Source of the DNA: a bacterium | GTDB taxonomy: Bacteria > Patescibacteriota > Patescibacteriia > JAHIZJ01 | Reading direction: 5' to 3' | Length of the DNA stretch: 64,000 nt | Assembly: GCA_030699685.1 (NCBI GenBank) | Contig: JAUYLJ010000068.1 | Coordinates: 8,947-72,946 of the forward strand | In this document: positions 1-64,000 of the stretch, piece after piece | Numbering within the stretch: the stretch's first letter is position 1 | How the letters are laid out: every line of letters starts with the position of its first letter | Translations under genes and position numbers: made by a program | The notes under the pieces: generated by a model | Databases searched by the model: none | Seen by the model: the letters and a program-made list of their open reading frames with translations, nothing else | What the model was told of the DNA's origin: nothing

Positions 1-164
1 CAAACGGCAAGATCGCCGCGGTCAACAGCACAACAATTCAGAATTTTCTTCTTGGCGAAACTCGGCCGATTGACGTGCGTTTTACCCAGTCCGTATCTGG
101 CGGTACTCCGGAGGTTATCGTCACCGCCGACAACCTCGACCAGGGAAACTCCCTGGGCATATAA
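1..164 (+). CDS. 3' end of an unidentified CDS that continues from upstream of the window
   Basis: Open frame from position 3 to TAA at 162-164 (..EVIVTADNLDQGNSLGI*). No recognisable motif. Confidence 0.3.
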   Translation, partial: NGKIAAVNSTTIQNFLLGETRPIDVRFTQSVSGGTPEVIVTADNLDQGNSLGI

Positions 165-181
165 TTCCTCCGTGAGTACAT

Positions 182-1282
182 ATGAATCGTTTGCTGTATA
201 TTTTTAGGAAAACCGACTGGCTAATTTTTAGCCTGACTTTTTTGATTTTGGCGCTTGGCTTGTTGGCCATTTACAGCACGTCGTTCAGCGCGCCGGAACA
301 AGATCAGTCCGTTTTCACCAAACAAATCACTTTCATGCTGGCTGGATTTGTGTTGATGTTCCTGGTCAGCGGAATCGATTTTCGCTTATTGCGTTCCGTC
401 AGCTGGTTCCTCTACATCGGCGGGGCGCTCCTGCTCCTCCTAGTGCTGGTAATCGGAACAGAAATCCGTGGAACAACGGGCTGGATTTTTATTGGCAGCG
501 TGGGGTTTCAGCCGGTTGAATTCGTCAAGCTTCTTTTTATCGTTTTCTTAGCCAGATATTTTGCCGATCATGGACACGATTTTCGCCGGGTGCGTCCGGT
601 ACTTTTGAGCGGGTTGGGACTGGCTGCCTACTTGGGACTCGTTCTGATGCAGCCCGATTTAGGATCAGCCATCGTTTATTTTGTCCTTTGGTACGGCTTA
701 CTCTTCTTGCTTAACATCAAGCGCCGGTACCTGGTGGGAGTTTTCTTGACAGTCCTTATCTTCGCGTCAGCCAGCTGGTCTTTTGCCCTTCAAGACTATC
801 AGAAAGAAAGGATTATGACTTTTTTGAATCCCTCTCAGGACGCCCTGAAGACGGGGTATAACATTACCCAGTCAATGGTGGCGGTCGGCTCAGGCGAATT
901 TTGGGGCAGGGGGCTGGGTTTGGGTACGCAAAGCCAGCTTAATTTCCTGCCTGAACAGCAAACCGACTTTATCTATGCCGTCATAGCTGAAGAGCTTGGA
1001 TTCATTGGTGCGGCTCTTCTGCTGATACTTTTTGGGGTGCTGTTTTGGAGATTGATGAAGGTGGCGAGGGAGGCGCGCGATGATTACTCTCTTTTTCTAG
1101 CTAGCTCAGTCATCATTATGATTTATCTGCAAATGTTTATTAATATTGGCATGAACATGGGCTTGATGCCAGTCGTTGGAATTCCCTTGCCCTTTGTCAG
1201 TGCCGGCGGCAGCTCATTAATTGCTTCTCTCATTGCCATAGGGATGATCCAAAGCGTTATTATCCACCGCCCGACGTCCTGA
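182..1282 (+). CDS. SEDS-family peptidoglycan glycosyltransferase (RodA/FtsW)
   Basis: 10-TM profile. C-terminal region ...PLPFVSAGGSSLIASLIAIGMIQSV... is typical of FtsW/RodA/SpoVE. A partner PBP2 gene and mreBCD lie elsewhere in the window. Confidence 0.8.
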   Translation: MNRLLYIFRKTDWLIFSLTFLILALGLLAIYSTSFSAPEQDQSVFTKQITFMLAGFVLMFLVSGIDFRLLRSVSWFLYIGGALLLLLVLVIGTEIRGTTGWIFIGSVGFQPVEFVKLLFIVFLARYFADHGHDFRRVRPVLLSGLGLAAYLGLVLMQPDLGSAIVYFVLWYGLLFLLNIKRRYLVGVFLTVLIFASASWSFALQDYQKERIMTFLNPSQDALKTGYNITQSMVAVGSGEFWGRGLGLGTQSQLNFLPEQQTDFIYAVIAEELGFIGAALLLILFGVLFWRLMKVAREARDDYSLFLASSVIIMIYLQMFINIGMNMGLMPVVGIPLPFVSAGGSSLIASLIAIGMIQSVIIHRPTS

Positions 1283-1287
1283 TATCG

Positions 1288-1315
1288 TTGACAGATTCCC
1301 AATTTTTGCTATAAT
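1288..1315 (+). promoter_or_regulatory. sigma70-like promoter downstream of rodA/ftsW
   Basis: TTGACA-16 nt-TATAAT at 1288..1315. Confidence 0.45.
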
Positions 1316-1347
1316 GTAGCTGAAAAGATCAGTAACCTCTATATGCT

Positions 1348-1689
1348 TTGAAGTTTGAGGAGTCATCGTTGTCCTCATCAGGGGAAAGCACTCGTTTAGT
1401 CGTCAATTGCCCCTTGTGCCAAACGCGGTATAATCCATTATCCGCCCAGATTATTGATGAAAAGGAGGACGCTCATCTTGTGCATTTGCAGTGCCGCAAA
1501 TGTAGCTCCTCAATCGTCGCCCTTGTCTTAGCGACCGGTATGGGGATCAGTTCGGTGGGCGTTTTAACCGATTTGAGCAAGGATGACGCGGAAAAATTCA
1601 AAAATTCCTCGAAAATAAACGATAATGAGCTGATTGATCTGTACAGCCACTTGCGTTCCGACGCAGATATGCTTAGATATATTCGATAA
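1348..1689 (+). CDS. small hypothetical protein with CxxC...CxxC zinc-ribbon-like motifs
   Basis: Contains CPLCQ and CRKCSS. TTG start in the ORF track. A TTGACA-16-TATAAT promoter-like element lies just upstream. Confidence 0.4.
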   Translation: MKFEESSLSSSGESTRLVVNCPLCQTRYNPLSAQIIDEKEDAHLVHLQCRKCSSSIVALVLATGMGISSVGVLTDLSKDDAEKFKNSSKINDNELIDLYSHLRSDADMLRYIR

Positions 1690-1712
1690 TTTCAGTTAAT
1701 AAGCGACACACA

Positions 1713-2426
1713 ATGGCCGATTTGAAACTGGAGGCGCAGAGCAGAAAAGTATTAGGAAAAAAAGTTGATCAACTTCGCCGCGACGGTATTATTCCGGCGG
1801 TGATTTATGGGTCAAGCGTCAAAACAGTGCCAATCCAGGTTTCGTATAAGCAATTTGAAAAACTCTACGGTGAAGCCGGTGAGTCCAGCCTTGTGGATTT
1901 GACGGTTGACGAAGGGAAGGCGGTGGCGGTGTTGATTCAGTCGGTGACGAGACACCCTTTAACGGAGAAGCTTGAGCACGTTGATTTTTATCAGGTTGAT
2001 TTGACTAAAAAGATCATTGCCGAAATTGAGCTTCGATTCGAGGGAGAAGCGCCCGCTGTCAAAGAACTGAACGGTACCCTGGTGAAAAGTTTGGATAAAA
2101 TTGAAGTAGAATGCTTGCCGCAGCAGTTAGTCCCTGAAATTATTGTAGACGTGTCTTCTTTAAAAACCTTTGACGACATGATTCACGTCAGTGATCTGAA
2201 GATTCCGGAAGAGCTTGAGCTCAAAGATAACCCTGATGAGCCGGTTGCTTCAGTTCAGCCTCCTCGAAGCGAAAAAGAGCTTGAAGAACTCGACACTGAG
2301 GTGCAAGACGATGTTGATAAAGTCGAAAAGGTTGAGGAGAAGAAAACAGACGAAGAGGCCGAGGTAGAAGCTGATCAAGAGCAAAAAGCCAAACCCGGAG
2401 AAAAAGAATCCGGAGGCAAGGAATAA
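1713..2426 (+). CDS. rplY: 50S ribosomal protein bL25 (general stress protein Ctc form) with acidic C-terminal extension
   Basis: N-terminus MADLKLEAQSRKVLGKKVDQLRRDGIIPAVIYG is the canonical L25 signature. The long E/K/D-rich tail is as in Ctc-type L25. Confidence 0.85.
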   Translation: MADLKLEAQSRKVLGKKVDQLRRDGIIPAVIYGSSVKTVPIQVSYKQFEKLYGEAGESSLVDLTVDEGKAVAVLIQSVTRHPLTEKLEHVDFYQVDLTKKIIAEIELRFEGEAPAVKELNGTLVKSLDKIEVECLPQQLVPEIIVDVSSLKTFDDMIHVSDLKIPEELELKDNPDEPVASVQPPRSEKELEELDTEVQDDVDKVEKVEEKKTDEEAEVEADQEQKAKPGEKESGGKE

Positions 2427-2444
2427 TTTTTCCCAGGAGGAACG

Positions 2445-3509
2445 ATGAAGGAACTCATTGCTAAATTACGCAAAAAACCGCTGGCACTGGCTGGTATCGT
2501 GGCTGGCGTGCTGGTGATTGCCGCTATTGTTATCGGATTTCTCGTGTTCGGCGGGGAAAAAACAGTTTCGGGCGAGGGAGCCATGGATGGAAATACCAAT
2601 GACGAGGTGCCTGGCGGATATTTGCTGTCAAGAAAGATTGACGGCGTTCATATCGCCAGAACCAGGGAAAACTTTCAGCCAGTCGCCGTGATGGTAGAAA
2701 ATCTTGTGGCTTCACGACCTCAAGCCGGCCTGGACACGGCGAGCCTTGTCTATGAAGCGTTAGCTGAGGGGGGAATCACGAGATTTATGGCCGTCTATGC
2801 TTCGGGCGATCAGATAAGCAAAATTGGTCCAGTTCGCTCGGCGCGCGATTATTACCTTGACTGGGTGAAAGAACTTAATGCCGTCTACGCTCATATCGGC
2901 GGCAGCCCCCAGGCGTTCCAGCTGATACCACAATATGATATTCTGGACCTCAACCAATTCTACAATAGCCAGTATTTCTGGCGCGATGACAAACGCTTTG
3001 CTCCGCATAATCTCTACACTTCATCTGAATTGCTGGACCGGGCGGTTCGGGACAAGGACTTCCCCGAGCAGGGTGATTTTGAGTCCTGGGTCTATGCTTC
3101 GGAAGAAGATCCCGTAGGCGAAAGCGGACAAACATTGACCATAGATTTTTCAACCTACAGCTACGAGACGAGCTACGTGTACGACCGCGAAACAAACGAG
3201 TACCAGCGTTTTCAGGCCGGGGAGCCGCATATCATGGAAAACGGGGCGGAAATCCACGCCAAAAACGTTATTGTGCAATTTGTAAAAGTGCGGATCGCCG
3301 ACGCGGAAAACCGTCTCAATCAGGAAACAATCGGCGAGGGAGAGGCGAGGGTTTATACGAACGGCCGGGAGATTACTGGCACTTGGAAAAAAGAAACTCT
3401 CGAATCCCGGACGAGATACTTCGATTCTTCCAACAATGAAATCGAGCTGAATCCCGGAAAAACCTGGGTAGCGGTAGTGCCAACTGATCGCGGAGTTACC
3501 TACGAGTAA
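2445..3509 (+). CDS. DUF3048-family (YerB-like) membrane-anchored protein
   Basis: N-terminal TM anchor, then PVAVMVENLVASRPQAGLDTASLVYEALAEGGITRFMAVY, which is characteristic of DUF3048. Confidence 0.65.
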   Translation: MKELIAKLRKKPLALAGIVAGVLVIAAIVIGFLVFGGEKTVSGEGAMDGNTNDEVPGGYLLSRKIDGVHIARTRENFQPVAVMVENLVASRPQAGLDTASLVYEALAEGGITRFMAVYASGDQISKIGPVRSARDYYLDWVKELNAVYAHIGGSPQAFQLIPQYDILDLNQFYNSQYFWRDDKRFAPHNLYTSSELLDRAVRDKDFPEQGDFESWVYASEEDPVGESGQTLTIDFSTYSYETSYVYDRETNEYQRFQAGEPHIMENGAEIHAKNVIVQFVKVRIADAENRLNQETIGEGEARVYTNGREITGTWKKETLESRTRYFDSSNNEIELNPGKTWVAVVPTDRGVTYE

Positions 3510-3521
3510 TTTAGGGAACGC

Positions 3522-4682
3522 ATGTCAAAACAAAAACAAAGCGCTCCGTGGCTACTAGTAATTAAACAGCGTCCCTGGCTTTGGGGCGGAGGAGCTTTCG
3601 TGTTGCTGACGGTCGGTGTCTGGCTGGCTCTGTTAGCTATCGCTCCCGACCTGCTCAGACCCTTTTCGTGGGCGATGACCAGATCGGAAGATACTGTGGT
3701 GGAGACGCCGGAAGTGGTTCCTGTGGTTGAGGAGGATGAAGAGGAGCAAGACGGCCTGGTCCCACGGAGCATTGACGGCGTGTTAGTCGCTCAGGAAAAT
3801 TCCAATCCTTTTCCCGTGGCGATGATGATAGACAATATTCCTCCGGCCTGGCCACATAGCGGTTTGGAAGCGGCCTCGGTGCTGTACGAAACACTGGTGG
3901 AAGGCGGCGCCACTCGGATCATGGCGGTGTTTGCCGGCGGAGAAGCGGCGAAAATCGGCCCGGTCCGTTCAGCTCGTCCGTATTATCTGGAGTGGGTGTC
4001 TGAGTACGACGCGCTGTACGGTCATGTTGGCGGTTCGCCAGAAGCGCTGGGCGCTATTGACGGCATGGGGATCAAAGATTTCAGCCAGTTTTCAAATGGA
4101 CAGTATTTCTGGAGGGATCAGTCCCGCTACGCCCCCCACAACGTCTACACGAGTTCCGAGCTGATACAGCGAGCGCTGCGTGACCGGGACTTTGCCGAGG
4201 AAACGCCTCAATACGGCAGCTGGTTATTCAAAGATGACGCTCCGCTGGAAGAGCGCCCGCTCAAGGAAGAAAGCATTGAAGTGCATTTTTCGAGCGGCCA
4301 GACCTGGGTTTCCGAATACGTGTATGACCGCGTGACAAACCAATACGCCAAGTTTCACGCTGGACGGCCGCACATTGACGCTGAGACTGGCAACCAGCTG
4401 CAAACCAAGAATGTGGTGGTGATTATCATTCCGCCAATTCTAGATTATGGCGAAAAAGGCCGCTTAACTCTTGATGTTCACGGCGAAGGACGGGCCTTTA
4501 TCTTCAGGGACGGCGAGAAGATCACCGGTTCCTGGAAAAAGACCGATCGTCTCGACCGTACTCGTTTCTATGACGAAAACGGCAGCGAAGTGCTTCTCAA
4601 CCGTGGAACAAGCTGGGTATCCATCGTGCCCGAAGGCAACGACGTGATTTACACCGAGTCGGAGATGGTCGAGGGGGAATAG
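3522..4682 (+). CDS. DUF3048-family protein, tandem paralog of the previous gene
   Basis: Same architecture, PVAMMIDNIPPAWPHSGLEAASVLYETLVEGGATRIMAVF. Paralogous to 2445..3509 along the whole length. Confidence 0.65.
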   Translation: MSKQKQSAPWLLVIKQRPWLWGGGAFVLLTVGVWLALLAIAPDLLRPFSWAMTRSEDTVVETPEVVPVVEEDEEEQDGLVPRSIDGVLVAQENSNPFPVAMMIDNIPPAWPHSGLEAASVLYETLVEGGATRIMAVFAGGEAAKIGPVRSARPYYLEWVSEYDALYGHVGGSPEALGAIDGMGIKDFSQFSNGQYFWRDQSRYAPHNVYTSSELIQRALRDRDFAEETPQYGSWLFKDDAPLEERPLKEESIEVHFSSGQTWVSEYVYDRVTNQYAKFHAGRPHIDAETGNQLQTKNVVVIIIPPILDYGEKGRLTLDVHGEGRAFIFRDGEKITGSWKKTDRLDRTRFYDENGSEVLLNRGTSWVSIVPEGNDVIYTESEMVEGE

Positions 4683-5545
4683 CGCAGTTCCGCTAGGCGC
4701 TCCCGTCCGGACAGGTCGCGGGAAAACGATACAAGCCAGTCGGGCAAGATCGTCTTGCTCAATTCTTGGAATTGCCGAGTCCGGCGCGGATCGATTTCCA
4801 GCAATACGGCGGGCCTGTCCTGTCGTTGGCGGAGCTCACGGAGAAAGCGTGAAAACAGAGACAAGCCGTTTAGGCCGCCGTCAAGTGCCAGCCGGGGTTC
4901 GTGATGGATTGACTCTTCTTGATGAATTTCCTCGGGCGTGAGATAGGGAAGATTGGCCACAATCAGGTCCAGCTCTTCGCTCTTGAGGGGCGATAACAGA
5001 TCTCCCGCTACCAGCGAGCATCTGTTGAGAAGCCCAAAGCGCTGCAAATTGGTCCGCGCGACCGATAGTGCGTCCCCGGACAGGTCGACGGCCCAACCCC
5101 GGACGGACGGCCGCTCACTCAGAAGTGTGGCAATCAAGCAGCCTGATCCGGTGCCGATATCAGCGATTCTGGCAGGCGAGTGGCGACTGATGCGTTTCAA
5201 TGTCAACTCTATCAAAGCCTCAGAGTCAGGCCGGGGGATGAGGACCGATGGTGAGACCCGGAACATTCTCCCATAAAACTCTTTTTGGCCGGTCAGGTAG
5301 GCAATCGGCTCTCCCTGGATTCGACGCTGAAGCAGCTGCATAAACTCTTGCTCGCTGGCTTGATTGAGCTTGGCCTGTGGTTCCCGCCAGAGCGCCGCAC
5401 TTGATTTCTGCGTCGCGTGCCTGAGGATCAGTTCAGCGTCCAGGGTGGCACTGCTTGAATCGATCCGGTTGAGGTGATTGGCCGCGCTCTGGAAGGCTTT
5501 ACGCACCGTCAGCGGCATTGTGCAGTGCGTTAATAATCGGCTCAA
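4649..5545 (-). CDS. prmC: release-factor glutamine N5-methyltransferase (PrmC/HemK)
   Basis: Class I SAM MTase motifs (ADIGTGSGC). The substrate-binding motif reads NLPY rather than NPPY. Immediately downstream of prfA, as in the classic prfA-prmC operon. Confidence 0.75.
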
Positions 5546-6542
5546 TGCGTCCGTCGAGAATTTCGATCAAATTCGACCAGCTTTTTTTTATCCGATGATC
5601 GGTAATTCTATCTTGGGGGAAGTTATAGGTTCGGATCTTTTCCGACCGGTCACCAGTGCCGATTTGCTTTTTTCTGTCATCGGATCGTTCTTTTCTCTGT
5701 CTTTCTTCCTCTATATCAAGCAGTCGCGAACGGAGCACCTGGAGAGCCCGTTCTCGGTTTTGGATTTGTGAACGTTCATCTTGGCATTGGACCACCAGGC
5801 CGGTCGGCTTGTGTCTGATTCTAATGGCTGAATACGTGGTATTGACGCTTTGGCCGCCGTTTCCCTGAGCAGTCGATGTTTGGATTTCCAGGTCTTCGGG
5901 TCGGATCTCGATTTCCTTTTCTTCCGCTTCCGGCAGCACGGCGACGCTGGCCGCCGAGGTGTGAACCCGTCCAGATTTTTCCGTTTCCGGTATTCGTTGT
6001 ACCCGGTGTACGCCGCTTTCGTATTTCAGCTGGCTGTAAACATTTTGACCGCGGATTTCAAAAATGATTTCCTTAAACCCGCCCAAGCCAGTCCGGTTCG
6101 CCGAGATGAGGTGCGTAGACCAGTTTTTTTCCTCAGCAAAGCGAGAATACATACGAAAAAGATCGGCCGCAAAAAGGGTGGCTTCGTCACCGCCGGTACC
6201 GGCTCGGACTTCAATGATAATGTTTTTCTGGTCTCGCGGATCCTTCGGCTGTTCCATGGCCCTCAATTGGGAACCGACGCGTTCTTTTTCCTGGCTGAGT
6301 TTGGCTGATTCAGATTCGGCCAGTGCGACCAATTCCTGATCATTGTCGCTTTGAATGGTGTCTTTCAGTTCCTGCAGCTGGTGTTCAAGCTGCCGCTGAC
6401 GTTCATACAGGTCGCGTAATTCTGTCAGCCGCGCGTACTCTTGAGACGCGCGCCGCAATTCATCAGGATGGCTGTTGATTTCCCGCGACTGCAGCTGCTT
6501 TTCCAGCGACTGAATTGCCGCCAATAGTTGGTCTTCCTTCAT
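5499..6542 (-). CDS. prfA: peptide chain release factor 1
   Basis: GGQ motif ([41 protein letters not shown]). The tripeptide recognition region reads [26 protein letters not shown], which is RF1-type but with PET in place of the usual PAT/PVT. Confidence 0.9.
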
Positions 6543-6591
6543 TCGCGTATTGTAAACCCGCCAGCTCTTTATGAAGCTGGCGCGTGGGTGT

Positions 6592-6825
6592 TTATTTACC
6601 GCCTCGCGGCTTTTGCATCGACTGTTTCTTCTCCATCATTTTCTTGTATCGGTCGACACGCCGGGCGGTATCAAGCAGCTTTTGCTTGCCTGTGTAAAAG
6701 GGATGACAATGAGAACAAATTTCTACGCTAATCTCAGCCACAGTGGAACCAGCGGTGACCGTATTCCCGCAGGCGCAGCGGATGGCGGCTTGGGGATGGT
6801 ATTCGGGGTGAGCGTCTTTTTTCAT
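6592..6825 (-). CDS. rpmE: 50S ribosomal protein bL31
   Basis: [49 protein letters not shown] matches L31 with its zinc ribbon. Start chosen at the MKKD Met rather than the upstream track start. Confidence 0.85.
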
Positions 6826-6926
6826 GAGTCTATTCAATCAACATAATTACAGGAACAGTATACTGGCCACAGGAAGGGAAGTCAATCCCATCGCGGATAA
6901 TCTTCCCTCGGGGGAAAAACCAACAT

Positions 6927-6955
6927 TTGACTCTAATAAAAAGCAATGGTATAGT
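6927..6955 (+). promoter_or_regulatory. sigma70-like promoter upstream of rpsB-tsf
   Basis: TTGACT-17 nt-TATAGT at 6927..6955, about 120 bp upstream of the rpsB start. Confidence 0.5.
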
Positions 6956-7077
6956 GTGGAATGTCAGTTTAATTTATCACACATACCTGGCAATGTTACT
7001 GTAAGCGGAGCTTGCCTTTTCGAGAGCCTTGTCTCGAATTTGGTCCCGCGGCAGGCCGGGTAGAGGAGTAAAGGATC

Positions 7078-7845
7078 ATGAATTCGAAAGACATCTCTCT
7101 CTTGGAGATGCTTAAAAGCGGAGTACACTTCGGCCATCAGAAGTCCCGCTGGCATCCCAAAATGAAGCAGTATATATTCACTGAACGCAATAGTGTTCAT
7201 ATTATTGATTTAGAAAAAACACGGGACAAACTGATGGAAGCCTTGGATTTCCTCAGGGAAACGGCCAGCCGCGGAGGAACGGTAGTGTTTATTGGTACGA
7301 AGAAGCAGTCCCAAAGCATCATTCTCAATCATGCTCAGGCTTCAGGCATGCCCTATATCGTCAACCGGTGGATCGGCGGATTGTTTACGAATTTTCCAGT
7401 GGTGAAAAAACTGCTGAACAAACTTTCGGAATTAAAACGCCAGCAGGAAAGCGGCGGTTGGCAGAAATATACGAAAAAAGAGCAAGTCTCTCTGAAAAAG
7501 CATTTGGACAAACTCCAAGGCCTGGTCGGCGGTCTCGAAAATCTGACGAAGATTCCCGACGCTATTTACGTGGTTGACGTGAAGAATGAAAAGACGGCAG
7601 TCGAAGAAGCCCGCCGCAAAAAAATCCCCATTGTGGCGCTGGTGGACACCAACATTGACCCTACCAAGATCACCTATCCGATACCGGCCAACGACGACGC
7701 AACAAAGTCGATAGAATACATTACCGGGAAAATAGCGGCCGCCATTATGGAAGGCAAGGATAATCCCGTACCGATTGAAGGGAAGGAAGAATCAGAAAAA
7801 ACGGTACCTGAGAAAGAAGCCGCAACCCAAAAGACAAGCTCCTAA
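7078..7845 (+). CDS. rpsB: 30S ribosomal protein uS2
   Basis: LLEMLKSGVHFGHQKSRWHPKMKQYIF is the canonical S2 N-terminus. Preceded by a TTGACT-17-TATAGT promoter and followed by tsf. Confidence 0.95.
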   Translation: MNSKDISLLEMLKSGVHFGHQKSRWHPKMKQYIFTERNSVHIIDLEKTRDKLMEALDFLRETASRGGTVVFIGTKKQSQSIILNHAQASGMPYIVNRWIGGLFTNFPVVKKLLNKLSELKRQQESGGWQKYTKKEQVSLKKHLDKLQGLVGGLENLTKIPDAIYVVDVKNEKTAVEEARRKKIPIVALVDTNIDPTKITYPIPANDDATKSIEYITGKIAAAIMEGKDNPVPIEGKEESEKTVPEKEAATQKTSS

Positions 7846-7860
7846 ACTTTAGGATAACCC

Positions 7861-8448
7861 ATGCCAAAAATCAGCACAGAACAAATCCAAACCTTGAGAC
7901 AAAGCACGGGCGTTGGCCTCATGGATGCTAAAAAAGCCCTGGAAGAAGCCGAAGGCGACCTGGTCAAAGCCCAGGAGCTTCTAAGAAAACGAGGAGAAAA
8001 AGTCACGGCGTCCAAAGCCAACCGCGTGACCGAACAAGGCATCGTCGAATCGTATATTCACGCCAATCAGAAAGTCGGCAGCGTGGTAGTCCTGCTTTGC
8101 GAAACGGACTTTGTCGCGCGCACTCCGGAATTCCAGGAACTGGCCCATGAATTAGCCATCCAGGTGGCCGCGACCGGTGCCTGCTATGTCAGTCCCGACG
8201 AGGTTCCAGCCGAAATCGTCGAGAAGGAGAAAGAAGTGATTCGCGCCCAGGTCGATTCCTCAAAAAAACCGGCTATCCAAGAATCAATTATCAAAGGAAA
8301 ACTGGATAAGTTTTTTGCGGAGATTTGCCTGCTCAAGCAGCAATACGTGAAAGACGACTCGATGACAATCGAAGAAATGATGACCTCTCGCGTCACGAAA
8401 TTAGGTGAAAACATCCGTATCAAAGAAATAGGCTATTTTGCTATTTAA
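7861..8448 (+). CDS. tsf: translation elongation factor Ts (short form)
   Basis: N-terminal UBA-like LRQSTGVGLMDAKKALEEAEGDLVKAQELLRKRG, and classic rpsB-tsf synteny. Confidence 0.9.
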   Translation: MPKISTEQIQTLRQSTGVGLMDAKKALEEAEGDLVKAQELLRKRGEKVTASKANRVTEQGIVESYIHANQKVGSVVVLLCETDFVARTPEFQELAHELAIQVAATGACYVSPDEVPAEIVEKEKEVIRAQVDSSKKPAIQESIIKGKLDKFFAEICLLKQQYVKDDSMTIEEMMTSRVTKLGENIRIKEIGYFAI

Positions 8449-8474
8449 GGTTTAACGCCTGAATACGAGCCTCC

Positions 8475-9320
8475 ATGGCTGACATCATCATCGTTATTAT
8501 CGCCGTTCTCTCACTGGCAGGTATCGCTTGGTTGACCTCTCGGCACTGGCAACAGCTATTGGCCTACCGCCCGGGAGCGGACAACGAACGCGTGGAACGG
8601 CGAAAACAAGATATTATCAGCCAGCGTCTTGAACGGAAGTTTACCCGGGTAAGCTTGCCGCTTGTTCGTTCTGTGCGGCCAGCGGTCTCCAAGGCGTTTG
8701 AGTGGGCGCGCCGGAGCTACCATGGGGTGCGGAATCTTGAAAATAAGTACCGTCACCTCAGCGAACAGGAGGCGGGAGAGGACCTCAAGACCGGCCCCAG
8801 TGTTCAGTACAGATTGCGCGGAGAAATTGACGAGCACATCCAAGACGAAAATTACGCCGATGCGGAGAAGAAACTCATTGAGTTGATATCACTCGACGCC
8901 GGAGATCCCGAGCATTACAGGCGATTGGGCCATTTGTACGTGGAGATGAAGGAATTTGGGCAGGCAGTTGAAACGTTTTCATACGTCCTTATTTTAGCGG
9001 CCAAGCTGAAACGTGAGCAGGAAGTGATCAGCGGTTCTGATGTCTCTGAGGAAGCGTCTGACCACATAAATCTCGGGCTGGCGTATCGTGGGTTGAGTAA
9101 ATACCCCGAGGCTTTGAAAGAAATGGAACGCGCTTGCCAACTGGAATCAAACAATCCAAGAAACCTTGATCTTTTGCTAGAGACAAGTATACTGGCACAA
9201 GATAAAATGCAAGCATGGAGCGCTTTTGATCGGCTAAAGGCGGTTAATCCGGAGAATCAAAAGCTAGCACAGTTCGAAGAGCAAATTCACGAGTTGGAAA
9301 GTAAGAGTAGGAATTTTTAA
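8475..9320 (+). CDS. hypothetical membrane-anchored protein with TPR-like helical repeats
   Basis: N-terminal TM helix. The C-terminal half has TPR-like segments (YRRLGHLYVEMKEFGQAVETF, LGLAYRGLSKYPEALKEMERACQ). Confidence 0.4.
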   Translation: MADIIIVIIAVLSLAGIAWLTSRHWQQLLAYRPGADNERVERRKQDIISQRLERKFTRVSLPLVRSVRPAVSKAFEWARRSYHGVRNLENKYRHLSEQEAGEDLKTGPSVQYRLRGEIDEHIQDENYADAEKKLIELISLDAGDPEHYRRLGHLYVEMKEFGQAVETFSYVLILAAKLKREQEVISGSDVSEEASDHINLGLAYRGLSKYPEALKEMERACQLESNNPRNLDLLLETSILAQDKMQAWSAFDRLKAVNPENQKLAQFEEQIHELESKSRNF

Positions 9321-9416
9321 CATTTATTGCCGAGCTGTGATTGACCCGCCCCTTGCCAGGTGCTGATGTAGCTTCCCCCGGCTATGCCCGGCACAAACAG
9401 TTGGCCCGCCGCTTCT

Positions 9417-9492
9417 GCCGATGTAGCTCAGCTGGTAGAGCAACTCCATGGTAAGGAGTAGGTCACCGGTTCAATTCCGGTCATCGGCTCCA
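9417..9492 (+). tRNA. tRNA-Thr (anticodon GGT)
   Basis: Acceptor GCCGATG/CATCGGC, D-arm TAGCTCAGCTGGTAGAGC, anticodon loop ATGGTAA, T-arm GGTTCAATTCC, then CCA. Confidence 0.85.
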
Positions 9493-9636
9493 GAAGCGGC
9501 GGGGTAAATACAGCGGCATTGCACCTGCGTCACACTCAGTAAAGTAATAATAATGAAGGCAAGGTGCCGCTAGGAAAAAGGTGGTGGCGAAGCTCTCAAG
9601 CGCTTATTGAAAAAGTGATATCTTCACCCTTCTGGT

Positions 9637-9722
9637 GGGTCGGTACCCAAGCGGTCAACGGGGGCAGACTGTAAATCTGCTGGCCTCGGCCTTCGTAGGT
9701 TCGAATCCTACCCGGCCCACCA
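9637..9722 (+). tRNA. tRNA-Tyr (anticodon GTA) with long variable arm
   Basis: Acceptor GGGTCGG/CCGGCCC, anticodon stem-loop GCAGA-CTGTAAA-TCTGC, long variable arm TGGCCTCGGCCTTC, T-arm GTAGGTTCGAATCCTAC, discriminator A plus CCA. Confidence 0.8.
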
Positions 9723-9990
9723 GAGGGGTGTCTCAGGCAGACTGCCACCGCCACATCATTTTCTTTAATAATAATGGAGGCGGGGTGCCGCTAGAAAGCG
9801 GCATAAATCTGTTGGCTTCGGCCTTCGCGGCTTCTTCCGTATCGATGGCGAAATCCCGCTAGCATTTCAAAAATAAATTGTATAGCGCAGGGGGATCATA
9901 CCAGGTTCACCAGTTAGAAAATGTATTTGTTGGCTCGCCAGCCGATTTTAAGTGCGAAATGAAACGATTGGGAATAAATATAGAAACGTG
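9719..9990 (+). repeat. direct repeat copy 1 (tRNA-Tyr 3' end/downstream motif plus ~200 bp), repeated at 14424..14640
   Basis: The CCAGAGGGGTGT segment is followed by GCGGCATAAATCTG(T/C)TGGC(T/C)TCGGCCTTCGCGG..CGTATCGATGGCGAAATC...CCAGG(T/C)TCACCAGTTAGAAAA...TTGGCTCGCCAGCCGATTTTAAG...AATAAATATAGAAACGTGGAC. Both copies share this, and copy 1 has a ~55 bp extra insert. Confidence 0.8.
9770..9870 (+). pseudogene. degenerate partial tRNA-Tyr-like segment (anticodon arm and variable arm remnant) inside the direct repeat
   Basis: GCGGCATAAATCTGTTGGCTTCGGCCTTCGCGG parallels GGCAGACTGTAAATCTGCTGGCCTCGGCCTTCGTAGG of the intact tRNA-Tyr. The spacer motif TAATAATAATG(A/G)AGGC(A/G)(A/G)GGTGCCGCTAG is also duplicated, at ~9555 and ~9765. 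Confidence 0.5.
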
Positions 9991-10094
9991 GACACATAAA
10001 TTCTTGGTAATTAGTTTGAAACGTAACCAAAATAGATTGTGATAAAGAGTTTGAATAAATTGTCGTTTCGATGGTTAAATCGGTATTCTACTTC

Positions 10095-10355
10095 TTTACC
10101 TTAAAAAATCCGCGCGCGCAAAAAGAGAATAGGCAATTTTTCTGCTTGGCTTCGTGCTGACGCACGGGCGGTGGAGCTTCAATAAGGACGAGGCAAAACA
10201 AAAACTATTTTTGCGGGAGAAGGTGATTTTGCTTTGCCTCAACTCTTTTTTGTTGGCAGGATTTTTTTATCCGCCGCGCAGGAGGGTGCGGGAGGAATGC
10301 GCGGCAGATTATTTGCCGTTTGCTTTACGAAAACGGCCATTTATGTCAGGGTAAT
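10095..10355 (+). promoter_or_regulatory. left arm of a ~200-250 bp inverted repeat, immediately upstream of the TruD-like gene; contains a near-palindromic core
   Basis: Reverse complement of 14140..14345 with one ~95 bp indel. The shared core is GGAGGGTGCGGGAGGAATGCGCGGCAGATTATTTGCCGTTTGCTTTACGAAAACGGC(C/T)ATTTATGTCAGGGTA, which includes CGGCAGATTATTTGCCG. Confidence 0.75.
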
Positions 10356-10358
10356 ACC

Positions 10359-11408
10359 ATGACACGCTCAAAACAGTGCAACTATAAACTTAAATGCATC
10401 AATGATGATTTTCAAGTGACGGAAGTACCCTTGATGCCTACTTTAACTTTAAAGCGACCGCGTCGCTTTACTTATATTTGGATTCAAAAAACTGGATTCA
10501 CTACTTTTGATATTATCGAGCAGATAAAAGATTTTTTTAAGTTATCGTTCAGCGATGTATCCAGTCAGGGATTAAAAGACGAGGATGCTATCACAGAGCA
10601 ACTCATCTCAATAAAGAAAATTATAAAAAATGACGACATCATAGCTTTTAATAAGAAAAGCAAGTCCAAAAAGAATTTTTGCCATATTAAGCATATCGTT
10701 GGTTATGGAAATGAGGCTGTAAAGAAAAGAATGCTCCACGGAAATTCGTTTAGAATTGTCATTAGAAATCTGGATAAAACAATCTCCAATACTTTTTTAA
10801 GTTATATCTCTAGCCAAAGACATTATTATTTTATCAACTACTATGATAATCAACGATTTGGAATGCCTAGCGGTCCATACAATACGCATTTGATTGGTAG
10901 GGCTATCGTAGAAAATAAATGGAAGGACGCCTATAAACATCTCAAAAATTCAAATAACTCTCTTCCTAAAATTACAACGAAACTTGAAAGTACCTCCGAC
11001 TTCAAGGAGATATTTCGATTGCTGAACCCAAGGAAGGTTTCTTTTTTTGTTTCTGCTTACAATAGTTTTCTTTGGAATAGTCATGCATCTTCTGTCGTCA
11101 GAAAATATACTAAAAGCAAAAAACATATTTTCGAAAATGTCGGATATCTGTACATACCAACAGCATCTTCATTTCTGTGTCCAAATATCTGCGAGGTGGA
11201 TGGCTATGAATTTCTTGCAAAGAACTTCACAATCGCACTAAAGAAAAATAGTAGAAACCTTGTTGTTGCAACTACGATATATGCTGATGATTTAGAAAAA
11301 GACGGGCTACATAAGGGAAGGTGGAAATTAACTCTTTCTTTTTTCTTGCCAACTGGTAGTTATGCCACCATGATAGTTAAGCAAATCTTCTTGAGATTAA
11401 GTAAATAG
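10359..11408 (+). CDS. truD: TruD-family tRNA pseudouridine synthase
   Basis: N-terminal KCINDDFQVTEV matches KANPEDFVVVE of TruD. Catalytic-Asp motif QGLKDEDAITEQ (compare GxKDxHAVTxQ). INYYDNQRFG (compare NYFGxQRFG). C-terminal LPTGSYATMIVKQIF (compare LPAGSFATSVVRELI). Start moved to ATG 10359 because the track start lies inside the inverted repeat. The gene is markedly AT-rich relative to its flanks. Confidence 0.8.
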   Translation: MTRSKQCNYKLKCINDDFQVTEVPLMPTLTLKRPRRFTYIWIQKTGFTTFDIIEQIKDFFKLSFSDVSSQGLKDEDAITEQLISIKKIIKNDDIIAFNKKSKSKKNFCHIKHIVGYGNEAVKKRMLHGNSFRIVIRNLDKTISNTFLSYISSQRHYYFINYYDNQRFGMPSGPYNTHLIGRAIVENKWKDAYKHLKNSNNSLPKITTKLESTSDFKEIFRLLNPRKVSFFVSAYNSFLWNSHASSVVRKYTKSKKHIFENVGYLYIPTASSFLCPNICEVDGYEFLAKNFTIALKKNSRNLVVATTIYADDLEKDGLHKGRWKLTLSFFLPTGSYATMIVKQIFLRLSK

Positions 11409-11419
11409 ATTCTTATCTT

Positions 11420-12037
11420 ATGAATAAAAATATTGAAATAGAAATACGAGGACCATTGTCGAAAGAAAAATTCAATAAACTAGAGAGTTTTCTTAACGAA
11501 AAAGGTAGGAAGTTAATTGAAAAAAACAGAGTTTTAATTGACTACTCAACTTTTTTAGATGGGGGTATTGAAGATAGAAAAAAAGATATACGCCTGCGCG
11601 TCACTAACGGTGTCCCTGAAATAATAGTGAAAATCGGACAATGGGGCGGGACAGATCAACGAAAAGAGCTTTCGGTTTTAACTAATCCAAGCAGTTTTGA
11701 CACACTCGTCGAAATTTTTGGCGAACTTGGGCTGAAAAAAGGGATGCTATGCGTACGCAGGAGTAAAATCTATGAATATCAAGGAATAGAATTTGCGCTG
11801 GTTGAGGTTCCCAATCATAGCTATTATTACGAGGCAGAAAAAATGGCACATGAAGGCGAAAATCCTGAACAAATAACAAAGGACATAACAAAGGTATGTC
11901 GAGCTTTGCAACTTGAGATATTCGACAAAAAAACATTTTTTGAATATATCCAACGACTGAACAAAGAAGCAAATGAGGTATTTGACTACACTACTTCATT
12001 TAGGCCGAATTACTTCAAAAATAGATTTGGGCTATAA
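11420..12037 (+). CDS. CYTH-domain (triphosphate tunnel metalloenzyme / class IV adenylyl cyclase-like) protein
   Basis: N-terminal EIEIRG..., alternating charged beta-strand pattern (DIRLRV, EIIVKIGQWGG, FALVEVPN), about 200 aa. AT-rich and co-directional with truD (12 bp gap). Confidence 0.5.
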   Translation: MNKNIEIEIRGPLSKEKFNKLESFLNEKGRKLIEKNRVLIDYSTFLDGGIEDRKKDIRLRVTNGVPEIIVKIGQWGGTDQRKELSVLTNPSSFDTLVEIFGELGLKKGMLCVRRSKIYEYQGIEFALVEVPNHSYYYEAEKMAHEGENPEQITKDITKVCRALQLEIFDKKTFFEYIQRLNKEANEVFDYTTSFRPNYFKNRFGL

Positions 12038-12095
12038 CTCAAAAGAAAAAACGGGTGGAGAGTTTTCTGAACTCGCCACCCGTGTGTGTTTGCCG

Positions 12096-12341
12096 TTATC
12101 CATGATGACCCCTCACAAAGACTTTCCCTCGGATTATCTTATGGGCAGGCCTGTTATGAATAATGGCGTGTCGGGCGAACTTTTGACCGCAACTGGGGCA
12201 CTTGAGAGCACCATTTGTGCAATCCGACATGATCATATCGGCGTAACACTTTATGAGCGTCCCCCCGCCCTCTTTTTTGTAGCGGTAAAGCAGACCTGTG
12301 CATTTAGCGCAATGCACGGCAATCGTGTATGTTTTTCCCAC
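12096..12341 (-). CDS. small zinc-ribbon protein, likely last gene of the minus-strand operon
   Basis: CAKCTG...CPSCGQ (CxxC-x-CxxC). GTG start preceded by AAGGAG 7 nt upstream, and 12 bp after the PreA-like stop. Confidence 0.45.
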   Translation of the reverse strand: MGKTYTIAVHCAKCTGLLYRYKKEGGGTLIKCYADMIMSDCTNGALKCPSCGQKFARHAIIHNRPAHKIIRGKVFVRGHHG

Positions 12342-12353
12342 GTTCTTCTCCTT

Positions 12354-13499
12354 TCAGAAAGATGCCTTTATGGCATCAAATTTGGGAGGACATACTCCGA
12401 CACACGCGTTGCAAGAAATGCAGTTGTCGGCGATTACAGCGAGCGGCTTCCTGTTAGCACGACGAAGCATCGTCAGGGCATCAAAAGCGCAGGATTGAAC
12501 GCAGATTCCGCAACCAGTGCACTTCTCTTCGATTACGACCGGACATGGTGACGAAAAACGATGTTCGCGTGTCTTTTCAAGTGTGAGTCCGATCAGATCC
12601 TCAATCGAGTCGTACTGAGGATTCTCCGCGAGAAACCTCCCCAGTCCTGCCGTTATGCGCTTGAAGACAACCGGACCCTTCAGTGCTGGCGCGGTGTAAA
12701 GTTGCACTGCTCTTGCGCCTGCCATCAACATCTGGACAACGTCGTCAGCCGTGAAGATTCCACCACATCCGACGATCGGAATGGTAAGATTCTGCGAAAG
12801 TTGATGTACACACCACAGAGCAATCGGGAAAATCGCTTTTCCAGACACTCCGCCGCCGCCACCCTTAATACCGAGCTTGGGTTTGGCGGTTTTGGTGTCG
12901 ATCAACATTCCGGGACCGATACTATTCGTGCAGACGATGGCGTCAGCGCCTAACTCTTGGGCGCGCTGAGCCATAGAGAGTAGCAGGTTCGAGTATGACA
13001 ACTTGATCCAGATGGGCGTCTTTGTAACGCCCCGCACCTTCTTCATTAGTTGTTCCAGATGAAGCTCGTCAACATTCAAGTTGCCGTGCAGTGCGCCTGA
13101 GTGCGAGCAGGAAATGTTGATCTCGTAGGCATCAACATCAAGCTCGTCAAAGGTCTGGATCAAATAGCAACAACTCTCGAGGTCGCGACCAGAAAGAGAA
13201 ACGATGATCGGACAGCCAGCGTCTTGCACATGGCGCACTCCACTGTCTCGCCACTCTGTCCACGGTTTCTCGTTTCCCCATTCGCAGTTAAGCATGTTGT
13301 CTTGTCCGAAAACCGCGTAACGCGGGACGGTAATTCTCGAACGCTCCGGCGGAACGCGTTGCTTGAGCGAACGGGTGACTATCCCCGAACAGCCGTATGG
13401 TTGAGCTCTCATGAAGAACTCTGGCGTTTCGGTAATGTATCCTGATGCCAACAAGAGCGGTGTCTGGAGACTTACACTTCCTACTTGCGTCCTGAGCAT
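12354..13499 (-). CDS. dihydropyrimidine dehydrogenase subunit PreA-like / DHODH-family flavoprotein with C-terminal 2x[4Fe-4S] ferredoxin domain
   Basis: TIM-barrel DHOD/DPD motifs: active-site EINISCSHSG (compare ELNLSCPHG of DPD/PreA), GIKGGGGGVSGKAIFPIAL, VGCGGIFTADDVVQMLMAGARAVQLYTA. C-terminal CTGCGICVQSC...CISCNACVGVCP. No PreT partner is visible. Confidence 0.7.
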   Translation of the reverse strand: MLRTQVGSVSLQTPLLLASGYITETPEFFMRAQPYGCSGIVTRSLKQRVPPERSRITVPRYAVFGQDNMLNCEWGNEKPWTEWRDSGVRHVQDAGCPIIVSLSGRDLESCCYLIQTFDELDVDAYEINISCSHSGALHGNLNVDELHLEQLMKKVRGVTKTPIWIKLSYSNLLLSMAQRAQELGADAIVCTNSIGPGMLIDTKTAKPKLGIKGGGGGVSGKAIFPIALWCVHQLSQNLTIPIVGCGGIFTADDVVQMLMAGARAVQLYTAPALKGPVVFKRITAGLGRFLAENPQYDSIEDLIGLTLEKTREHRFSSPCPVVIEEKCTGCGICVQSCAFDALTMLRRANRKPLAVIADNCISCNACVGVCPPKFDAIKASF

Positions 13500-13501
13500 G
13501 G

Positions 13502-14071
13502 CTATCCTCCTTTCTGTAGATGTGGCGCTAAAATCGCGAGCACTTCCTTAAACACCATGCGTTCTGTCGCTTCGGAGATTTCAACCACCGAGGTAAACAG
13601 TGATCTTTGCCGCAGGATTGTCCTGATCTCGTCATCGGCTGCCGCAACTCTTTTTTCTATCTCTGCAGAGCTTTCTGTCTTTCGTATGATAGCAAGCCTT
13701 TTGTGAAGCAGAGGTAGTTCAGAGGTAACGAAACCGATAGTGATGACTGCAGGATTGATTCTGAGCGCTTCCGAAACATTGTTCGGGTGCAACTCAGTCA
13801 ATCTGATATCTGTGGTTGGAAACAAATCCTTCCCCCTAAGGCCATAGCGATGGCCAAAGAGGTCTTGAACCAACACCAATTCACCAATATCAGCCCTCCG
13901 ATTGAACTCAGAAACTGAAACAGGGATTCTGTTTCCTCTACCCTGTTCGTCTGGTCGCAGGGGGCGGGTAGTAAACCATGTCAGTTCCTGAATGTATGGG
14001 TGAAGCTGCAATAGCCGTTCCTTGACGTATCCCTTACCGATTCCGGAAGGGCCGCTGAAAGCGATTATCAT
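13502..14071 (-). CDS. divergent guanylate-kinase-like P-loop nucleoside monophosphate kinase
   Basis: P-loop IAFSGPSGIGKGY and FTTRPLRPDEQGRGNRIPVSVSEF resemble Gmk (GPSGVGKGT; TTRxPRxGExxGxDYxF). The conserved GMP-contacting Tyr context is altered. Stop abuts the PreA-like start (operon). Confidence 0.6.
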   Translation of the reverse strand: MIIAFSGPSGIGKGYVKERLLQLHPYIQELTWFTTRPLRPDEQGRGNRIPVSVSEFNRRADIGELVLVQDLFGHRYGLRGKDLFPTTDIRLTELHPNNVSEALRINPAVITIGFVTSELPLLHKRLAIIRKTESSAEIEKRVAAADDEIRTILRQRSLFTSVVEISEATERMVFKEVLAILAPHLQKGG

Positions 14072-14139
14072 CGTACCCCTCCTTTCGTTCGTTTGTGAAA
14101 GAACTTTTCCTAATTCTTAGGAGCATCCTAAGAATTATA

Positions 14140-14345
14140 TTACCCTGACATAAATAGCCGTTTTCGTAAAGCAAACGGCAAATAATCTGCCGCGCATTCC
14201 TCCCGCACCCTCCTGATTGAAGCTCCGCCGCCAGCGTGAAGCCGAGCAGAAAAATTGCCTATTCTTTTTTTGTTTTTGCGCGCGCCGATTTTATCCTTAA
14301 AGGAAAGACAATTTTTCTGCGAGGCAGTGTCATTTGGCAGCACGG
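14140..14345 (-). promoter_or_regulatory. right arm of the inverted repeat, immediately upstream of the Gmk-like/PreA-like operon
   Basis: Reverse complement of the 10095..10355 core, including the CGGCAGATTATTTGCCG near-palindrome. The 66-67 aa ORFs the track places in both arms share an identical 23-aa C-terminus simply because of the repeat. Confidence 0.75.
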
Positions 14346-14423
14346 TAGCGGGGCTGAGTGAATTGGATTTTTTCAGAAATTTCTGCTAAAATGGTTTCTA
14401 ACGTGGTTGCAAGGCCACACCAG

Positions 14424-14640
14424 AGGGGTGTTCACTCACTCTAACGCGGCATAAATCTGCTGGCCTCGGCCTTCGCGGGTTCTTCCGTATCGATGGCGAA
14501 ATCTCGTTAACATTTCGAACATAAGTTGTATAGTGCAGGGGAATCCTACCAGGCTCACCAGTTAGAAAAAATGTCTTTGTTGGCTCGCCAGCCGATTTTA
14601 AGCGCACAACGAAACCATTGGCAATAAATATAGAAACGTG
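14424..14640 (+). repeat. direct repeat copy 2 (att-like; begins with CACACCAGAGGGGTGT resembling the tRNA-Tyr 3' end plus downstream)
   Basis: See copy 1. About 85-90% identity by eye over ~200 bp. Confidence 0.8.
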
Positions 14641-14685
14641 GACGCACCATTCTTAAATAATTAATTAAACACTTAATAAAACATC

Positions 14686-16071
14686 ATGCGAAAAAGACCA
14701 ACATGTATTTCTTTGTTAGTCACACTTTTTAGCATCTGTATATTTTATGTTCTTACTGGACCGGCTCAGGCGAGAGTAGCGTTAACTGAAGGCGAGTTTG
14801 TGGTTCTTGGGGACGACCTTTCACTAGGAGACGTTTATAACCAAATGTTGTTTCAGGATATGGTTTTTGAAATTGATGATCTGGGTAAGGCAAAAGGAAC
14901 AGCCAACGTATCTTTTACCGACTTAGATTTGAAGGGCGCGCTTCGTACCGGAACCCTTACTCTTAATTTAGAGGGGAATTATGATACCAAAGAAAACAGT
15001 TTGAGTGGAACATTCTTAGTCAAATTTACAAGTTCAATGGTTGACGAACCACCCCCACCGCTCCTCTCGTATTATGGCAATAATGAATATACTTTTGACG
15101 GTACTATTTCCGGTGGTTGGTCATCGAAAGAAAGTGCCTTTGAAATCTTTTTCAATGGGACAGCGCATTCGGTTGGTAAAACCTGGAACGGTAATGGTAA
15201 AGAGGAAGAACAGGATACAACAACAGAATGGCACAATAAAGCTGTATTTAGGGAGGACTTCTGCGCTAGCTTACTTGCCCGGGCAGAAAGTAAACCAAAG
15301 TGGAAATTAATTCAAACCGCGCAAGCGAAAGATTCAGGCGCGCGTTTCGCGGCATTTTCAGGCGAGGTTTTAATTGCTCCTCAAGACGATCTTGATGACG
15401 AACGAGCAGCTGAAGACGATATGGTCCTAGAAGAAGGCGATATAGTTACAACTGGTGGAGATAGTTGCGCGATGATCAGCTACGCCGATGGGAGCACGTT
15501 TATTATGAAAGCGCGTTCCAAGGTAATCTTAGCGGCTGCTCCGGAAAGACAAAGCCAATTAGAATTAGTCGCGGGAAATATCTTGGTCAATCTGAAACAT
15601 ATCTACGAAACCGGCCAATTGGAAGTAACTATGAATGATGCGATTGCCGGCACCAAAGGCACGACTTTTGTTGCTTCTGAGGACGGAACCAATTCTACCC
15701 TCAAAGTTATTGAAGGGTTAATGTATTTTCGATCGCTAGCGACCGGTCAAGAAATCGATGTTGGATCCGGCGAGATGGTTTCAGCTGATTCCGATGGAAT
15801 GACTGAAAAAACCGCTTTTGACACTGAGACCGAATCCAGCTCTTGGGAAAAAATTCAAGGAAATTTAACGCTTTTCAACACAAAGTCTGTTGCTAGCGAC
15901 GAGTCGCCGGTAGAACCATCTTCCCAAGATGACACCTCAGAGCCTCAAGAAGAAATATCTTCTGAAGCGGAAGAACCAAAATCTAAGGGAACATTATTTG
16001 CAATACTGTCATCTCTTGTCGTGCTAGTTGTACTAGGATTTTTGGGAATAAAGTTTGCTAGAAGGAAATGA
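14686..16071 (+). CDS. hypothetical secreted protein with N-terminal signal peptide, acidic linkers and C-terminal TM anchor (possible FecR-like beta domain)
   Basis: Hydrophobic N-terminus (LLVTLFSICIFYVLTGPAQA), central DGSTFIMKARSKVILAA...GTKGTTFVASEDG reminiscent of FecR-type domains, and C-terminal LFAILSSLVVLVVLGFLGIKFARRK. Confidence 0.4.
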   Translation: MRKRPTCISLLVTLFSICIFYVLTGPAQARVALTEGEFVVLGDDLSLGDVYNQMLFQDMVFEIDDLGKAKGTANVSFTDLDLKGALRTGTLTLNLEGNYDTKENSLSGTFLVKFTSSMVDEPPPPLLSYYGNNEYTFDGTISGGWSSKESAFEIFFNGTAHSVGKTWNGNGKEEEQDTTTEWHNKAVFREDFCASLLARAESKPKWKLIQTAQAKDSGARFAAFSGEVLIAPQDDLDDERAAEDDMVLEEGDIVTTGGDSCAMISYADGSTFIMKARSKVILAAAPERQSQLELVAGNILVNLKHIYETGQLEVTMNDAIAGTKGTTFVASEDGTNSTLKVIEGLMYFRSLATGQEIDVGSGEMVSADSDGMTEKTAFDTETESSSWEKIQGNLTLFNTKSVASDESPVEPSSQDDTSEPQEEISSEAEEPKSKGTLFAILSSLVVLVVLGFLGIKFARRK

Positions 16072-16246
16072 AGTAGTTGTTGCCGAAAAAATAATCTATA
16101 CAGGAATTTAACGAATAGAGCCGGGCTTGTATGTAGACAGGAAATAGAAGCAAAGGAATGTATTAACTAACATTGCGTATATGGCGTGCTTCGCCGCTGG
16201 CGGGTCCGGCTAACACTTCGAAGATGAAATAGAAAAGAGCGGGAGA

Positions 16247-16300
16247 ATCCTACTCCACCCACCAGGTAGTGTTGAAATGACAGACTGCCACCGCCACAAT
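16247..16300 (+). repeat. third partial copy of the tRNA-Tyr T-arm/3' end plus downstream CAGACTGCCACCGCCACA motif
   Basis: GAATCCTACTCCACCCACCAGG aligns with GAATCCTACCCGGCCCACCAGAGG of tRNA-Tyr. The 18-nt CAGACTGCCACCGCCACA is identical to 9739..9756. Confidence 0.65.
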
Positions 16301-16330
16301 CAGTGTAGTTATAACAAAGAAGGCTTCACA
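16298..16330. terminator. stem-loop with flanking T/A runs (bidirectional terminator-like)
   Basis: AAGGCTTCACATGGTGGAAGCCTTTT: GGCTTC/GAAGCC stem followed by TTTT, at the 3' end of the 16326..16859 minus-strand gene. Confidence 0.4.
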
Positions 16331-16859
16331 TGGTGGAAGCCTTTTGGGGCGGGATGAGCACTTCAACGATGTCGAGGGGCATACGCTCGGTGCCATAGTT
16401 CACCCTGACAACGAAAGGAGTGTCCTCGTGACTCACCCCTAGGATACCGATGCCGCTTCCACGGTTGGTGATGACGACGGACTCCGGAGGAAGGCTGGAC
16501 AGGATGCCGGTAAATGCTCTTCGGCGGTCTTCGAGACTGGTGCTGAGAATAGCGGGGATCATGGTGCCGTCGGCGAAGAGAATGCAAGGCCCGTCGTCGG
16601 TGGTGACAAGCCTCTCTGACGTGCCCAAGGCGGAACTGTAGCGGTCGACGCGCAGTCCCAAGGCCCAAGCTGTTTCACGTTCAGCTCGGCCAGTAGCGCA
16701 GCAGACAACCGGCGGACAATGGGGGAGTAAGCTTCGTAGACTGGCTACTATGCTTTCCGCGCCAGGGGAAAGTCCCGGGTCCGGTCCGCTAGCGAGGAGA
16801 CCGGAAACCACCACGTAGATGATCGATTCTTCGTACATAGACCTTCTCCTTCCGGTCAC
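16326..16859 (-). CDS. hypothetical protein, strongly GC-rich relative to surroundings
   Basis: 177-aa ORF with high GC and Ala/Arg/Gly/Pro bias. No motif recognised. Sits next to the third att-like fragment. Confidence 0.35.
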   Translation of the reverse strand: MTGRRRSMYEESIIYVVVSGLLASGPDPGLSPGAESIVASLRSLLPHCPPVVCCATGRAERETAWALGLRVDRYSSALGTSERLVTTDDGPCILFADGTMIPAILSTSLEDRRRAFTGILSSLPPESVVITNRGSGIGILGVSHEDTPFVVRVNYGTERMPLDIVEVLIPPQKASTM

Positions 16860-16983
16860 AAAGGGTACCCGGATGTGTTTGTGGGCCAGAGGACGATCTC
16901 AAAAGAAACAACATAACAATGGACAAGGCAAGGTGACACGACGTGAATCGATGTCGAAAAACTGTGCTGACAGTATCAGGTAC

Positions 16984-17409
16984 TTATTGTTTCGTCAATA
17001 TCGAAAAGAATGTTTCGAGATGGGCAAACGCTTCGTCAAGAGTCTGGTAGGATCGGGACTGAATGTTTGAATTTCCAAGCACCATCGGACTGGCGTGAGC
17101 GGATGTTCCTTCTCTATAGAGCGCCATGATTGGGATGTTTCGGCTTTCCGCCAAGCCGATCTCGTAACCGACTCCGATTGAAGGCGTGGAAATATCGGCT
17201 ACCAGCGCGTCGGCCTGCCGGACTAAACCAGAATCGTAATCGTAAATCTCTTGGTGTGTAAACTCGACTCTTCCTTTGTCCGTGATGGCCGGATCGCCCA
17301 CGAAATCGCTGAGAACCTGTCCGTAACTTCGCAAGTGCGTAATCAAGGCGCTGTAGATAGTGACATCCTGGCGGCCGCTTCGAATTGATCCGGCGAAATA
17401 TATTTTCAC
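16984..17409 (-). CDS. DNPH1/Rcl-like 2'-deoxynucleoside 5'-phosphate N-hydrolase (nucleoside 2-deoxyribosyltransferase family)
   Basis: VKIYFAGSIRSGRQDVTIYSALITHLRSYGQVLSDFV matches LYFCGSIRGGREDRTLYERIVSRLRRFGTVLTEHV of DNPH1. ADALVADISTPSIGVGYEIGLA matches ADVVVAEVTQPSLGVGYELGRA. Start set at GTG ~17409 because the track's upstream ATG overlaps the preceding gene by 120 bp. Confidence 0.8.
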   Translation of the reverse strand: MKIYFAGSIRSGRQDVTIYSALITHLRSYGQVLSDFVGDPAITDKGRVEFTHQEIYDYDSGLVRQADALVADISTPSIGVGYEIGLAESRNIPIMALYREGTSAHASPMVLGNSNIQSRSYQTLDEAFAHLETFFSILTKQ

Positions 17410-18077
17410 TATATCCGTATGCCAAAACTTTGGAATATCCCCAGCACTCCGTGGAGAATGCCAAAAACAATGCTCAGCCAGGCCATATAGCGGTGGTAGT
17501 AGCTCATCTTGACGATGGAGTTGTCCCATTTATCCGGTCCGGGTATCTTTCCTTTCCAGGGAACGGAACGGACGCACCAGGGCATGACGTAACAAGACAT
17601 GAAGTTCAAAATGAAGACCAGCGCGAACACATAGCCGGTCCAGGCCGTGAGGTTTTTGTCAAAAAGCAGGATGTTGGAGCGACCCGCGGATCCCGTCTTT
17701 TCTGTCCCAGGTTCACCCAGCCGTCCGACTACCTCGAAGCCGGCAAAGACTTCCGTGCCGTGCGGTGCTTCGGAAAGCGCCTGGGTCAGGTCTACCCCGG
17801 CCGCGTGGCCGAAGTGACTGCCTTCCTCAAACATTGCACTGTCGCTCACATCGTAAATCAATCCTTGGTAGGCGTAGTAGGCCGGCCGGCCATCCTGTCC
17901 GTCAAAGGCGCTCAGTTCTTCGTTGCTGAATGCTCGCAGGCTCTCTGTATCGATGGCTGATTCTTCATCAACCGCCGCGGCAATCACCGCGCTTGAGAGA
18001 AATACCGTGGCCATGAAAAGGTAGCCTACAAGAATCGCTTTTTTTGATGGTGGTAATTCCTTCCAGTATATTTTCAT
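17409..18077 (-). CDS. membrane protein with cytochrome b5-like haem/steroid-binding domain and C-terminal TM helices
   Basis: N-terminal signal-anchor, then FDGQDGRPAYYAYQGLIYDVSDSAMFEEGSHFGHAAGVDLTQAL (cyt-b5-like fold pattern), then three hydrophobic helices. Confidence 0.5.
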   Translation of the reverse strand: MKIYWKELPPSKKAILVGYLFMATVFLSSAVIAAAVDEESAIDTESLRAFSNEELSAFDGQDGRPAYYAYQGLIYDVSDSAMFEEGSHFGHAAGVDLTQALSEAPHGTEVFAGFEVVGRLGEPGTEKTGSAGRSNILLFDKNLTAWTGYVFALVFILNFMSCYVMPWCVRSVPWKGKIPGPDKWDNSIVKMSYYHRYMAWLSIVFGILHGVLGIFQSFGIRI

Positions 18078-18080
18078 GGT

Positions 18081-18932
18081 TTATTCCTTTGGGCCAAAGG
18101 GCTGAAGATAGACAACGGTCTCGTCTTCGGGCAGATCAAGCTCGTCCTTGACAGCGTCAGCGTCGTATCCTCCCATGACCACAGTGCCCAGGCCTAATGA
18201 CTCGGCTTCCAGGTAAAGGTTTTGGCCAATATGGCCGCTTTCCTGGTGGACGACTTTTAAACCCGAATCGCCAGGGAAAGAAGCCTGGACTTTGGCATAG
18301 ATGGCTCCATAGACCGCGACGGCTGGAGCGACGCGCAATTGAGCTTGTTGTTCTTCGCCTGTGAGGAGATCCACTTCGCTCTTAAGAAGCCGAATAGAGT
18401 GCGTCTCGGGAAGATAGTGGTACAATCCGGGGTCAATTCCTTCAACATCTCTGACTAATACGTAAAAATTAATCGGGTAAAGACTGCGAGCTGAAGGCGA
18501 AGTACGGCCGCCGCTTTCGGGATCGGTCACGCCCTGGCCGGCCCAGAGCATTTGGCCAAGCTGGGCTTGGGTAAGAGATGCATCCCCATACGCTCGGGCG
18601 CTGCGCCTCTGAGAGAGGGCTTGCTCAACCGACACGCTGCCCAAGCTTTGAGGAGAGGGGAGCGCGATTTCTTCACCAATGTAATTTTTCTCAATTGGAA
18701 CATATTCAGAACTCTCTTCCATAGCGGCTGAGTTTGTGTCGTTTTCTTCCTGAGTAGCCGGGGATTTCTGAAATTCATACGCGTAGAGTATCCAGCCGAC
18801 CGCAGCGATAATGAGTACGATAATCACGGTCATCCCTTGCGGACCGGTAAACATTTTGGGCGGTGGCGGAGGCCCGACTTGAGGGTTTGCGTCAGTCATG
18901 GGTACGGTATTTAGCGTATTAGTTTGAACCAA
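18081..18932 (-). CDS. membrane-anchored SagB-type dehydrogenase / nitroreductase-superfamily flavoprotein
   Basis: N-terminal Pro-rich segment and TM helix. Nitroreductase-fold motifs LSQRRSARAY...QLGQMLWAGQGVT, GGRTSPSARSLYPINFYVLV (PSaGgLYP-type), QESGHIGQNLYLEAESLGLGTVVMGGYD. Confidence 0.65.
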   Translation of the reverse strand: MVQTNTLNTVPMTDANPQVGPPPPPKMFTGPQGMTVIIVLIIAAVGWILYAYEFQKSPATQEENDTNSAAMEESSEYVPIEKNYIGEEIALPSPQSLGSVSVEQALSQRRSARAYGDASLTQAQLGQMLWAGQGVTDPESGGRTSPSARSLYPINFYVLVRDVEGIDPGLYHYLPETHSIRLLKSEVDLLTGEEQQAQLRVAPAVAVYGAIYAKVQASFPGDSGLKVVHQESGHIGQNLYLEAESLGLGTVVMGGYDADAVKDELDLPEDETVVYLQPFGPKE

Positions 18933-18955
18933 TTATAAACGAATATGCGATATGT

Positions 18956-19723
18956 TTAAAGCGATTGCTTGTCAGGTCCCCTCTGCTTCACCAAGCGGAG
19001 TTTGATCAATAAGGCCAACCGTAAGATGAATACCAGAAGCACAAAGGCTGTTAACAATAATGAAAAGGGGGGCAAAACGCTTGGCCGCTCAGTCAGCCAA
19101 ATCTCCCAGACCTCGTATCTTTTGATACCGTAGTGCAAAAGGGCTAAAAAATAGGCCAGATAACCCAGGCGGAGCAGCGGTCTCCAGCGCTGACCGTATC
19201 TTTTCATGCCGGCGGTGTTGGAGATTGAAGCCATGAATAGCAAAATAAGTAAGGCCGTCGCCCCAAAAAGAAAGGCGTACGCGTTATTTACCTGAAAACC
19301 AAACACCTCCCAGACATAGAGAGCGTCGTAGCGGCTTTGATCATTGGGAATGACGAAATACAGGAAGTAGGCGATCAATCCGTGCGCCAGAGCGTAAGCG
19401 AAACCGGTTATGCCTAGGTATTTGCGATAAATGATTTTCGTGTCGAAAAAATCCCAGAAGTAGCAGATTCCGCTGAGCGCAAAAGATAATCCGATCAGTA
19501 TTATGGCCGTGTCGGCTAACGCGGCATTAGCGTGGTTGATGGAATAATCCACGCCCCTGCCCAGCTGGTAGATGATCACGCCGGAGTAGGCGGCCGCACT
19601 CAGTAAAAATGAATTTCGCCATAAGTTCCAGCGCGCGGTGGGGCCTCTTTTTTTCAGTGCCTGGTCATACTTTTGTTGGGCTGTGGAATGACTGGATTCT
19701 GGAGCGGGGCTTTGTTGATCCAT
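18956..19723 (-). CDS. polytopic membrane protein, ferric-reductase-like / MsrQ-like haem-binding transmembrane domain (tentative)
   Basis: About 6 TM helices with conserved His in helices (YALAHGLIAYFLYF, LALLHYGIKRYE), similar to PF01794-type b-haem TM domains. Tentative. Confidence 0.4.
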   Translation of the reverse strand: MDQQSPAPESSHSTAQQKYDQALKKRGPTARWNLWRNSFLLSAAAYSGVIIYQLGRGVDYSINHANAALADTAIILIGLSFALSGICYFWDFFDTKIIYRKYLGITGFAYALAHGLIAYFLYFVIPNDQSRYDALYVWEVFGFQVNNAYAFLFGATALLILLFMASISNTAGMKRYGQRWRPLLRLGYLAYFLALLHYGIKRYEVWEIWLTERPSVLPPFSLLLTAFVLLVFILRLALLIKLRLVKQRGPDKQSL

Positions 19724-19733
19724 TCTGCTTATT

Positions 19734-20453
19734 TTATGATCCTGCTACAACTTTGGCGAAAAAGCCTACTAGATAGCCCACGATTAAAGCGACGCCGGCC
19801 AAGGTAAACATCCTCCAGCCTGATTTCAGCCAATTTTGCTTGGTGTATTTAGTGACGCCCACTCCCAGACCGAAGAGGCCGATCAAGGTAATAACAGATG
19901 AAACAGTGATGGCGTTTTGTGTTTCCAGTAGGAAGTAGGGGACGAGCGGAATTAAGCCGCCAATGGCGTAAGAAACAAACATGAAAATACCGTTTCGGAA
20001 CGGGTGAGAGATTTTCGATGGAAACACTTTCAGCTCCCGGTAAGCCATCTCCCTCAGCATCAGTTCGTTGTTCTTGGCAGCGGCCTCGGACATTTTTATC
20101 GCCAGTTCTTTCGGCCAGCCATCGTCGATAAACATCCGGACTATTTCCTCCTTTTCTTCTTCCGGATATTCTTCAATCTCTTTTCTTTCTTCGTGCAGTA
20201 CCCGCTGCTGGATATCACGTTCCGACAAGCTGGATGTATAGGAACCGATGGCCATGGAAATGGACTCGACTGAAATAATGGCAAACCCCGCTAACAGCAC
20301 CGTGAAATGATCCTGGCTGCCGACCGCCACGCCGGTGATCGCTCCAAGAGTCGAAACCATTCCGTCCTGCATGCCAAAAACCACTTCGCGGATATTCTCA
20401 ACGACGCTTCCTTCCTGCTGATGAATGTATTCTGGATTTCGCGGTACTTGCAT
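19734..20453 (-). CDS. VIT1/CCC1-family iron/manganese transporter
   Basis: NIREVVFGMQDGMVSTLGAITGVAVGS and MFIDDGWPKELAIKMSEAAAKN are VIT-family hallmarks. The track ORF extends to 20531; start at the internal Met (MQVPRN.., ~20453) is preferred to leave room for the divergent promoter. Confidence 0.7.
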   Translation of the reverse strand: MQVPRNPEYIHQQEGSVVENIREVVFGMQDGMVSTLGAITGVAVGSQDHFTVLLAGFAIISVESISMAIGSYTSSLSERDIQQRVLHEERKEIEEYPEEEKEEIVRMFIDDGWPKELAIKMSEAAAKNNELMLREMAYRELKVFPSKISHPFRNGIFMFVSYAIGGLIPLVPYFLLETQNAITVSSVITLIGLFGLGVGVTKYTKQNWLKSGWRMFTLAGVALIVGYLVGFFAKVVAGS

Positions 20454-20547
20454 AAATTTACCTCGTAATACTAGCGTAAATCGACAAAACGGGCAATAGT
20501 AAAGTGGCCGAATGACGCCCTCCTTCTTCAATGGTATTATATACTAT

Positions 20548-21363
20548 ATGGATTCCAACAATATCGTGGTAATGAAAATCGGCGGTAGCGTCATCACGCA
20601 AAAAAGCAGGGATCGATTAGTCATACGCCAGAAATTATTGCGGGACATTAGCCGGCAAATCCGCCAGGCCTTGGACAACCGGCAACACGGCCTAGTCTTG
20701 ATTCACGGCGCCGGTTCTCAGGGACACCACTTGGCGTTGAGTTATGGGCTCAAAAACGGTACGCGCCGAAGCGCGCGCAAGCTGACCGGCGCCAGAGTTT
20801 CAACCCTGGTGGATCAGCAACTTTCCATGACAATGACGGATATTTTGACAGAGAGCGAATTGCCCGTTGTGCCGCTCCATCCCTCATCCTTGGTATACGG
20901 AAAGAACGGCAATATTGATTCGGTATTCATGGATCCTATTTGCAAAGCGCTGGAGCTTGGGCAGATCCCGATGTTGCACGGCGACATGATGTATGACGCG
21001 AAACTTGGGATGTCCATTTGTTCAGGTGACGTATTGGCCGCCAAGCTGGCAAAAGCCCTGCGCTCATCCCGGATCCTCTTTGCCACTGATACTGACGGCT
21101 TGTATGATCGCGATCCCTTTCAGTATTCAGATGCCACGCTGATCCCCAAGATACGGCGAGAAGAGGTTTTACGGAGCCTCATAACTTTGGGCCAATCGCA
21201 CCATAAAGACGCGACAGAAGGCATGCGCGGCAAAGTACGTTCAGTATTGAAAGTAAAAAACCCGCGTTTGAAAGAAGTACAAATTTTCAATGGCACAAAA
21301 GCGCGAAATTACTTCCTGGCATTAAGCGGAAGAAAATTCAGATCCACCCGCATACTCTCCTAA
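20548..21363 (+). CDS. isopentenyl phosphate kinase-like (amino-acid-kinase fold)
   Basis: MKIGGSVITQK ... VLIHGAGSQGHH (compare IPK VLVHGGGSFGH) ... DGLYDRDP. Start set at the MDSNNIVVMKIGGS Met. Confidence 0.6.
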   Translation: MDSNNIVVMKIGGSVITQKSRDRLVIRQKLLRDISRQIRQALDNRQHGLVLIHGAGSQGHHLALSYGLKNGTRRSARKLTGARVSTLVDQQLSMTMTDILTESELPVVPLHPSSLVYGKNGNIDSVFMDPICKALELGQIPMLHGDMMYDAKLGMSICSGDVLAAKLAKALRSSRILFATDTDGLYDRDPFQYSDATLIPKIRREEVLRSLITLGQSHHKDATEGMRGKVRSVLKVKNPRLKEVQIFNGTKARNYFLALSGRKFRSTRILS

Positions 21364-21374
21364 ACAAAGAACGC

Positions 21375-21824
21375 TCACCTCAGGCAAGCGTTCGATTCAG
21401 GCCTACTTCTTCGGGCAAGCAGCTCATCCATGACCGGAGCGACTTCACGCCGCACGGAGTTCTGCAAAAGGTCCGGCGGCGATACCCAGCCCACCACCTC
21501 CACGTCACTGTCTTTGGACGTGAATTTGGCATCAGTTCTGCCGCAATAGCGGGCGGTGAAAACGATGGTGACTGTCAGGGGAATCACTGACCAGACGCCG
21601 AACAAGCGTAAGTCCTCGCACGGAAATTCCCCGCCCAGCTCCTCCTCCATCAGTCGTCGGAGGGTGTCACTGAAGTCCCGATCAATCTGAGGTTTCCAGG
21701 TTTCGAGGGGGAAGGAGAGCATGCCCGCGCGCTTCAGGATAACGGGTTTGTCCCGAAGCTCACGCACGACCATGATCTTGCCCTCCTGGTTAAAGAGCAG
21801 TAAGCCAACACCGGTGGTAATCAC
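21375..21824 (-). CDS. NUDIX-family hydrolase (tentative)
   Basis: Nudix-box-like FPLETWKPQIDRDFSDTLRRLMEEELG about 60 residues from the N-terminus. Confidence 0.45.
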   Translation of the reverse strand: MITTGVGLLLFNQEGKIMVVRELRDKPVILKRAGMLSFPLETWKPQIDRDFSDTLRRLMEEELGGEFPCEDLRLFGVWSVIPLTVTIVFTARYCGRTDAKFTSKDSDVEVVGWVSPPDLLQNSVRREVAPVMDELLARRSRPESNACLR

Positions 21825-21921
21825 GTCGCCTCCTTGCTATATCCGATAGCGGCACGTATCAAAGCTTCTTGTTATGTACCAAAAATAAACCGCTTTGGCA
21901 AGAGGCGCGGTTTATAAACTT

Positions 21922-22731
21922 TTAGACGCTCTTGATATCCCGCCGCGAAAAGAAGATCGATCCAGCCATTGAACACACGATAATCACTCCTAAGAAGACC
22001 CAAAAACCCTCTGGGCTGACTTCCTGGCGCACAAGCGCGTCACCCGGGTCAAAGTAATAGAAGAATGAAAGATATTTCACGTTGACCAGGGACTCTTTCA
22101 AGACCGATACGATGTTGAGGACATACATAGCGACAAGCACACCGCCGGTAATCATGTAGACCTTGCTTCTTTCGGAAAACAGTGCCGACAGCATCATGGC
22201 GATACTAAGAACGGCTAATCCAAACAAGAAAGCCGTGCCAGCCAAAATCAAATGGCTTTTGATAACGTATTCGACCCCATGAAGTTCGGAAAGCGGTATG
22301 ACGGCCAGCACGGTGAAAGCGAGAAATACAACAAACATCGCCGCCGAAGAAAGATAACGGCTCCAATAAAGCGTATTCCGAGATACAGGCCGAGCCAGTA
22401 GCATTTCCGAGGTGCCACGCTCGATCTCCCCGGCCAGGCTGGACCCGGCCATGGAAACCAGGAAGAAGAGCGTCAACAGAGGCCAGACAAAACTGTATTG
22501 CTCCGTGGACAGGAATTTCTCGATTGTGGAGAGGTCAAAGTCTTCAATCCCGAAAGCTTTCATAAAGCCCTCGGGGAAGGACTTGATGAATTCGTCCATG
22601 GACGCGGCCTGTTCGGAAAAGGTAGGAAACAGCGCCACATACATCCAGAGAAGCAGAACGCCGGAAAGTGAATACACAATCCAGGAAGTGCGGCGGTCTT
22701 TGAAATTTCGCAAAATTAGTGCCAACATCAT
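21922..22731 (-). CDS. ABC-2 type transporter permease
   Basis: Six hydrophobic segments. Translationally coupled (4 bp overlap) to the upstream ATPase gene. Confidence 0.6.
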   Translation of the reverse strand: MMLALILRNFKDRRTSWIVYSLSGVLLLWMYVALFPTFSEQAASMDEFIKSFPEGFMKAFGIEDFDLSTIEKFLSTEQYSFVWPLLTLFFLVSMAGSSLAGEIERGTSEMLLARPVSRNTLYWSRYLSSAAMFVVFLAFTVLAVIPLSELHGVEYVIKSHLILAGTAFLFGLAVLSIAMMLSALFSERSKVYMITGGVLVAMYVLNIVSVLKESLVNVKYLSFFYYFDPGDALVRQEVSPEGFWVFLGVIIVCSMAGSIFFSRRDIKSV

Positions 22732-23603
22732 GATTTCTGATAAAATTCTAGGAAGATGTCATCGAGAGAAGCCTGGGTGATGCGTAAGTTTTGCAGGTCG
22801 TATTTGGCCAGGGCCCGGATGAGGGGATCCAGATCGCCGGAAACGTTGAGCATCAAGGTTTTTTCCATCTGTTTAATCACGGTAATAGTGGGATCCTGAA
22901 AATCTTCTATCTTGTATGGGCTTTGGAAATAGATCTCGGCTTGATGAAGTCGTTTTTCTTTCAGGCTATTGATGCTTTCAATCGCCACCATTTTTCCTTG
23001 ACGGATAATGCCAACGCGGTCGCAAATCTTGTCCACTTCGGCCAAATTGTGCGAAGAGACAAAGACAGTGGCGCCTCGCTGGGTGGATTCGTGCAGCAGC
23101 TGATACACGGTATTCTGCAACAACGGATCCAGGCCGGTGGTAGGTTCATCGAGGATGAGGAGTTCGGGCTGAAGCATGAAGGCCATAATAATGCCCAGCT
23201 TCTGGCGGTTTCCCGATGAAAGCTGCTTTGTTTTCATCCTGGGATTGAAATCAAGCCGTGAGACCAATTCGTCAGCCTTGTCCGAGCGGGCGTTCATACT
23301 TCGGACAAAATCGATATGCTCTTGCCCCGTCCATTTATCGTAGAGCCTGACGTAGCCGGAAAGATAGCCGATCCGCTTTTTCAGTTCGACCGAGTCCTTG
23401 ACGCTGTCCTTGCCCAATATGGAAATGGCGCCGCTCGTCGGCCGCATGAAGTCCATCATTGTGCGGATGGTGGTGGTTTTACCGGCGCCGTTCGGACCAA
23501 GGAAACCAAAAATTTCTCCTGGCGCTACTTCGAAACTGATGCCGTCAACAGCTTTGACGGCACCGAAGTGCTTGGAGAGATCGTGTACTTCGATCGCGTT
23601 CAT
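22728..23603 (-). CDS. ABC transporter ATP-binding protein
   Basis: Walker A GPNGAGKTT, signature LSSGNRQKLGI, Walker B LLILDEPTTGLD. Confidence 0.9.
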   Translation of the reverse strand: MNAIEVHDLSKHFGAVKAVDGISFEVAPGEIFGFLGPNGAGKTTTIRTMMDFMRPTSGAISILGKDSVKDSVELKKRIGYLSGYVRLYDKWTGQEHIDFVRSMNARSDKADELVSRLDFNPRMKTKQLSSGNRQKLGIIMAFMLQPELLILDEPTTGLDPLLQNTVYQLLHESTQRGATVFVSSHNLAEVDKICDRVGIIRQGKMVAIESINSLKEKRLHQAEIYFQSPYKIEDFQDPTITVIKQMEKTLMLNVSGDLDPLIRALAKYDLQNLRITQASLDDIFLEFYQKS

Positions 23604-23701
23604 TGACTTAGGGTGAAAAATTCATCATAGTGAAGTGGTCCGGTTTTGCAGTATACACCCGGGCGAATCGATCATAAAGCTCAAAACAGTGTATAACTCC
23701 C

Positions 23702-24562
23702 ATGGAACGCGGGACTAATGTTTCCGTCATTATCGTCTCCTGGAGGGTGAAGGACCTGCTTCGCCGCTGCTTGGCTTCTATTAAAGAACAGACTAAGACC
23801 TGTTCGTACGAGATTTTCGTGGTTGATAATGCCTCAGGCGACGGGACAGCGGAGATGGTCAGGGATGAATTTCCTGAGGCTCAGCTGGTTGCCAACGAAC
23901 AGAACCTGGGTTTTGCCAAGGCCAACAACCAGGCCATCTCCCGGGCGAGAGGAGATGTTATATTGTTGTTAAACCCCGACACTGAATTGCGCGAAGACGC
24001 GATCGGGAAGACCTTTGACTTTATGCGCCATAAGCCTGAGATCGGCATTTGCGGCTGCGCGATCGTCAATTCCGACGGCAGTCCTCAGCCATCAGTCAGA
24101 AATTTTCCCAGCTGGTGGGCGATGGCTTATCTGCTGCTGAAGCTCCATGTGATCGCTCCCTGGTTTCCGCCTTTGCGAAAATATTTGGCGGTAAACCATG
24201 ATTACTCCCAGTCTTCCGAGGTGGATCAGGTGATGGGCGCTTTTTTCTGTATCCGCGGCCGGATGATCGACGTGATTGGCCCATTAGACGAGCGTTTTTT
24301 TATCTGGTTTGAAGAAGTTGATTATTGCCAACGGGCAAAAGCCGTCAGCTGGCAGGTCTGGTACTATGCCGATACCGCCGTGACGCACCACTCAGGGCAA
24401 AGCTTCAAACAGGCCCTGACTTTGAAAAAACAACTCATGTTTAACTCCAGCCTGCTCAAATATTTCCGTAAGCATCACTCTTTCGTGGGCACGGTCCTGC
24501 TAGCCACGCTGTATCCCGTCAGCCTGCTTCTAGCTCTGATTAGTCAATACGTGCGCCGATGA
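23702..24562 (+). CDS. family 2 glycosyltransferase
   Basis: VSVIIVSWRVKD...VVDNASGDGT...LNPDTEL...WFEEVDYC: GT2 DxD-type architecture. Paralogous to 32409..33239. Confidence 0.8.
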   Translation: MERGTNVSVIIVSWRVKDLLRRCLASIKEQTKTCSYEIFVVDNASGDGTAEMVRDEFPEAQLVANEQNLGFAKANNQAISRARGDVILLLNPDTELREDAIGKTFDFMRHKPEIGICGCAIVNSDGSPQPSVRNFPSWWAMAYLLLKLHVIAPWFPPLRKYLAVNHDYSQSSEVDQVMGAFFCIRGRMIDVIGPLDERFFIWFEEVDYCQRAKAVSWQVWYYADTAVTHHSGQSFKQALTLKKQLMFNSSLLKYFRKHHSFVGTVLLATLYPVSLLLALISQYVRR

Positions 24563-26067
24563 ATTTTTTCTCACTGGACAAAACATTCCGTTTGACGATT
24601 TGGATCTCTTTACTGGCCTTCCTTTTAAGCTGGCTGGTCTGGTATCAGCCGGGCGCCTCGACTATTGTTTTTTGGTTGATAGTGGCAACGGTGGTAATCT
24701 TCAGTTGGTGGAAACTCGAGCTCGGGCTGATGCTGGTGCTGGCTGAGCTTTGTATCGGCTCCAAAGGCTATCTCTTTTCCTGGACGCTGGCCGATTTGAC
24801 GATCTCAATCCGACTGGCAATATTCCTGACCGTCGTCCTGATTTGGGCGCTAAAATATTTCCGGCCGGGCAAGGTGGAATTCCGTTCCTCATCTTTCTTC
24901 TGGTGGTATATCGGCTTCCTGGCCGTCTATGTTGTTGGGCTGGGGCTGGGCTGGCTGAACTCTCATCCGGGCAAAGACATCTTTCTCGACGCCAATGGCT
25001 ATCTTTATTTTGGGTTGATCTTCCCCATCTATCACGTCATCCGGGACCGAGCCGGCATCAAGCGCCTGGTCAGTGTCATGCTGGGGGCTACCACAGCCCT
25101 GGGAATCAAAACTCTAGCACTGCTTTTTGCTTTTGCCGGCCAGTACAGCGTATTGCCCGAGCTGTATCGCTGGGCCCGCGATACCCGCCTGGATGAGATT
25201 ACCCTGATCACGCATAATGTCTACCGCGTCTTTTCACAGGCGCATATTTACGCTTTCTTTGTCAGCATCATCACGCTGGTGATTGGAACCTTACTTTTCC
25301 GCCAGCTGCAGAAGCGCGAAGAGCGCCTGCTTTGGGGCATGTTCCTGATCTCCACCCTGACCGTGCTGATCAGCTATTCACGCACTTTCTGGCTGTCGCT
25401 GGGCCTGACCCTGCTGGTCATTCTGGCCACTTTTGTCATTCGCTATCAGTTTACGGCGGCGAAGATGTCCCGCCTGATCGGTGTGCTATTATTAGTCGCG
25501 GTACTGGAAGCGGCGTTTGTGGTGTTGCTGGTCAATCTTCCGAATTGGCTGCGCAGCGGGGGAGGCGGCGCGGTCTCGCTAAGTTCGCTGGTGGAAGAAC
25601 GTCTGGGCGACACGGAGCAGGCCGGACTGCAAAGCCGGATGAAGCTGCTTGAGCCCCTTGCCAGCGGGATTATCCATCATCCCATCTTGGGCGTGGGCTT
25701 CGGCGGCACGGTCTCATATCAGACCGACGATCCGCGTATCGTGGCCGAGACCGGCGGGCTCTACACCACCTATTCTTTTGAATGGGGATATCTTGATATA
25801 TGGTACAAGCTCGGTTTCGTGGGCCTAGCTCTCTATATCCTTTTCCTTTGGCGCGTCGCCCAAAAAGGCCTGGCCGTCGTCAGGGACCGTGAAAGAGACA
25901 TATCAATATTTGCCCTCGCCTGGCTGATGGCTTTTCTAGGATTGGTCGTTATTCACATGACCACGCCCTACCTCAATCACCCGCTCGGTATCGGATTTGT
26001 CATGTTGTCGGCAGTAATTTTTGAGCGTCTCGGTGAACGGAATACGCGGGAGCACGATGCAGCCTAA
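24559..26067 (+). CDS. O-antigen ligase/polymerase-like polytopic membrane protein (Wzy/WaaL family)
   Basis: At least 10 TM helices with a large loop (LVEERLGDTEQAGLQSRMKLLEPL..GVGFGG) typical of O-antigen ligase-like proteins. Overlaps its flanking GT2 genes. Confidence 0.55.
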   Translation: MNFFSLDKTFRLTIWISLLAFLLSWLVWYQPGASTIVFWLIVATVVIFSWWKLELGLMLVLAELCIGSKGYLFSWTLADLTISIRLAIFLTVVLIWALKYFRPGKVEFRSSSFFWWYIGFLAVYVVGLGLGWLNSHPGKDIFLDANGYLYFGLIFPIYHVIRDRAGIKRLVSVMLGATTALGIKTLALLFAFAGQYSVLPELYRWARDTRLDEITLITHNVYRVFSQAHIYAFFVSIITLVIGTLLFRQLQKREERLLWGMFLISTLTVLISYSRTFWLSLGLTLLVILATFVIRYQFTAAKMSRLIGVLLLVAVLEAAFVVLLVNLPNWLRSGGGGAVSLSSLVEERLGDTEQAGLQSRMKLLEPLASGIIHHPILGVGFGGTVSYQTDDPRIVAETGGLYTTYSFEWGYLDIWYKLGFVGLALYILFLWRVAQKGLAVVRDRERDISIFALAWLMAFLGLVVIHMTTPYLNHPLGIGFVMLSAVIFERLGERNTREHDAA

Positions 26068-26959
26068 ATTGACAATCAGCCTCGTCACCTGGAACTCCAG
26101 TCAGGATTTGCCGAATTTTTTTGAATCGCTAAAAACACAAAGTTTCCAGGACTTCGAGCTGCTCGTGGTGGATAATCATTCTATCGATGATAGCCTAGAC
26201 AAGATTAAAGATCTCTATCCAGAAGCAACAATCTTGCCTCAGTCTAAAAATCTCGGCTACGGAGCGGCGCATAACATCGCTATTGCTCAATCAAAGAGTC
26301 CGTTTCACCTTGTGCTCAATGCCGATCTCAGACTGGGACCAGACTTCATCGCTCGTTTACTAGAAGCGATGGAGCAAGACGACAAAGCCGCGTCAGCTGG
26401 CGGGAAGCTGCTCAAACTGGGTGAGACAAGCCCCACGATAGACAGCGCCGGCCTAGAGATGCATCGAAGCCGGAGAGTGACTGACAGGGGAGAGGGTGAG
26501 CCGGATCAAGGGCAGTACGACTCTAAAGAAGAAATCTGGGGTATCAGCGGCGCGGCCTGTCTTTTCCGTAAATCCGCTCTTGAACAGGTGAAAGAAGGCG
26601 CGGGGGAGTATTATGACGCGCGATTTTTTATGTACAAAGAAGACGTGGACCTGGCCTGGCGTTTGCAAAAGGCCGGCTGGAAAAGTCTCTATGTCCCAAG
26701 CGCCGTCGCCTATCATCGGCGTTCGGCGTTCGGCCGGCAGGATGATCTGGCAGTGGCCGCCGCCCGGAAAGAGAAGTCAAAAATGATGAACTATTATTCC
26801 TATCGCAATCATCTGCTCACCCTTTTCAAAAACGAAACGACGCGTACTTTCTTGCCCCGAGCCCCTTGGATCATCTGGTACGAGCTGAAAAAGCTTGCGT
26901 ACCTTTTGTTTTTTGAGCCAAAGACGCTGAGGGCGTGGGGAGTTATTAAAAAGAAATAG
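26057..26959 (+). CDS. family 2 glycosyltransferase
   Basis: LTISLVTWNSSQDLPNFFESLKTQSFQDFELLVVDNHSIDDS...LNADLRL: GT2 family. Start set at the MQPKL Met. Confidence 0.75.
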   Translation: MQPKLTISLVTWNSSQDLPNFFESLKTQSFQDFELLVVDNHSIDDSLDKIKDLYPEATILPQSKNLGYGAAHNIAIAQSKSPFHLVLNADLRLGPDFIARLLEAMEQDDKAASAGGKLLKLGETSPTIDSAGLEMHRSRRVTDRGEGEPDQGQYDSKEEIWGISGAACLFRKSALEQVKEGAGEYYDARFFMYKEDVDLAWRLQKAGWKSLYVPSAVAYHRRSAFGRQDDLAVAAARKEKSKMMNYYSYRNHLLTLFKNETTRTFLPRAPWIIWYELKKLAYLLFFEPKTLRAWGVIKKK

Positions 26960-26988
26960 GGGAAGGTTGACAATCACTTGACAATAGT

Positions 26989-28071
26989 TTGTTATTGGTT
27001 TACAATTACTTTACAATGCTAAGTCAGGAGAAAATACTCAAAAGAGCCAAGGAAAAAGGCCGAATTACAAGCGCTGATTTTGCCAAGGATTTTGACGTGT
27101 CCAGACAATACGCCAGTCAATTGATCAAAGAGCTGGTAGATTCTGACAAACTAAAAAAAATGGGTTCTACGCGCGGCGCGTTTTATGTGTTGCCGGAATA
27201 TTTTGACGCGCACCCAGAGCTTTTACCATCGCGTTTTTCAAAAACATATCGCAATGAAGGCTTAGAGGAACATATAGTGCTGGAAGAGCTAGAGAAAAAT
27301 TTTACCGCTTTGCAAAAGATCGCAGAGCCGGTACGCGATATATTCATCTATGCTTTTTCAGAAATGTTCAATAATGCCATCGAGCACTCCCAATCAAAAA
27401 AGATCTTGGTCGAAGCGTTTCTTCAGGATGACGACCTGTGCTTTGTAATAAATGACGGGGGCGTCGGGGTGTATAGAAACATTATGCGGAAGAAAAAACT
27501 GCGGTCGCCGTTTGAAGCCATCCAAGACCTACTCAAAGGAAAGACCACCACCCAGCCAAAATCCCATTCCGGTGAAGGTATTTTTTTTACCTCCAAGGCC
27601 GCGGACACTTTGGTATTAGACAGCTTCGGTTATCAGATGACGGTTGATAACACCATACCCGACGTGTTTATCAGGTCTGATGTACGGAACAATCCGGGGA
27701 CGAGGGTGACCTTTCGGATTCAAAAAGATTCTGACCGGCACTTGAGCCGGGTATTTAAGAAGTATACTGATCACGCCTCAGGCAGTGATTATGGATTTGA
27801 TAAAACCGAAATCCACGTGAAGCTGTATACCAGAGGCAGCGTGCACATATCACGATCGCAGGCGCGCCGCATACTCCACGGACTTGATTTGTTCAAAGTC
27901 ATCCTCCTAGATTATGCCAATGTGCCGATGGTCGGGCAGGCATTTACCGATGAGATATACCGCGTTTTTCATTCACGACATCCGCGGATTGAGCTACAGG
28001 AAGCGAATATGAATGAAGCCGTCGCGTTTATGGTTACTCGCGCCAAAACAGAGTCGAGGAAAGGAAAATAA
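26989..28071 (+). CDS. putative regulator: N-terminal winged-HTH, central GHKL/HATPase-like ATP-binding domain, C-terminal DUF4325/STAS-like domain
   Basis: DFAKDFDVSRQYASQLIKELV (HTH), FSEMFNNAIEHSQSK (N-box-like GHKL ATPase), C-terminal ARRILHGLDLFKVILLDYANVPMVGQAFTDEIYRVF. Confidence 0.45.
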   Translation: MLLVYNYFTMLSQEKILKRAKEKGRITSADFAKDFDVSRQYASQLIKELVDSDKLKKMGSTRGAFYVLPEYFDAHPELLPSRFSKTYRNEGLEEHIVLEELEKNFTALQKIAEPVRDIFIYAFSEMFNNAIEHSQSKKILVEAFLQDDDLCFVINDGGVGVYRNIMRKKKLRSPFEAIQDLLKGKTTTQPKSHSGEGIFFTSKAADTLVLDSFGYQMTVDNTIPDVFIRSDVRNNPGTRVTFRIQKDSDRHLSRVFKKYTDHASGSDYGFDKTEIHVKLYTRGSVHISRSQARRILHGLDLFKVILLDYANVPMVGQAFTDEIYRVFHSRHPRIELQEANMNEAVAFMVTRAKTESRKGK

Positions 28072-28204
28072 CTCTCTGACGGAAGAGCCGAAGAAACTCA
28101 AGGGGTGGGGTGAGATGCCAAGCCACACAAAACATTGACAAAACGAGACACTCTCGCTAACGTATCGTCAGATATGACGGATCATTTCAATTCTGGAGGT
28201 TAGC

Positions 28205-28383
28205 GTGAGTGGAGTGTTAGCCTGGTTTGGCGAATTGCCAGTACCAATCCTGGTGATTCTGATTGTGGGAGGAGCGCTTTTCCCACTCTTGTTGATGCTG
28301 TGTCTTGGTGCGTTTACGTATATAGCGGAAGACGCGCTCTGGACGGCGATTCGACTTCTCCAAAAACTTCGTGTTCTGAAGTG
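28205..28383 (+). CDS. possible small membrane protein (GTG start; absent from ORF track)
   Basis: 59-codon frame VSGVLAWFGELPVPILVILIVGGALFPLLLMLCLGAFTYIAEDALWTAIRLLQKLRVLK, directly upstream of 28397. Confidence 0.25.
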
Positions 28384-28396
28384 AGGTGTCCGAAAG

Positions 28397-28753
28397 ATGT
28401 CCAAGTTCTTGAAGTGGGTAGGTATGCTTAGTGGTATTGCTGCCGCGGACTACTTTGAGAGCCGCGCCGAAGATGGGAAGTCAGTTCTTGCCGTTCTCGG
28501 GGCGCTCGGGTGCGCAATAGCACTTGATGCGGAAAGTACTCAAGAGCAAAAAGATGAAGAAGAGGAATCAGATGAGTCTTCTGAAGAACCGTACAAGACG
28601 CACGAGCCACGACAAGACGTTGTGTCCGAACCAGTCGAAGTCACACCGACTTATGTTTGTGAAAAGTGTGACGAAGTTGTTACCGACATTGTTGCGTGGG
28701 GTATGTGTGGACGGTGTTACGAGAAGTGGGATGCGGATCAAGACTATGACTAG
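28397..28753 (+). CDS. small acidic protein with N-terminal TM helix and C-terminal CxxC..CxxC zinc-ribbon
   Basis: CEKCDEVVTDIVAWGMCGRCYEKW, with a poly-acidic linker. Confidence 0.4.
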   Translation: MSKFLKWVGMLSGIAAADYFESRAEDGKSVLAVLGALGCAIALDAESTQEQKDEEEESDESSEEPYKTHEPRQDVVSEPVEVTPTYVCEKCDEVVTDIVAWGMCGRCYEKWDADQDYD

Positions 28754-28927
28754 TTCGTTTTGGGTTTCTTTGCCGGATGGGCGACCAACCGGCTTTTTCT
28801 TTTTCCGTCATCAACCATTAAGCGGCGATGTGCGAACTTCATTCTCATAGACGAAAGCTTGGTTTGAGAATGTGTAAACAGACACACTGGTGATTTTTGT
28901 TTTTAGGCTTGCTATACTAAGCACATT

Positions 28928-29353
28928 ATGGCAGAACTCAAAACGAAGAAAAACAGCGCGAGCGTCATCGCCTTTCTCAAGAGCCTTCACGACGAGCAAA
29001 AGAGCAAAGACAGCCTTGAGCTGAACCGCGTCTACACCCAGATTACGGGAAAGAAGGCGACGATGTGGGGCACGGCAATAGTGGGCTATGACATGTATCA
29101 CTACCAGTCCACCCGCAGCGCGCAAAAAGGGGATTGGCCACTCGCCGCGTTTTCACCCCGCGTGCAGAGTCTCACGCTCTACATCCTCTATGGCCCGATC
29201 AAGAACTCCCCACTGCTCAAGAAACTTGGCAAATACAAAGCGAGCGGCGGCTGTCTTCATATTAAGCGTTTGTCCGACGTAGACCTGACTGTCTTGAAGC
29301 AGATGATTAAGGCATCGTATCTGTGGTCGAAGAAGACCTACGGCACGAAGTAG
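28928..29353 (+). CDS. DUF1801 (YdhG/YdeI-like) domain protein
   Basis: Size and layout resemble DUF1801 proteins (SVIAFLKSLHDEQ...GTAIVGYDMYHYQ...). Tentative. Confidence 0.4.
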   Translation: MAELKTKKNSASVIAFLKSLHDEQKSKDSLELNRVYTQITGKKATMWGTAIVGYDMYHYQSTRSAQKGDWPLAAFSPRVQSLTLYILYGPIKNSPLLKKLGKYKASGGCLHIKRLSDVDLTVLKQMIKASYLWSKKTYGTK

Positions 29354-29436
29354 AAGTAATGTAGAACCGCAGAGCGATAGCTATCGAAAGTTTCTGAACA
29401 GATTAGTCGACATTATCATCAAAAGTTTTAGGGAGC

Positions 29437-29985
29437 ATGGAGGAAAAAGTCTCGTATAAAATAAAAAGAAGCCATCGAGCAAAACGAGTCCGTCTTGCAG
29501 TATATTGTGATGGGTCGGTGGTGGTGACTCTGCCGATTGGTGTTCAAGAGACACTTGCCGAGAAGTTCGTTCGTGAAAAATCTCAGTGGTTGCTTTCTAA
29601 GCTTGCATTTTTTAAGCAATTTCAAGGGAGCTCGCTCACTCATTACGGCCACAAAGAGTATCTCAAGCACAAAGAAGAGGCTTCAGAGCTAGCTACTGCG
29701 CGCGTGAAATATTATAATCGTCTCTTTGGTTTTTCGTATAATACAATCAATATCAAAAATCAGCGAACACGATGGGGAAGTTGTTCGAAAAAGGGGAATT
29801 TAAACTTCAATTATAAAATTGCACTTTTACCTTCAAAGCTGGCTGATTATATTATTGTGCATGAGCTTTGCCACTTAGGTGAATTCAACCACTCAAGAAA
29901 ATTTTGGAACTTAGTCTCAAACGTATTTCCTAACTTTAGGGAATTGAGGAATGAAATGAAGAAGAGCGGGGTAATACTCTCGTGA
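29437..29985 (+). CDS. YgjP-like (DUF45) metal-dependent hydrolase, M48-superfamily
   Basis: C-terminal HELCHLGEFNHSRKFWNLV zinc-binding motif typical of YgjP/DUF45. Confidence 0.75.
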   Translation: MEEKVSYKIKRSHRAKRVRLAVYCDGSVVVTLPIGVQETLAEKFVREKSQWLLSKLAFFKQFQGSSLTHYGHKEYLKHKEEASELATARVKYYNRLFGFSYNTINIKNQRTRWGSCSKKGNLNFNYKIALLPSKLADYIIVHELCHLGEFNHSRKFWNLVSNVFPNFRELRNEMKKSGVILS

Positions 29986-30043
29986 ATGTTTTTATGCCCA
30001 CTCCCACCACCATCTTCTTACCTCTAATCCGTCCCCTAGAACT

Positions 30044-30526
30044 ATGAATCAATACTCTACAAAAGCCCGCGAGATTTTAGAGCAGAATTTTTACTGCACT
30101 GTTGCAACGGCGTCAAAAGATGGCGTGCCGTGGGTGTCGCCAGTGTTTTTTGCATACGACGAGCAGTATCGGATTTATTGGGTGTCGAACAAAGATGCCA
30201 AACATTCGCTTCTGATTCGTGAGAATCCACGGGTTGCTCTTGTCGTCTTTAACTCTACAGCTCCTGAAGGGGAGGGTGATGGGGTGTATATAGAAGCAGC
30301 TGCCACAGAACTTAAAGCAGCCGAAGATGTGCAGCTTGCTATGGATGTACTAGGAAGGCGAGTTAGTAAGGATGAATTTCGAGTAAAAGACAAAGACCAA
30401 GTAACTGGCAACGGCGTATGGCGCATTTATCGCGCAACGCCAAAAAAAACGTGGAAGCTCTCACGTGGCAAGTTGATTCGTGGTCAATATGTTGATGAGC
30501 GAGTTGAGGTGCAACTAACACGGTAA
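30044..30526 (+). CDS. pyridoxamine 5'-phosphate oxidase-like FMN-binding split-barrel protein
   Basis: FYCTVATASKDGVPWVSPVFFAYDEQYRIYWVSNKDAKHSLLIRENPRVALVVF, a PNPOx-like fold pattern. Confidence 0.55.
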   Translation: MNQYSTKAREILEQNFYCTVATASKDGVPWVSPVFFAYDEQYRIYWVSNKDAKHSLLIRENPRVALVVFNSTAPEGEGDGVYIEAAATELKAAEDVQLAMDVLGRRVSKDEFRVKDKDQVTGNGVWRIYRATPKKTWKLSRGKLIRGQYVDERVEVQLTR

Positions 30527-30625
30527 TGGATGCATTCAAAATAAATTAATTTTAGAAGGCAAAAACATTGAAGCAGTCGATTTTGGATAAGGCGTTTAAG
30601 GGGGAGTTGGTCTAAAGAAAATACT

Positions 30626-30868
30626 GTGTATTTCCTCTACATCCTCCAATGTTTCGACAACACTCTCTACACCGGCGTGGCTGTCGATGTAGCCAAGCGG
30701 GTGGCGGCGCATAATCATTCTCCCCGTGGCGCAAAATATACCCGCTCACGCCGGCCCGTGACGCTGGTCTATATGAAAAAGTTTCGTTCAAGATCAAAGG
30801 CGTTGAAAGAAGAATACCGGATCAAGCAATTGACGAGGTGGGAAAAATTTGCTCTCATTGGAAAATAA
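30626..30868 (+). CDS. GIY-YIG nuclease-domain protein (YhbQ/UPF0213-like)
   Basis: MYFLYILQCFDNTLYTGVAVDVAKRVAAHN...YRIKQL: GIY..YIG, Arg and Glu in canonical order. Confidence 0.75.
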   Translation: MYFLYILQCFDNTLYTGVAVDVAKRVAAHNHSPRGAKYTRSRRPVTLVYMKKFRSRSKALKEEYRIKQLTRWEKFALIGK

Positions 30869-30975
30869 TGAAAAAAGAATCTCGCCACATTTCCTCTCGA
30901 TATTTTCCACCCGCCAGAATGAACTCCATCTTCTAAGGGCTTGACACCGTATTATAATACGATTATAATACAGCT

Positions 30976-31215
30976 ATGACTCAAAAAGTATTACGCATTG
31001 GCTCATCAGCCGGGATTACCCTCTCAAAAGAAGCTTTGAAAGCTCTCCAGCTTAAAATTGGTGATCAGATTTCTGTGCAAGTCGATGTGGATAAGCAGAC
31101 GGTGAAGATGGCTCCGGTGCAGAGCACGTCCGCAGAGGATGACAAAATTGCTAAGTTGACCACGCGCTTTATCAATCGATATCGCTCGGATCTCTTGGCA
31201 TTAGCAAAAAAATAG
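30976..31215 (+). CDS. AbrB/SpoVT-fold antitoxin (Phd/MazE-like) paired with Doc
   Basis: VLRIGSSAGITLSKEALKALQLKIGDQISV swapped-hairpin pattern. Stop overlaps the Doc start. Confidence 0.6.
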   Translation: MTQKVLRIGSSAGITLSKEALKALQLKIGDQISVQVDVDKQTVKMAPVQSTSAEDDKIAKLTTRFINRYRSDLLALAKK

Positions 31216-31604
31216 TGCAGTACCTTACTTTCGAGCATATTCTAAAAATGCATTCTTTTGTTGTCGATGAAACCGGCGGCCTTCACGGTTTACGCGACTC
31301 CGGTCGACTTGAAAGTGCTATTGCACGACCGGGACAGATCGTATTTGCAAAAGAGTTATATCCAACAGTTTTTGATAAAGCTGCTGTGTATGCGCACGCG
31401 ATTATTTTTGATCATCCTTTTGTTGACGGCAATAAACGCACCGCCATGGTCGCGGCATTTGTATTCTTAGAAAATAACGGATTCATTGCAACGGCAAAAG
31501 CCGGGAAAATTGAGAAGTATGCGATTGAGATTGTGCTCAAGAAATACGATGTTCAGACAGTGTCAAGTTGGTTGAAAGAGCATTGTGAGAGAATTCGGAA
31601 ATAA
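31215..31604 (+). CDS. doc: Doc (death-on-curing) Fic-family toxin
   Basis: Fic/Doc motif HPFVDGNKRTAMVAAFVFL (HxFx(D/N)GNKR). Confidence 0.85.
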   Translation: MQYLTFEHILKMHSFVVDETGGLHGLRDSGRLESAIARPGQIVFAKELYPTVFDKAAVYAHAIIFDHPFVDGNKRTAMVAAFVFLENNGFIATAKAGKIEKYAIEIVLKKYDVQTVSSWLKEHCERIRK

Positions 31605-31746
31605 ACTTGGAAAGATACATGGTAGACCTGCCGCCTACTTGCGAAAACAGGTAGGCGGGAGACTGCAATTCGATTCTCAACAGTTCCTGCTATTTATAAT
31701 TCAGCGTCCTGGTAATAAATAGTCAAACAGTATATAGTTAAAGGTA

Positions 31747-32070
31747 ATGGAAGAATACCAAGCACAAAACACCGCTAAGATGCCCGGGAAGAAATTTACC
31801 ATGAAGCGGAAGATCTCGCTTTTTCTTATTCTCCTCGTCATACTTGGCATCGGGTATGGCTTCTTTTGGATCAAGCAGACAAATACGCTTCGCGCTGATG
31901 CTGAGAATGTTATCGAGCAGGCGAATCAATATGAAGCTGTGAAAACGGAGATTACTACTGAAAAAAGTCGTTGTGAGGGATTTATTTCTCAACAGCAAGG
32001 TGATTTTGGCAGTTTTGAATACTGTACCAAATTCATTGAGTGGGCAAATACCTTACCTGCTTTGAAGTAG
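31747..32070 (+). CDS. small hypothetical membrane protein
   Basis: Single TM helix (ISLFLILLVILGIGYGFFWI) followed by ~70 aa with two Cys. Confidence 0.3.
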   Translation: MEEYQAQNTAKMPGKKFTMKRKISLFLILLVILGIGYGFFWIKQTNTLRADAENVIEQANQYEAVKTEITTEKSRCEGFISQQQGDFGSFEYCTKFIEWANTLPALK

Positions 32071-32408
32071 TAGCACACATCAATCAGTCCAGAAATATCC
32101 ATAGTGCCGTGGGTTAGAGCGCTAGGGTTTGGCTTTAAAATTATCCAGTGGTTTTCCCTTGATAACCTATGCTTAATGTTGACGATGACGTTATCAACGC
32201 GGTGAAAAAGTTTGTTCAGACAAGTGTGGTGAAACTTCGATAGTATGGGTATTCATATTTTTCCTAAATAACAGAAAGTTGGAGAAAATATAAAAGCATG
32301 GAAATAGTAGTAATTTCTTCAAAAATATTGTACGATAACTGCTGAAGCACCGCATGGCTCTTCAATTCTTCATCCTGAAACGTTTCATTTATTAAGTGTT
32401 ACTTATTC

Positions 32409-33239
32409 TTGGACCTCTCCATCATCATCCTCAACTACAAATCCCAGGGTCTGACCAAACAGAGCCTGAAGGGGATAGAACTGCTCAAACCGAATATGGA
32501 ATTTGAGACGATTGTGGTAGATAACAATTCCGGCGACGGGACGGCCGAAATGGTTCGCGATGAATTTCCCTGGGCCAAGCTGATTGCCTCGTCCGAGAAC
32601 CGGGGCTATGCCGCCGGGAATAATCTGGGGATCAAAGCATCGACGGGGAAGTACATCATGATCATGAATCCGGACATCGCCATCATGAACAACTCGCTTG
32701 AGGTTCTCTATCGGTACATGGAGGAGCATCCCAAAGTCGGTTTGTGCGGTCCAAGATTGATCAACCCCGACGGATCAGTCCAAGCCTCCTGCCGGACTTT
32801 TCAAACGCCGGGCATTTTGCTCTACCGCCGGACCCCCTTGGGACGTCTGCCTTTTGCCCGAAAAATTTTGCGGCATCATATGATGCTGGATTGGGATCAT
32901 GGGTCCAATCAGCCGGTTGACTGGATGATTGGCGCCTGTTTTTTCGTCCGGCGCGAAGCCATGGAAAAGGTCGGACTTCTTGACGAGCGGTTTTTTCTTT
33001 ATATGGAAGACCTTGACTGGTGCCGCAGATTCTGGCAGTCTGGATACGAAGTACACTACGTGGCTGACGCGGAAATGGTACACTATCACCAGCGTCTCTC
33101 AGCCGAGAATCCCGGCTTGAGCGGTGTGTTCAGCTACGGCACGCGCATCCATATTAAGAGCGCTATTCGATATTTTGCTAAGTATTTCGGTGATAAACAA
33201 GCGATTCGGCCACCTACTCATGACAACATTCCACAATAA
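32409..33239 (+). CDS. family 2 glycosyltransferase (paralog of 23702..24562)
   Basis: LSIIILNYKS...VVDNNSGDGTAEMVRDEFPWAKLIASSENRGYAAGNN...MNPDIAI...YMEDLDWCRR. TTG start. About 75% nucleotide similarity to 23800..23880 over the conserved segment. Confidence 0.75.
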   Translation: MDLSIIILNYKSQGLTKQSLKGIELLKPNMEFETIVVDNNSGDGTAEMVRDEFPWAKLIASSENRGYAAGNNLGIKASTGKYIMIMNPDIAIMNNSLEVLYRYMEEHPKVGLCGPRLINPDGSVQASCRTFQTPGILLYRRTPLGRLPFARKILRHHMMLDWDHGSNQPVDWMIGACFFVRREAMEKVGLLDERFFLYMEDLDWCRRFWQSGYEVHYVADAEMVHYHQRLSAENPGLSGVFSYGTRIHIKSAIRYFAKYFGDKQAIRPPTHDNIPQ

Positions 33240-35166
33240 GAAAAATACCGGCAGAAGCTGGTCCTGGAAAAGACTGTATCAAGACAAACGATTCCGAATC
33301 ACGGCCATCGCGCTGGGCGTGATCATCGTGCTGGCCTTTGGCTTGTATTTGAAATATTCCGGCCCGGCCAAACGGGTCATGGCGCACGCCCTGAATGGGA
33401 AGACGCACCTGACGGACGCTCAAACCTCCGTGGAAGCAGAATTCTTTGGCCAGGCGGCCGAACAGCTTGATAGCGCTCATGACGAACTTTCATTGGCTTT
33501 GGACGAGATGGAGGGCTTAGGCGGATTGAAAGCCATGCCCTACGTCGGTACGCAGCTTTCAGCCGTGGACAACTTGCTCAGAGCCGGACTGCAAACCAGT
33601 TCGGCGCTTGGTCGGGTGGCCAAGCTGGCTGATGAAATTATTACTCCCGTAAAAAACAACGGTGAATTTACGATCAACTCGCTGACGCCTGAGCAAAAGC
33701 ATGAGATGCTGAAGCAAGTGTCGGAAGCCTTTCCTGATCTGGTCGGTATCAAAGCCGAGATTGACTTGGCGGTACTGCATGTTGATCAGATCCCGGAAAA
33801 AGGAATCCTGCCTGTCATCAAAAACGCGCTGGGGCCGGTGCGGGAACAACTGCCAACGCTGCAACAAAGTATTGCCCAAGTTTTGCCGGCCGTGGAAATT
33901 ATGCCGACTATCGTTGGATATCCTGAGGAGCAAACCTATTTGTTTCTGCTCGAAAACAACGCTGAAATGAGGCCGACCGGCGGCTTTATCGGCACTTACG
34001 GTATTTTGAAAGTCAAAGACGGCGAGATCACGTCGTTCACGACCGACAATATTTATAATTTGGACAACAACGTCAAAGACAGGCTGATCGAAGCACCGCC
34101 GGCGCCCATGGCCAAATACCTGGCGGCGGATAAATGGTTTATGCGTGACAGCAACTGGTCGCCGGATTTCCCGACATCCGCGGAAAAGGCCATCTGGTTT
34201 TACGAACAAGAGGGCGGCACCGCCAATCCGATTCACGGAGTCATTGCCGTCACTCCGACCTTCATCGAGTCGCTTCTGGGCTTGACCGGAGAAGTGGTGG
34301 TTGATGGGATTACGTTTACTGAAGAAAACTTTTATGACACTTTGCAATTCCAGGTAGAGCAGGGATTTTATCGCCAAGGAATTTCCGATTCCGAACGCAA
34401 AGAAGTTATCGGCGCCATGGCCGATATCCTGATGGACCGTCTCCTCAATTTTCCTCAATCCCGCTGGGGCGAGCTTTGGCAAACGGTCGAAAACCATATT
34501 GATGAGAAGCATATTTTGCTCTATTCCCGAAACGAATCCTTGCAACGGAATATTGAACTAGAGAACTGGGGCGCCGAAGTCCGTGATCAGGATGGCGACT
34601 ATGTCTTTGTCGTTGACGCCAACATGGCCAGCTTGAAATCCGACCCCGGCGTGTTCCGCACCATTCGCTACGAGGTCAACGAAACGGCTGAGGGCTTGAT
34701 TGCCGACCTGCGGGTAGAGTATAACAACACGGGGAGTTTTGACTGGAAATCGACGCGGCTGCGCACATACACCCGAGTCTACGTGCCGCTGGGCAGCGTT
34801 CTGCTCAATCATGAAGGCGTGATGGAGAACGACAAGCTCCACGGCGGCCGATCGGCGGATCCTGAAGTGTATGAAGAGCTGGGCAAGACCGTCATCGCCG
34901 GCTTTATTTCCATTGAGCCTCAAACCACCGGTACCTTGCACTACCAGTACCGTTTACCGGCCACGGTCAAGAATACCGACACGTATTCGCTCTTAGTCCA
35001 AAAGCAGGCTGGCACCGCTCCGCATCAACTGGAGATAGCGCTCAATTTCCAGGATGATATCCTCAGGGCGGAACCTATTGACACAATCGAGCAAAGCGCT
35101 GATAATTCCGTTGCTCTGAAGACGGATTTACGGAGCGACAAAGTCGTCGAAATTACCTTCGAATAG
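33220..35166 (+). CDS. large membrane-anchored exported protein, DUF4012-like
   Basis: N-terminal TM anchor (ITAIALGVIIVLAFGLYL), then HALNGKTHLTDAQTSVEAEFFGQAAEQLDSAHDEL and a long C-terminal domain. Start set at the MTTFHNKK Met. Confidence 0.45.
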   Translation: MTTFHNKKNTGRSWSWKRLYQDKRFRITAIALGVIIVLAFGLYLKYSGPAKRVMAHALNGKTHLTDAQTSVEAEFFGQAAEQLDSAHDELSLALDEMEGLGGLKAMPYVGTQLSAVDNLLRAGLQTSSALGRVAKLADEIITPVKNNGEFTINSLTPEQKHEMLKQVSEAFPDLVGIKAEIDLAVLHVDQIPEKGILPVIKNALGPVREQLPTLQQSIAQVLPAVEIMPTIVGYPEEQTYLFLLENNAEMRPTGGFIGTYGILKVKDGEITSFTTDNIYNLDNNVKDRLIEAPPAPMAKYLAADKWFMRDSNWSPDFPTSAEKAIWFYEQEGGTANPIHGVIAVTPTFIESLLGLTGEVVVDGITFTEENFYDTLQFQVEQGFYRQGISDSERKEVIGAMADILMDRLLNFPQSRWGELWQTVENHIDEKHILLYSRNESLQRNIELENWGAEVRDQDGDYVFVVDANMASLKSDPGVFRTIRYEVNETAEGLIADLRVEYNNTGSFDWKSTRLRTYTRVYVPLGSVLLNHEGVMENDKLHGGRSADPEVYEELGKTVIAGFISIEPQTTGTLHYQYRLPATVKNTDTYSLLVQKQAGTAPHQLEIALNFQDDILRAEPIDTIEQSADNSVALKTDLRSDKVVEITFE

Positions 35167-35168
35167 TC

Positions 35169-36176
35169 ATGTTTGTCAAGAAGATCGGCATTGACCTAGG
35201 GACGGCCAACACGCTAGTCTACGTCCCGCGCCGGGGGATTATCATCAACGAGCCATCGGTGGTGGCTATTTCTATTGCCGACAAAAAGGTGCTGGCAGTC
35301 GGCGAAGAAGCTAAAGACATGCTTGGCCGCACGCCTGATACTATTACCGCTTCAAAACCCTTGCGTGACGGCGTGATCGCCGACTACCGAACCACTGAAA
35401 GCATGCTGCGCTATTTCATCAACAAAGCGCTGGGCGGAGTGCGTTTTTTTCGTCCTGAAGTGATGGTTTCAGTACCGGCCGGCATCACCTCCACTGAACG
35501 CCGGGCTGTGATCGACGCGACCCTGCAGGCCGGCGCCAAGGCCGCCTTTATCATCAAAGAACCTATCGCGGCCGCCATCGGCGCCAATATCCCGATTGGC
35601 TCTGCTTCCGGCCATATGATTATTGATTTGGGCGGGGGTACTTCCGAGATTGCCGTCATTTCCTTAGGTGGGATCGTGGCCAGCACGTCGGTGCGCATCG
35701 GCGGAAACCGGCTGGACGCGGCCATTGCTGATTTTATCCGGCGGAAATACGGCCTGGCCATCGGCGACAGAAGCGCCGAGGATCTCAAAATTTCCATCGG
35801 TTCGGCGTTGCCTTTGGAAGAAAAACTGACTATGGATATCCGCGGACGCGACATGGTGATGGGCCTGCCAAAGACGATTACCGTCAGCTCCGATGACGTG
35901 ACAGAGGCAATCCAGGACGAACTAGGCGGGATTATCCAGGCGGTCAAATCAGTACTGCAGGAAACTCCGCCGGAATTGGCAGCCGACGTGATTGATAAGG
36001 GCATGGTGCTGAGCGGAGGCACTGCCTTGCTGCGCAATCTTGATCAGCTCCTGGCTCAGGCCACCGGGGTTCCCGCATATGTGGCCGACGACGCGCTCTT
36101 GTGCGTGGCTAAGGGCACCGGCGTGGCGCTTGAGAATCTGGAATCCTACAAACGCAGTATTCTCTACACGAAATAG
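35169..36176 (+). CDS. mreB: rod shape-determining protein MreB (actin-like), paralog 1
   Basis: IGIDLGTANTLVYV...GEEAKDMLGRTP...DLGGGTSEIAVISLGG...NRLD: actin-fold phosphate/adenosine motifs. Confidence 0.9.
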   Translation: MFVKKIGIDLGTANTLVYVPRRGIIINEPSVVAISIADKKVLAVGEEAKDMLGRTPDTITASKPLRDGVIADYRTTESMLRYFINKALGGVRFFRPEVMVSVPAGITSTERRAVIDATLQAGAKAAFIIKEPIAAAIGANIPIGSASGHMIIDLGGGTSEIAVISLGGIVASTSVRIGGNRLDAAIADFIRRKYGLAIGDRSAEDLKISIGSALPLEEKLTMDIRGRDMVMGLPKTITVSSDDVTEAIQDELGGIIQAVKSVLQETPPELAADVIDKGMVLSGGTALLRNLDQLLAQATGVPAYVADDALLCVAKGTGVALENLESYKRSILYTK

Positions 36177-36184
36177 GAGGCAGA

Positions 36185-37384
36185 GTGAAGATTGGAATCG
36201 ACGCCTCACGAGCCAACCTCTTACAGAAAACCGGCACCGAGCTCTACGCATACACTGTGATCGAGGAGCTGAAAAAGATCGCTCAACCCGAAGATCGCTT
36301 TATTTTGTATTCCAAAGAAGCGCTTCGCGGGGGACTGGAGCGGCTGCCAGGTAATTTTTCTTCCCAGGTTTTACGCTGGCCTCCGGGTGTACTCTGGACG
36401 CAACTTCGCCTGTCCATCAACCAGATGCGCCAGCGCCCGGACGTGCTTTTTGTCCCGGCGCACACTCTGCCGCTGATCGCAGGGGAAAAAACAGTCCTGA
36501 CGCTCCACGATATTGGCTTTGAGCGACTGGCCCATCTCTACTCGCCTGATGAAATCGGTCCCAAAGGCTGGGCGAAAAAATTATTGTCCGCGATGGTCAG
36601 ACTGGCGACGGGCGGGCGGTATCAAGCGAATGAATTGGACTACCACCGCTGGTCTACTCGCTGGGCTCTCAGACATGCCGATGCCATCATCGTCCCGTCG
36701 CAATTCACAAAAGATGAAATAGTTGAAGTATTCGGCGCCGACCCGGATATAATTACCGTTATCTATCACGGAGTGGATTATGAACGATTCCGCCCGGCTG
36801 ATGCGTCTCAATCAGCGGCTGTTTTGCGTCGATACGGTATCACCGATCCCTACTTCTTGTTCATCGGCCGGCTGGAAGCCAAGAAGAACACCGCCGGCCT
36901 AGTTGAAGCCTTTGCCATCTTAAAACACGCGTACAAACTTCCTCATAAATTGGTCTTAGCCGGCAAGCCGGGATTTGGCTACGAGAAAGTTCGTAACGCC
37001 ATTCTGAAACACAATCTTTCCAAAGAGATCATCTTTCCTGGCTATGTGGATTCAGCCGACACGGCCGCTCTGTATTCGGCGGCTTCCGTTTTTCTTTTCC
37101 CCACGCTCTACGAAGGTTTTGGTTTGCCGGTGCTCGAAGCGATGGCCTGTGATACGCCCGTAGTGGCCAGCAATCTGGCCTCTCTTCCGGAAATCTCAGG
37201 AACGGCGGCCCAACTGGTCGATCCATACGATCCCGATGAAATCGCTTCAGCCGTGGCTCGCGTTGCCAGCACGCCCAATCTAAGAGAAACTATGCGTCAT
37301 CGTGGCCGCGAGCAGGTGCGCCGCTTCCGGTGGTCAGAAGCCGCTAAAAAGACCTATCAGCTTATTCGCGATATAGCTGCCTAG
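36185..37384 (+). CDS. family 4 glycosyltransferase
   Basis: GT4 C-terminal motif FLFPTLYEGFGLPVLEAMACDTPVVAS. Confidence 0.85.
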   Translation: MKIGIDASRANLLQKTGTELYAYTVIEELKKIAQPEDRFILYSKEALRGGLERLPGNFSSQVLRWPPGVLWTQLRLSINQMRQRPDVLFVPAHTLPLIAGEKTVLTLHDIGFERLAHLYSPDEIGPKGWAKKLLSAMVRLATGGRYQANELDYHRWSTRWALRHADAIIVPSQFTKDEIVEVFGADPDIITVIYHGVDYERFRPADASQSAAVLRRYGITDPYFLFIGRLEAKKNTAGLVEAFAILKHAYKLPHKLVLAGKPGFGYEKVRNAILKHNLSKEIIFPGYVDSADTAALYSAASVFLFPTLYEGFGLPVLEAMACDTPVVASNLASLPEISGTAAQLVDPYDPDEIASAVARVASTPNLRETMRHRGREQVRRFRWSEAAKKTYQLIRDIAA

Positions 37385-37429
37385 TGCTGGCTTGTATTCT
37401 TTGAAAAAAGCCTGTTTTGTGGTAAAATC

Positions 37430-38458
37430 GTGGTGATGAAAACATCAAAAAAGTCACATGTTTCTTGGAAGGTCATAGGACACGGGAAAATACTCGAATT
37501 TTTGGAAATGGCGATCGTGGACAATACACTGACCTCAGCGTATCTTTTTCATGGTCCGGCCAAGGTTGGTAAATCCACCGTTGCCAAACAATTCATCAAC
37601 GCGGTTCTTTGCGAGCAAACCGATGCCCCTTGCGGTTCGTGCAATGGATGCAAATCATTTTTGAACAAGAATCACCCGGACGTCGTCTGGGTGGAAAAAT
37701 CCTTGGAACAGAAAAATATCGGTATTGATCAAATCAGAGAACAGGTCATTCATCGTCATCATTTACGACCATCTTTTGCTCAGTACCAGATTACTGTCAT
37801 AGACCAGGCCGAAACCCTCAGTCTGGAAGCGGCCAACAGCTTGCTTAAAACTTTGGAAGAGCCTTCGGCCGAATCAATTATCATTATCATTGCCGACTCA
37901 CCTGAACGTTTGCCGAAAACTATAGTTTCACGATGCCAGCGGATTGAATTTTTTACTGTTACCACGGACGCGATCAGGGATTTTGTTGTCGCGGAATCAG
38001 ACACTGCCATTTCCAAAGGGGTAATTGAGGATATCAGCCATTCTGCCAACGGCCGGCCAGGAATCGCCTGGCGCTTCATCCATGTCCCCGAAGAATGGAA
38101 AACGTATCAGGACGATGTGCTATCTTTTGTTGAAGTCATTAACGCGCCTCTATCAGCACGTTTTCGCTTTGTACAAGATCTTCTGAGCGCTAAATCTTTC
38201 CAGGAAAACGTGAGTGTGGCCATGAACGCCCTCAAGCTCTGGCAAACGGTTTTGCGGTCATTACTCTTGGGGGGTTACGGCGTTGAAAGCCAGCGTCTCA
38301 GAGCCTTGGACAAGCTTTCCGGAAAGAAGCTCCAGTTTTCCCGCGGCGATCTTGCGTCATGGCTTGGAGAAGCGTATCGTTTACGGCGAGGGCTCGAAGC
38401 GAATCTCTCGCCAAAATTAGCAGTCGAACATTTTTTACTTTTATTTCCTAGTTCATGA
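37430..38458 (+). CDS. holB: DNA polymerase III subunit delta-prime
   Basis: AYLFHGPAKVGKSTVAKQF...CEQTDAPCGSCNGCKSFLNKNHPDVVWVE (zinc module), SRCQRIEF sensor motif. Confidence 0.8.
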   Translation: MVMKTSKKSHVSWKVIGHGKILEFLEMAIVDNTLTSAYLFHGPAKVGKSTVAKQFINAVLCEQTDAPCGSCNGCKSFLNKNHPDVVWVEKSLEQKNIGIDQIREQVIHRHHLRPSFAQYQITVIDQAETLSLEAANSLLKTLEEPSAESIIIIIADSPERLPKTIVSRCQRIEFFTVTTDAIRDFVVAESDTAISKGVIEDISHSANGRPGIAWRFIHVPEEWKTYQDDVLSFVEVINAPLSARFRFVQDLLSAKSFQENVSVAMNALKLWQTVLRSLLLGGYGVESQRLRALDKLSGKKLQFSRGDLASWLGEAYRLRRGLEANLSPKLAVEHFLLLFPSS

Positions 38459-39516
38459 CGCGAAAATTATTTATAGTGGCGCTTGTTTCATTCAGTCTGG
38501 TGCTGACTGGTTTTTCATGCAATTTCAAAAAAGAAGTTGATATGACAGGCGGCGTTTTCAAGTCGCTGGACGGCGGACTGACCTGGGCGCAAAAAGGTTT
38601 TATCACCAGCACGGAAGAAGAAACGCTCACGCTTAACGGGTACAACATCAGGGACGTGGCCCTTCATCCTTCAAACCCATCCTTGGTTTTTGCCGCGACG
38701 AACGCCAATGGACTATACCGGTCGACTGATGACGCCGCCTCCTGGACCCCCACCGGCCTGGACGCCGGGCAGATAACCAGCGTGGCAGTGGATCCTGGCA
38801 ATGCCCAGGTTCTCTATGCCACCAGCGGCCGCTTTCTGTATAAAAGCTCGGATCAGGGAGACCATTGGGAGCAATTATATACCGATAGTCGTTCGGGCGA
38901 GCGCCTGTTTAACGTGGCTGTTGATGCATTTGATTCACAACGCATTTATATCAGCAATGGATCCGGCGCCTTATTCAAAAGCTATGACGGAGGAAATAAC
39001 TGGCAACAAATTCACTGGTTTGATGAGCCGATACAGCTGCTCCGGCTCAGTCCGGCTGATACCCGGCATGTATACGCGGTGGTGGGCAATAAAGAAGGAT
39101 TGTTCTTTTCATCCGATGGGGGAGAAAACTGGGAATCGTTTCGAGATCGGCTTCGTTCCATCAGCCGGGACACGCTTACTATCCATGACCTAGCCTTCCA
39201 TCCGACACGGCCGGAAATCATATATATAGGCACGGACTACGGCTTACTGAAGAGCGAGGACGCCGGACAGACTTGGGCGACAGTGAAAACGCTGATTAAT
39301 TTCGGAGCTGAAGCGATCCGAAACGTGGCATTCAATCCGCTCAACCCTGAGCAGATGTATCATAGCACCGCCCAACTAGTCTACGTTTCCGATGACGGCG
39401 GTTTTACCTGGAAGGCATTGACCGCGTTACCTTCGCAACGTACAATAAACCAGCTTGTGATCCATCCAACAGACACTGACACTATATATGTTGGCCTGCT
39501 TCAAGAAAACGAATAA
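38455..39516 (+). CDS. BNR/Asp-box repeat beta-propeller lipoprotein (Ycf48-like)
   Basis: At least seven Asp-box repeats (SLDGGLTW, STDDAASW, SSDQGDHW, SYDGGNNW, SSDGGENW, SEDAGQTW, SDDGGFTW). Lipobox-like LTGFSC at the N-terminus. Confidence 0.75.
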   Translation: MTRKLFIVALVSFSLVLTGFSCNFKKEVDMTGGVFKSLDGGLTWAQKGFITSTEEETLTLNGYNIRDVALHPSNPSLVFAATNANGLYRSTDDAASWTPTGLDAGQITSVAVDPGNAQVLYATSGRFLYKSSDQGDHWEQLYTDSRSGERLFNVAVDAFDSQRIYISNGSGALFKSYDGGNNWQQIHWFDEPIQLLRLSPADTRHVYAVVGNKEGLFFSSDGGENWESFRDRLRSISRDTLTIHDLAFHPTRPEIIYIGTDYGLLKSEDAGQTWATVKTLINFGAEAIRNVAFNPLNPEQMYHSTAQLVYVSDDGGFTWKALTALPSQRTINQLVIHPTDTDTIYVGLLQENE

Positions 39517-39528
39517 CGCACTATTTCT

Positions 39529-40077
39529 ATGCAACAATCCGAGTTGAAATCAGAACTGAAAAACGTAATTGATTACTATCAAAAAGAGCTTTCCGCCCTC
39601 AGAGTAGGACGGGCTACTCCCGCGTTGGTTGAAAACATTCAAGTCGAATACTACGGCACAAAAACACCATTGATTCAGCTGGCCAGCATCAACACTCCTG
39701 ACACCAAAACGATAGTGGTCCAGCCATGGGATAAAGGAGCTTTGAAAGACGTGGAACGGGCGTTGAATGGAGCTGACCTGGGTACCTCGCCCATTATTGA
39801 TGGTGATGTCATTCGCATACAGATGCCACCATTAACTGAAGAACGCAGAACTCAAGTGGTGAAGTTAGTCAAAGAAAAATCCGAGCAGGCTAAAATCCGC
39901 ATCAGGCAGATTCGAGAAGAGGTAATGAAAGAATTAAAGAAACAAAAAGACTCAGGTGACCTATCTGAAGACACGTATTTTCGTGAAGAGAAAGAGGTGC
40001 AGCAAGATATTGATCAGGCCATCGATGGAATTGCCACCCAGGAAAAATCCAAAGAAGATGAAATAATGAAACTGTAG
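39529..40077 (+). CDS. frr: ribosome recycling factor
   Basis: ELKNVIDYYQKELSALRVGRATPALVENIQVEYYG. Confidence 0.9.
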   Translation: MQQSELKSELKNVIDYYQKELSALRVGRATPALVENIQVEYYGTKTPLIQLASINTPDTKTIVVQPWDKGALKDVERALNGADLGTSPIIDGDVIRIQMPPLTEERRTQVVKLVKEKSEQAKIRIRQIREEVMKELKKQKDSGDLSEDTYFREEKEVQQDIDQAIDGIATQEKSKEDEIMKL

Positions 40078-40078
40078 A

Positions 40079-41182
40079 ATGTGGACTGTCGTATTATTCA
40101 TTGTCGTACTCGGAGTTATTGTCCTGGTTCATGAATTAGGGCATTTTACCGCCGCCCGACGTTTCGGGATGAAAGTGGAAGAATTTGGTTTGGGATTTCC
40201 CCCCAGGATCGGCGGCATCAGACGGAAGGGGACGCTCTATTCACTCAACTGGATACCCGTTGGAGGATTCGTGAAAATCAAGGGTGAGGACGGCTCGCAG
40301 ACAAGTGAAAATGACAGCTTCGCCAGCCGCCCCATCTGGCAGCGAGGTATCGTGCTGGCGGCCGGCGTGATAATGAACATCGTTTTGGCTTTTGTCTTGC
40401 TCACGGTCGGCTTTTCCATCGGCCTGCCCACGGTAGTTGATGAGTCGTTACCGGCTGAAAGCATTCGAGAACTGAAAGTGCAAATTCTCGGGGTGGAGCC
40501 CGGCACTCCCGCCGCTGAGGCTGATTTACAGCTTGGCGATGAAATTGTCGCGATCGACGGGGAAGAAGTGACCAGCGTGGCGCAGGTTCAGGACTTAAAT
40601 AGCGACCGCGTCAATGAGGAAGTGTCACTGACAATCAGCCGTTTCGGTGACGAAATAGAGAAGAATATCACTTTGGCTGACCTTGACGGTTCTGGCAACG
40701 GCAAGATGGGTGTCAGCCTGGCAGAGACCGGCGTGGTTTCGTATCCCTGGTATCAGTCCATCTGGCTGGGTTTCAAATCCACCTTTAATCTCCTTTGGGC
40801 GATTATTCTCGCGTTTTATACCATCATCAAGGGCTTGTTTGTGGGCCAGCCCATACCGGCGGATCTGTCGGGTCCGGTGGGTATCGCGGTGATGACCGGA
40901 CAAGTGGCCCAGCTGGGTTTTGTTTACCTGATGCAGTTCACCGCGGTGTTATCTCTGAACCTGGCAATCCTGAATTTTATCCCTTTCCCGGCTCTGGACG
41001 GAGGGCGTTTTCTCTTCCTGGTGATCGAGAAAATCAAAGGCTCAAAAATTAACCAACGGACGGAAGCTCTCATCCACAACATCGGCTTCGCCGTTTTGAT
41101 GATACTGGTTTTGCTTGTTACCTTCAGGGATATTGGTAAGTTCAGTGATTCAATCACGGGATTTTTTAAGGGCTTGTTCTAG
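40079..41182 (+). CDS. rseP: RIP metalloprotease RseP (site-2 protease, M50) with PDZ domain
   Basis: HELGHFTAARRFGMKVEEF (HExxH), a central PDZ-like domain, and C-terminal LDGGR motif (FPALDGGRFLF). Confidence 0.85.
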   Translation: MWTVVLFIVVLGVIVLVHELGHFTAARRFGMKVEEFGLGFPPRIGGIRRKGTLYSLNWIPVGGFVKIKGEDGSQTSENDSFASRPIWQRGIVLAAGVIMNIVLAFVLLTVGFSIGLPTVVDESLPAESIRELKVQILGVEPGTPAAEADLQLGDEIVAIDGEEVTSVAQVQDLNSDRVNEEVSLTISRFGDEIEKNITLADLDGSGNGKMGVSLAETGVVSYPWYQSIWLGFKSTFNLLWAIILAFYTIIKGLFVGQPIPADLSGPVGIAVMTGQVAQLGFVYLMQFTAVLSLNLAILNFIPFPALDGGRFLFLVIEKIKGSKINQRTEALIHNIGFAVLMILVLLVTFRDIGKFSDSITGFFKGLF

Positions 41183-41184
41183 CC

Positions 41185-42435
41185 ATGAGACAATCGCGGC
41201 TCTTCACTAAAACACATAAAGAAGATCCTAAGGGGGAATTATCGCACAATGCCCAGCTTTTGGTTCGGGCAGGCTACATCCATAAAGAAATGGCAGGTGT
41301 CTATACCTATCTCCCGCTGGGATTGAGGGTGATTGACAAGATCACTACGATTATCCGTGAGGAGATGAATGCTATCGGCGGTCAGGAAGTACTGATGACA
41401 ACTTTGCAGGATCCAGCTTCTTGGAAAAAGAGCGGCCGCTGGGATGATAACGTGGTCGATATTTGGTTCAAAACCCAGCTCAAAAACGGTAGCGAACTTG
41501 GTATTGCCAACACCCATGAAGAAGCGCTTACCGCGTTACTCCTTGATCATGTTTCTTCGTACAAAGATCTTCCCGTCTATATCTATCAATTTCAGAATAA
41601 ATTTAGAAACGAACTCAGGGCCAAGAGCGGAATCATGCGGACGCGCGAGTTTATCATGAAGGACCTCTATTCATTCAGCCGAAACACGGAAGAGTTTCAG
41701 GAGTTTTATGAGGTATGTGCCGGAGCCTATCACAAGATATTCCAGCGCGCTGGCATTGGGCACCTCACCTACAGAACCTACGCCAGCGGCGGGTCTTTCA
41801 GTGAATTTAGTGATGAGTTCCAGACACTTTCGGAAGCGGGCGAAGACACGATTTATCTTGATGAACAAAAACAGGTGGCAGTGAACAAGGAGATTTTGAA
41901 TGATGACATACTGAAAAAACTTTCAATTGATAAAGACAAGCTAGTTGAAAAAAAAGCGATTGAAGTTGGAAATATTTTCCCATTGGGCACTAAATTTTCC
42001 GAAGCGATTGGCTTGCGGTACACCGACAACGACGGGAAAGAACAAACGCCGATTATGGGATGCTATGGCATTGGCTTGGGGCGACTGATGGGCACAATCG
42101 TGGAAGTGCTATCAGACGGCAAAGGGATAGTCTGGCCAGAGTCAGTGGCGCCGTTCCAGTTTCACCTGATCCGACTGGGTGAAGCGGCGGAAGTGAAGGA
42201 AAAGTGCGATCGTTTCTACGACACTTGCCAAAAATCCGGTTTTGATATACTGTATGACGACCGCGAAGCCAGCGCCGGCGACAAATTACATGACGCTGAC
42301 CTGCTGGGCATCCCAGTCCGGCTGGTGATCAGCGCGAAAACCGGTGAAAAAATTGAATACAAAAAGCGCACGGAGGAATCAGCCAGTCTGGTTGATATTA
42401 CATCTTTCATCGAGACCGCTACGAAATCGAAATGA
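41185..42435 (+). CDS. proS: prolyl-tRNA synthetase (short form, no insertion editing domain)
   Basis: TKTHKEDPKGELSHNAQLLVRAGYIHKEMAGVYTYLPLGLRVIDKITTIIREEM and class II motifs (FRNELRAKSGIMRTREFIMKDLYSF). 416 aa. Confidence 0.85.
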   Translation: MRQSRLFTKTHKEDPKGELSHNAQLLVRAGYIHKEMAGVYTYLPLGLRVIDKITTIIREEMNAIGGQEVLMTTLQDPASWKKSGRWDDNVVDIWFKTQLKNGSELGIANTHEEALTALLLDHVSSYKDLPVYIYQFQNKFRNELRAKSGIMRTREFIMKDLYSFSRNTEEFQEFYEVCAGAYHKIFQRAGIGHLTYRTYASGGSFSEFSDEFQTLSEAGEDTIYLDEQKQVAVNKEILNDDILKKLSIDKDKLVEKKAIEVGNIFPLGTKFSEAIGLRYTDNDGKEQTPIMGCYGIGLGRLMGTIVEVLSDGKGIVWPESVAPFQFHLIRLGEAAEVKEKCDRFYDTCQKSGFDILYDDREASAGDKLHDADLLGIPVRLVISAKTGEKIEYKKRTEESASLVDITSFIETATKSK

Positions 42436-43481
42436 TCAACCTCTTCAACCGCTTTTTTGGCCGATTCTCCAAAGATATGGGAATCGACCTCGGCACGTCC
42501 AACACTCTTGTCTACGTTAAAGACAGGGGTATCGTTATTAATGAGCCCTCAATCGTCGCGGTGAACACCCGCACCGACCAGATTATCGCCGTGGGGGAGG
42601 AAGCCCGCCGGATGATGGGCAAGACGCCCTCCCATATCATCGCCACCAAGGCATTGGTTGACGGCGTGATTTCAGACTATGAAGTTACCGAACGGATGCT
42701 TCGCCACTTCATTGAAAAGGTTCACCGTGAATCATTTACTATCCTTCCTCGTCCAAGGATCGTGATTGGCGTACCGCAGGGGATTACCGAGGTCGAGCTC
42801 AAAGCCGTGGAAGACGCCACTCTCAATGCCGGCGCCAGACAAGTCTTCTTAATCGAAGAGCCCATGGCCGCGGCTATCGGCGCCCGGCTGCCTATCCAAG
42901 AAGCTTCAGGCAACATGATTGTCGACATCGGCGGCGGGACAACCGAGATCGCCGTCATCTCCCTGGGCGGAATCATCACCTGGAAATCTTTGCGCGTGGC
43001 GGGGGACGAACTTGACCAAAACATCATCCAGTACGCCAGAGAGAATTTCAATCTTTTGCTCGGCGAACTGACTGCCGAAAGAATTAAAGTCAAGGTGGCC
43101 ATGGCTGGTGATATTCAAGAACCGCTGGAAACAAAGATGCGGGGACGGGATCTTATTTCCGGGCTCCCTCGGGAAGTCTCGATCAACAGCTTTCAAGTTC
43201 AGGAAGCGATCCAGCGCTCAATCCGTTTGATAATCGAAAACGTCAAAGACACCATCGAATCAACTCCGCCTGAGTTGGTGGCTGATATATTCGAAAGGGG
43301 CATAGTATTGACCGGCGGAGGCGCTTTGCTGGACGGACTGGATAAAGTAATTCACAAGGAAACGCAAATTCCGGTACATATCGCTGATGATCCGCTTACC
43401 TGCGTCGTCAGAGGAACCGGCCTGGTACTTGACGACCTGGCCAAGCTTAAAGATGTATTAGCGCTTTCCACACAGGACTAA
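42432..43481 (+). CDS. mreB: rod shape-determining protein MreB, paralog 2 (upstream of mreCD)
   Basis: MGIDLGTSNTLVYVKDRGIVINEPSIVAV...DIGGGTTEIAVISLGG. Confidence 0.9.
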   Translation: MINLFNRFFGRFSKDMGIDLGTSNTLVYVKDRGIVINEPSIVAVNTRTDQIIAVGEEARRMMGKTPSHIIATKALVDGVISDYEVTERMLRHFIEKVHRESFTILPRPRIVIGVPQGITEVELKAVEDATLNAGARQVFLIEEPMAAAIGARLPIQEASGNMIVDIGGGTTEIAVISLGGIITWKSLRVAGDELDQNIIQYARENFNLLLGELTAERIKVKVAMAGDIQEPLETKMRGRDLISGLPREVSINSFQVQEAIQRSIRLIIENVKDTIESTPPELVADIFERGIVLTGGGALLDGLDKVIHKETQIPVHIADDPLTCVVRGTGLVLDDLAKLKDVLALSTQD

Positions 43482-43483
43482 AC

Positions 43484-44299
43484 ATGCGTTCGAGAATTTG
43501 GGCTTTCAGCTTGCTTACCCTGGGCGTCGTCGGCCTGGTCATCATCGGGCACAGTCTTGGTATTCTTACTCCTTTCGGTGACCTGACGGCAAAAGTGTTA
43601 CGGCCTCTCCAAGGGAGCGGCTGGCCCTTTGCTCAGCAAATTGATTCCTGGTTGACGCAGCGGGACAGTGAAGACTCTCTCAGAAGTGAAAACGAGTCCC
43701 TGAAAGAAGAACGTGACAGACTGCTTCAGGAAAACTCTAGATTACTCTCAGAAGTGTCGGATCTAGAGATAACCCGAGAAGAGCGCGCGTTCCTTGATGA
43801 TAAAGGGCTTCGCTATGTGAGCTCCCGGGTGATCGGCCGCAGTTCAGACGCGATACTAGAGCAAGTAATCATTAACGTTGGCCGAGACGACGGGGTGCAA
43901 GTGGGATTTGCCGTGACAGCCGAGTCAGGTTTTCTCATCGGTAAGGTGACTGACGTAAGCGGCTCAATTGCCAAGGTGCTTTTGATCACGGACCAAAGAA
44001 CGGAAATTGCCGCGGAAGTGCAGAATGAAACCGGTGCGCCAGGCATCGTGGCCGGGCAGCTGGGGCTCTCACTGGCGATGAAGCTCATCCCGCAAAACGA
44101 AGTTATCCAGTCGGATCAGCGCGTTATCACCTCGGGTCTTGAATCCAGTATCCCCAAGGGGCTCTTGATCGGCACGATCAGCGAAGTTTCAATCAATCCC
44201 GGCGATATTTTTCAAGAGGCGACTGTTTCGACCCCAATTGATTTCAAAAATCTTGGCGTGGTTTCCGTAATTATCCCGGAGATAGCCAACGATGCGTAG
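43484..44299 (+). CDS. mreC: rod shape-determining protein MreC
   Basis: N-terminal TM, coiled coil (LKEERDRLLQENSRLLSEVSDLE), C-terminal beta domain. Follows mreB. Confidence 0.75.
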   Translation: MRSRIWAFSLLTLGVVGLVIIGHSLGILTPFGDLTAKVLRPLQGSGWPFAQQIDSWLTQRDSEDSLRSENESLKEERDRLLQENSRLLSEVSDLEITREERAFLDDKGLRYVSSRVIGRSSDAILEQVIINVGRDDGVQVGFAVTAESGFLIGKVTDVSGSIAKVLLITDQRTEIAAEVQNETGAPGIVAGQLGLSLAMKLIPQNEVIQSDQRVITSGLESSIPKGLLIGTISEVSINPGDIFQEATVSTPIDFKNLGVVSVIIPEIANDA

Positions 44300-44822
44300 A
44301 TATATCGCGGGAATTGTATCAGTTGTACTGGTGGTCGTGGTAGATGTTTCATTTTTGAATAAATTTGAATTTTTTTACTCATACGTCACCCTCTATGTCC
44401 TGGCTTCAATGTTTGCCATTCTTATTTTGCCGATTCGGCGGGCATTGATTTGGATAATCGGTCTGGGGCTGGTGGCAGACGTCTTTTCGGGATTGGGATA
44501 TGGGTTGATCACCGGGGCGCTGTTTTTTTCTTCCGTTGTCGGCTATATGCTGTTTGCCACGTATTTTTCCCATCGCAGCGGTTTGACCAGCGTTTTTTTG
44601 ATCGGATTAATGACATCGTTGTATTGGATTTGTCTCAACGCGTTTTCCGTACTCTATTTCTTAGTCGGATTAAGCGATATCTGGGTTGGATGGTCAGGAA
44701 GTTTCTGGCTTCTGGCGCTGAGCCACTCATTGGTGACTAGTCTGACATTTACGGTTATTTATGCTATATTCAGCAATGTGCTCAGACGATTTCGTGAAAG
44801 ATTCGTAATTACCCGAACTTAA
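44292..44822 (+). CDS. mreD: rod shape-determining protein MreD
   Basis: Small polytopic membrane protein immediately after mreC, overlapping it by 8 bp. Confidence 0.6.
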   Translation: MRRYIAGIVSVVLVVVVDVSFLNKFEFFYSYVTLYVLASMFAILILPIRRALIWIIGLGLVADVFSGLGYGLITGALFFSSVVGYMLFATYFSHRSGLTSVFLIGLMTSLYWICLNAFSVLYFLVGLSDIWVGWSGSFWLLALSHSLVTSLTFTVIYAIFSNVLRRFRERFVITRT

Positions 44823-44826
44823 GCCA

Positions 44827-46749
44827 ATGGATATCAATCCTTTTGACATTTTCGGTAATACGCGTGAAATAAAAAGCCGGGAAGTGTCCGGTTTTTCCGA
44901 ACGACGCAGCAGCGGTGATGAATTTCGCCCGGATGACGCTGAGCGGGGTTCATTGCGACTGCACGTTTCGTCAAACAAATTGCATCTTTTTTTCTATGCC
45001 ATCCTTCTCGGATTGCTTGTTTTGGTCGTTCGTACCGGACAGCTGCAAATAGTCAGGGGGGCCGAATACAGGGAATTGGCCGAGGATAACCGGGTGCGCA
45101 TACAGCGCATCAAACCTCCTCGCGGATTGATTTACGACCGAAACAGCCAAGCACTGGTGGAAAACATTCCTAATTTTACCTTGCGCGTCATACCCGGTGA
45201 TTTTCCATCAGACATCGAGGAAGGTGACCGGCTACTGCAGGTTCTGGCCGAGTCGTTGGACCTTAGCGCCCAGGAAATGTCGACTGCTATTTCCGAAGTT
45301 CCATCCTACTCCTACCAGCCGCTAAACTTGGCGCAACATATTGATATTGAGAAGGCGATTGAACTGAAGATTCGGACAAAAGATTTCCCCGGCATATCCA
45401 TCCAGGCAGAATCTGGCAGACACTATACGGGCGGAAATACTTTTTCCCATATTCTCGGGTATATCGGTAAAATCACCGAAGATGAGCTGGAGACTCTCGA
45501 AGAAAAAAATTATGCCCGCGATGACACCACCGGAAAAACCGGATTGGAATACTCATACGAAGACGTACTGCGAGGCCAATACGGCCAACAGCACATTGAA
45601 GTTGATTCCCTCGGTAAAACTGAGAAGGTAGTCGCCTCGGAAGATCCGATTCCTGGGCAGAACATTATTTTATCGGTAGACGCGACGTACCAACAAAAAT
45701 TACAGGAATTGCTTGACGCGAAAGTTGATGAAATCGGAACAAGCGGCGGCGCGGCTATTGCCATGGATCCACGAAACGGAGAAATTCTGGCTCTGGTCAC
45801 GTCTCCGACCTATGAAAACAACGCCTTTATTGACGGTATTAGCAGTCAGGCATTCAGCGACCTGATTAATGATCCGAGACAGCCCCTTTTTAACCGCGTC
45901 ATTAGCGGCGAATATCCCTCTGGTTCAACTATTAAGCCGCTCATTGCCGCCGCCGCGTTGCAGGAAGGAATAGTTACTCCCAACTCGGAGGTGCTCAGTA
46001 ACGGGGGAATCCGCATCGGTCAATGGTTTTTTCCAGACTGGAAAGCAGGCGGTCATGGAACTACCAACCTGAAGAAAGCCATTGCTGAATCGGTGAACAC
46101 CTATTTTTACATTATCGGCGGCGGCTATGAGGAAAAAACAGGACTAGGAGTCGAACGAATCAAAACCTACTCTGAACTTTTTGGGCTGAATCAACAGCTC
46201 GGCATTGACCTGCCGAATGAAGCAAGCGGCTTTCTCCCTAGCAAGGAGTGGAAAGAATCCGTCAAGGAGGAGGCCTGGTATGTCGGCGACACCTATCATT
46301 TGGCGATTGGACAGGGGGATCTTCTTGTTACCCCTCTTCAAATCGCCGCCATGACCTCAGTCTTCGCAAACGGCGGGACATTGTACCAGCCTCGTCTGGT
46401 CAGGGCTTTTTCCGATCAGCAAACAAATGAAGTGCGCTATCTTGATCCAGTGACAGTCAATGAGACAGTGTTGCTTCGTTCATCGATAGATCCCGTTCGT
46501 GAAGGCTTACGCGAGGCGGTTTTATCCGGCAGCGCCCGTTCATTGTCCGTTCTGCCTGTTTCCGCCGCCGGGAAAACTGGCACGGCCCAGTTTGCCACTG
46601 ATAAAACACACTCCTGGTTTACTTCATTCGCCCCTTATGAAAACCCGGAAATCGTAGTGACTGTAATGGTTGAGGGGGGAGGTGAGGGTAATGACGCGGC
46701 TCTTCCTGTTGCCCGTGATTTTCTTACTTGGTATTACGGTCGTAAGTAA
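44827..46749 (+). CDS. mrdA: penicillin-binding protein 2 (peptidoglycan D,D-transpeptidase)
   Basis: Transpeptidase motifs SGSTIKP (SxxK), SNG (SxN) and KTGTAQ (KTG). N-terminal TM and dimerisation domain. Follows mreBCD. Confidence 0.9.
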   Translation: MDINPFDIFGNTREIKSREVSGFSERRSSGDEFRPDDAERGSLRLHVSSNKLHLFFYAILLGLLVLVVRTGQLQIVRGAEYRELAEDNRVRIQRIKPPRGLIYDRNSQALVENIPNFTLRVIPGDFPSDIEEGDRLLQVLAESLDLSAQEMSTAISEVPSYSYQPLNLAQHIDIEKAIELKIRTKDFPGISIQAESGRHYTGGNTFSHILGYIGKITEDELETLEEKNYARDDTTGKTGLEYSYEDVLRGQYGQQHIEVDSLGKTEKVVASEDPIPGQNIILSVDATYQQKLQELLDAKVDEIGTSGGAAIAMDPRNGEILALVTSPTYENNAFIDGISSQAFSDLINDPRQPLFNRVISGEYPSGSTIKPLIAAAALQEGIVTPNSEVLSNGGIRIGQWFFPDWKAGGHGTTNLKKAIAESVNTYFYIIGGGYEEKTGLGVERIKTYSELFGLNQQLGIDLPNEASGFLPSKEWKESVKEEAWYVGDTYHLAIGQGDLLVTPLQIAAMTSVFANGGTLYQPRLVRAFSDQQTNEVRYLDPVTVNETVLLRSSIDPVREGLREAVLSGSARSLSVLPVSAAGKTGTAQFATDKTHSWFTSFAPYENPEIVVTVMVEGGGEGNDAALPVARDFLTWYYGRK

Positions 46750-46765
46750 GCTGTGGATAACTCCA

Positions 46766-46794
46766 TTGACAAAAAACCTATAAATTACTATTAA
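46766..46794 (+). promoter_or_regulatory. sigma70-like promoter upstream of greA
   Basis: TTGACA-17 nt-TATTAA at 46766..46794. Confidence 0.4.
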
Positions 46795-46869
46795 TCTATA
46801 CAGCCCAGGTAAAGCATACCGGGCGGGTTACAGTCTTTTGATTCGTTTAGGAATTAGGAATTTAGATTT

Positions 46870-47343
46870 ATGATGGCTGACAAAACCGAATACATCACTG
46901 CTGAAGGTTTGCAAAAGCTGAAAAAAGAGCTTGATGAACTGAAAAATGTGAAAAGGAAGGAAATTGCTGACAGAATCCAGGAGGCAAAGGAGTTAGGGGA
47001 TTTATCAGAAAATGCCGAATATGCTGACGCGAAAAATGAGCAATCCTTCATTGAGGGACGAATTATCCAACTCGAGAATTTGCTCAAGAATGTCACGATC
47101 ATTTCTGACACCAAGAAGAAAAAATCAGAGGTGGTTCAGGTAGGATCCAAAATTGAGCTGAGCACCAACGGCAACACCCTCAAGTATACGATCGTCGGAT
47201 CAAATGAAGCCGAACCAGAGAAAGGGCTAATATCTAACGAGTCTCCTTTGGGGCAAGCGTTCCTAGGCCGAGGAGTCGGTGAGATGGTGCAAATATCAGT
47301 GCCGGCCGGAACGGTTGAGTACAAAATTCTCCATATAGAGTAG
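46870..47343 (+). CDS. greA: transcription elongation factor GreA
   Basis: YITAEGLQKLKKELDELKNVKRKEIADRIQEAKELGDLSENAEYADAKNEQSFIEGRIIQLE. Confidence 0.9.
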   Translation: MMADKTEYITAEGLQKLKKELDELKNVKRKEIADRIQEAKELGDLSENAEYADAKNEQSFIEGRIIQLENLLKNVTIISDTKKKKSEVVQVGSKIELSTNGNTLKYTIVGSNEAEPEKGLISNESPLGQAFLGRGVGEMVQISVPAGTVEYKILHIE

Positions 47344-47441
47344 CCGTTGACTGGCAGCTGCACCCTTTTTAGCGAAGGCGGCTGACTTGTGATTCCTTAG
47401 TAAAAAGGCTATACTTTGCTTGTAATCGCTTACGAATTTTC

Positions 47442-48908
47442 ATGGGTCGCGAAGACGAAACCCGGGATATCCGGATACAAAAATTAAAGAACCTGGAAGC
47501 CGAAGGGGTTTTAGCATATCCTGGTTCCACCAAAAGGACTCACACCATCAAAGAAGTTCAAGACGAATTCGAAGAGCTTGAGCGATCCAAAAGCATCGTC
47601 ACGCTGACCGGTAGAATACGCTCCATCAGACGTCACGGCGGATCGTGCTTCGTCGACCTTCAAGATGGCACGGCTTCATTTCAGCTCTTTGTCAGCAAGA
47701 AGGAGCTTGATGAAACGAAGTACAAGTTATTTGTCGATACCATAGATCCGGGGGACTTCATCGAAGCAAGCGGAGTGCTTTTTGTTACCAAGCAAAACCA
47801 GCAGTCGCTTCAAACCGGTGAGATCAACCTGTTATCAAAGGCACTGAGAGATTTGCCGTCGGATCACTTTGGTATTAAAAATATTGAAACACGCCTACGA
47901 AAACGCTACATCGATTTGGCTGTAAATGAAGAAACTCGGGAACTTTTTCGAAAAAAAGCCGTTTTTTGGCAAACCATTCGCAATATAATGCTCGAAGCCG
48001 GTTTTTTGGAAGTCTGGACGCCGGTATTGGAAAATATTCCGGGAGGCGCTGAAGCCGAGCCATTCATCACCCACTATAAGGCTCTGGACCGCGAATTCTA
48101 CTTGCGTATTTCTTTGGAGCTTCCTCTGAAAAAGCTGCTCGTCGGCGGCTATGAAAAGGTATTCGAAATAGGCAGGATATTCAGAAACGAGGGCATTTCG
48201 GCCGAGCACCTGCAAGATTATACTCAACTGGAATTCTACTGGGCCTATGCCGACTATCACGACCTGATGAAGTTCTTGGTCACATTGTATCGCCAGACTA
48301 TCATCGCCGTAACCGGAGGTACAGAGGTCAGCTCAGGCGGTCAGACTGTTGATTGGGGCAACAAATGGAAAGAATATGACTACGTTGAGCTGTTTCAAGA
48401 ACGCACAGGTCTTGATTTGCGCCAGGCTACGGAGAAGGACCTGCAAAAAAAGGCTAGTGAGCTGAAGCTGAAATTTGAATCTTTTACCGGCCGGGGAAGG
48501 TTGATTGATTTACTATATAAAAAAACCGTTCGCCCAACCCTGATTGAACCGGGGTTCCTGCTCAATCCACCGGTGGAAATAGAGCCCTTAGCCAAACGCC
48601 TGCCTCAGGATAACTCCAGGGTGCAGCGGCTCCAGGTAGTAGCCTGGGGAACCGAGCTTGGCAAAGGATTCACGGAGTTGAACGACCCGTTGGACCAACG
48701 AGCACGGTTCGAGGAGCAAATGCGATTGCGCGAAGCCGGCGATACGGAAGCGCAAATGATTGATGAAGATTATCTTGAAGCTCAGGAGTATGGCATGCCT
48801 CCGTGTACCGGCTTTGGACTTTCCGAACGGCTGTTTGCCGTACTGATGGACAAGCCGGCCAGAGAAACAGTGATGTTTCCGCCGCTGAGAGAGGAGGGAG
48901 GTAAATAA
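47442..48908 (+). CDS. lysS: lysyl-tRNA synthetase (class II)
   Basis: N-terminal OB anticodon-binding domain. Class II motifs (FLEVWTPVLE; RNEGISAEHLQDYTQLEFY; GMPPCTGFGLSERL). Confidence 0.9.
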   Translation: MGREDETRDIRIQKLKNLEAEGVLAYPGSTKRTHTIKEVQDEFEELERSKSIVTLTGRIRSIRRHGGSCFVDLQDGTASFQLFVSKKELDETKYKLFVDTIDPGDFIEASGVLFVTKQNQQSLQTGEINLLSKALRDLPSDHFGIKNIETRLRKRYIDLAVNEETRELFRKKAVFWQTIRNIMLEAGFLEVWTPVLENIPGGAEAEPFITHYKALDREFYLRISLELPLKKLLVGGYEKVFEIGRIFRNEGISAEHLQDYTQLEFYWAYADYHDLMKFLVTLYRQTIIAVTGGTEVSSGGQTVDWGNKWKEYDYVELFQERTGLDLRQATEKDLQKKASELKLKFESFTGRGRLIDLLYKKTVRPTLIEPGFLLNPPVEIEPLAKRLPQDNSRVQRLQVVAWGTELGKGFTELNDPLDQRARFEEQMRLREAGDTEAQMIDEDYLEAQEYGMPPCTGFGLSERLFAVLMDKPARETVMFPPLREEGGK

Positions 48909-50201
48909 ATGCTGGACATTCAGTACATTCGCCAAGAGCCTGAAAAGACCTCGCAAGCTTTTGTGAAGCGGGGCTGTAAAATATCCGTCAATGATATTTT
49001 AAAATCAGACGAGGAATACCGAAAAGCCAGAACTCAATCGGAGAAAATCAGAGCCGACTTAAACGAATCGTCAAAAAGCATTTCCAAGGTCCCGGCCTCA
49101 GAAAGACCACAAGCTATTTCACGGGCCCAGAAACTAAAAGAGCAGCTGAAGCAAAGCGAACAGCATCTTGAGCTGACAGAAGCGAAGTTCAAGAATCTGA
49201 TGTACAAGCTGCCCAATTTGCCATTTGAAGATGTGCCGGTCGGTAAAGATGAAAAGGCAAACAAAGTCCTGCGGAAAGTTGGTAAAAAACCGGCCTTTAG
49301 TTTTCAAGCCAGGGACTACCTGACCCTGTCGGAAAAAAACGACTGGGTGGATATGTCTCGGGGAGCGCGAACATCCGGCAGTCGCTTTGGGTATATTAAG
49401 GGTGACTTGGTCAAGCTGCAATTCGCTTTGGTTCATCTCGTGCTGGACAGGCTAACCGACGAAAACTGGCTGACTGAAGTAGCGGAGAAAGCAAAGATTG
49501 AAGTGCCGGCCAAAGTGTTTATTCCCGTCGTCCCGCCGGTGATGATAACGCACGAAGCGTTTCGGGCGATGGGCAAACTCGACCCCGGTGAGGAGGAAGA
49601 GCGCTACTATATTCCGAAAGACAAGCTTTTTTTAGTAGGCAGCGCCGAACACTCGATCGGGCCACTCCACATGAATGAAACCTTGGACGCCGAAGAGCTG
49701 CCCACGCGTTATATTGCCTATTCTAGCTGCTTTAGACGCGAGTCTGGGAGTTACGGTCGGGATACAAAAGGAATTTTGCGGGTACATCAATTTGATAAGC
49801 TTGAAATGTTCAGTTTCACTCATCCGGAAAAGTCACGTTTGGAGCATCAATTTTTTCTGGCAATTCAGGAGGCGCTAGTCCAGGAACTGAACCTCCCATA
49901 CCGCGTAATTCATATCTCGACCGGTGATATGGTAAAAACCGACGCTGAACAATTTGACATCGAGATGTGGCTTCCTGGCCAGAATAACGGCAAAGGAGAG
50001 TACCGTGAAACACACTCTACATCAAATTCCACGGATTTTCAGGCCCGCCGCTTGAACGCTAAATTCAGAGCGGGGACAAATAAAGAGTTTTTGCATACTG
50101 TCAATGGAACCGCTTTCGCCATCCCGCGAACCTTGATCGCTATTATTGAAAACTTTCAAAAAAAAGACGGCGGTTTCAAGGTCCCTAAAGCGCTACAGTA
50201 A
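48909..50201 (+). CDS. serS: seryl-tRNA synthetase
   Basis: MLDIQYIRQEPEK.. N-terminal coiled-coil arm. Class II core (FRRESGSYGRDTKGILRVHQFDKLEMF). Confidence 0.9.
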   Translation: MLDIQYIRQEPEKTSQAFVKRGCKISVNDILKSDEEYRKARTQSEKIRADLNESSKSISKVPASERPQAISRAQKLKEQLKQSEQHLELTEAKFKNLMYKLPNLPFEDVPVGKDEKANKVLRKVGKKPAFSFQARDYLTLSEKNDWVDMSRGARTSGSRFGYIKGDLVKLQFALVHLVLDRLTDENWLTEVAEKAKIEVPAKVFIPVVPPVMITHEAFRAMGKLDPGEEEERYYIPKDKLFLVGSAEHSIGPLHMNETLDAEELPTRYIAYSSCFRRESGSYGRDTKGILRVHQFDKLEMFSFTHPEKSRLEHQFFLAIQEALVQELNLPYRVIHISTGDMVKTDAEQFDIEMWLPGQNNGKGEYRETHSTSNSTDFQARRLNAKFRAGTNKEFLHTVNGTAFAIPRTLIAIIENFQKKDGGFKVPKALQ

Positions 50202-50235
50202 TCAAAGCAAATTAATCATAAGCATTTTAGAAAAC

Positions 50236-50517
50236 ATGGATACAATTGGCGTCAGCCAGCAATCAGAGAAAAGCGACCATTGGGTGTTTGAGGTAACAGT
50301 TTCTAATGGAACCACCACGGCTCACACTGTCATACTCGATAAAACGTTTTACAGCGAGCTCACTGAGGAAAACATTACACCTGAAGAGCTTATGAAAAAA
50401 AGTTTTGAGTTTCTTCTGAGACGTGAGCCGAGAGAGAGCATCATGAAGGAATTCAAGCTCGAAACCATCACCAAACATTTTCCGGAATTCGAAATTGAAA
50501 TACGCGGGAGCCAATAG
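50236..50517 (+). CDS. small hypothetical protein
   Basis: ORF after serS. Start set at the internal Met to avoid overlap with serS. No motif. Confidence 0.3.
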   Translation: MDTIGVSQQSEKSDHWVFEVTVSNGTTTAHTVILDKTFYSELTEENITPEELMKKSFEFLLRREPRESIMKEFKLETITKHFPEFEIEIRGSQ

Positions 50518-50526
50518 GCGCAATCA

Positions 50527-51687
50527 GTGAGAATGCGAAATCGCCAACCACATCGCCTGCCACAACTCACCTGGATTGAGATAAGCCAATCCGCTCTTGA
50601 ACATAATTTGAAAAATTTCAGAAAGTTGGCAGGACGCTCACCGCTGTTGATGCCAGTAGTGAAGGGTAACGCCTACGGGCACGGGCTGGCTGCCATTGCC
50701 CAAATCGTGCAAAAGCAGGCCGACTGGCTGGCCGTGGTCAATGTAGGCGAGGCGCTGGCACTGCGCCAGGCTGGAGTTCGCAAGAAGCTGATGGTGTTGG
50801 GTTTTTTTGACCCGAACCAGATATCGCTAGCTGTCGGCAAAAACATAGTTTTGCCCGTCTATACGTTAACCATGGCGAAGCAAATATCCGCCGCCGCTCA
50901 GGCAAAAAGAAAAACATTTCCCGTTCACGTCAAACTGGACGTTGGCACGTCGCGGCTCGGCCTTCGACCGGAAAAGACCTTGGCATTCTTACGACAGATA
51001 AAAAAGCTTCCAGGATTGCGCATAGAGGGCGCGTATTCTCATCTGGCTGATTCCGAGAATTTTGATCAAAAATATACTAAGCTTCAGGTTGAAATTTTTA
51101 CGAAAACGCTGGAGCTCTTTGAAGAGGTAAACATCAAATTGCGCTATCGGCATCTGGCCTGTTCCGCGGCCACACTGATCAATTCACAAACGCGATTTGA
51201 TATTCTCCGAATCGGCATTGGTCTCTACGGCCTCTGGCCCTCGATTGAGACGAAGAAACTGTATGAGAAAAAATTCAACCATTTCACGCTTCAACCGGTT
51301 CTCTCCTGGCACACTAGGGTGATTCAAATAAAACAGGTTCCCAAAAATACGTTTATCGGCTACGGCTGTTCCTACCGCGCCAGACGGGATACCCGTATCG
51401 CCGTCATACCCGTGGGGTACTGGGACGGATACGATCGCGGACTGTCAAATCGCGGCGAAGTCCTGATCCGTGGAAAAAGGCGCCCGGTATTGGGCCGGGT
51501 GTGCATGAATATGCTTATGTTGGACGTAACTGACCGGCCAAATGTCAGAGTAGGGGATATTGCCACTTTGATCGGCCAACAGGGTAAAGAAAGCATAAGC
51601 GCTGAAGAACTGGCGGAAAAGGCCCAGACGATTCACTATGAAATCGTAACTAGAATTCAGCCTGAGTTACCCCGTATTATCGTGTAG
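50527..51687 (+). CDS. alr: alanine racemase
   Basis: PLP-lysine motif VVKGNAYGHG, and C-terminal beta domain. Confidence 0.9.
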   Translation: MRMRNRQPHRLPQLTWIEISQSALEHNLKNFRKLAGRSPLLMPVVKGNAYGHGLAAIAQIVQKQADWLAVVNVGEALALRQAGVRKKLMVLGFFDPNQISLAVGKNIVLPVYTLTMAKQISAAAQAKRKTFPVHVKLDVGTSRLGLRPEKTLAFLRQIKKLPGLRIEGAYSHLADSENFDQKYTKLQVEIFTKTLELFEEVNIKLRYRHLACSAATLINSQTRFDILRIGIGLYGLWPSIETKKLYEKKFNHFTLQPVLSWHTRVIQIKQVPKNTFIGYGCSYRARRDTRIAVIPVGYWDGYDRGLSNRGEVLIRGKRRPVLGRVCMNMLMLDVTDRPNVRVGDIATLIGQQGKESISAEELAEKAQTIHYEIVTRIQPELPRIIV

Positions 51688-51692
51688 TCTCC

Positions 51693-52772
51693 ATGAAAAC
51701 ATTACCAAACAGAAAAATTACCGTCGCGCTTCTGTTTGGCGGACGGTCCGGTGAACACGAAGTATCGATCGATTCCGCCGAATCAATCCTTGCTGCTTTG
51801 AATCCCCGCAAGTACGAAGTACTGCAAATCGGCATAACGAAAGAAGGGGAATGGCTGGCCGGACCTGATATGGTGGCGTATCTAAGAAGCGGTCGAGGGA
51901 AAGCGAAAAGTGTTTCGCTGCAGCCGGAGCCGCGCGGCCAAAAAAAACGATGGCAAGACCAGGTTGACGTTGTTTTCCCGATACTCCACGGCAGTTTTGG
52001 CGAGGACGGAAAAATCCAAGGGCTTCTAGAGCTGGCTGGCTTGTCCTACGTTGGAAGTGACACCCTGTCTTCGGCGGCCGGGATGGACAAGGAAATCATG
52101 CGGAGAGTGTTTCAGGCGCACAAGCTCCCGGTCCCGCTCTATGAAGCGGTACTGAAAAAAGAATGGAAGGGCAAAAATTCCAGTATTTTGCGACACATAA
52201 AAAAATCGTTACAGTTTCCTGTTTTTACCAAACCGGCGAACCTTGGTTCAAGCGTCGGGATACGGAAGTGTGCGAATGTTTCACAATTGGCCCAAGGCCT
52301 CCAAACAGCTTTCCGATACGACACGAAGGCAATAGTAGACCAAGGGATTCTTGGAAGAGAGTTAAATTGCGCGATTCTGGGGAATGAAGACGCCCGGGCG
52401 TCCGAAGTATGTGAGGTGAAGACAAAAAGAGAGTTTTATGATTATGACGCCAAGTATACTGATGATGACACGGAGATAATCATCCCCGCGCGCGTATCAA
52501 AGACAGTCCGTGCTGAGGTCCAGAAACTTTCTCTAAGCGCCTTTCACGCCTTACGCTGTTCTGGCCTGGCCAGAGTTGAATTCTTCCTGGAGAAAAAAAC
52601 CGGTAAAATCCTTTTAAACGAAATTAACACGTTGCCCGGATTTACCAGCCACAGCATGTATCCGCGTCTATGGAATTTTTCCGGAGTTTCGTTTGGCCAG
52701 CTATGCGACGAGCTTATCGGATACGCCATTAAGCATCAGGCCGAAAGAAAGTCATTGAAATTCACTTACTGA
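51693..52772 (+). CDS. ddl: D-alanine--D-alanine ligase
   Basis: ITVALLFGGRSGEHEVSIDSA...HGSFGEDGKIQGLLELAGLSYVGS...ATP-grasp motifs (EFYDYDAKY, ARVEF). Confidence 0.9.
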   Translation: MKTLPNRKITVALLFGGRSGEHEVSIDSAESILAALNPRKYEVLQIGITKEGEWLAGPDMVAYLRSGRGKAKSVSLQPEPRGQKKRWQDQVDVVFPILHGSFGEDGKIQGLLELAGLSYVGSDTLSSAAGMDKEIMRRVFQAHKLPVPLYEAVLKKEWKGKNSSILRHIKKSLQFPVFTKPANLGSSVGIRKCANVSQLAQGLQTAFRYDTKAIVDQGILGRELNCAILGNEDARASEVCEVKTKREFYDYDAKYTDDDTEIIIPARVSKTVRAEVQKLSLSAFHALRCSGLARVEFFLEKKTGKILLNEINTLPGFTSHSMYPRLWNFSGVSFGQLCDELIGYAIKHQAERKSLKFTY

Positions 52773-52773
52773 G

Positions 52774-53886
52774 ATGTCATATCAGGCTTCACAACCACGC
52801 CGTTTCGTAACCCGCAACCTGGAATATCATAATCCCTACTTTCAACGCGAATCGCCGGAGCAAAAAAACCATCGTCACAAGCGCCTCCGCTATTGGATTG
52901 TAGCCGTGGTGATAATAGCCGTAGCGTATATCGTCGTGTATTCCAGTATTTTTCGCGTCTCAGAACTGGACGTCACCGGACCCAATACCGCGCACAGCGG
53001 TTTGCTGCAGCAAGAGGCGGATGAGTATTTGTCATCGCGTATCTGGGGGGTATTGCCTCAGGATAACAGTTTGTGGCTGTCGGCGGATGTCATGGAGTCG
53101 GCGTTGATCGAGGCCGCTGCCGATACCGTTGCCCTTGAAAGTCTAGTGGTAGTAAAAGATTTTCCAAAAAAAATAACCGTAGAGTATATAGAACGCACCG
53201 CGAAAATTATTGTCATGAACGAGGAGCGATTGTTCTCCGTTGACTCCCAGGGCGTGGTTATCAGTGAATACGCTCCGCCTGTGTTTGTCAACAATGACGA
53301 AAACGTACCAGCACCCGATGGAGCCAGCACAGACACTCAGCAAGACAACACAGAGCCTGAGTATCCTGTACTCGTGGCCGATATTGAAGAAGTTTTGATT
53401 GCCCATCAAGTGGTGCCGCCCGCTTTGGTTCAGGCGATTATTGATCTTGAAGACCGTTTCCCCTCGCGCTTTTCTGAATTTTCCATAGATCAATACAGTA
53501 CGATTGACCGGCCTTGCGAGGAATTTGTACTTGAGGACGAGACTGTCGATGAAGAAAATAACGAAAACAATTCTCTCAACAGTAACTCAGAAACAACCAA
53601 CGCGAACGTAAACACCAATCTCAATATTAATACCAACTCCACCAAGAATATAAACTCAGCCAATACCAACACCCAGGAAAGAATTGTCGTTCCTTGTCCG
53701 GAGCCAATACTGAACGAGTTTGCCTTGCGACTCAAGGAGGGGCCGGAAATATACTTTTCTACTGATGCGGCTATAGAAATACAGCTTAACAGCCTCTACC
53801 TCACCATCAACGAAACCATAAAAAACGGCCTTTCTGGGCTTGAATATATCGACTTACGATATCTGAACCGCGTCTACTACAAATAG
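52774..53886 (+). CDS. FtsQ/DivIB-like cell division protein with Asn/Thr-rich low-complexity insert
   Basis: Cytoplasmic N-terminus, single TM, POTRA-like region (IFRVSELDVTGPNTA...). Position after ddl matches the ddl-ftsQ arrangement. Contains NENNSLNSNSETTNANVNTNLNINTNSTKNINSANTNTQ. Confidence 0.5.
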   Translation: MSYQASQPRRFVTRNLEYHNPYFQRESPEQKNHRHKRLRYWIVAVVIIAVAYIVVYSSIFRVSELDVTGPNTAHSGLLQQEADEYLSSRIWGVLPQDNSLWLSADVMESALIEAAADTVALESLVVVKDFPKKITVEYIERTAKIIVMNEERLFSVDSQGVVISEYAPPVFVNNDENVPAPDGASTDTQQDNTEPEYPVLVADIEEVLIAHQVVPPALVQAIIDLEDRFPSRFSEFSIDQYSTIDRPCEEFVLEDETVDEENNENNSLNSNSETTNANVNTNLNINTNSTKNINSANTNTQERIVVPCPEPILNEFALRLKEGPEIYFSTDAAIEIQLNSLYLTINETIKNGLSGLEYIDLRYLNRVYYK

Positions 53887-54331
53887 GGCAGGGAGGCTTG
53901 TTTTTAGGCCGTATTATCTCTTTTTTGCTAACATTAGCTATAATATGCTATAACTGTACATTTTGTTTGTCACACTTGGATGGAGCACCTCAGGATACGG
54001 CAAACGGTTGTTTAATGAGCTACAAAATGTATAAACTCATTTCTGGCGCCTGTATGGCGCTGGGATAACTCAACGATGTTCTCGACAAGCTCGAATGATA
54101 TTCTTTTTTAATATCCTTCGAGCTACCCTATACCACTCGCGCGCGTACACGTTCGGGTACGGGGGAAGCTCGATATTTTGTACACCCAAGCCTTGGTCGG
54201 GCCGTAATGCCTCAAAGCTAAAAAAGACTATAGCGTCTCAAATTGTATATTGTGCGACACAACTATACTTCTCCCCCCGCTCGAATTGCCTTATAATATA
54301 GTTAGGCTTCTAAATCAATTAAAGTACGCGT

Positions 54332-54577
54332 ATGAATGAACAAACAGGGGAAAAACCAAGCCACGCCGAGCTTGAACATGAGAACATGCTGAAGCGGCTT
54401 GAGCATGAAAGCAAAGCAATGCTTGAGTTTGAAATGAGCTTTGGGGAAAAAGTCAGAGGCACGGTCAGTCAGTGGGTTGAGGGTAAAGGCGTTCACGTCA
54501 GGACTGAGGGCGGCAATACGAGACTTCTCAGTTTTGAAAAAATCAAGGACTACGAAGTTGTCCCTGAGGAAGATTAG
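54332..54577 (+). CDS. small hypothetical protein
   Basis: 81-aa ORF in an otherwise non-coding AT-rich stretch. No motif. Confidence 0.25.
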   Translation: MNEQTGEKPSHAELEHENMLKRLEHESKAMLEFEMSFGEKVRGTVSQWVEGKGVHVRTEGGNTRLLSFEKIKDYEVVPEED

Positions 54578-54840
54578 ATAAAAAACGGGTAGATTATTGC
54601 CCGCCTATTTTAGTTTCTAGTTATCTTTAGGTATTTCCCCTACTCCCGGAACATTTTTTCGGAAAGTCCGAAGGGTGCCTCTTTTTCGGTTAATATCAGA
54701 AAACTTCCAAGCGGATGGTAATCCTCCAATCAAGCGGATTACTTCATGAGCTAATTCGTCTTCGCTCATCTCTTCAACAGGCTTTTCTTTCGATACTGAG
54801 GACTCATCCTCAGGATGTTCCCCAGCTTCACGTCCTTCCA

Positions 54841-56217
54841 TCAAGGAAGATAGTTCAACGGATCAACTGGAATGCCATTGAGTCTCACGCCAAAATGAAG
54901 ATGGGGACCCGTTGTCTGCCTACCAGCACCGGGAGTTCCTGGCATACCGCCACTGAGACCTATCACCTGTCCCCTTGCGACGAATTGGTCTTCTTCAACC
55001 TTTACATCGCTCATATGTAAGTATAACGTAGACAAGCCATTAGCATGGATAATCATAATCCACGATAGACCTAATCCAGAGTCTTGGGGAGATATAGCAC
55101 GTGCGACATATCCCGATGCGGCGGCCTTAACTGGCGTTCCTTGTTTCGCACGTATATCAATTGCATCATGTTCACCGGAGGATCTAAAGGGATACGTAGG
55201 GTCGTAAAAATACGCCGTGATTCCTCCGACAGGACTGACAGGCCAGGAAAGCGTTGATGCATCATCAGCCTCAAGCAAATCTCCCCCTTCAAGAGTTTTG
55301 CGGACGGTTTCCTCGATAGTTTGAACCTCGGAGTTGACCGCGTTCTGCTCGACTTGCACGGCGCGTAAAAGATCCTGGTACTGATCTTCGCTTTGCAGAG
55401 TTTCATCAAGCAGACGAGCTTTGTAGATTTGCTGTCCCTCGAGGCTTTGTTTCTCCACTTCCAGCTTCTGGACGGTATTTTGCATATTCGCTTCATTGCT
55501 TTCAAGATCAGTCTGGATCACGCCCAGATCATCTTTGAGCTGTATCACCTCGTCCAGAAACCCTTTCAGTTTGTGCTGAATTTCTTCAACATAATTCACT
55601 TCGTTGAAGAAATTGGAAAAACGGTTTTCTCGCAATAATATTTCAAGAAAGTTCTTGTCCTGATAGGTCTGCAAACGCCGAAGCAGTTCCGCCAAGCGCG
55701 CTTTCTGATCGACTATTTGGTCTTCCCTGTCCTTAATCTTGCTCTTCACTTCGCGAATCTGCAACTCCAGAGTATCGAGTTCAGTTTCAGTGATTTGAAT
55801 TTCCAGCTCCGTCGTGGCTACCTGGTCGTCAATGGATTCTATTTGTTTGCTTAAGGTGATTCCCTCTTGCTGTTTGAGAGAAATGTTTTTCTTCAGAGTA
55901 TCGAAGCGGGTGTTCAGTTCATCGAGCTCCTGCTTCCTTTCTTGAATAAGCAGGTTAAGTTCAAGGATGGTCTGGTCCAACTCTTCGTCGCTTTCCCCTT
56001 CGCTGGCTGTTTCTTCCGCGACACCCTCAGCTTCATTCGGAGTGATATCCTCATCGCCTTCAGCCGCCTGCGTATATTGTATTACGCCAAAAACCCCCAA
56101 GCTTAGAACAGTCGCCAGGAGCAAAGAAATTATTGTTCGGTATTTGTTCTGTCTTGGCATTATGGTTTTCTCCACTTTGTATAGTATAGCAGAATTTGAA
56201 AGAAACTTCCAGGACAA
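54841..56217 (-). CDS. M23-family metallopeptidase with long N-terminal coiled coil (EnvC-like murein hydrolase activator/peptidase)
   Basis: Signal-anchor, ~250 aa heptad-rich coiled coil, C-terminal M23 domain (HDAIDIRAKQGTPVKAAASGYV...GPHLHFGVRLNG). Confidence 0.8.
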   Translation of the reverse strand: MSWKFLSNSAILYKVEKTIMPRQNKYRTIISLLLATVLSLGVFGVIQYTQAAEGDEDITPNEAEGVAEETASEGESDEELDQTILELNLLIQERKQELDELNTRFDTLKKNISLKQQEGITLSKQIESIDDQVATTELEIQITETELDTLELQIREVKSKIKDREDQIVDQKARLAELLRRLQTYQDKNFLEILLRENRFSNFFNEVNYVEEIQHKLKGFLDEVIQLKDDLGVIQTDLESNEANMQNTVQKLEVEKQSLEGQQIYKARLLDETLQSEDQYQDLLRAVQVEQNAVNSEVQTIEETVRKTLEGGDLLEADDASTLSWPVSPVGGITAYFYDPTYPFRSSGEHDAIDIRAKQGTPVKAAASGYVARAISPQDSGLGLSWIMIIHANGLSTLYLHMSDVKVEEDQFVARGQVIGLSGGMPGTPGAGRQTTGPHLHFGVRLNGIPVDPLNYLP

Positions 56218-56282
56218 ACTTGAACAGCAAGCCGCCTTGACGTATTATGTAACAAAGGCCGCAGGGAATCTTACCTGCTTTT

Positions 56283-56807
56283 ATGTTTCATAAAAACTCA
56301 CAAAAACGCTTGTCTCTCGAGAACGCGGTGTATTTTGTGACTACAAAAACTAAGTGGAATTATCCATATCTTGCGAACATATGTTTAGCAAATTTATGCG
56401 AGGCAAAAATATGGCTAGCTCAAGAACAGCTTCATTTTCAGTTGTTCGGGTATGTAATTATTCCTGACCATCTCCATATATTGTTTCGACCTCTCAAAAC
56501 ATCAACTGTATCCGATAGTATGCATTATATTAAACGCAACACGTCCCGAAGTGCGAATATCTTGCTCCATACCTCCGCAGGCGAGGATGATCATCCTCGC
56601 CTGCGGGGCGGAAGTCACAGTCAAACAAAGAAATTCTTTTGGCAATCGTCATTTCATGACCACATCATCCGTGACCAAAAAGACTTCAACCGACACGTTG
56701 AATACCTGCGCTATAACCCGATCAAACACGGGTTGTTGTTAAGTGAAAACAATAAATATCCCTATATGTACATCAACTACGAGCTGATACAAAAACTCTT
56801 TGGATAA
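56283..56807 (+). mobile_element. IS200/IS605-family Y1 (HUH) transposase-like gene, REP-associated tyrosine transposase (RAYT)-like
   Basis: HUH motif IIPDHLHILF, WQSSFHDHIIRDQKDFNRHVEYLRYNPIKHGL, catalytic Tyr region (KYPYMY). Single copy. Confidence 0.65.
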
Positions 56808-56813
56808 TTTATC

Positions 56814-58277
56814 CTATATGGAGTCATTCAATTTGCCCAGCGCCGTCTCCACCCTCTTCATAGCCTCCTCCTTGCCCAAAATCTCGGTAATTTCAAACAC
56901 TCCGGGTGAATTGGCCTGACCCGCCAGCGCTACGCGCAAGGGCCAAAGAATCTCACCCGTTTTTACGCCCAGCGCCGAAATTTTATTCAAGAAGAAGTTG
57001 TACAGATTTTCCTTGGTATAATCCCCCGCCTCAATCTCGCTGAAAATCTGCAGGGATTGCTTGAGCCTTTCGATAGTGGTTTCTTTATTGCCTTTCTTTG
57101 GCACCAGGATGTCCCCGTCATAGTCGATTGGACTGACCAAGAAAGCGGCCAGATCGCCAGCGTCTGTCAGCTTCACCAAACGGTCTTTAATCAGCTCGGT
57201 AATTTTATGAAGCCGGGCTTCATCGTCCGTGGGCACCGATACGGATTGAAAATATGGTTTGAGTTTCTCAACCAGCGCTGAGGTCGGCATCTGACGGATG
57301 TAGCGGCCATTGATATGGTTCAGTTTATCGATATTGAAAACAGCGCCGGCTTTATTCACTTTTTCCAATTCAAAGGACTGGATCAGTTCATCAATGGTAA
57401 AAAACTCCTGCTCTGTTTTCGGGTTCCAGCCAAGAAAGGCCACGAAGTTCAACAGCGCCTCAGGCAGGTATCCCTGATCACGATACTCAAACACTGAAAC
57501 GGCGGCGTCACGCTTGCTGAGCTTGCCTCCGGCTGGATTGAGGATCAACGGCAAATGAGCGTACAATGGCGCTTCCCAACCAAAGGCCTGATACAGCCAG
57601 AGGTGTTTTGGCGCGCTCGGCAGCCATTCCTCGGCACGCAGCACGTGACTGATTTCCATTAGGTGATCATCCACCACGTTGGCCAGCTGGTAGGTCGGAA
57701 AACCGTCCGACTTCATGATCACGGCATCGTCCTGCGTCGCGAATGAAAAATCAACATCGCCACGAATCAGATCGCGGAGCCTCTGCGTCCCCTGCCCCGG
57801 CAACTTCATTCTGATGACCGCGTTCTCCCCCGCCTCGGCTTTTTTTTTCGCTTCAGAAGCAGATAGGCTTCGACAAAGCTGGTCGTAACGAGGAGCGAGT
57901 TTCTGCGCCTGCTGTTGCTGACGCACTTTCTCCAAACGTTCAGGAGAGCAGAAGCAATAATAGGCCTTGTCTTCGGCTAAGAGGCGCTGGGCATGGTCAT
58001 GATAGATATCGAGTCGTTGTGATTGAAAGTAGGGCCCATGACCCCCATCCTTGTCCGGTCCTTCGTCATAGTCCAACCCTGCCCAGCGCAGAGCTTCGAT
58101 AATGCCATCTACGCTGCCCTTTACTTCCCGTTGCTGATCGGTGTCTTCTATCCGAAGGATGAAGCATCCCTTGTGCTTCTTGGCCAGCAGCCAATCAAAC
58201 AAAGCTGTGCGCAACCCGCCAATGTGCAGATTGCCAGTGGGACTGGGCGCGAATCTGACGCGTAATTCTTTATCCAT
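56814..58277 (-). CDS. gltX: glutamyl-tRNA synthetase
   Basis: RFAPSPTGNLHIGGLRTALFDWLLAKKHKG (HIGH), KLSKR (KMSKS) motif. Confidence 0.9.
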   Translation of the reverse strand: MDKELRVRFAPSPTGNLHIGGLRTALFDWLLAKKHKGCFILRIEDTDQQREVKGSVDGIIEALRWAGLDYDEGPDKDGGHGPYFQSQRLDIYHDHAQRLLAEDKAYYCFCSPERLEKVRQQQQAQKLAPRYDQLCRSLSASEAKKKAEAGENAVIRMKLPGQGTQRLRDLIRGDVDFSFATQDDAVIMKSDGFPTYQLANVVDDHLMEISHVLRAEEWLPSAPKHLWLYQAFGWEAPLYAHLPLILNPAGGKLSKRDAAVSVFEYRDQGYLPEALLNFVAFLGWNPKTEQEFFTIDELIQSFELEKVNKAGAVFNIDKLNHINGRYIRQMPTSALVEKLKPYFQSVSVPTDDEARLHKITELIKDRLVKLTDAGDLAAFLVSPIDYDGDILVPKKGNKETTIERLKQSLQIFSEIEAGDYTKENLYNFFLNKISALGVKTGEILWPLRVALAGQANSPGVFEITEILGKEEAMKRVETALGKLNDSI

Positions 58278-58287
58278 GAAAATTATA

Positions 58288-59202
58288 TTACAACCACTCT
58301 TTTTTACGCAAGATAAATATCACTCCTAATATTACCCCGAGGAGACCAATTCCGACCAGACCCAGGCCAAAGGGGTTGTCTGCCAGCGGCAATCCTTCCA
58401 CGTTCATGCCATATAAGCCAGTGAGCAGGGTCAAGGGCAAGAGAGAAACGGAGATAATCGTCAACGACTTCATAACGTTGTTAATCCTTTGTGACATCAG
58501 GAAATCGTTCGTCAGATGAACCCCTTCGACGCTATCGCGGAAATTTTCAAGCAGGGTAATGGAACGGCTCAGATAATCATGCACGTCATCAAAGTAGATT
58601 GAAATCTGTTCCGGCAAAAAAGACTTTTTTACATTGATCAGACGAAGCATCACCGATCGCTGAGGATCCAAGATACGGTACAACTTCTGGATGTTTCGCC
58701 TGGTAATAGCCAGCTCATAGGCGATTTGTTTGGGCGTGCTTTTGTACACTTCTTCCTCGGACCAGTTCACGCTCTCGCCAATTTCATTCAAAATAGGCGT
58801 ACTCATTCGATAGAGCCTGTCCATTATTTTATATAGCTGAAACCCCGCACTGTTGCGCACCGTGTGTTTTGAGGATCTGAGATTCCGGTAACTTTTAAAC
58901 ATTCTATCCAGAAGATCTAGTCTTCCTTTTGTCACTGTTACCAGCAGGCCGTGTTGTACAAAGGCATCGATTTCGAGGTACTCAACTTTCCTTTCCCTGG
59001 CGTCATAGATCGGAAAATGGAACACCAGGAAGACGTAGTTTCTGTAAATGTCCATTTTCGGGTGTTGGACGGACTGGGGTTGGCAGTCTTGGATATCAAG
59101 AGGATGAAACTTATACTCCCTCAGTTTTTGCAGATCGTCTTCACCTGGATCAGTCACGTGCATCCAGGTCAGTGATTCTTTTTCGGCTACTTGCGCGCTC
59201 AT
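58288..59202 (-). CDS. corA: CorA-family magnesium transporter
   Basis: C-terminal two TM helices with the YGMNVEGLP (GMN) signature. Confidence 0.85.
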   Translation of the reverse strand: MSAQVAEKESLTWMHVTDPGEDDLQKLREYKFHPLDIQDCQPQSVQHPKMDIYRNYVFLVFHFPIYDARERKVEYLEIDAFVQHGLLVTVTKGRLDLLDRMFKSYRNLRSSKHTVRNSAGFQLYKIMDRLYRMSTPILNEIGESVNWSEEEVYKSTPKQIAYELAITRRNIQKLYRILDPQRSVMLRLINVKKSFLPEQISIYFDDVHDYLSRSITLLENFRDSVEGVHLTNDFLMSQRINNVMKSLTIISVSLLPLTLLTGLYGMNVEGLPLADNPFGLGLVGIGLLGVILGVIFILRKKEWL

Positions 59203-59939
59203 GATTTTTTCTCGGTAAGAGCTTTATAGGTAAAAATGACGGTAGCGTTGAGTATCCTTTTCAGGCGGCGGGGTTCGCGACCGAGCCGGTAAAGCCACTC
59301 CAAGCCACCTTGACGCATGAGGTTCGGGGCGCGTTTCGTCCGACCAGAGATATAGTCAAACGCTCCGCCAATTCCGGCCGCTACCTTCACGCTGGGCATG
59401 CTTGGAAGATTGCGCGCAATCCATTTTTCCTGCTTGGGCGCTCCAAAAGCAACCAATAGAATATCGGGACGGCGGCGGGCAATGTGCTCAACCAGCTCTC
59501 TTTCACTTCGGTATCGGCCGGAGGGGGTCCGTTCGTTTTCCGCACCTACTATCCGCAGCTCCGGAAAATCGCGTTTCAACCTAACCGCGGCAGCGTATGC
59601 GACCCCGTCGCGTCCACCCAGCAGCTGAACACGGGAGCCTTCACGGGCAGCCACTTCGGCTAGCGTACTGACCATATCCACGCCAGTAATCCTGTTGAGC
59701 CGTTCTCCGCGTAATCGACCGATAAGCTGCAAGCCAAATCCATCAGGGAGCGAGAGTTCGGCTGAACGCAAAATGTTCAAAAACTCTTCGTCCTGGCTGG
59801 CCTCAACGCAAAATTCTGGATTAGGCGTGACGATGTGCCGCGATTCCGTTGAGAGCAAAAAATTTTGCAAAAGGTCAACAAGCTTCTCTGTGGAGAGATT
59901 ATGGATTGGGACTCCCAGAATGTGGGTAGAAGGTTTCAT
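59199..59939 (-). CDS. WecB/TagA/CpsF-family (GT26) glycosyltransferase
   Basis: ILGVPIHNLSTEKLVDLL...IVTPNPEF...LLVAFGAPKQEKWI, a GT26 pattern. Confidence 0.75.
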   Translation of the reverse strand: MKPSTHILGVPIHNLSTEKLVDLLQNFLLSTESRHIVTPNPEFCVEASQDEEFLNILRSAELSLPDGFGLQLIGRLRGERLNRITGVDMVSTLAEVAAREGSRVQLLGGRDGVAYAAAVRLKRDFPELRIVGAENERTPSGRYRSERELVEHIARRRPDILLVAFGAPKQEKWIARNLPSMPSVKVAAGIGGAFDYISGRTKRAPNLMRQGGLEWLYRLGREPRRLKRILNATVIFTYKALTEKKS

Positions 59940-60487
59940 GAAAACGTCGCGGTGGTCAATGATATGTATTCCGGCCCATCCTCACGCAGCTCGCTTTGAA
60001 ATAGAGATAGCGTATCCAATTCACCAAGGATCTTCATTCTCTCTGACAGAAAATGTATTTTCATTCCTTTTGGGAACCTGGCAACGGAAATATGGGGTTT
60101 GAATCCTTTACGGTCGGATGCTCCTATCCCCTCTTGATAACACCAGTCGCGAGCTTCAGACCAAAGGCGAAGCATCTGCTCATTCAGTCCCACAATGAAG
60201 CTGAGTGTTTGCGGGCGTCGTTCACTTGGGTAAAGCTCAAGCGAGGTGATTTCAACGTTCATTGGCGCGGTAATTTTTGCTGACAGCTCATGGCAATATT
60301 GGGCCAGGCGAGCAGCCTGATCATCGCTTAAAGTTCCCAGCCACCGTACAGTGATGTGCCAAATATCGGGACGGGCCCAGCGCCAGCCTGTTGTTTGGGA
60401 TTGCTTGGCCACTGTCTTGGATCGTAATTCGGCCAGCAAATGACCACTGATCGGCAAAGCAATGAAAACGCGATCAATCATAGGCAA
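59936..60487 (-). CDS. thpR: RNA 2',3'-cyclic phosphodiesterase (ThpR/LigT, 2H phosphoesterase)
   Basis: Two H-x-T/S-x motifs (WHITVRWLG and KPHISVARF). Confidence 0.75.
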   Translation of the reverse strand: MPMIDRVFIALPISGHLLAELRSKTVAKQSQTTGWRWARPDIWHITVRWLGTLSDDQAARLAQYCHELSAKITAPMNVEITSLELYPSERRPQTLSFIVGLNEQMLRLWSEARDWCYQEGIGASDRKGFKPHISVARFPKGMKIHFLSERMKILGELDTLSLFQSELREDGPEYISLTTATFS

Positions 60488-60594
60488 GTGTCAGAATTGA
60501 AATATATCACGGTTTTCGCTATAATAGAAGCATACGGACAGAACATTTTACCCTTTTCCCAATCTGTGGTAGTATTAATGAAGCCTCATAAAAA

Positions 60595-61962
60595 GTGACC
60601 AGCCTCAAAAACGCCATGAAACGACTTTTTTTAGCCGTCTCAATTACTGCCCTCATCCTGCCCCAAGCTCTCTTGGCGGCGGTTTTCAATCCCAATAACA
60701 TCATTTCCACCGAGGAGCTGACCAATAATCGTTCCATGTCCCGGGACCGGATTCAGAAATTTTTGGAAACTCAGACCGGGCTCCTCTCACAGTATCACAG
60801 CAATGTCTACGGCGTCTCAAAATCGGCAGCCGAGGTCATCTATGACGCGGCAAATTTTTATCAGATAAGCCCGAAATACTTGCTGGTTCTTCTGCAAAAA
60901 GAACAAAGCCTGATCACTGATCCAACGCCGAATGAGGGTCAGTATGACTGGGCTACCGGCTACGCCGTATGCGACAGTTGCAGTAAATCCGATCCGCGGA
61001 TTCAGCAATATCGCGGTTTCTTCAACCAGGTAAACTGGGCCGCTCGCAGAAATCGCCAGTATATTGAAGAAGCCGGACGATGGCATTTCAAAGTCGGCGG
61101 AACCTACCAGATTGACGGACAAACTGTCATTATGGACAACCAGGCCACAGTTAACCTCTACACCTACACGCCGCACATTCACGGAAATCAGCTTTTCCAT
61201 TCGCTCTGGCATCGCTGGTTCACCACCGAGTATCCGGACGGAACACTGTTACAGGCAGAGAACAAGCCAGGCGTCTACTTGATCCAAAACGGGAAAAAGA
61301 GGCCTTTCTGGTCAAAATCTGCGTTTCTCGCCAGCTATAATTCTCGCAATATTATCACTGTCTCCCAAACTGCCCTGGACGCCTATGATGACGGCCGCCC
61401 GATCAAGTTTCCGGAGTACAGCCTGCTTAAGTCACCCGATCAAAAAGTGTATTTGCTGAATGGCGATTCAAAAAGGATGATTGAATCTGACGAAGTATTC
61501 CGTAAAATCGGCTTCAATCCGGAGGAAGTAATCGACGTCGAACAAAGCGACGTGGACAGCTATCTGAATGGTGAACCGATTAACGCCGCCAGCCTCTATC
61601 CTGTGGGAATTCTGATGCAATCAAAGCAGAACGGCGGGGTCGCCTTCATCCAAAACGGCGTGCGGCATCCCATCTGGTCAAAAGAGATCCTCTCTTCGCG
61701 ATTCCCCCACCATAGAGCAACGATCGTCGAGCAGTCGGAAATTGATTCATACCCCGTTGGCGATCCAATCACCTTCCAAGACGGCGAACTCGTCACTGCC
61801 AAGGAAATCAGCTCAGTCTACGTCATTTCTAACGGTCAAAAACGCCGCGTTGGCTCGGCTGAGGTGTTTAACCAGCTTGGTTTCAAGTGGGACAATATTA
61901 TTTACACCTCACAGAAGGCACTGGAAATCCATCCTGAGGGTGCCGTGCTGACTGTCGATTAG
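60595..61962 (+). CDS. hypothetical secreted protein with four ~45-aa internal repeats
   Basis: Signal peptide (LFLAVSITALILPQALLA). Four repeats of the form [YLIQNGKKRPFWSKSAFL..., YLLNGDSKRMIESDEVF..., AFIQNGVRHPIWSKEIL..., YVISNGQKRRVGSAEVF...]. Confidence 0.45.
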   Translation: MTSLKNAMKRLFLAVSITALILPQALLAAVFNPNNIISTEELTNNRSMSRDRIQKFLETQTGLLSQYHSNVYGVSKSAAEVIYDAANFYQISPKYLLVLLQKEQSLITDPTPNEGQYDWATGYAVCDSCSKSDPRIQQYRGFFNQVNWAARRNRQYIEEAGRWHFKVGGTYQIDGQTVIMDNQATVNLYTYTPHIHGNQLFHSLWHRWFTTEYPDGTLLQAENKPGVYLIQNGKKRPFWSKSAFLASYNSRNIITVSQTALDAYDDGRPIKFPEYSLLKSPDQKVYLLNGDSKRMIESDEVFRKIGFNPEEVIDVEQSDVDSYLNGEPINAASLYPVGILMQSKQNGGVAFIQNGVRHPIWSKEILSSRFPHHRATIVEQSEIDSYPVGDPITFQDGELVTAKEISSVYVISNGQKRRVGSAEVFNQLGFKWDNIIYTSQKALEIHPEGAVLTVD

Positions 61963-61965
61963 TCC

Positions 61966-63834
61966 ATGTACGCGCGAATAATTCCGAGTCTGCGTTTGCC
62001 GCGGAGGCTTCAGTATTTTGATTACGCGGTACCGCCAAAGCTAGAACATGACATCGCGCCGGGTGATGTGGTAAAAATCGAGTTTCGGCGGCGGAAAGCC
62101 TGGGGAATCGTCCAAGAGCTGGTACTGGAACAATCAGCCAGAGAGGTGCTCAAAACCGTGCTGGCGCATCGCCAGGACCTGCGGCTGAACCGTATGCAGG
62201 TCGAGTTTTTGGTACTTTTTGCCAGAGAATTTTTTGTCAGTCCCGGCACCGTGGCCAACATGCTATTACGCACCTTGCCGTATCGCCATTTCGGGACAAA
62301 GTCGGGCAGCGGCACAACAGCAAATCGCCGACTCGCGAAAAAAGTCTCTTCGGACAGCCTGGTGGTCGCCGATACCGATGAGAGGATTAAATTCGTGAAA
62401 AACATATTAAGAGCTTCCAAAAACGGGACCGTTCTGCTCATCCATCCGGAAATCCAAACAGTTAAACGCTGGGAACACGCGCTTGCTGAATTTTTACCTT
62501 TGTCGTTTCATCGGCAGCTACCCACCCAAGAGTACTGGCAGCGCTATGCCCGTCAGCTGAGCCAACCAAGCCGGTTGATCATCGCCACGCGAGTAGGCCT
62601 CTTCCTTCCCTTCCATACTCTGCGGCACGTCATCATTGATGATGAAGAGAATCAGAATCACCGTCAATCAGAACAAAACCCCCGATATCATACTGACCAG
62701 GCTGTCCGACTTCTGCAAACTGTTCATGGCTGTTCGGTCAGTCTTCTTTCCTCCTTTCCCAGGATGACGACGCTTTCAGCCGTAAAAGGTGGCAATCTCC
62801 GGATAGTTGAGGCGCGAGAAAAGCAACAATTACCTTCTTCCGTGAAAATTGCCTCGCTTCCTGAAGAACGGCAATTGGGAAACTACGGCGTATTGAGCGC
62901 TTCCATGGAAAAAGCCCTGCACTCGGCGATACGGAATAAGAGGCACAGCCTGTTGTATTTCAACCGCCGCGGAGAGTCAAATAGTTTGAAGTGCCACGAC
63001 TGCGGATTCACCTATTCTTGCCCGAGATGCCGGCGTCCGCTGGCCGTCCATAAAAAAAACGCAAAAAAACAAAGCCAGCTGTTGCGCTGCCATCTTTGCT
63101 CCCATCAAGAGGACGTCAGCCTTCAGTGTCCACAATGCGGAAGCACGGATTTAAAGAAACGTGGCACGGGAATCCAGAAAATAACCGATCAGGTCAAATC
63201 TTCATTTCCTCAAGCGGTCACGGAAGTCATTGATTCCGGCACCGGCCTTTCTTCCCGTCCAACGCCTGATATTATCATTGCCACGCAAAAAGTATTCAGC
63301 CTTTCTGACTTGCCCAAATTTTCGGTGATAGGCATACTCAACGCTGACCAGGATTTACAGCTGCCTGACTTCAGTGCAGCGGAAACGGCATTTCGAACGA
63401 TTTCAAGGTTAGTAGGCTTAGCGGCGGCAAGCCAAGCGCAATGCGTCATCCAAACCTACTCTCCCGCGCACCACACCGTACAGATGGGCTCGCGGCAAGA
63501 TTATTGGGGGTTTTACGAGGAGGAAATCAAATTCAGAAAACAATATGCTTACCCCCCCTCGTCCCAACTGGTTCGGCTTATCTTGAAAGACTCCCGCCGG
63601 GAATCTCTCGTCAAAAAAGCGAAAAGATACTATGAACAGGTTTCGACAGCGCGGCCCTCGGCTGGAATTCATGTCGTGCAGCCCGGACCGGCTTTCACGG
63701 AAAAGATTCGCGGCCAGTACCAGTGGCAGATAGTCATCAAATTTTCAGATAAACATTGGCCGGAAGTCAAAAACCTGATAAACTTAAGCGGCGACGAGTG
63801 GCTTGTCGATATTAATCCTTTGAATCTTCTTTGA
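61966..63834 (+). CDS. priA: primosomal protein N' (PriA)-like, with apparently degenerate helicase Walker A motif
   Basis: N-terminal 3'-DNA-binding domain. PriA zinc-binding insert (CHDCGFTYSCPRCRR...CHLCSHQE...CPQCGS). Helicase core order is conserved (LIIATRVGLFLPF, IIDDEEN), but at the motif I position the sequence is LVVADTDERIKFV instead of GVTGSGKTEVY. Confidence 0.65.
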   Translation: MYARIIPSLRLPRRLQYFDYAVPPKLEHDIAPGDVVKIEFRRRKAWGIVQELVLEQSAREVLKTVLAHRQDLRLNRMQVEFLVLFAREFFVSPGTVANMLLRTLPYRHFGTKSGSGTTANRRLAKKVSSDSLVVADTDERIKFVKNILRASKNGTVLLIHPEIQTVKRWEHALAEFLPLSFHRQLPTQEYWQRYARQLSQPSRLIIATRVGLFLPFHTLRHVIIDDEENQNHRQSEQNPRYHTDQAVRLLQTVHGCSVSLLSSFPRMTTLSAVKGGNLRIVEAREKQQLPSSVKIASLPEERQLGNYGVLSASMEKALHSAIRNKRHSLLYFNRRGESNSLKCHDCGFTYSCPRCRRPLAVHKKNAKKQSQLLRCHLCSHQEDVSLQCPQCGSTDLKKRGTGIQKITDQVKSSFPQAVTEVIDSGTGLSSRPTPDIIIATQKVFSLSDLPKFSVIGILNADQDLQLPDFSAAETAFRTISRLVGLAAASQAQCVIQTYSPAHHTVQMGSRQDYWGFYEEEIKFRKQYAYPPSSQLVRLILKDSRRESLVKKAKRYYEQVSTARPSAGIHVVQPGPAFTEKIRGQYQWQIVIKFSDKHWPEVKNLINLSGDEWLVDINPLNLL

Positions 63835-63835
63835 G

Positions 63836-64000
63836 ATGAGGTTACCAGTTATCCAAGAGGGCGATCCTCGCTTAAGAAACAAATCAGCCTCGATCACGGA
63901 TTACGAACCCAAACGCTATCGAAAATTCGTCGAGGACCTTACTCAGACCATGTATGAGGAAGACGGCATTGGCATTGCCTCGCCGCAGGTTGGCGAGAAT
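63836..64000 (+). CDS. def: peptide deformylase (N-terminal fragment; continues beyond window)
   Basis: MRLPVIQEGDPRLRNK...EDGIGIASPQVGEN: motif 1 of Def (GIGLAAPQVG). Confidence 0.8.
   Translation, partial: MRLPVIQEGDPRLRNKSASITDYEPKRYRKFVEDLTQTMYEEDGIGIASPQVGEN

Follow-up and report, generated by a model that had tools for sequence, protein, structure and literature searches.

In an uncultured, ultra-small member of the Patescibacteria, a five-gene package adjoins a tRNA-Tyr gene, and decayed copies of the same gene flank the package. The locus lies within the 64-kb stretch of DNA that was analysed (the window). A tRNA-Thr(GGT) gene (9417-9492, + strand) was identified using ARAGORN and Rfam. 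It is followed by a functional type II tRNA-Tyr(GTA) gene with an encoded CCA end (9637-9722, + strand; ARAGORN, Rfam and sequence), in which anticodon G34 is at 9671 and the boundary between T-loop C56 and G57 falls at 9702|9703.

The five genes of the cassette are arranged as two convergent operons. The + strand operon encodes a TruD-like pseudouridine synthase with a GLKD motif (10359-11408; 349 aa, GC 34%; Pfam PF01142, E 7e-42) and a CYTH-domain protein with an N-terminal EIEIR motif (11420-12037; 205 aa, GC 36%; domain search). Facing it on the - strand are genes for a guanylate-kinase-like P-loop kinase (13502-14071; 189 aa) and a DHODH/PreA-like flavoprotein with a C-terminal 2x[4Fe-4S] domain (12354-13499; 381 aa), both identified by domain search, and for a four-Cys Zn-ribbon protein (12096-12341; 81 aa) recognized by comparison of cassettes. 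The Zn-ribbon protein is 77-91% identical within a tight cassette clade and 53-72% identical in four divergent cassettes. By family, the cargo roles are those of a pseudouridine synthase, a triphosphate-tunnel enzyme, a P-loop kinase, a DHODH/DPD-type Fe-S flavin reductase and a Zn-ribbon partner. Judged by family membership alone, this looks like a module that would modify RNA or pyrimidine nucleotides.

An inverted repeat of 155-254 bp encloses the two operons (left arm 10103-10356, + strand; right arm 14138-14292, - strand), and the last 78 nt of its arms are 99% identical. Repeat search combined with fold and promoter prediction indicates that the left arm has a terminator-like edge (a GC-palindrome/A-run), a predicted structured leader (10140-10324) with hairpins P2 and P4, the latter terminator-like, and a promoter-like segment of the sigma70 type; the arm ends 2 nt before the TruD start codon. 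The right arm carries the same promoter and leader minus 95 nt internally, with P2 and the 5' strand of P4 gone; between it and the gmk-like gene is a 5'UTR of 67 nt that contains a perfect hairpin and a Shine-Dalgarno sequence. Both operons have the same predicted promoter and structured leader ahead of them, and these inverted copies probably drive the two operons. The cassette is an insulated expression unit. Its leader has no match in Rfam. An earlier, sequence-only reading of this DNA had overlooked both the inverted repeat and the promoter and leader copies ahead of the operons.

To the right of the cassette is a gene for a FecR-domain membrane protein (14686-16071, + strand; 461 aa; domain search), with GC3 atypical for the window (z-score -2.6). 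Relative to the window, GC z-scores are -4.0 for the TruD-like gene and -3.6 for the CYTH gene, with a tetranucleotide z-score of 9.2, and the GC z-score of the ORF at 16326-16859 is +2.5. These values bear out the compositional breaks proposed earlier, namely AT-rich truD/CYTH and a GC-rich ORF.

A direct repeat of 254 nt links 9795-10048 to 14443-14697 (both + strand; 80-89% identity, spacing 4648). It was recovered by BLAST (E 1e-57) and by local alignment (z-score 121). Between the two long copies there is 11-20% divergence and a 56-nt indel, and no exact word common to both exceeds 25 nt (24 nt in a separate comparison). A further short copy of the tRNA-Tyr acceptor 3' end with its flank (GGCCACACCAGAGGGGTGT; 14413-14434, + strand; BLAST) opens the second repeat block, U2. 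It matches 9714-9735, the tRNA-Tyr 3' end plus 13 nt of flank, at a level reached by 1 of 500 shuffles. When it is counted, the repeat begins inside the last 10 nt of tRNA-Tyr; the extended block U1, which corresponds to the first long copy, starts at 9712 within the tRNA gene. The repeats are real, far above chance and more extensive than first described. The recurrence of the tRNA-Tyr 3' end claimed from sequence alone held up in pairwise alignment and against shuffles (0-1 in 500), and the repeated block then put at ~200 bp exists, but is longer (~250 bp) and itself holds tRNA-Tyr sequence plus a non-tRNA segment, X.

The first pseudo-tRNA-Tyr unit (9738-9913, + strand) was delineated by sequence comparison, and two related genomes, L177 and L179, show the same architecture. 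It opens with CAGACTG (9738-9744; tRNA nt 28-34), followed by a hairpin insert, ins1 (9745-9803), tRNA nt 35 to T-loop C56 (9804-9834), insert X (9835-9892; 58 nt) and T-loop G57 to ACCA (9893-9913). The remainder of the first direct repeat copy, Y (9914-10048), bears a small terminator-like hairpin. In the second unit, tRNA nt 35-56 (14452-14482; 24/24 identical to the resident tRNA-Tyr) are followed by X' (14483-14540), the 3' end (14541-14561) and Y' (14562-14697). This copy ends at the FecR start codon, and a predicted promoter-like site lies within it, upstream of the FecR gene (14507-14534).

A third remnant (16190-16298, + strand; sequence comparison) consists of X'' (16190-16244; 0 of 500 shuffles), the 3' half of the T-loop to ACCA (16245-16265), a spacer, and CAGACTG followed by CCACCGCCACA (16281-16298), with which a further unit begins. 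Its X'' had not been noticed earlier. The entire 58-nt match scores 49, a value reached by 0 of 500 shuffles. The segment 16245-16265 is 86% identical to the resident T-loop/acceptor 3' end (9703-9723) and matches that of the functional tRNA-Tyr of L179 at 21/21 positions. The exact 18-mer CAGACTGCCACCGCCACA at 16281-16298 also occurs at 9738-9755, and its first 7 nt are tRNA-Tyr nt 28-34. The downstream motif once assigned to both later copies is present as this 18-mer at the third, whereas the second (~14424-14440) has only CACCAGAGGGGTGT.

All three junctions between X and the tRNA 3' end start at one T-loop position and share the non-tRNA X. The acceptor stem reads CCGGCCC in the tRNA gene itself, CAGG(C/T)TC in both long copies and TCCACCC in the third, where it equals that of the functional tRNA-Tyr of L179; the copies therefore did not arise by a single recent duplication of the resident gene. 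The block that recurs is a pseudo-tRNA-Tyr unit of 254-337 bp, with a hairpin inserted at anticodon nt 34/35 and 58 nt inserted in the T-loop.

The left flank of the locus (FtsW...S2-Tsf-TPR-tRNA-Thr-tRNA-Tyr) is common to L177 and L179, and the right flank (VIT1-GT2-Wzy-DUF4012-MreB) is found in L179 also. Between tRNA-Tyr and the shared flanking genes, these relatives have wholly different content, with neither the cassette nor the FecR gene; their housekeeping proteins are only 55-70% identical to those of the window, so this is not a true empty-site comparison. Both have the same pseudo-tRNA-Tyr unit 3' of tRNA-Tyr and analogous pseudo-copies downstream of tRNA-Thr, and X is 58 nt in L179 as in the window. 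Because the unit is present in these island-less genomes, integration of the window's modules did not create it. In L179, an 80-aa GIY-YIG ORF lies 18 nt upstream of the functional tRNA-Tyr gene; ahead of this ORF, a 5' half of tRNA-Tyr runs at nt 34 into the same hairpin insert. Pseudo-copies break at set loop positions: in the D-loop (L180), at nt 34/35 and at nt 56/57. Five assemblies of the lineage are broken exactly at this locus (L001, L176, L178, L180 and the start of L002).

The same five genes occur in one order in about 20 species of Patescibacteria. GC3 is 0.13-0.35 for TruD/CYTH and 0.22-0.65 for PreA/p81/gmk, in hosts with GC contents of 0.30-0.53; the cassette keeps its own bimodal GC3 regardless of host GC. 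For PreA/gmk, the window and L004/L011 agree at 59-76% of third positions in conserved 4-fold-type codons; by this measure, S2, PrfA, FtsW and MreB reach 25-40% when the window is set against its closest syntenic relatives. Divergence at synonymous sites is much lower in the cassette than in housekeeping genes of those relatives, which indicates that the cassette has spread by horizontal transfer. Along with the different genes that relatives carry at the locus, this supports the foreign origin suggested earlier. Horizontal acquisition assembled the 9.7-16.3 kb region, which lies in a tRNA-Thr/tRNA-Tyr hotspot. Most other genomes have the cassette with no tRNA gene next to it and no direct repeats around it. 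Such repeats were seen only in L004 (95 nt) and L022 (51 nt), where they are local promoter or gene-end sequences and not tRNA sequence. In L011, the cassette adjoins tRNA-Thr/tRNA-Tyr as well, independently.

Could the contig be chimeric or mis-joined across repeats? The run behind the contig (SRR13727534) was assembled independently in Logan, and that assembly breaks at 9444, in the right inverted repeat (~14157) and inside the cassette, and the 78-nt, 99% identical inverted repeat leaves the cassette orientation formally ambiguous. However, the Logan contigs match the window wherever they overlap it, the diverged direct repeats, with their short shared words, cannot collapse in normal de Bruijn assembly, and L011 has the cassette beside the same tRNA pair; an artefact is very improbable. 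Equally hard to credit is a non-autonomous transposon with ~250-bp terminal inverted repeats, mobilized in trans by, for example, the REP-associated tyrosine transposase encoded in the window (RAYT, 56283-56807), with the tRNA repeats incidental. The cassette does lie between inverted repeats in the window and in L011, L014 and L016; the L016 contig, of 4135 nt, consists entirely of the cassette and ends in perfect 141-nt inverted repeats. Yet the arms hold promoters and stop just short of TruD, so that promoter duplication explains them; at least 10 other cassette copies are without them, no target-site duplication was seen in the window or L014, and there is no dispersed REP family in the window.

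The block might instead be functional, as a tRNA-like RNA or a promoter/5' region needed upstream of the TruD operon and the FecR gene. It is recognizable in relatives at a protein divergence where neutral DNA should be saturated, the length of X is held, the second copy reaches the FecR start codon with a 10/12 promoter match, and the L004 and L022 repeats are likewise promoter or gene-end duplications. The sequence-only reading had raised a conserved structured RNA as an alternative, and conservation across relatives was indeed found. Nevertheless, fold energies equal those of shuffles (z -0.5 to +0.8), no predicted structure is common to both copies, compensatory change affects only 2 of 26 predicted pairs (window and L179), Rfam gives no match, downstream genes differ in every genome, and the missing 5' third means that the block cannot be a tRNA. 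We give this little credence, and as little to scars of double-strand breaks left by a tRNA-Tyr-linked, free-standing GIY-YIG homing endonuclease, which would have cut tRNA genes repeatedly, with repair copying in new tRNA alleles and foreign DNA and leaving partial tRNA copies that hold insertions. SegB in the T4 tRNA cluster is a precedent, and the L179 ORF and the defined loop breakpoints fit. Set against this, the hairpin inserts are conserved and keep a fixed length (X), unlike random repair junk, an intron core is absent because ins1 is only 36-92 nt, and no GIY-YIG gene lies in or near the window island; the only homolog is a weak one at ~30.6 kb.

In-situ amplification is also rather unlikely, despite several points in its favour. 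Here the repeats would not be att sites but an old tandem family of tRNA-Tyr units produced by unequal crossing-over or gene conversion, into which the cassette and FecR gene were inserted by unrelated illegitimate recombination. In E. coli, 178-bp repeats that end in the tRNA 3' terminus lie downstream of tyrT. Units occur both upstream and downstream of tRNA-Tyr in island-less relatives, with counterparts after tRNA-Thr; the third copy, like the functional gene, is followed by a spacer, CAGACTG and CCACCGCC, which suggests a periodic array; and the 24/24 match of the second copy to the resident gene suggests gene conversion. But the 254-bp repeat brackets the acquired cassette precisely and includes ~135 nt (Y) with no recognizable match in relatives, the three acceptor alleles differ and one is the functional tRNA of another genome, and no reason is offered for foreign genes landing between units twice.

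The sequence-only reading had proposed att duplications from integration into the tRNA gene. The foreign, variable region and attR-like junctions stand; simple att duplication by integration of these modules was rejected, as relatives that lack the island already have the unit and the copies have diverged and differ by an indel. We favour, at a little below even confidence, a series of tandem accretions by recombination at a tRNA-derived repeat that was there beforehand, the product now being fixed. The proposed substrate is a resident, lineage-specific family of pseudo-gene units, each comprising tRNA-Tyr from nt 28 onward and broken twice: by the hairpin insert after anticodon nt 34 and by X between C56 and G57. 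Incoming DNA with a related unit may have recombined with the resident copy, either site-specifically with a recombinase in trans or, as a circular molecule, by Campbell-type homologous recombination; one diverged copy would then remain on either side of each insert. The two acquisitions would be the 4.4-kb cassette (10049-14412) and the FecR-domain gene (14686-16071), giving an accreted island, now immobile, in the hotspot.

As the unit pre-exists in island-less relatives, the copies alone cannot prove integration. Their span and divergence, with the indel, are atypical for att cores, the block of tRNA nt 35-56, X and 3' end corresponds to no canonical attL or attR, and the first unit lies directly 3' of the functional tRNA without the expected left-end sequence Y next. 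As stated earlier, there is no integrase between the repeats; domain searches of the ORFs tested there and across the window gave no integrase or serine recombinase, and searches for a cognate recombinase, an autonomous relative and a second genome with X/Y at a module boundary found none. CIMEs are a described class of integrase-less, att-flanked modules accreted in tandem at tRNA genes, and the window island is like them in its tandem modules at a tRNA gene and lack of an integrase. The locus is a variant of the familiar tRNA-linked genomic island and not a new kind of element. In the tandem ssrA islands of Dehalococcoides, the attR signature is a conserved motif upstream of the repeat with insertion in the mid T-loop, and the three X/tRNA-3'-end junctions of the window resemble it.

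Only two tRNA genes were identified in the 64 kb (ARAGORN and Rfam): tRNA-Thr(GGT) at 9417-9492 and an intact tRNA-Tyr(GTA) at 9637-9722 (55.5 bits). The island starts at 9723, directly 3' of tRNA-Tyr. An Rfam search of 9300-16500, at gathering thresholds and at E<=5, returned nothing beyond these two tRNAs. A 254-nt direct repeat is present downstream (9795-10048 vs 14443-14697, spacing 4648), with 80-89% identity between copies (BLAST E 1e-57; local-alignment z 121). Positions 14413-14434 repeat the 3'-terminal nucleotides of tRNA-Tyr together with 13 nt of flank (1/500 shuffles), and thus the repeated block starts within the tRNA, at 9712-10048 vs 14413-14697, with a 56-nt indel. In a third copy (16245-16298), the T-loop/acceptor 3' end is followed after 15 nt by the exact 18-mer CAGACTGCCACCGCCACA (0/500 shuffles). 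Copies of the 3' part of tRNA-Tyr occur at 9893-9913, 14541-14561 and 16245-16265, with a short one at 14413-14434; all are above chance, and a search of the rest of the window found no more. The repeats of the tRNA-Tyr 3' end that had been noted in a sequence-only reading of this DNA are therefore genuine and more extensive than described, the repeated blocks being 254-337 bp long and the copies 11-20% diverged.

Read from its sequence, the repeated block is itself derived from tRNA-Tyr. This pseudo-tRNA-Tyr unit opens with CAGACTG, corresponding to tRNA nt 28-34 and ending at the anticodon G34. The next part is a hairpin insert (ins1; 59 nt long in the window), after which the tRNA picks up at U35 and runs through C56 of the T-loop. 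Next is a 58-nt insert, X, and the tRNA picks up again at G57 and continues through ACCA. The ~135 nt after ACCA (segment Y) bear a small terminator-like hairpin. X also precedes the third copy (0/500 shuffles). Three different acceptor alleles occur among the three 3'-end copies, and the 3' end of the third matches that of the functional tRNA-Tyr in L179, a relative without the island, at 21/21 positions.

Several sources for the inserts were considered and rejected. A group I intron or homing-endonuclease insertion at position 34/35 would require a core of ~200 nt or more, vs 36-92 nt for ins1, and a final U in the 5' exon and a final G in the intron, whereas the 5' part ends in G34 and the insert in A; no intron match for this insert was found in Rfam. 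An archaeal-type intron or split tRNA was dropped because the insert is too short and its boundary nucleotides do not fit, and because the tRNA lacks its 5' third. A gene for a REP-associated tyrosine transposase (RAYT; 56283-56807, + strand, NCBIfam NF047646, E 2e-31), a low-GC outlier (0.40), is the only transposase-like gene in the window. REP elements were nevertheless dropped as a source of the GC-rich hairpins, as no dispersed REP family is visible in the 64 kb.

An EF-Ts-anchored scan of JGI metagenomes, in which tRNA-Thr/Tyr/Thr/Trp clusters were common 3' of tsf, did not return a close relative (best identity 56%). Relatives were found through the TPR protein adjoining tRNA-Thr. Four Patescibacteria assemblies share the upstream gene order FtsW-L25-DUF3048x2-PrmC-PrfA-L31-S2-Tsf-(PSP1)-TPR, with housekeeping identities to the window of 54-70%. 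Synteny with L179 extends to the downstream side (VIT1, GT2, Wzy_C, DUF4012, MreB at 94%), and L179 has only an acyltransferase gene between tRNA-Tyr and VIT1. In a second relative, L177, tRNA-Tyr is followed by genes for an asparaginase, BipA, a type I restriction system and a ThsB-like protein. The five-gene cassette and the FecR-domain gene of the island are absent from both. At this locus the assemblies L176, L178 and L180 stop, and so does the Logan assembly of the window's sample. The different genes after tRNA-Tyr and the assemblies that end there demonstrate that the tRNA-Thr/tRNA-Tyr locus is a variable hotspot.

In both L177 and L179 the functional tRNA-Tyr is directly followed by CAGACTG, then by CCACCGCC...GGCGGGGTG CCGC(C/T)...GCGG CA, and then by TAAATCTG and the tRNA 3' part. 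L179 has the 58-nt X at the same T-loop position as the window, and also a full tRNA-Tyr 5' half fused at G34 to an ins1-type insert. L180 has a 5' half whose D-loop bears a hairpin. Pseudo-copies of tRNA-Thr in L177 and L179 have a hairpin insert in the anticodon loop, and the L179 copy has another in the T-loop. Loop-interrupted pseudo-copies were located at 10775-10858 in L179, 11125-11209 in L177 and 11055-11125 in L180. Since the unit occurs in relatives that lack both the cassette and the FecR gene, it is older than the island and is a lineage-wide feature. The proposal that the repeats are simple att duplications made by integration of these modules is thus not supported. The unit is either conserved for some reason or has been re-introduced repeatedly.

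In the relatives, tRNA-Thr and tRNA-Tyr pseudo-genes interrupted by a GC-rich hairpin in the D-, anticodon or T-loop lie beside the functional genes in a pattern that looks systematic. The independent assemblies L001, L002, L176, L178 and L180 of this lineage, one of them from the window's sequencing run, break at tRNA-Thr/tRNA-Tyr or inside the right inverted repeat of the cassette, and L180 ends exactly at the tRNA-Tyr anticodon. Past the third repeat, a minus-strand gene run at 16326-19723 is missing from the syntenic L179, so the variable region may reach ~19.7 kb. This run encodes a GC-rich ORF of no known kind and nucleoside 2-deoxyribosyltransferase-like, cytochrome b5-like, nitroreductase and ferric-reductase-like proteins. 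In L122, a more distant relative found through EF-Ts, a 3.9-kb gene-bearing segment (11767-15658) parts tRNA-Tyr from the usual tRNA-Thr/tRNA-Trp, and the tRNA-Thr 3' end is duplicated 87 nt downstream.

Two convergent operons lie between the long repeats. The plus-strand operon encodes a TruD-like pseudouridine synthase with a GLKD motif (10359-11408) and a CYTH protein (11420-12037). The minus-strand operon (12096-14071) has three genes: one for a Zn-ribbon protein of 81 aa, one for a DHODH/PreA-like flavoprotein that bears two 4Fe-4S motifs, and one for a P-loop protein of the guanylate-kinase-like type. The sole gene of the second module encodes a FecR-domain membrane protein (14686-16071), homologs of which occur without X or Y sequences and without a common neighborhood. 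PADLOC defense-system models gave 0 matches to all seven proteins searched. The absence of an integrase between the repeats, pointed out from sequence alone, extends to the whole window: none of the ORFs tested over the 64 kb has a Phage_integrase, Resolvase, Recombinase or other site-specific recombinase domain.

A search with the PreA-like protein identified the same five genes, in identical order, in ~20 species-representative genomes, including members of the Paceibacterota, Uhrbacteria, Kerfeldbacteria and Saccharibacteria. Within a tight clade (PreA >=77% identical), the two halves retain separate GC3 values whatever the host: GC3 is 0.13-0.35 for TruD/CYTH and 0.22-0.65 for the genes of the other operon, in hosts with GC of 0.30-0.53; in distant Saccharibacteria copies GC3 is homogeneous and host-like. 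At conserved four-fold-type codons, third-position identity between the window and the L004 copy is 69% for PreA and 74% for the kinase, and between the window and the L011 copy it is 59% and 76%, respectively. The same measure gives 25-40%, which is effectively saturated, for S2, PrfA, FtsW, DUF4012 and MreB between the window and its closest syntenic relatives. PreA and kinase third positions are less diverged than those of housekeeping genes, and thus the cassette copies are much younger than the host lineages. A foreign origin had been suggested from composition, and it holds up: TruD and CYTH are strong outliers in the window (GC z -4.0 and -3.6; tetranucleotide z 9.2), the genes are absent from L177 and L179, and the synonymous sites provide evidence of transfer. 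The horizontal origin of module 1 (the cassette) is established. Nothing relevant was found in the literature on this cassette or on islands in the candidate phyla radiation.

One copy, L016 (JAPLVQ010000042.1, 4135 nt), is from a bin assigned to a DPANN archaeon (Candidatus Iainarchaeum) and consists of the cassette alone, bounded on each side by a perfect 141-nt inverted repeat. Either cross-domain transfer or mis-binning would account for this copy, and the shape of the contig suggests assembly collapse at the inverted repeats.

In the window, 10103-10356 and 14138-14292 are inverted copies, the final 78 nt of which are 99% identical and stop 2 nt 5' of the TruD start codon. The earlier repeat inventory overlooked this inverted pair. 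A leader element of ~180 nt occurs 5' of both cassette operons, at 10140-10324 (+) and 14170-14342 (-). It is also present 5' of the TruD-like gene in L011, L012, L013, L014, L016 and L027, and as an inverted copy 5' of the kinase-like gene wherever the contig extends that far. A model of the leader has 8 matches in 6 genomes, and L027, which was outside model building, scores 107 bits. The first part is a hairpin with a conserved loop and a covarying stem. The second is a GC-rich terminator-like hairpin followed by a T-run, the 5' strand of which can pair alternatively with an upstream GGCGG (GGCGG/CCGCC). The third is a conserved -35/-10-like segment, TTTAC(G/A)-N16-17-TA..(G)T, between the structured element and the start codons. 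Covariation is 0.240 vs 0.105 in shuffles (0/500) and <=0.141 in slid controls, with double changes at 9 pairs, in what is a small sample of 7 distinct sequences.

The structured part of the leader is, on these sequence grounds, a candidate riboswitch, attenuator, sRNA or DNA-level site. Like terminator riboswitches and attenuators, it combines a conserved-loop hairpin with a covarying stem, a GC-rich hairpin with a U-run and an alternative pairing with GGCGG, and it lies upstream of nucleotide-metabolism-like operons. Unlike them, it has a -35/-10-like segment downstream of its hairpin, two copies without hairpins and, in L014, a flipped loop; unlike known riboswitches, it has no Rfam family and no known ligand. 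Because the promoter-like segment is downstream of the terminator-like hairpin, the structured element may be outside the mRNA. In the window and in L011, the copies next to the kinase-like gene no longer have the hairpins but retain the promoter-like part, and we thus interpret the inverted repeat mainly as a duplication of the promoter/regulatory region. Small ORFs in its arms (10154-10354 and 14140-14343) were judged non-coding, as only 25 C-terminal codons are common, within identical DNA, and a 95-nt indel shifts the remainder. In L014 (7263-7306 vs 11178-11220), the loop of the terminator-like hairpin is reverse-complemented between the inverted leader copies and the stem is unchanged. 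This suggests template switching or quasi-palindrome inversion, and that the stem alone matters.

The sites of the cassette in other genomes vary. In L011 (Uhrbacteria) it lies 3' of TPR-tRNA-Thr-tRNA-Tyr, with one gene between and without the tRNA-derived repeats. In L021 (Trp), L028 (Ile) and L025 (two Val), no more than 1.6 kb separates the cassette from tRNA genes, a modest enrichment because such genomes have ~1 tRNA per 20 kb. Direct repeats flank the cassette in 3 of 14 loci tested, and were therefore rejected as a general feature; outside the window they occur only in L004 and L022. In L004 the repeat is 95 nt, 63 of them identical, and comprises the end of a small ORF and a terminator; in L022 it is 51 nt and comprises the promoter and first codons of a neighboring gene. 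Leader-less copies have no conserved cassette termini. The flanking small ORFs in L004 (Candidatus Paceibacter; 9775-9930 and 13862-13991) share a C-terminus (...LFGKLKI*) and an identical terminator, both inside a 63-nt perfect direct repeat, beyond which GC falls to 25-28%.

Overall, the locus fits best with a tRNA-linked, recombinase-less island accreted at a pre-existing tRNA-derived repeat. We infer that foreign DNA bore a unit akin to the resident one and recombined with it, which would leave one diverged copy per side, and that this may have occurred twice, bringing in the cassette in one event and the FecR gene in the other. The type of junction, a conserved non-tRNA segment and then tRNA from mid T-loop, agrees with that of tandem ssrA islands, and CIMEs are known as integrase-less, att-flanked tandem modules. 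The sequence-only reading of site-specific integration into a tRNA gene survives in part: the island is 3' of an intact tRNA, has a distal tRNA-3' repeat and is of foreign composition, but the repeated unit predates it and no integrase was identified in the window. A simple integrase model is further disfavored by the length and divergence of the repeats, their odd makeup (tRNA nt 35-56, X and then the 3' end), the absence of left-end sequence after the functional tRNA, and the lack of any recombinase or autonomous relative found. Exact scans of IMG/VR returned nothing for either of two repeat motifs or for a leader motif.

CIMEs and the tandem accretion of integrated elements at tRNA genes are a described class (Pavlovic et al. 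2004; reviewed in PMC5704250). Like the island, CIMEs are tandem modules 3' of a tRNA gene, bounded by copies of its 3' part, without integrase or transfer genes and with cargo of foreign composition. They differ in that the repeats here, putative att sites, are 254-337 bp and 11-20% diverged and form a pseudo-tRNA with two loop inserts that is already in island-less relatives. A related autonomous element using the same att site is also expected for CIMEs, and neither the 180 loci fetched nor IMG/VR yielded one with X/Y-like ends. The Dehalococcoides ssrA islands, known from many independent examples, are tandem, 3' of a tRNA-like gene and have a conserved serine-recombinase module (DsiB) and a 20-bp repeat (PMC3146451). 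Shared features are the tandem arrangement, some modules without integration genes, high variability between strains, and a junction of a conserved non-tRNA segment followed by tRNA from mid T-loop. However, they carry DsiB, whereas the window island has no recombinase, has a tRNA fragment (nt 35-56) before the conserved motif, and has cargo between units in one genome only.

Among rivals to accretion, in-situ amplification of the repeat units would make the repeats a local product. The E. coli tyrT locus provides a parallel, as its 178-bp tandem repeats, each ending in the 3'-terminal nucleotides of tRNA-Tyr, probably arose by unequal recombination and not from a mobile element. In both cases tRNA-Tyr is followed by repeated units that hold its 3' end, but the tyrT units are directly tandem, gene-free and without loop inserts, whereas those of the window are kilobases of foreign genes apart. 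Endonuclease-triggered repair and misassembly are further rivals, less probable than amplification. If the block were instead a functional tRNA-like block, its retention after tRNA-Tyr in L177 and L179 would be understandable; the repeats show neither unusual fold stability (z ~0) nor a predicted structure common to the two copies, and a structured RNA was dropped on these grounds. The cassette could also be a transposon bounded by its inverted repeats, which delimit it in L011, L014 and L016 as well as in the window. This is improbable: no target-site duplication is seen at the outer edges of these repeats in the window or L014, and the only transposase-like gene, the RAYT, is 42 kb away.

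It is also conceivable, and in our view improbable, that the cassette is a mobile unit of a new type and not a decayed island. It would be a recombinase-free, self-insulated set of five genes, with convergent operons, promoter and riboswitch-like/sRNA copies and terminator-like edges, that spreads across Patescibacteria classes and, to settle, recombines with 50-340 bp of local sequence or duplicates it. The pseudo-tRNA units would then be landing pads or products of the mover enzyme.

If the region is no more than a decayed island, it is an ordinary tRNA-linked accretion in an unusual phylum. Two features stand out: a widely exchanged cassette with a candidate regulatory RNA, and the tRNA pseudo-genes with interrupted loops. 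Gene exchange among the reduced genomes of Patescibacteria is poorly understood, and this locus is a concrete, well-delimited example. A cassette for five predicted RNA/nucleotide enzymes crossed classes late enough for its synonymous sites to be unsaturated, and carried along its own duplicated promoter and leader. In the window it lodged in a tRNA hotspot with a peculiar tRNA pseudo-gene family that has a hairpin insert in each loop. Identification of the insertion mechanism would explain gene flow in this large radiation, and the leader, as a candidate for a regulatory RNA of a new kind, is linked to a set of enzymes that are themselves uncharacterised.

Also present in L179, between tRNA-Thr and tRNA-Tyr and 18 nt 5' of the functional tRNA-Tyr, is an ORF for an 80-aa GIY-YIG endonuclease-like protein (11085-11327). 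A weak homolog (30% identity over 67 aa, E 5e-5) is encoded in the window at ~30629-30826, distant from the tRNA locus.

Follow-up and report, generated by a model that had tools for sequence, protein, structure and literature searches.

The window analysed here, by which we mean the whole stretch of 64 kb, contains five genes in two convergent operons bracketed by two inverted copies of a single sequence, and the question raised by this locus is why such copies should stand before both operons. A first-pass annotation had read them as a duplicated cis-regulatory region, in the form of a promoter with an operator or of a riboswitch-like leader, maintained so that the two convergent operons are regulated together, and in favor of this reading both arms end just before operons in the same orientation. 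The genes between the arms, designated as cargo below, are:

10359..11408, plus strand: TruD-like pseudouridine synthase, cargo (Pfam PF01142, E=8.9e-42)
11420..12037, plus strand: CYTH-domain protein, cargo (Pfam PF01928, E=1.3e-5)
12096..12341, minus strand: 81-aa zinc-ribbon protein, cargo (weak zf-LITAF-like match; conserved in 35+ loci)
12354..13499, minus strand: DHOD-fold flavoprotein with two 4Fe-4S clusters, PreA-like, cargo (Pfam PF01180, E=8.8e-41, plus Fer4 domains)
13502..14071, minus strand: guanylate-kinase-like P-loop kinase, cargo (TIGR03263, E=1.7e-14, below the curated cut-off)

Homologues of the PreA-like protein in Patescibacteria are 58-92% identical to it, and a PADLOC defence-system scan of the five cassette proteins returned no matches.

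The inverted arms lie where the first-pass annotation had placed them. Their core is an inverted repeat of 78 nt (10279-10356 versus 14138-14215) with 99% complementarity, outside which the repeat continues over about 84 nt at roughly 88% identity in the following segments:

10119-10162/14229-14272: outer inverted-repeat segment, 89%
10167-10188/14211-14232: outer inverted-repeat segment, 91%
10105-10129/14268-14292: outer inverted-repeat segment, 88%

The 90 nt from 10189 to 10278 are present in the left arm and missing from the right one. A 40-nt core probe with up to 3 mismatches allowed finds 2 sites in the 64 kb, namely both arms, versus 0 in 100 shuffles. The annotated distance of 15-70 nt between arm and start codon holds on the right, where the gmk-like ATG (14071) is 66 nt away, but not on the left, where the TruD-like ATG (10359) follows the arm end by 2 nt and has no Shine-Dalgarno sequence. 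The 66/67-aa open reading frames in the arms are, as had been noted, by-products of the repeat.

We consider it likely that the arms are degenerate copies of Y, our name for the repeat of a family of large serine recombinase (LSR) elements found in large numbers in Patescibacteria. When a profile is built from 84 non-redundant Y copies, all from loci without the cassette, its matches in the 64-kb window are the two arms alone, with nhmmer hits to the left arm at 10121-10321 (E=6.9e-22) and to the right arm at 14424-14212 (E=1.5e-6) and 14211-14169 (E=0.027). The arms can accordingly be delimited as:

10095..10356, plus strand: left arm, 5'-truncated Y copy (profile positions 215-413 of 476; nhmmer and inverted-repeat boundaries)
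14138..14417, minus strand: right arm, Y copy with intact 5' tip and an internal deletion (profile positions 57-291 and 380-418)

A full Y is about 400 nt long and has seven helices backed by compensatory changes, a terminator-like 3' hairpin and an outward-facing promoter at its 5' tip. Its 5' boundary is sharp (...GGTG/TNTTTATTGTACC; here and below the slash marks the joint), and the flanks beyond it are varied, often terminators or tRNA ends. Neither arm is complete, as profile positions 1-214 are missing on the left and 292-379 on the right, and the full P1-P5 set together with an intact 5' tip is found in neither. The left arm keeps a P1-3'/P3 remnant, the P4 hairpin, the terminator-like P5 hairpin and a promoter-like 3' end; the right arm aligns with the family helices P1-P3, lacks P4 and the 5' strand of P5, and runs outward to 14417 as Y-family sequence without a counterpart on the left side. 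As a "+" copy followed 3.8 kb later by a "-" copy, the arms form the convergent pair typical of the family: at least two Y matches occur at 62 loci, about 55 of which have such pairs enclosing 1.7-9.4 kb, and the ends of many contigs fall within Y.

The dispersal of the family bears directly on the regulatory reading. A strict two-loop pattern drawn from the arms is present on more than 120 metagenome contigs among the matches listed, with cassette genes adjoining Y at only two of these (L100 and L170); the same pattern has 0 matches in viral contigs. This is essentially the outcome that the first-pass annotation had itself named as refuting its reading: the arms belong to a dispersed family that recurs at more than 120 listed loci without these genes, where it adjoins unrelated genes and is turned towards their 3' and 5' ends with equal frequency. 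At the Y 3' end 57 genes converge on the repeat versus 49 that are co-directional, and among 30 downstream genes no Pfam family occurs more than twice. Such comparable numbers of convergent and co-directional neighbours from unrelated families argue against a dedicated leader, riboswitch or operator for the cassette; a consistent upstream, co-oriented placement before a defined gene set was not found. The module of gmk-like, PreA-like, zinc-ribbon, CYTH and TruD-like genes in turn lacks Y in most Patescibacteria that carry it, the repeat being present in only about 7 of 41 cassette-bearing genomes and missing even from L012, whose PreA is 90% identical. Cargo differs between Y loci, including a C5-methylase with HNH, an ECF sigma factor with HtrA, NUDIX, RNR, PPDK, ABC transporters and aaRS. 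Some of it is housekeeping-like (RNR, aaRS), so that some Y copies may just adjoin core genes, an observation that runs against the mobile-element reading.

Within the arms we recognize the following parts:

10190..10240, plus strand: P4, a long hairpin with stem GAGGCAAAACAAAA / TTTTGCTTTGCCTC and conserved loop AACTATTTTTGCGGG, within the 90 nt missing from the right arm
10271..10326, plus strand: P5, a GC-rich hairpin with stem CCGCCGCGC / GCGCGGCAG, a 19-nt loop rich in purines and a tail rich in T (stem covariation in the family)
10319..10356, plus strand: inner end of the left arm, resembling a promoter, with TTTGCT/TTTACG and, after a spacer of 17 nt, TATGTC or CAGGGT (read from sequence)

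The arm sequence folds better than its shuffles (z=-2.9), and conserved secondary structure with covariation, as expected of a leader, is seen in both family alignments: in A5 95.5% of cells are paired and both-side changes affect 15 of 27 pairs (0 of 500 shuffles as high), and in A4 97.4% are paired with such changes in 12 of 13 pairs, P4 there showing compensatory changes in 8 of 9 pairs with 97.8% of cells paired, though these structures were derived from the same alignments used to score them, which favours the statistics. Further points on the side of regulation are the contrast between the inner 78 nt at 99% identity and the about 88% outside them, and a 30-nt promoter-like block, TTTACAAAAAGCGGAATTGGTGGTAT, shared on either side by L007, L014, L015, L025 and L100. 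Against this, P4 and half of P5 are missing on the right and the 5' half on the left, so that there is no structured leader common to both operons. The TruD-like gene, without a Shine-Dalgarno sequence and with its start about 10 nt from the -10-like box, places the structured part upstream of the likely transcription start. Rfam likewise yields tRNAs only, with gathering thresholds for the window, E<=10 for the arm and E<=0.1 for six full-copy loci.

The palindrome CGGCAGATTATTTGCCG (10302-10318), which had been proposed as the shared operator, fares no better: it lies inside P5, is specific to this window, and is replaced by GCGGCGGATTCTTTTTGTTTTTG even in the nearest cassette loci, namely L003, L013, L015 and L051. 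P5 is a terminator-like hairpin, with a terminator-like feature called at 10301-10319, and the palindrome is the degenerate 3' strand of this family terminator hairpin plus its T tract. The part of the earlier proposal that survives concerns the inner ~40 nt of the arms (10319-10356 and 14138-14175), where weak -35/-10-like hexamers are correctly spaced before both operons; the left-arm version was compared across L003, L013, L051, L007 and L100. A consensus promoter scan of the arms flagged no sigma-70-like site, and these weak hexamers suggest that the innermost ~40 nt may be duplicate promoters for the two operons. With the palindrome not conserved and the repeat dispersed, we regard a dedicated leader or operator, kept for co-regulation of the cassette, as improbable.

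The Y-linked recombinase has the Resolvase+Recombinase+Zn_ribbon_recom domain set, is encoded at L178 and at 28 related loci, and adjoins Y in 24 of the 90 copies with enough sequence. Its gene is bracketed by a further inverted repeat, X, of 70-165 nt, which contains its last ~49 codons; X repeats surround the LSR gene in L163, L099, L142, L105, L077, L103, L127, L154, L129, L093 and L178. Two inward-pointing Y copies would bracket the variable cargo, with the recombinase gene adjoining one of them, and the intact layout would run from a flank through Y, cargo and the opposed Y to an X pointing back at that Y, the LSR gene, an X pointing away from it, and a tRNA or terminator. In L178, on a 426-kb contig, the layout is complete up to tRNA-Tyr, and the X/tRNA-Tyr, X/Y and flank/Y joints all carry CTGGTG; the joints of L163, L099 and L142 behave in the same way. 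The joints X/Y, X/tRNA 3' end and flank/Y share a short core of the CTGGTG/GGAG type, the product to be expected if an element site (X/Y, attP-like) recombined with a chromosomal one located at a tRNA 3' end or behind a terminator. Simple attP x attB integration does not account for the internal inverted X/Y copy, nor, in consequence, for the two Y copies around the cargo.

The flanks of the window can be read against this layout:

9637..9722, plus strand: intact tRNA-Tyr(GTA), presumed attachment gene left of the island (ARAGORN and Rfam)
9718..10031, plus strand: direct repeat, left copy, tRNA-Tyr 3' end with downstream intergenic sequence, including a pseudo tRNA-Tyr 3' half
14418..14423, plus strand: junction core CACCAG, formed by the final tRNA-Tyr bases and adjoining the right arm 5' tip (attL-like joint)
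14418..14681, plus strand: direct repeat, right copy, ending where a FecR-family gene starts

In reverse complement the right junction reads ...ACACCCCTCTGGTG/TGGCCTTGCAACC, in agreement with the CTGGTG core of L178, and the window joint ...CTCTGGTG/TGGCC is the antisense of the tRNA-Tyr CACCAG plus its downstream sequence. Judged by these bases, the right joint of the window is the predicted partner of the joint in the L178 element. The direct repeats around the whole unit (9795-10031 versus 14443-14681, 80-89% identity) had been absent from the first-pass annotation. At 260-310 nt, direct repeats of this kind are unlike serine recombinase products and need an extra event, which counts against the mobile-element reading. 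A search for the empty site via homologues of the flanking FecR gene failed for lack of conserved flanking synteny: the relatives have different neighbours, lack Y and share no intergenic sequence.

The first-pass annotation was right that no transposase lies between the arms, since neither Pfam domains nor tblastn with the LSR (1e-6) revealed a recombinase or transposase between the arms or elsewhere in the 64 kb. The accompanying argument that a composite transposon is thereby unlikely applies to this window alone, as related loci carry an LSR beside the same repeat; among cassette loci, L013 has an LSR remnant beside the TruD arm and L100 the order LSR, X, Y, gmk. The lack of a recombinase makes the copy here a fossil, and we infer that the window holds an immobilised remnant: the left arm has lost its outer half and the right arm an internal 90 nt, the tip of the right arm being still joined to the last tRNA-Tyr bases. 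The only likely present-day activity would be that of the inner ~40 nt as similar weak promoters for both operons, with the left-arm terminator hairpin blocking read-through from outside.

That the arms are instead terminal inverted repeats of a DDE composite transposon or MITE, moved by the transposase of an IS, for example the rve genes of L003, we consider very improbable: the repeat is dispersed and the L003 cassette does sit between two rve-family genes, but no short target-site duplications were found at Y tips or around Y pairs, and the enzyme with which Y is repeatedly associated is a serine recombinase. The L003 rve transposases were themselves discarded as the mobilising enzyme, having their own separate 25-nt inverted repeats.

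The arms might also bound an invertible segment, with homologous or recombinase-driven exchange flipping the five-gene cassette in phase variation or as a flip-flop. Inverted repeats beside a serine recombinase recall the Hin/Gin/Pin anatomy, the 95-100% identity of Y arms within one locus implies ongoing exchange, the recombinase gene body occurs both ways round relative to Y (11 versus 13), and the near-identical 78-nt core remains in the window. Nevertheless, both candidate promoters are inside the arms and point inward, so that flipping would leave expression unchanged, and the different deletions and the 12% divergence outside the core indicate that the arms are no longer homogenised. No recombinase is present in the window, and no inversion isomers were found among 178 loci, the sole mixed-strand pair (L105/L155) being due to the repeat that L105 itself carries. 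Serine-invertase switches (Hin, Gin, Cin, Pin/PinQ and invertons) use small invertases and 26-30-bp sites, and their inversion changes the gene or promoter that is read. Y elements resemble them in the bracketing of a segment by inverted repeats beside a serine recombinase, but have a large serine recombinase and repeats of 70-400 nt, and inversion of their cargo leaves the promoters unchanged. An invertible cassette here seems hardly probable.

A more speculative proposal, which we regard as unlikely though somewhat less so, retains the mobile element and makes Y its working part, as a structured RNA of ~400 nt in a new class of serine-recombinase elements. Transcribed from a neighbouring tRNA or recombinase gene and ending at its own terminator, this RNA might, with the tip promoter and the X repeats, control the timing of the recombinase or aid site choice, while the presence of two inverted sites would allow the element to switch from one isomer to the other, as in the 2-micron plasmid. 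The X repeats would make the recombinase gene invertible and the 5' leader of its mRNA complementary to its own 3' end. A group I intron, as another account of the tRNA-linked structure, was discarded, with Y lying outside tRNAs and matching no intron model. The yeast 2-micron plasmid is eukaryotic, with its own origin, the FLP tyrosine recombinase and two 599-bp inverted repeats. By analogy, the inferred circular Y element would have two site-bearing inverted repeats and two unique segments, one encoding the recombinase, but neither a circular form nor a replication function is seen in Y elements. Large serine recombinases read DNA through protein domains. The IS110/IS1111 elements with their bridge or seeker RNAs (PMC11208160, PMC11187229) have DEDD-type recombinases, and the RNA pairs with target and donor DNA; they are like Y elements in that a recombinase gene goes together with non-coding sequence of conserved structure at the end of the element.

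Returning to Y as the repeat of an LSR element, the closest known systems are the phiC31/Bxb1-type integrases and the transposons Tn4451 (TnpX) and Tn5397 (TndX). The Y-linked enzyme shares with these the Resolvase, Recombinase and zinc-ribbon architecture and the location at one element edge, and its joints likewise share a short core without target duplications, the recombinase gene being right at the element/host joint. In contrast, the Y element has a second inverted site inside it, which places the cargo between inverted repeats of ~400 nt and the LSR gene between others of ~150 nt; its arm is a large covarying non-coding structure; and its targets are tRNA 3' ends or the tails of terminators, not gene-internal sites. 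A parallel in lifestyle is offered by the cargo-carrying, tRNA-targeting tycheposons from the streamlined genomes of Prochlorococcus, 474 of 501 of which have tyrosine recombinases (bioRxiv 10.1101/2020.12.28.424599). Both groups comprise small cassettes beside tRNA genes, with partial tRNA copies and degenerate remnants, in streamlined hosts with few classical mobile elements, but tycheposons have mostly tyrosine recombinases, and long inverted arms or a structured non-coding module are not described there (bioRxiv 10.1101/2020.12.28.424599). The Y mobile element seems to be undescribed, no account of the Y/X/LSR architecture having been found in the literature searched, the coverage of which is incomplete.

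Patescibacteria account for much of bacterial diversity and have tiny genomes thought to be poor in classical mobile elements. The Y/LSR elements point to an abundant vehicle for gene cassettes in this group, with at least 7,889 recombinase clusters recovered at E<=1e-30, which would help account for patchy gene content and for the breaking of assemblies at particular places. Y also adds a large covarying non-coding structure without an Rfam counterpart, and the locus carries a warning for annotation, in that a conserved inverted repeat before two operons need not regulate them. Finally, the family would provide a set of serine recombinases with defined natural targets at tRNA ends.

The inverted repeat described in the first-pass annotation is real: positions 10279-10356 and 14138-14215 are 99% complementary over 78 nt, and three further blocks of the left arm (10105-10129, 10119-10162 and 10167-10188) are 88-91% complementary to sequence in 14211-14292. 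The left arm carries 90 extra nucleotides (10189-10278). A 40-nt probe with up to 3 mismatches finds the two arm sites as its sole matches in the window, and none in shuffled sequences. The whole unit lies directly downstream of genes for tRNA-Thr and tRNA-Tyr and is flanked by direct repeats (9795-10031 versus 14443-14681, 80-89% identity), two features that had been overlooked. The genes between the arms are as previously described:

10359-11408, plus strand, TruD-like gene
11420-12037, plus strand, CYTH gene
12096-12341, minus strand, zinc-ribbon gene
12354-13499, minus strand, gene for a DHOD-fold (PreA-like) protein with two 4Fe-4S clusters
13502-14071, minus strand, guanylate-kinase-like (gmk-like) gene

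This convergent five-gene module, which has no PADLOC match, recurs, with differing neighborhoods, at 39 genome loci that range from Paceibacteria to Saccharibacteria, and its PreA-like protein has hundreds of relatives (58-92% identity), all within Patescibacteria. Among the cassette loci, an inverted repeat joining both upstream regions is seen only in the window and in L003, L007, L013 and L018. A sensitive profile of the structured repeat family to which the arms belong, here termed Y, detects it in about 7 of 41 distinct cassette loci and not in L012, despite a 90% identical PreA there; Y is therefore a patchy addition to the cassette rather than a conserved regulator. The cassette is old, and the arms are not part of it. 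Its two halves in the window contrast strongly in G+C (about 0.30-0.39 versus 0.47-0.54). In L003, the closest relative (PreA 92% identical), the cassette lies between two rve-family transposase genes (5306-6265 and 10424-11212), one with its own 25-nt inverted repeats, and a stray 3' fragment of Y at 4961-5104 is directed away from it.

Comparison of the window with L003, L007, L014, L015 and L044 reveals two common hairpins whose stems differ compensatorily. A search pattern built from both conserved loops (GGAC N10-14 AAACTATTTT N52-81 GGGTSYGGGRRR) matches at least 120 metagenome contigs and none of the viral contigs searched; among the matches listed, cassette genes adjoin only those in L100 and L170. 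The profile built from 84 non-redundant copies of Y, all from loci without the cassette, matches nothing in the window except the arms: 10121-10321 on the left (E=6.9e-22, profile positions 215-413), and 14424-14212 (E=1.5e-6, positions 57-291) plus 14211-14169 (positions 380-418) on the right. The left arm is therefore a 5'-truncated copy and the right arm an internally deleted one, and the roughly 95-bp indel noted earlier corresponds, on the profile alignment, to this internal deletion. The proposal that the arms constitute a dedicated operator for the two operons is thus largely refuted by essentially the kind of finding which it had itself named as decisive: they are a repeat dispersed at many loci without these genes.

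In the 62 loci with two or more profile matches a plus-oriented copy is almost always followed by a minus-oriented one, with 1.7-9.4 kb between them and 95-100% identity of the arms within a locus. The genes inside or adjoining such pairs show no kinship between loci, cargo ranging from a C5 methylase with an HNH nuclease, through an ECF sigma factor with HtrA and a NUDIX protein, to a 1,195-aa surface protein. Likewise, no family occurs more than twice among 30 genes downstream of Y, which include ABC transporters, PPDK, ribonucleotide reductase, a class I tRNA synthetase and UDP-glucose dehydrogenase. As the genes at the 3' end of Y are co-directional in 49 cases and opposed in 57, a role as leader or riboswitch for one gene set is ruled out. 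Contig ends within Y are common, as expected of a real genomic repeat; in L012-L018, L030 and many of L051-L170 the contig often starts or stops either inside Y or no more than a few hundred bases from the gmk-like gene, and the family therefore frequently breaks assembly in Patescibacteria metagenomes. Locus L093 (712-9707) has three adjoining segments, comprising Y-like arms around a first cargo, X arms (the inverted repeat described below) around a recombinase and Y arms around a second cargo; one recombinase can therefore separate two bracketed cassettes.

A full-length Y spans about 400 nt, with five helices in its 5' half and, in its 3' half, a long hairpin (P4) followed by a GC-rich hairpin (P5) with a purine-rich loop and a T tract. 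On alignments from which the structures themselves come, so that the figures are flattered, 95.5% of cells are paired in the 5' half (alignment A5, with changes on both sides in 15 of 27 pairs) and 97.4% in the 3' half (A4; 12 of 13 pairs compensatory). None of 500 shuffles of A5 reached as high a value, and shifting the 3' partner by 1-3 columns lowered it to 46-63%. Unless selection acts on a single strand, such repeated, independent stem swaps are hard to account for, and the frequent G-U pairs in the sense orientation (at one pair, UG 40, CG 24, UA 15) suggest that folding takes place in the sense strand. The folding energy of a full copy is -168.5 kcal/mol versus -133.7 in shuffles (z=-5.6); an Rfam scan of the arm and of loci with full copies returned no family match. 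The first 45 or so nucleotides of Y contain an outward-facing promoter motif (TTGAAA or TTGGAA, 16-17 nt, TGnTAnAAT), present in 59 of 99 distinct copies versus 1 of 99 in each of two controls; in this motif only the third -10 position varies freely, and the window's copy is degenerate (TTGCAA). The arms of L007 (about 6260-6310 versus 10190-10240) differ by a small inversion within the repeat, the loop of a terminator-like hairpin being reverse-complemented on an unchanged stem.

Adjoining 24 of the 90 copies of Y with enough flank is a gene for a 500-540-aa large serine recombinase (Resolvase, Recombinase and zinc-ribbon domains), whose family numbers at least 7,889 clusters at E<=1e-30, with named members from Parcubacteria, Yanofskybacteria and Paceibacterota. 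Wherever coverage is good, a near-perfect inverted repeat of 70-165 nt, X, encloses the gene body; X holds the last 49 or so codons of the gene and abuts Y. The two orientations of the gene, toward Y (11 cases) and away from Y (13), differ by an inversion of the gene body lying between the X copies, and the reading frame is kept in both. Such X pairs are found in L178 (9660-9804 and 11389-11533) and likewise in L163, L099, L142, L105, L077, L103, L127 and L154; a transcript from the outward promoter of Y would have a 5' leader complementary to its own mRNA 3' end.

Y begins sharply, ...GGTG being followed at the joint by TNTTTATTGTACCAAG.TNGAACCTATTT, and this point is preceded by X, by a tRNA and then its terminator, or by some other terminator-like hairpin that has a T run. 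In L163, L099 and L142 a short core is common to the flank-Y joint, the X-Y joint and the joint of X with a tRNA read antisense from its 3' end. The arrangement is clearest in L178, which lies on a 426-kb contig of GCA_964646765.1 and reads: APH gene, Y(+), three cargo genes, Y(-), X(-), recombinase, X(+), tRNA-Tyr(-); each of the three joints has CTGGTG. Recombination between an X-Y site on the element and a chromosomal site at a tRNA 3' end would give the observed pattern of joints.

The window retains such a joint. At the outer end of the right arm the minus strand reads ...ACACCCCTCTGGTG and then TGGCCTTGCAACCACGTTAGAAACC; the former is the exact antisense of the terminal CACCAG of tRNA-Tyr and the bases after the intact gene (9718-9731), and the latter is the Y tip. 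The intact tRNA-Tyr stands at the left of the unit, oriented as the integration model predicts, and the place expected for the recombinase module (9723-10094) is occupied by a second copy of the region downstream of tRNA-Tyr and then the truncated left arm. We infer a loss of both the recombinase module and the outer half of the left Y. A serine recombinase does not explain the duplicated flank of 260-310 nt, which might have arisen by a single homologous crossover with incoming DNA carrying the same flank, or from an earlier event that duplicated the tRNA-Tyr unit in tandem. A hint of such an old duplication is that a 32-nt block lying upstream of tRNA-Tyr (9545-9576, TAATAATAATGRAGGC..GGTGCCGCTAG) recurs 221 nt downstream at 9766-9797 with 88% identity. 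Each direct repeat also contains a pseudo tRNA-Tyr 3' half, from anticodon loop to CACCAG (9803-9913 and 14452-14561), with its T arm split by a 56-nt insert; the four tRNA-Tyr-derived pieces (the intact gene, the two halves and the CACCAG at 14418) suggest that events at this gene have recurred. The best explanation of the arms is that they are the fossil of a cassette carrier of Patescibacteria that is abundant, linked to a recombinase and apparently undescribed.

Among known systems, large-serine-recombinase integrative elements and transposons come closest. In ecological terms the nearest analogue is the Prochlorococcus tycheposon, which likewise leaves small cargo at tRNA genes of a streamlined genome; tycheposons mostly have tyrosine recombinases (bioRxiv 10.1101/2020.12.28.424599). 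Four features appear to be new, no description of them having been found in a literature search of incomplete coverage: cargo and recombinase gene each enclosed by long inverted repeats, with the recombination joint as their meeting point, an arm that is a large covarying structure, an outward promoter at the tip of that arm, and a preference for tRNA 3' ends and terminator tails.

As to a regulatory role of the arms today, the palindromic core previously put forward as an operator is specific to the window's genome; close relatives read GCGGCGGATTCTTTTTGTTTTTG there, which is the 3' strand of P5 with its T tract. The inner 40 or so nucleotides of the arms contain TTTGCT or TTTACG, 17 nt, and then TATGTC or CAGGGT. 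The TruD-like gene lacks a Shine-Dalgarno sequence; its start lies about 10 nt past the latter, -10-like box, as in distant loci, where an extended -10 lies about 9 nt upstream of its ATG. The gmk-like gene is preceded by a TATAAT just within the arm, by a conserved hairpin and by a strong Shine-Dalgarno sequence. In L051 an unrelated gene adjoins the same 3' end of Y. Given these promoter-like inner ends, duplicate promoters of this subtype of Y may serve both operons; of the shared regulation originally proposed, the dedicated regulator largely falls, and a common promoter is plausible but weak because a consensus scan flagged none of these sites. Just beyond the right arm, the minus strand at 14104-14128 contains a perfect hairpin (AATTCTTAGGA-TGC-TCCTAAGAATT), placed after the -10-like box and before the Shine-Dalgarno sequence of the gmk-like gene; it is a candidate for an operator or a 5'-UTR element that belongs to the cassette itself. 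Equivalent hairpins with compensating changes occur in L003, L013, L100, L007, L009 and L012, with a conserved GTTCTTTCACAAAC after the hairpin.

Follow-up and report, generated by a model that had tools for sequence, protein, structure and literature searches.

The genes for a TruD/Pus7-like protein, a CYTH enzyme, a small zinc protein, a PreA/DPD-like flavoenzyme and a Gmk-fold kinase make up a module that is conserved in many ultra-small Patescibacteria and moves laterally; they are not a housekeeping set. The cassette is located at 10359-14071 of the window, a stretch of 64,000 nt from Patescibacteriota JAHIZJ01 (GCA_030699685.1, contig JAUYLJ010000068.1, 8,947-72,946 forward). Its gene content, conservation and mobility, the retained catalytic motifs and the lost housekeeping signatures were observed directly. 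A reading that may be correct, though we hold it with somewhat less than even confidence, is that the cassette acts on free uracil nucleotides and yields a pseudouridine-derived nucleotide; here we infer the substrates, the order of the steps and the redox direction. A sequence-only reading had proposed these five ORFs as an undescribed system. All five were present, their domains were confirmed (Table 1), and searches of the literature and PADLOC gave no described counterpart.

Table 1. Features of the cassette and its surroundings in the window
Feature	Position	Strand	Length	Basis or remark
tRNA-Tyr (GTA), probable integration target	9637..9722	+		ARAGORN; Rfam tRNA 55.5 bits
Left direct repeat, att-like	9795..10031	.		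tRNA-Tyr 3'-half-like sequence, ~58-nt interruption
Left inverted-repeat copy	10103..10356	+		P1 ~10190-10240, P2 ~10270-10307, core 10193-10318
TruD/Pus7-family pseudouridine-synthase-like	10359..11408	+	349 aa	Pfam TruD, NCBIfam, motifs
CYTH / triphosphate-tunnel enzyme	11420..12037	+	205 aa	Pfam CYTH, cyaB model, PDB 2een
Zinc protein, predicted beta-tent fold	12096..12341	-	81 aa	
PreA/DPD-type FMN flavoenzyme, C-terminal 2x[4Fe-4S] domain	12354..13499	-	381 aa	Pfam, 1gt8 alignment
Gmk-fold NMP kinase, guanine-recognition residues replaced	13502..14071	-	189 aa	Pfam, TIGR03263, Gmk structure alignments
Right inverted-repeat copy, truncated	14138..14292	-		without P1, without 5' arm of P2
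Right direct repeat, att-like	14443..14681	.		tRNA-Tyr 3'-half-like sequence
DNPH1-like gene	16984-17529			PF05014 match; outside direct repeats

A gene-neighbourhood check for co-occurrence of the families elsewhere covered 39 species-level loci of a TruD/Pus7 subfamily that is confined to Patescibacteria; at least 25 of them have the five-gene set. The set occurs in three gene orders. It was beside none of 41 canonical truD loci. Flanking genes vary between loci and the genomic contexts are unrelated. The loci surveyed had no further recurrent neighbour. The cassette had no linked sensor or effector and no linked gene, such as one for an exporter or polymerase, that would consume a product. 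PADLOC models had no hits among the five proteins, and the cassette was not found in IMG/VR. The DNPH1-like gene, once suggested as a functional partner, lies beyond the direct repeats and does not recur beside the cassette elsewhere; this suggestion was dropped.

The proposal of a horizontally acquired island is supported. The GC content of the TruD and CYTH genes is 0.34-0.36 versus about 0.50 in the flanks. Direct repeats of 237 nt bracket the cassette beside the tRNA-Tyr, with identities of 89% and 80% for segments D1 and D2; segments D3 and D5 match the tRNA-Tyr. In another locus (L017), the cassette is located downstream of the same tRNA-Thr/tRNA-Tyr pair. The cassette is also flanked by an inverted repeat of 78 nt with 99% identity (10279-10356 and 14138-14215) and weaker outer arms. 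A 35-mer from this repeat is present exactly twice in the window, with zero copies expected. The sequence-only reading had recognised the duplicated element and taken it for a regulator. The pair is real, but it is a generic, widespread repeat and not specific to the cassette. At least 115 copies occur beside unrelated genes. Inverted pairs of copies, facing inwards, enclose unrelated cargo of 1.5-9.5 kb, and both stems of the two-hairpin structure covary (51 copies). A riboswitch or known cis-regulatory RNA was rejected: Rfam had no match and no single gene family is associated. The repeat was associated with no identified transposase, and neither a target-site duplication nor a mobility event was seen.

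The TruD-like protein matches Pfam TruD (PF01142) at 7.5e-42 with 144.1 bits, above the gathering score of 27. It stays below the TruD equivalog level (TIGR00094, 121.1 bits versus a cut-off of 172.2), and scores with the other NCBIfam TruD equivalog models were all far under the cut-offs. Its profile matches Pus7 in the PDB at 2.6e-24. The motif GLKDEDA, with the catalytic aspartate already noticed in the sequence, and the motif NYYDNQRFG vary little or not at all across 14 diverse family members. The protein has 324 relatives. The identity gap is sharp, with 38-69% for the Patescibacteria subfamily versus 22-29% for canonical TruD. Judged by sequence, the protein is assigned to a distinct TruD/Pus7 subfamily exclusive to Patescibacteria.

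The kinase scored 0.0019 and 18.4 bits with Pfam Guanylate_kin (PF00625), under the cut-off of 25.2, and 53.8 bits with TIGR03263 (NCBIfam cut-off 160.45). The residues for kinase competence, which are the P-loop, the NMP-phosphate arginines and the LID arginines, are invariant: GPSGIGKG, TTR, R39, R125, R130 and R141. At the positions aligned to S34, E69 and S80 of yeast Gmk, which we take to be the guanine-contact residues, the kinase has W, L and L, and W32 is invariant in the family. On the alignment, the base pocket would no longer be guanine-specific. The family has 144 members, named 'hypothetical' by NCBI, and the kinase is always encoded within the cassette. That the cassette has its own kinase, with an altered base pocket, suggests a non-canonical NMP as substrate.

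The flavoenzyme combines a DHO_dh domain (8.8e-41) with the 4Fe-4S dicluster families Fer4_7 and Fer4_21, and all eight cysteines of its two [4Fe-4S] motifs are invariant in the family. Its NCBIfam scores are under the levels for PyrD class 1 (185 bits versus 269-270) and for PreA (NF006183, 147 bits versus 335). In the alignment with pig DPD (1gt8), N609, E611, N668, S670, C671 and N736 are identical and T737 is replaced by serine. The substrate loop NCEWGNEK resembles NIELISEK of DPD. In agreement with the first description, the enzyme is DPD/PreA-like at the substrate loop and not an ordinary PyrD. Arginines R42, R52 and R104 are additional invariants of the family.

The CYTH protein passes Pfam PF01928 marginally (1.3e-5, 25.5 bits versus a cut-off of 23.2), stays under the level of the class IV adenylate cyclase CyaB (TIGR00318, 32.8 bits versus 57.95) and matches PDB 2een at 2.2e-4. 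Invariant in the family are IExE, KDIRLR, RKE and EAE; the fifth position of ExExK, R10 in the protein of the window, is not conserved. A variant CYTH (L042) reaches 69.4 bits with Pfam CYTH and passes TIGR00318 with 98 bits. Cassettes without CYTH have a Maf or NUDIX pyrophosphatase in the slot or flank, twice alongside a SAM methyltransferase. The slot is filled by a methyltransferase and Maf in L039 and by a methyltransferase and NUDIX in L013, and a NUDIX adjoins the cassette in L038 and L041. Maf enzymes hydrolyse pseudo-UTP and 5-methyl-UTP (m5UTP) as preferred substrates (PMC3899018). The replacement of CYTH by Maf or NUDIX points to a putative function in a pathway at the level of free nucleotides.

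The small zinc protein, previously called a zinc ribbon, models as a beta-tent (Mss4-like) domain with two beta-meanders and an apical four-cysteine zinc site, the fold of Yippee, MsrB, cereblon-CULT and the RIG-I C-terminal domain. It has four predicted Zn-binding cysteines and an invariant fifth, Cys32. The CULT member of this fold binds uridine (PMC4287342, citing Hartmann 2014). The family is also found standalone in eukaryotic algae, so its role need not be bound to the cassette pathway.

In the proposed pathway, the CYTH enzyme, or Maf or NUDIX in variant cassettes, would hydrolyse a pyrimidine NTP and leave the NMP. By isomerisation, the TruD/Pus7-like protein would turn UMP, an N-glycoside, into pseudouridine-5'-phosphate, a C-glycoside in which N1 is free. 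With a base that now resembles a 5-substituted uracil, this product may be a substrate for the DPD/PreA-like FMN/[4Fe-4S] enzyme; a low-potential donor would supply the electrons to reduce the 5,6 double bond. Phosphorylation of the non-canonical NMP to its NDP would fall to the Gmk-fold kinase. The beta-tent protein may be an accessory or specificity subunit that binds the ring, which is similar to uracil or dihydrouracil. The pathway would yield a nucleotide derived from pseudouridine, possibly in a 5,6-dihydro form and, in some variants, methylated. A literature search found no report of dihydropseudouridine. Several observations speak against a free-nucleotide pathway. If the kinase and the NTP pyrophosphatase shared one nucleotide, a futile cycle would result, unless each works on a different species. 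The variant CYTH passes the class IV cyclase model, so cyclisation is possible. No consumer of the product is linked and, to our knowledge, every TruD/Pus7 enzyme with characterised biochemistry acts on RNA. The earlier statement that all four enzyme families act on pyrimidine nucleotides goes beyond what is established: the substrate of TruD is RNA, that of Gmk is GMP, and PreA takes free bases.

Other explanations were weighed against this pathway. Source annotations ('tRNA pseudouridine(13) synthase TruD' for the TruD-like proteins, 'guanylate kinase' in some JGI records) would fit a chance cluster of housekeeping truD, gmk and pyrD or preA. Such a cluster is contradicted by scores below the NCBIfam equivalog cut-offs throughout, the NCBI name of the kinase, its lost guanine contacts, the identity gap, the linkage exclusive to the Patescibacteria subfamily and the conservation of the cassette among variable neighbours; we consider it hardly credible. 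None of the refuting outcomes named in the sequence-only reading was obtained. An RNA-level modification or processing module is unlikely, if conceivable. The TruD-like protein would form pseudouridine in tRNA or rRNA, the flavoenzyme would be a ferredoxin-linked enzyme like dihydrouridine synthase, the beta-tent would bind RNA ends like the RIG-I C-terminal domain, CYTH would be an RNA 5'-triphosphatase and the kinase a polynucleotide kinase. However, the flavoenzyme keeps residues of the closed, DPD-type free-base pocket, the kinase keeps the NMP-phosphate motif TTRxxR of Gmk, and in L039 the place of CYTH is taken by Maf, a pyrophosphatase of free NTPs. Island integration accounts better for the nearby tRNA, since the direct repeats carry tRNA fragments.

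Patescibacteria generally are reported to have no de novo nucleotide synthesis, and a cassette that salvages or cleans up modified pyrimidine nucleotides obtained from host RNA would benefit organisms without de novo pyrimidine synthesis. Non-canonical NTPs or NMPs such as pseudo-UTP, pseudo-UMP or dihydro-UMP would lose phosphate, be returned to UMP by re-oxidation or re-isomerisation and then be phosphorylated again. The oxidative direction is natural for DHOD-type enzymes, and Maf, NUDIX and Ham1-type house-cleaning pyrophosphatases occur in or beside the CYTH slot. Maf also prefers pseudo-UTP (PMC3899018). However, a pathway ending in UMP could do without a kinase whose base pocket is remodelled, the cassette is no universal trait of Patescibacteria but patchy and mobile, and the conversion of pseudouridine-5'-phosphate to UMP is strongly uphill, as inferred from the PsuG equilibrium. 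Salvage has a minor chance. Still less probable is an anti-phage or inter-bacterial weapon, a nucleotide analogue poisoning phage or host polymerases by analogy to prokaryotic viperins paired with kinases or to pseudouridimycin. The patchy distribution, varying contexts, island, mosaic GC and inverted-repeat flanks are typical of accessory cargo, and a pseudouridine-derived RNA-polymerase inhibitor is a precedent (PMC8724604); the PADLOC and IMG/VR results and the lack of a linked sensor, effector or exporter stand against it. This reading concerns the use of a product. It is compatible with the free-nucleotide pathway and is not an alternative chemistry.

Parts of the locus resemble known systems. 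Like REP/BIME, MITEs and mobile insertion cassettes, the last with passenger genes enclosed by terminal inverted repeats but no transposase, the flanking repeat is multi-copy, forms hairpins and occurs as inverted pairs around cargo; unlike these, it has two long covarying hairpins with conserved loops and is not in Rfam. Compared to the beta-tent proteins Yippee/Mis18, MsrB, cereblon CULT, RIG-I C-terminal domain and GFA, the zinc protein is minimal. It has neither the Trp cage of CULT nor the active-site motif of MsrB, and had no significant sequence match to any of these families. House-cleaning NTP pyrophosphatases (Maf/YhdE, NUDIX, Ham1) occupy the CYTH position in variant cassettes, whereas the enzyme in the window is a CYTH tunnel enzyme and variant CYTHs match the class IV cyclase model. 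The kinase has the fold, P-loop, phosphate-binding motif and LID arginines of Gmk; it differs by the replaced guanine contacts, the scores below Pfam and NCBIfam cut-offs and the location in a cassette. PhnN is a precedent of a Gmk-fold kinase with another substrate.

The flavoenzyme shares with E. coli PreT/PreA and mammalian DPD the FMN barrel, the C-terminal 2x[4Fe-4S] domain, the catalytic cysteine and uracil-site residues. It differs in its score below the PreA cut-off, in the extra invariant arginines and in one locus (L017) where the kinase frame runs on into that of the flavoenzyme; a neighbour survey of the loci revealed no PreT-like FAD/NAD(P)H subunit that recurs within the cassette or around it. 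The clusters for pseudouridimycin (PumJ) and malayamycin, with their TruD-like enzymes and their kinases and phosphatases (PumH, PumD), were compared by gene content; they are large actinobacterial clusters with oxidoreductases, aminotransferases and ligases and without a DPD-like Fe-S flavoenzyme, CYTH or beta-tent protein. The direct substrate of PumJ itself is unproven. In common with the cassette, these small-molecule C-nucleoside pathways have a TruD-family enzyme and a dedicated P-loop kinase, and pseudouridine or its 5'-phosphate as intermediate (PMC8724604).

The five genes of the cassette form two convergent units in the window, as seen in the ORF listing and the Pfam searches. The sequence-only reading had described two convergent operons, and the ORF listing confirmed them. 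Its domain assignments stood for TruD, CYTH and DHO_dh/4Fe-4S; the Guanylate_kin match stayed under the cut-off. Neighbouring genes and the source names of homologues identify the genome as Patescibacteria (CPR). The flank also holds tRNA-Thr and tRNA-Tyr. The usual pyrH-frr pair was not found 3' of rpsB-tsf (7078-9320); in its place lie a 281-aa ORF without annotation here and the two tRNA genes, tRNA-Thr first.

Features of the cassette and its surroundings in the window, with profile matches
Feature	Position	Strand	Match or remark	NCBIfam score vs cut-off (bits)
rpsB	7078-7845		window flank	
tsf	7861-8448		window flank	
Intact tRNA-Tyr	9637-9722		adjoins the direct repeat	
Direct repeats, 237 nt	9795-10031 / 14443-14681		outside the inverted repeat	
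tRNA-Tyr-like part of the direct repeats	9795-9913 / 14443-14561		anticodon arm to 3' end	
Two-hairpin element, left copy	10190-10307		P1 about 10190-10240, P2 about 10270-10307	
Inverted repeat, 78 nt	10279-10356 / 14138-14215		99% identity; weaker outer arms reach 10103 / 14292	
TruD-like	10359-11408	+	PF01142, 7.5e-42 (Pfam)	TruD, 121 vs 172
CYTH	11420-12037	+	PF01928, 1.3e-5, slightly over gathering score	cyaB, 33 vs 58
Cys-rich 81-aa protein	12096-12341	-	ORF listing	
DHO_dh barrel with C-terminal 4Fe-4S dicluster domain (DHOD-like)	12354-13499	-	8.8e-41 (Pfam)	PyrD, 185 vs 270; PreA, 147 vs 335
P-loop protein (Gmk-like kinase)	13502-14071	-	weak Guanylate_kin match, 0.0019, under cut-off	Gmk, 54 vs 160
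Two-hairpin element, right copy	14138-14232	-	truncated, without P1 and the 5' arm of P2	
DNPH1-like/nucleoside 2-deoxyribosyltransferase gene	16984-17529	-	PF05014, 8.9e-12; 3 kb off the cassette, outside the island	

Judged by their sequences, the cassette genes are not housekeeping genes. The idea that they are the sole housekeeping truD and gmk did not materialise: the NCBIfam scores are sub-equivalog and the neighbours in related genomes are unrelated. Nor does the flavoenzyme look like an ordinary PyrD, given its score and its aligned DPD uracil-site residues. The TruD-like protein retains GLKDEDA, with the catalytic Asp noted before, and NYYDNQRFG. Its profile matched human PUS7 (2.6e-24) and archaeal TruD (2.3e-22), but E. 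coli TruD more weakly (4.5e-12). The CYTH family retains IExE, KDIRLR, RKE and EAE. The flavoenzyme shares N609, E611, N668, S670, C671 and N736 with pig DPD, whereas T737 is replaced by serine. Eight cysteines for two [4Fe-4S] clusters and the arginines R42, R52 and R104 are also invariant. For the kinase, Gmk structures were the only ones that aligned. P-loop, TTR, R39 and the LID arginines are invariant. The guanine contacts of yeast Gmk, which we take to be S34, E69 and S80, are replaced by W, L and L, and the tyrosine of the Gmk 'DY' motif by an invariant arginine. The 144 kinase relatives, each of about 189 aa, are named hypothetical at NCBI. In locus L017, the kinase lacks a stop codon and forms one 573-aa in-frame ORF with the DPD-like flavoenzyme (11841-13562, minus strand), which may be a genuine fusion or the result of a sequencing error. 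A second Gmk-like ORF in L016 (7215-7754) was considered as evidence of a separate housekeeping gmk and set aside, as its sequence is itself atypical.

The zinc protein has the family signature C..C...LY.Y.KEG.G.L.KCY...I..D.T...L.C..C...FAR....HNRPAHKII.G.V, an invariant fifth cysteine (C32) and no matching family in Pfam. Modelling predicts a minimal beta-tent domain, i.e., a ligand-binding or catalytic module. On this fold, a rubredoxin-like electron carrier was dropped. A Nop10-like partner of the pseudouridine synthase, a name in one JGI record, found no support in Pfam. Searched without a profile, 1.8 billion representatives yielded 262 relatives, all uncharacterised. Longer relatives (P0253, P0256, P0332, P0341 and P0384) look eukaryotic by their N-terminal extensions of 40-200 aa, which resemble organelle-targeting peptides. 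The green alga Symbiochloris irregularis has one of them (KAK9794313.1). All longer relatives are annotated as hypothetical.

The cassette is widespread. The protein collection held 324 relatives of the TruD-like protein, the best 120 of the 324 at 42-100% identity. Contigs with relatives at 70%, 63% and 43% identity had the five genes of the window, identically arranged, among unrelated neighbours. With one genome taken for each GTDB species, a scan detected 39 Patescibacteria loci at 38-69% identity, from Paceibacterota, Saccharibacteria/Nanosyncoccaceae, Uhrbacteria, Kerfeldbacteria and Portnoybacteria. Below them, identity dropped sharply: the 41 canonical TruD loci reached 22-29%, and tblastn found no full-length partner gene in any of these 41. 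Among the 39 loci, all five genes were present in 22 (tblastn); three more (L030, L035, L042) had a colinear Zn-TruD-Gmk-DHOD order followed by a different CYTH. The proposed co-occurrence in other genomes was thus found. Several further loci end at contig edges; partner genes were missing despite flanking sequence only in L022, L032 and L033. All five genes are on a single strand in L025. The zinc and DHOD-like proteins are about equally conserved and more so than CYTH, followed by the kinase and the TruD-like protein (tblastn). Clustering of all ORFs around the cassettes gave no extra recurrent neighbour. The DNPH1-like gene, suggested earlier to be functionally related, likewise did not recur beside cassettes elsewhere. 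An ORF similar to it by eye is cargo between a pair of two-hairpin elements in L158 (1746-2195).

In 15 loci (window, L006, L008, L010, L011, L015, L016, L019, L021, L023, L024, L027-L029, L036), the GC content of TruD and CYTH is 6-23 points below that of the other three genes, irrespective of host GC. This split is an intrinsic property of the cassette. It suggests a chimeric origin or a recent spread faster than amelioration. In L006, L011, L017, L019, L028, L031 and L035, the cassette has tRNA genes no further away than about 1.3 kb; L017 shares the tRNA-Thr/tRNA-Tyr pair of the window. The conserved gene set, the differing neighbours, the GC split and the tRNA proximity together indicate that the cassette is a functional unit and passes from genome to genome. 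The cassette of a Nanosyncoccus locus (L037, 3692-4795, minus strand) lacks CYTH and the zinc protein. In its flavoenzyme, EINVSGSYD stands in place of the lost SCxHS catalytic-Cys motif, so this cassette is probably decaying.

The window itself bears traces of acquisition. The direct repeats contain a sequence like the 3' half of tRNA-Tyr, with its T-arm split by a conserved insert of about 58 nt. Such tRNA-fragment repeats beside an intact tRNA-Tyr are the mark of an element integrated at a tRNA gene, although the 4.6-kb island that they enclose holds no integrase. Window TruD and CYTH have a GC of 0.34-0.36 versus about 0.50 in the flanks. Repeats and GC offset uphold the earlier view of a horizontally acquired island.

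The inverted repeat around the cassette, whose right copy misses about 95 nt of the left, contains a two-hairpin element of about 125-150 nt that is widespread in Patescibacteria-type contigs. It lies upstream of the TruD-like gene in the window, L014, L016, L017, L018, L020 and L043. The conserved loops read AACUAUUUUYNGGGRG in P1 and, purine-rich, GGAGGGUSYGGGAGGAA in P2. A copy was present on each side of the cassette in all four loci with both sides visible (window, L016, L017, L018). An earlier impression that the inverted repeat was unique to the window genome (no copies in L002, L004, L006) was overturned by the pairs in L016, L017 and L018. Covariation was tested by explicit pair counting on a cleaned alignment of 51 copies. 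The 27 proposed pairs were 91% paired, compared with 35-45% when the 3' partners were slid by one to three columns, and 22 of them had compensatory changes. The covariation score was 0.391 versus 0.130 in shuffles, and none of 500 shuffles reached it. Pairing, compensatory changes and covariation speak for the hairpins as genuine structural elements. The median fold of 110 distinct copies has 22 bp in P1 and 14 bp in P2.

A pattern scan of metagenome contigs matched at least 120 contigs (L088-L207), with about 115 true copies among the matches listed. Among these, only the copies in L119 and L159 adjoin a cassette; diverse genes lie downstream of the copies in the scanned contigs. Twelve contigs among the matches listed carry two copies, always inward-facing and 1.5-9.5 kb apart. 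Between the two copies lie unrelated cargo genes in either orientation, for example an ABC transporter, a 1195-aa surface protein, glycosyltransferases, pilin-like genes, or NUDIX and other small enzymes. Locus ends lie within 150 nt of 27% of the copies, as expected of an assembly-breaking repeat. The element behaves like the terminal inverted repeats of a unit that carries cargo. Paired and cargo-enclosing, it resembles a mobile insertion cassette or a REP/BIME element; no transposase and no target duplication were found for it. Possibly it is a previously undescribed mobile-cassette end or structured DNA/RNA element. Since a T-rich run follows each hairpin, the element may in addition act as a transcriptional insulator. 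A riboswitch was rejected: no Rfam family matches, the window copies fold with weak z-scores (0.16, -1.06, -1.79) and at least 115 copies adjoin unrelated genes. The duplicated regulatory element of the sequence-only reading is therefore duplicated, but it is not a cassette-specific regulator.

The kinase-side P2 loop of L016 is inverted relative to its flanks with the stem kept (9901-9940 vs 13815-13855), and the two main P1 stem variants resemble strand-swapped versions of one another. Hairpin loops may thus be flipped at the DNA level. In the IMG/VR contig L211 (8611-8864; also L208, L209, L212), an array of 7.7 iterons of 33 bp, GAAAACTATTTTCTGGGTCTGGGGTCGAACCCC, sits in a replication-initiator-like ORF adjoining DnaC-like and SSB genes. 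The iteron joins both loop motifs of the two-hairpin element; given the search pattern used, this may be a coincidence.

Cassettes without CYTH have a nucleotide pyrophosphatase in the CYTH slot or an adjacent position. In L039, TruD is followed by a SAM methyltransferase, a Maf protein (TIGR00172, 125 bits, over the cut-off of 117) and the zinc gene. L013 has TruD, a methyltransferase and an Idi/YfcD-like NUDIX. A NUDIX of this family directly follows the kinase in L041, a divergently oriented NUDIX lies upstream of TruD in L038, and Ham1-like and NUDIX genes adjoin the TruD-like genes of L022 and L033. These pyrophosphatases count as evidence for a free-nucleotide pathway. CYTH, or Maf/NUDIX in the variants, would convert an NTP to the NMP. 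The TruD-like enzyme would isomerise UMP to pseudouridine-5'-phosphate. Isomerisation would free N1 and make the base similar to a 5-substituted uracil, hence acceptable to a DPD-type pocket. The flavoenzyme could then reduce the 5,6 double bond with low-potential electrons via its two clusters. The remodelled Gmk-fold kinase would phosphorylate the non-canonical NMP to the NDP, and the beta-tent protein may bind the uracil- or dihydrouracil-like ring.

The product could be a nucleotide new to biology, the di- or triphosphate of 5,6-dihydropseudouridine (methylated where the cassette has a methyltransferase), which Patescibacteria would use in signalling, as an antimetabolite aimed at hosts or phages, or to build RNA. 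This specific outcome is put forward as a long shot. If true, the pathway would hold the first TruD/Pus7 enzyme shown to act on a free nucleotide, coupled to a DPD-like reductase driven by ferredoxin, a Gmk-fold kinase specific for the product and a beta-tent protein that binds the ring. The same enzymes run in reverse would return modified pyrimidine nucleotides to UMP. Such salvage seems unlikely: the conversion of pseudouridine phosphate to UMP should be thermodynamically unfavourable, and a pathway ending in UMP needs no special kinase. A module for RNA modification or processing has a comparably low but real probability, since RNA is the substrate of every TruD/Pus7 enzyme characterised to our knowledge and the structural neighbours of the zinc protein include RIG-I C-terminal domains. 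A known defence system (no PADLOC model matched) and a phage origin (neither a TruD-like relative nor the cassette was found in IMG/VR) were rejected.

The cassette is a conserved, mobile and undescribed five-component pyrimidine-nucleotide module. The observation behind the sequence-only reading is confirmed and strengthened; its interpretation is partly supported, the chemistry being a proposal. Literature searches retrieved no description of this gene combination, in line with the earlier claim of an undescribed system, and none of dihydropseudouridine. Patescibacteria represent a large share of bacterial diversity, and their accessory metabolism is almost uncharted. With hundreds of instances and clear enzyme chemistry, the cassette offers a testable route to a new nucleotide or pyrimidine-handling pathway. 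Experiments are feasible, since some carriers belong to Saccharibacteria or Nanosyncoccaceae, lineages with cultivated relatives. The cassette could give a function to an uncharacterised beta-tent family common to Patescibacteria and algae, and the flanking repeat may show how accessory genes move in Patescibacteria genomes.

Known systems offer parallels. Maf enzymes preferentially hydrolyse pseudo-UTP and 5-methyl-UTP (PMC3899018). The pseudouridimycin and malayamycin pathways have TruD-like enzymes with dedicated kinases alongside and are a precedent for small-molecule synthesis (PMC8724604). Next to these antibiotics, the cassette could represent the first Pus7/TruD enzyme outside RNA in a non-antibiotic context.
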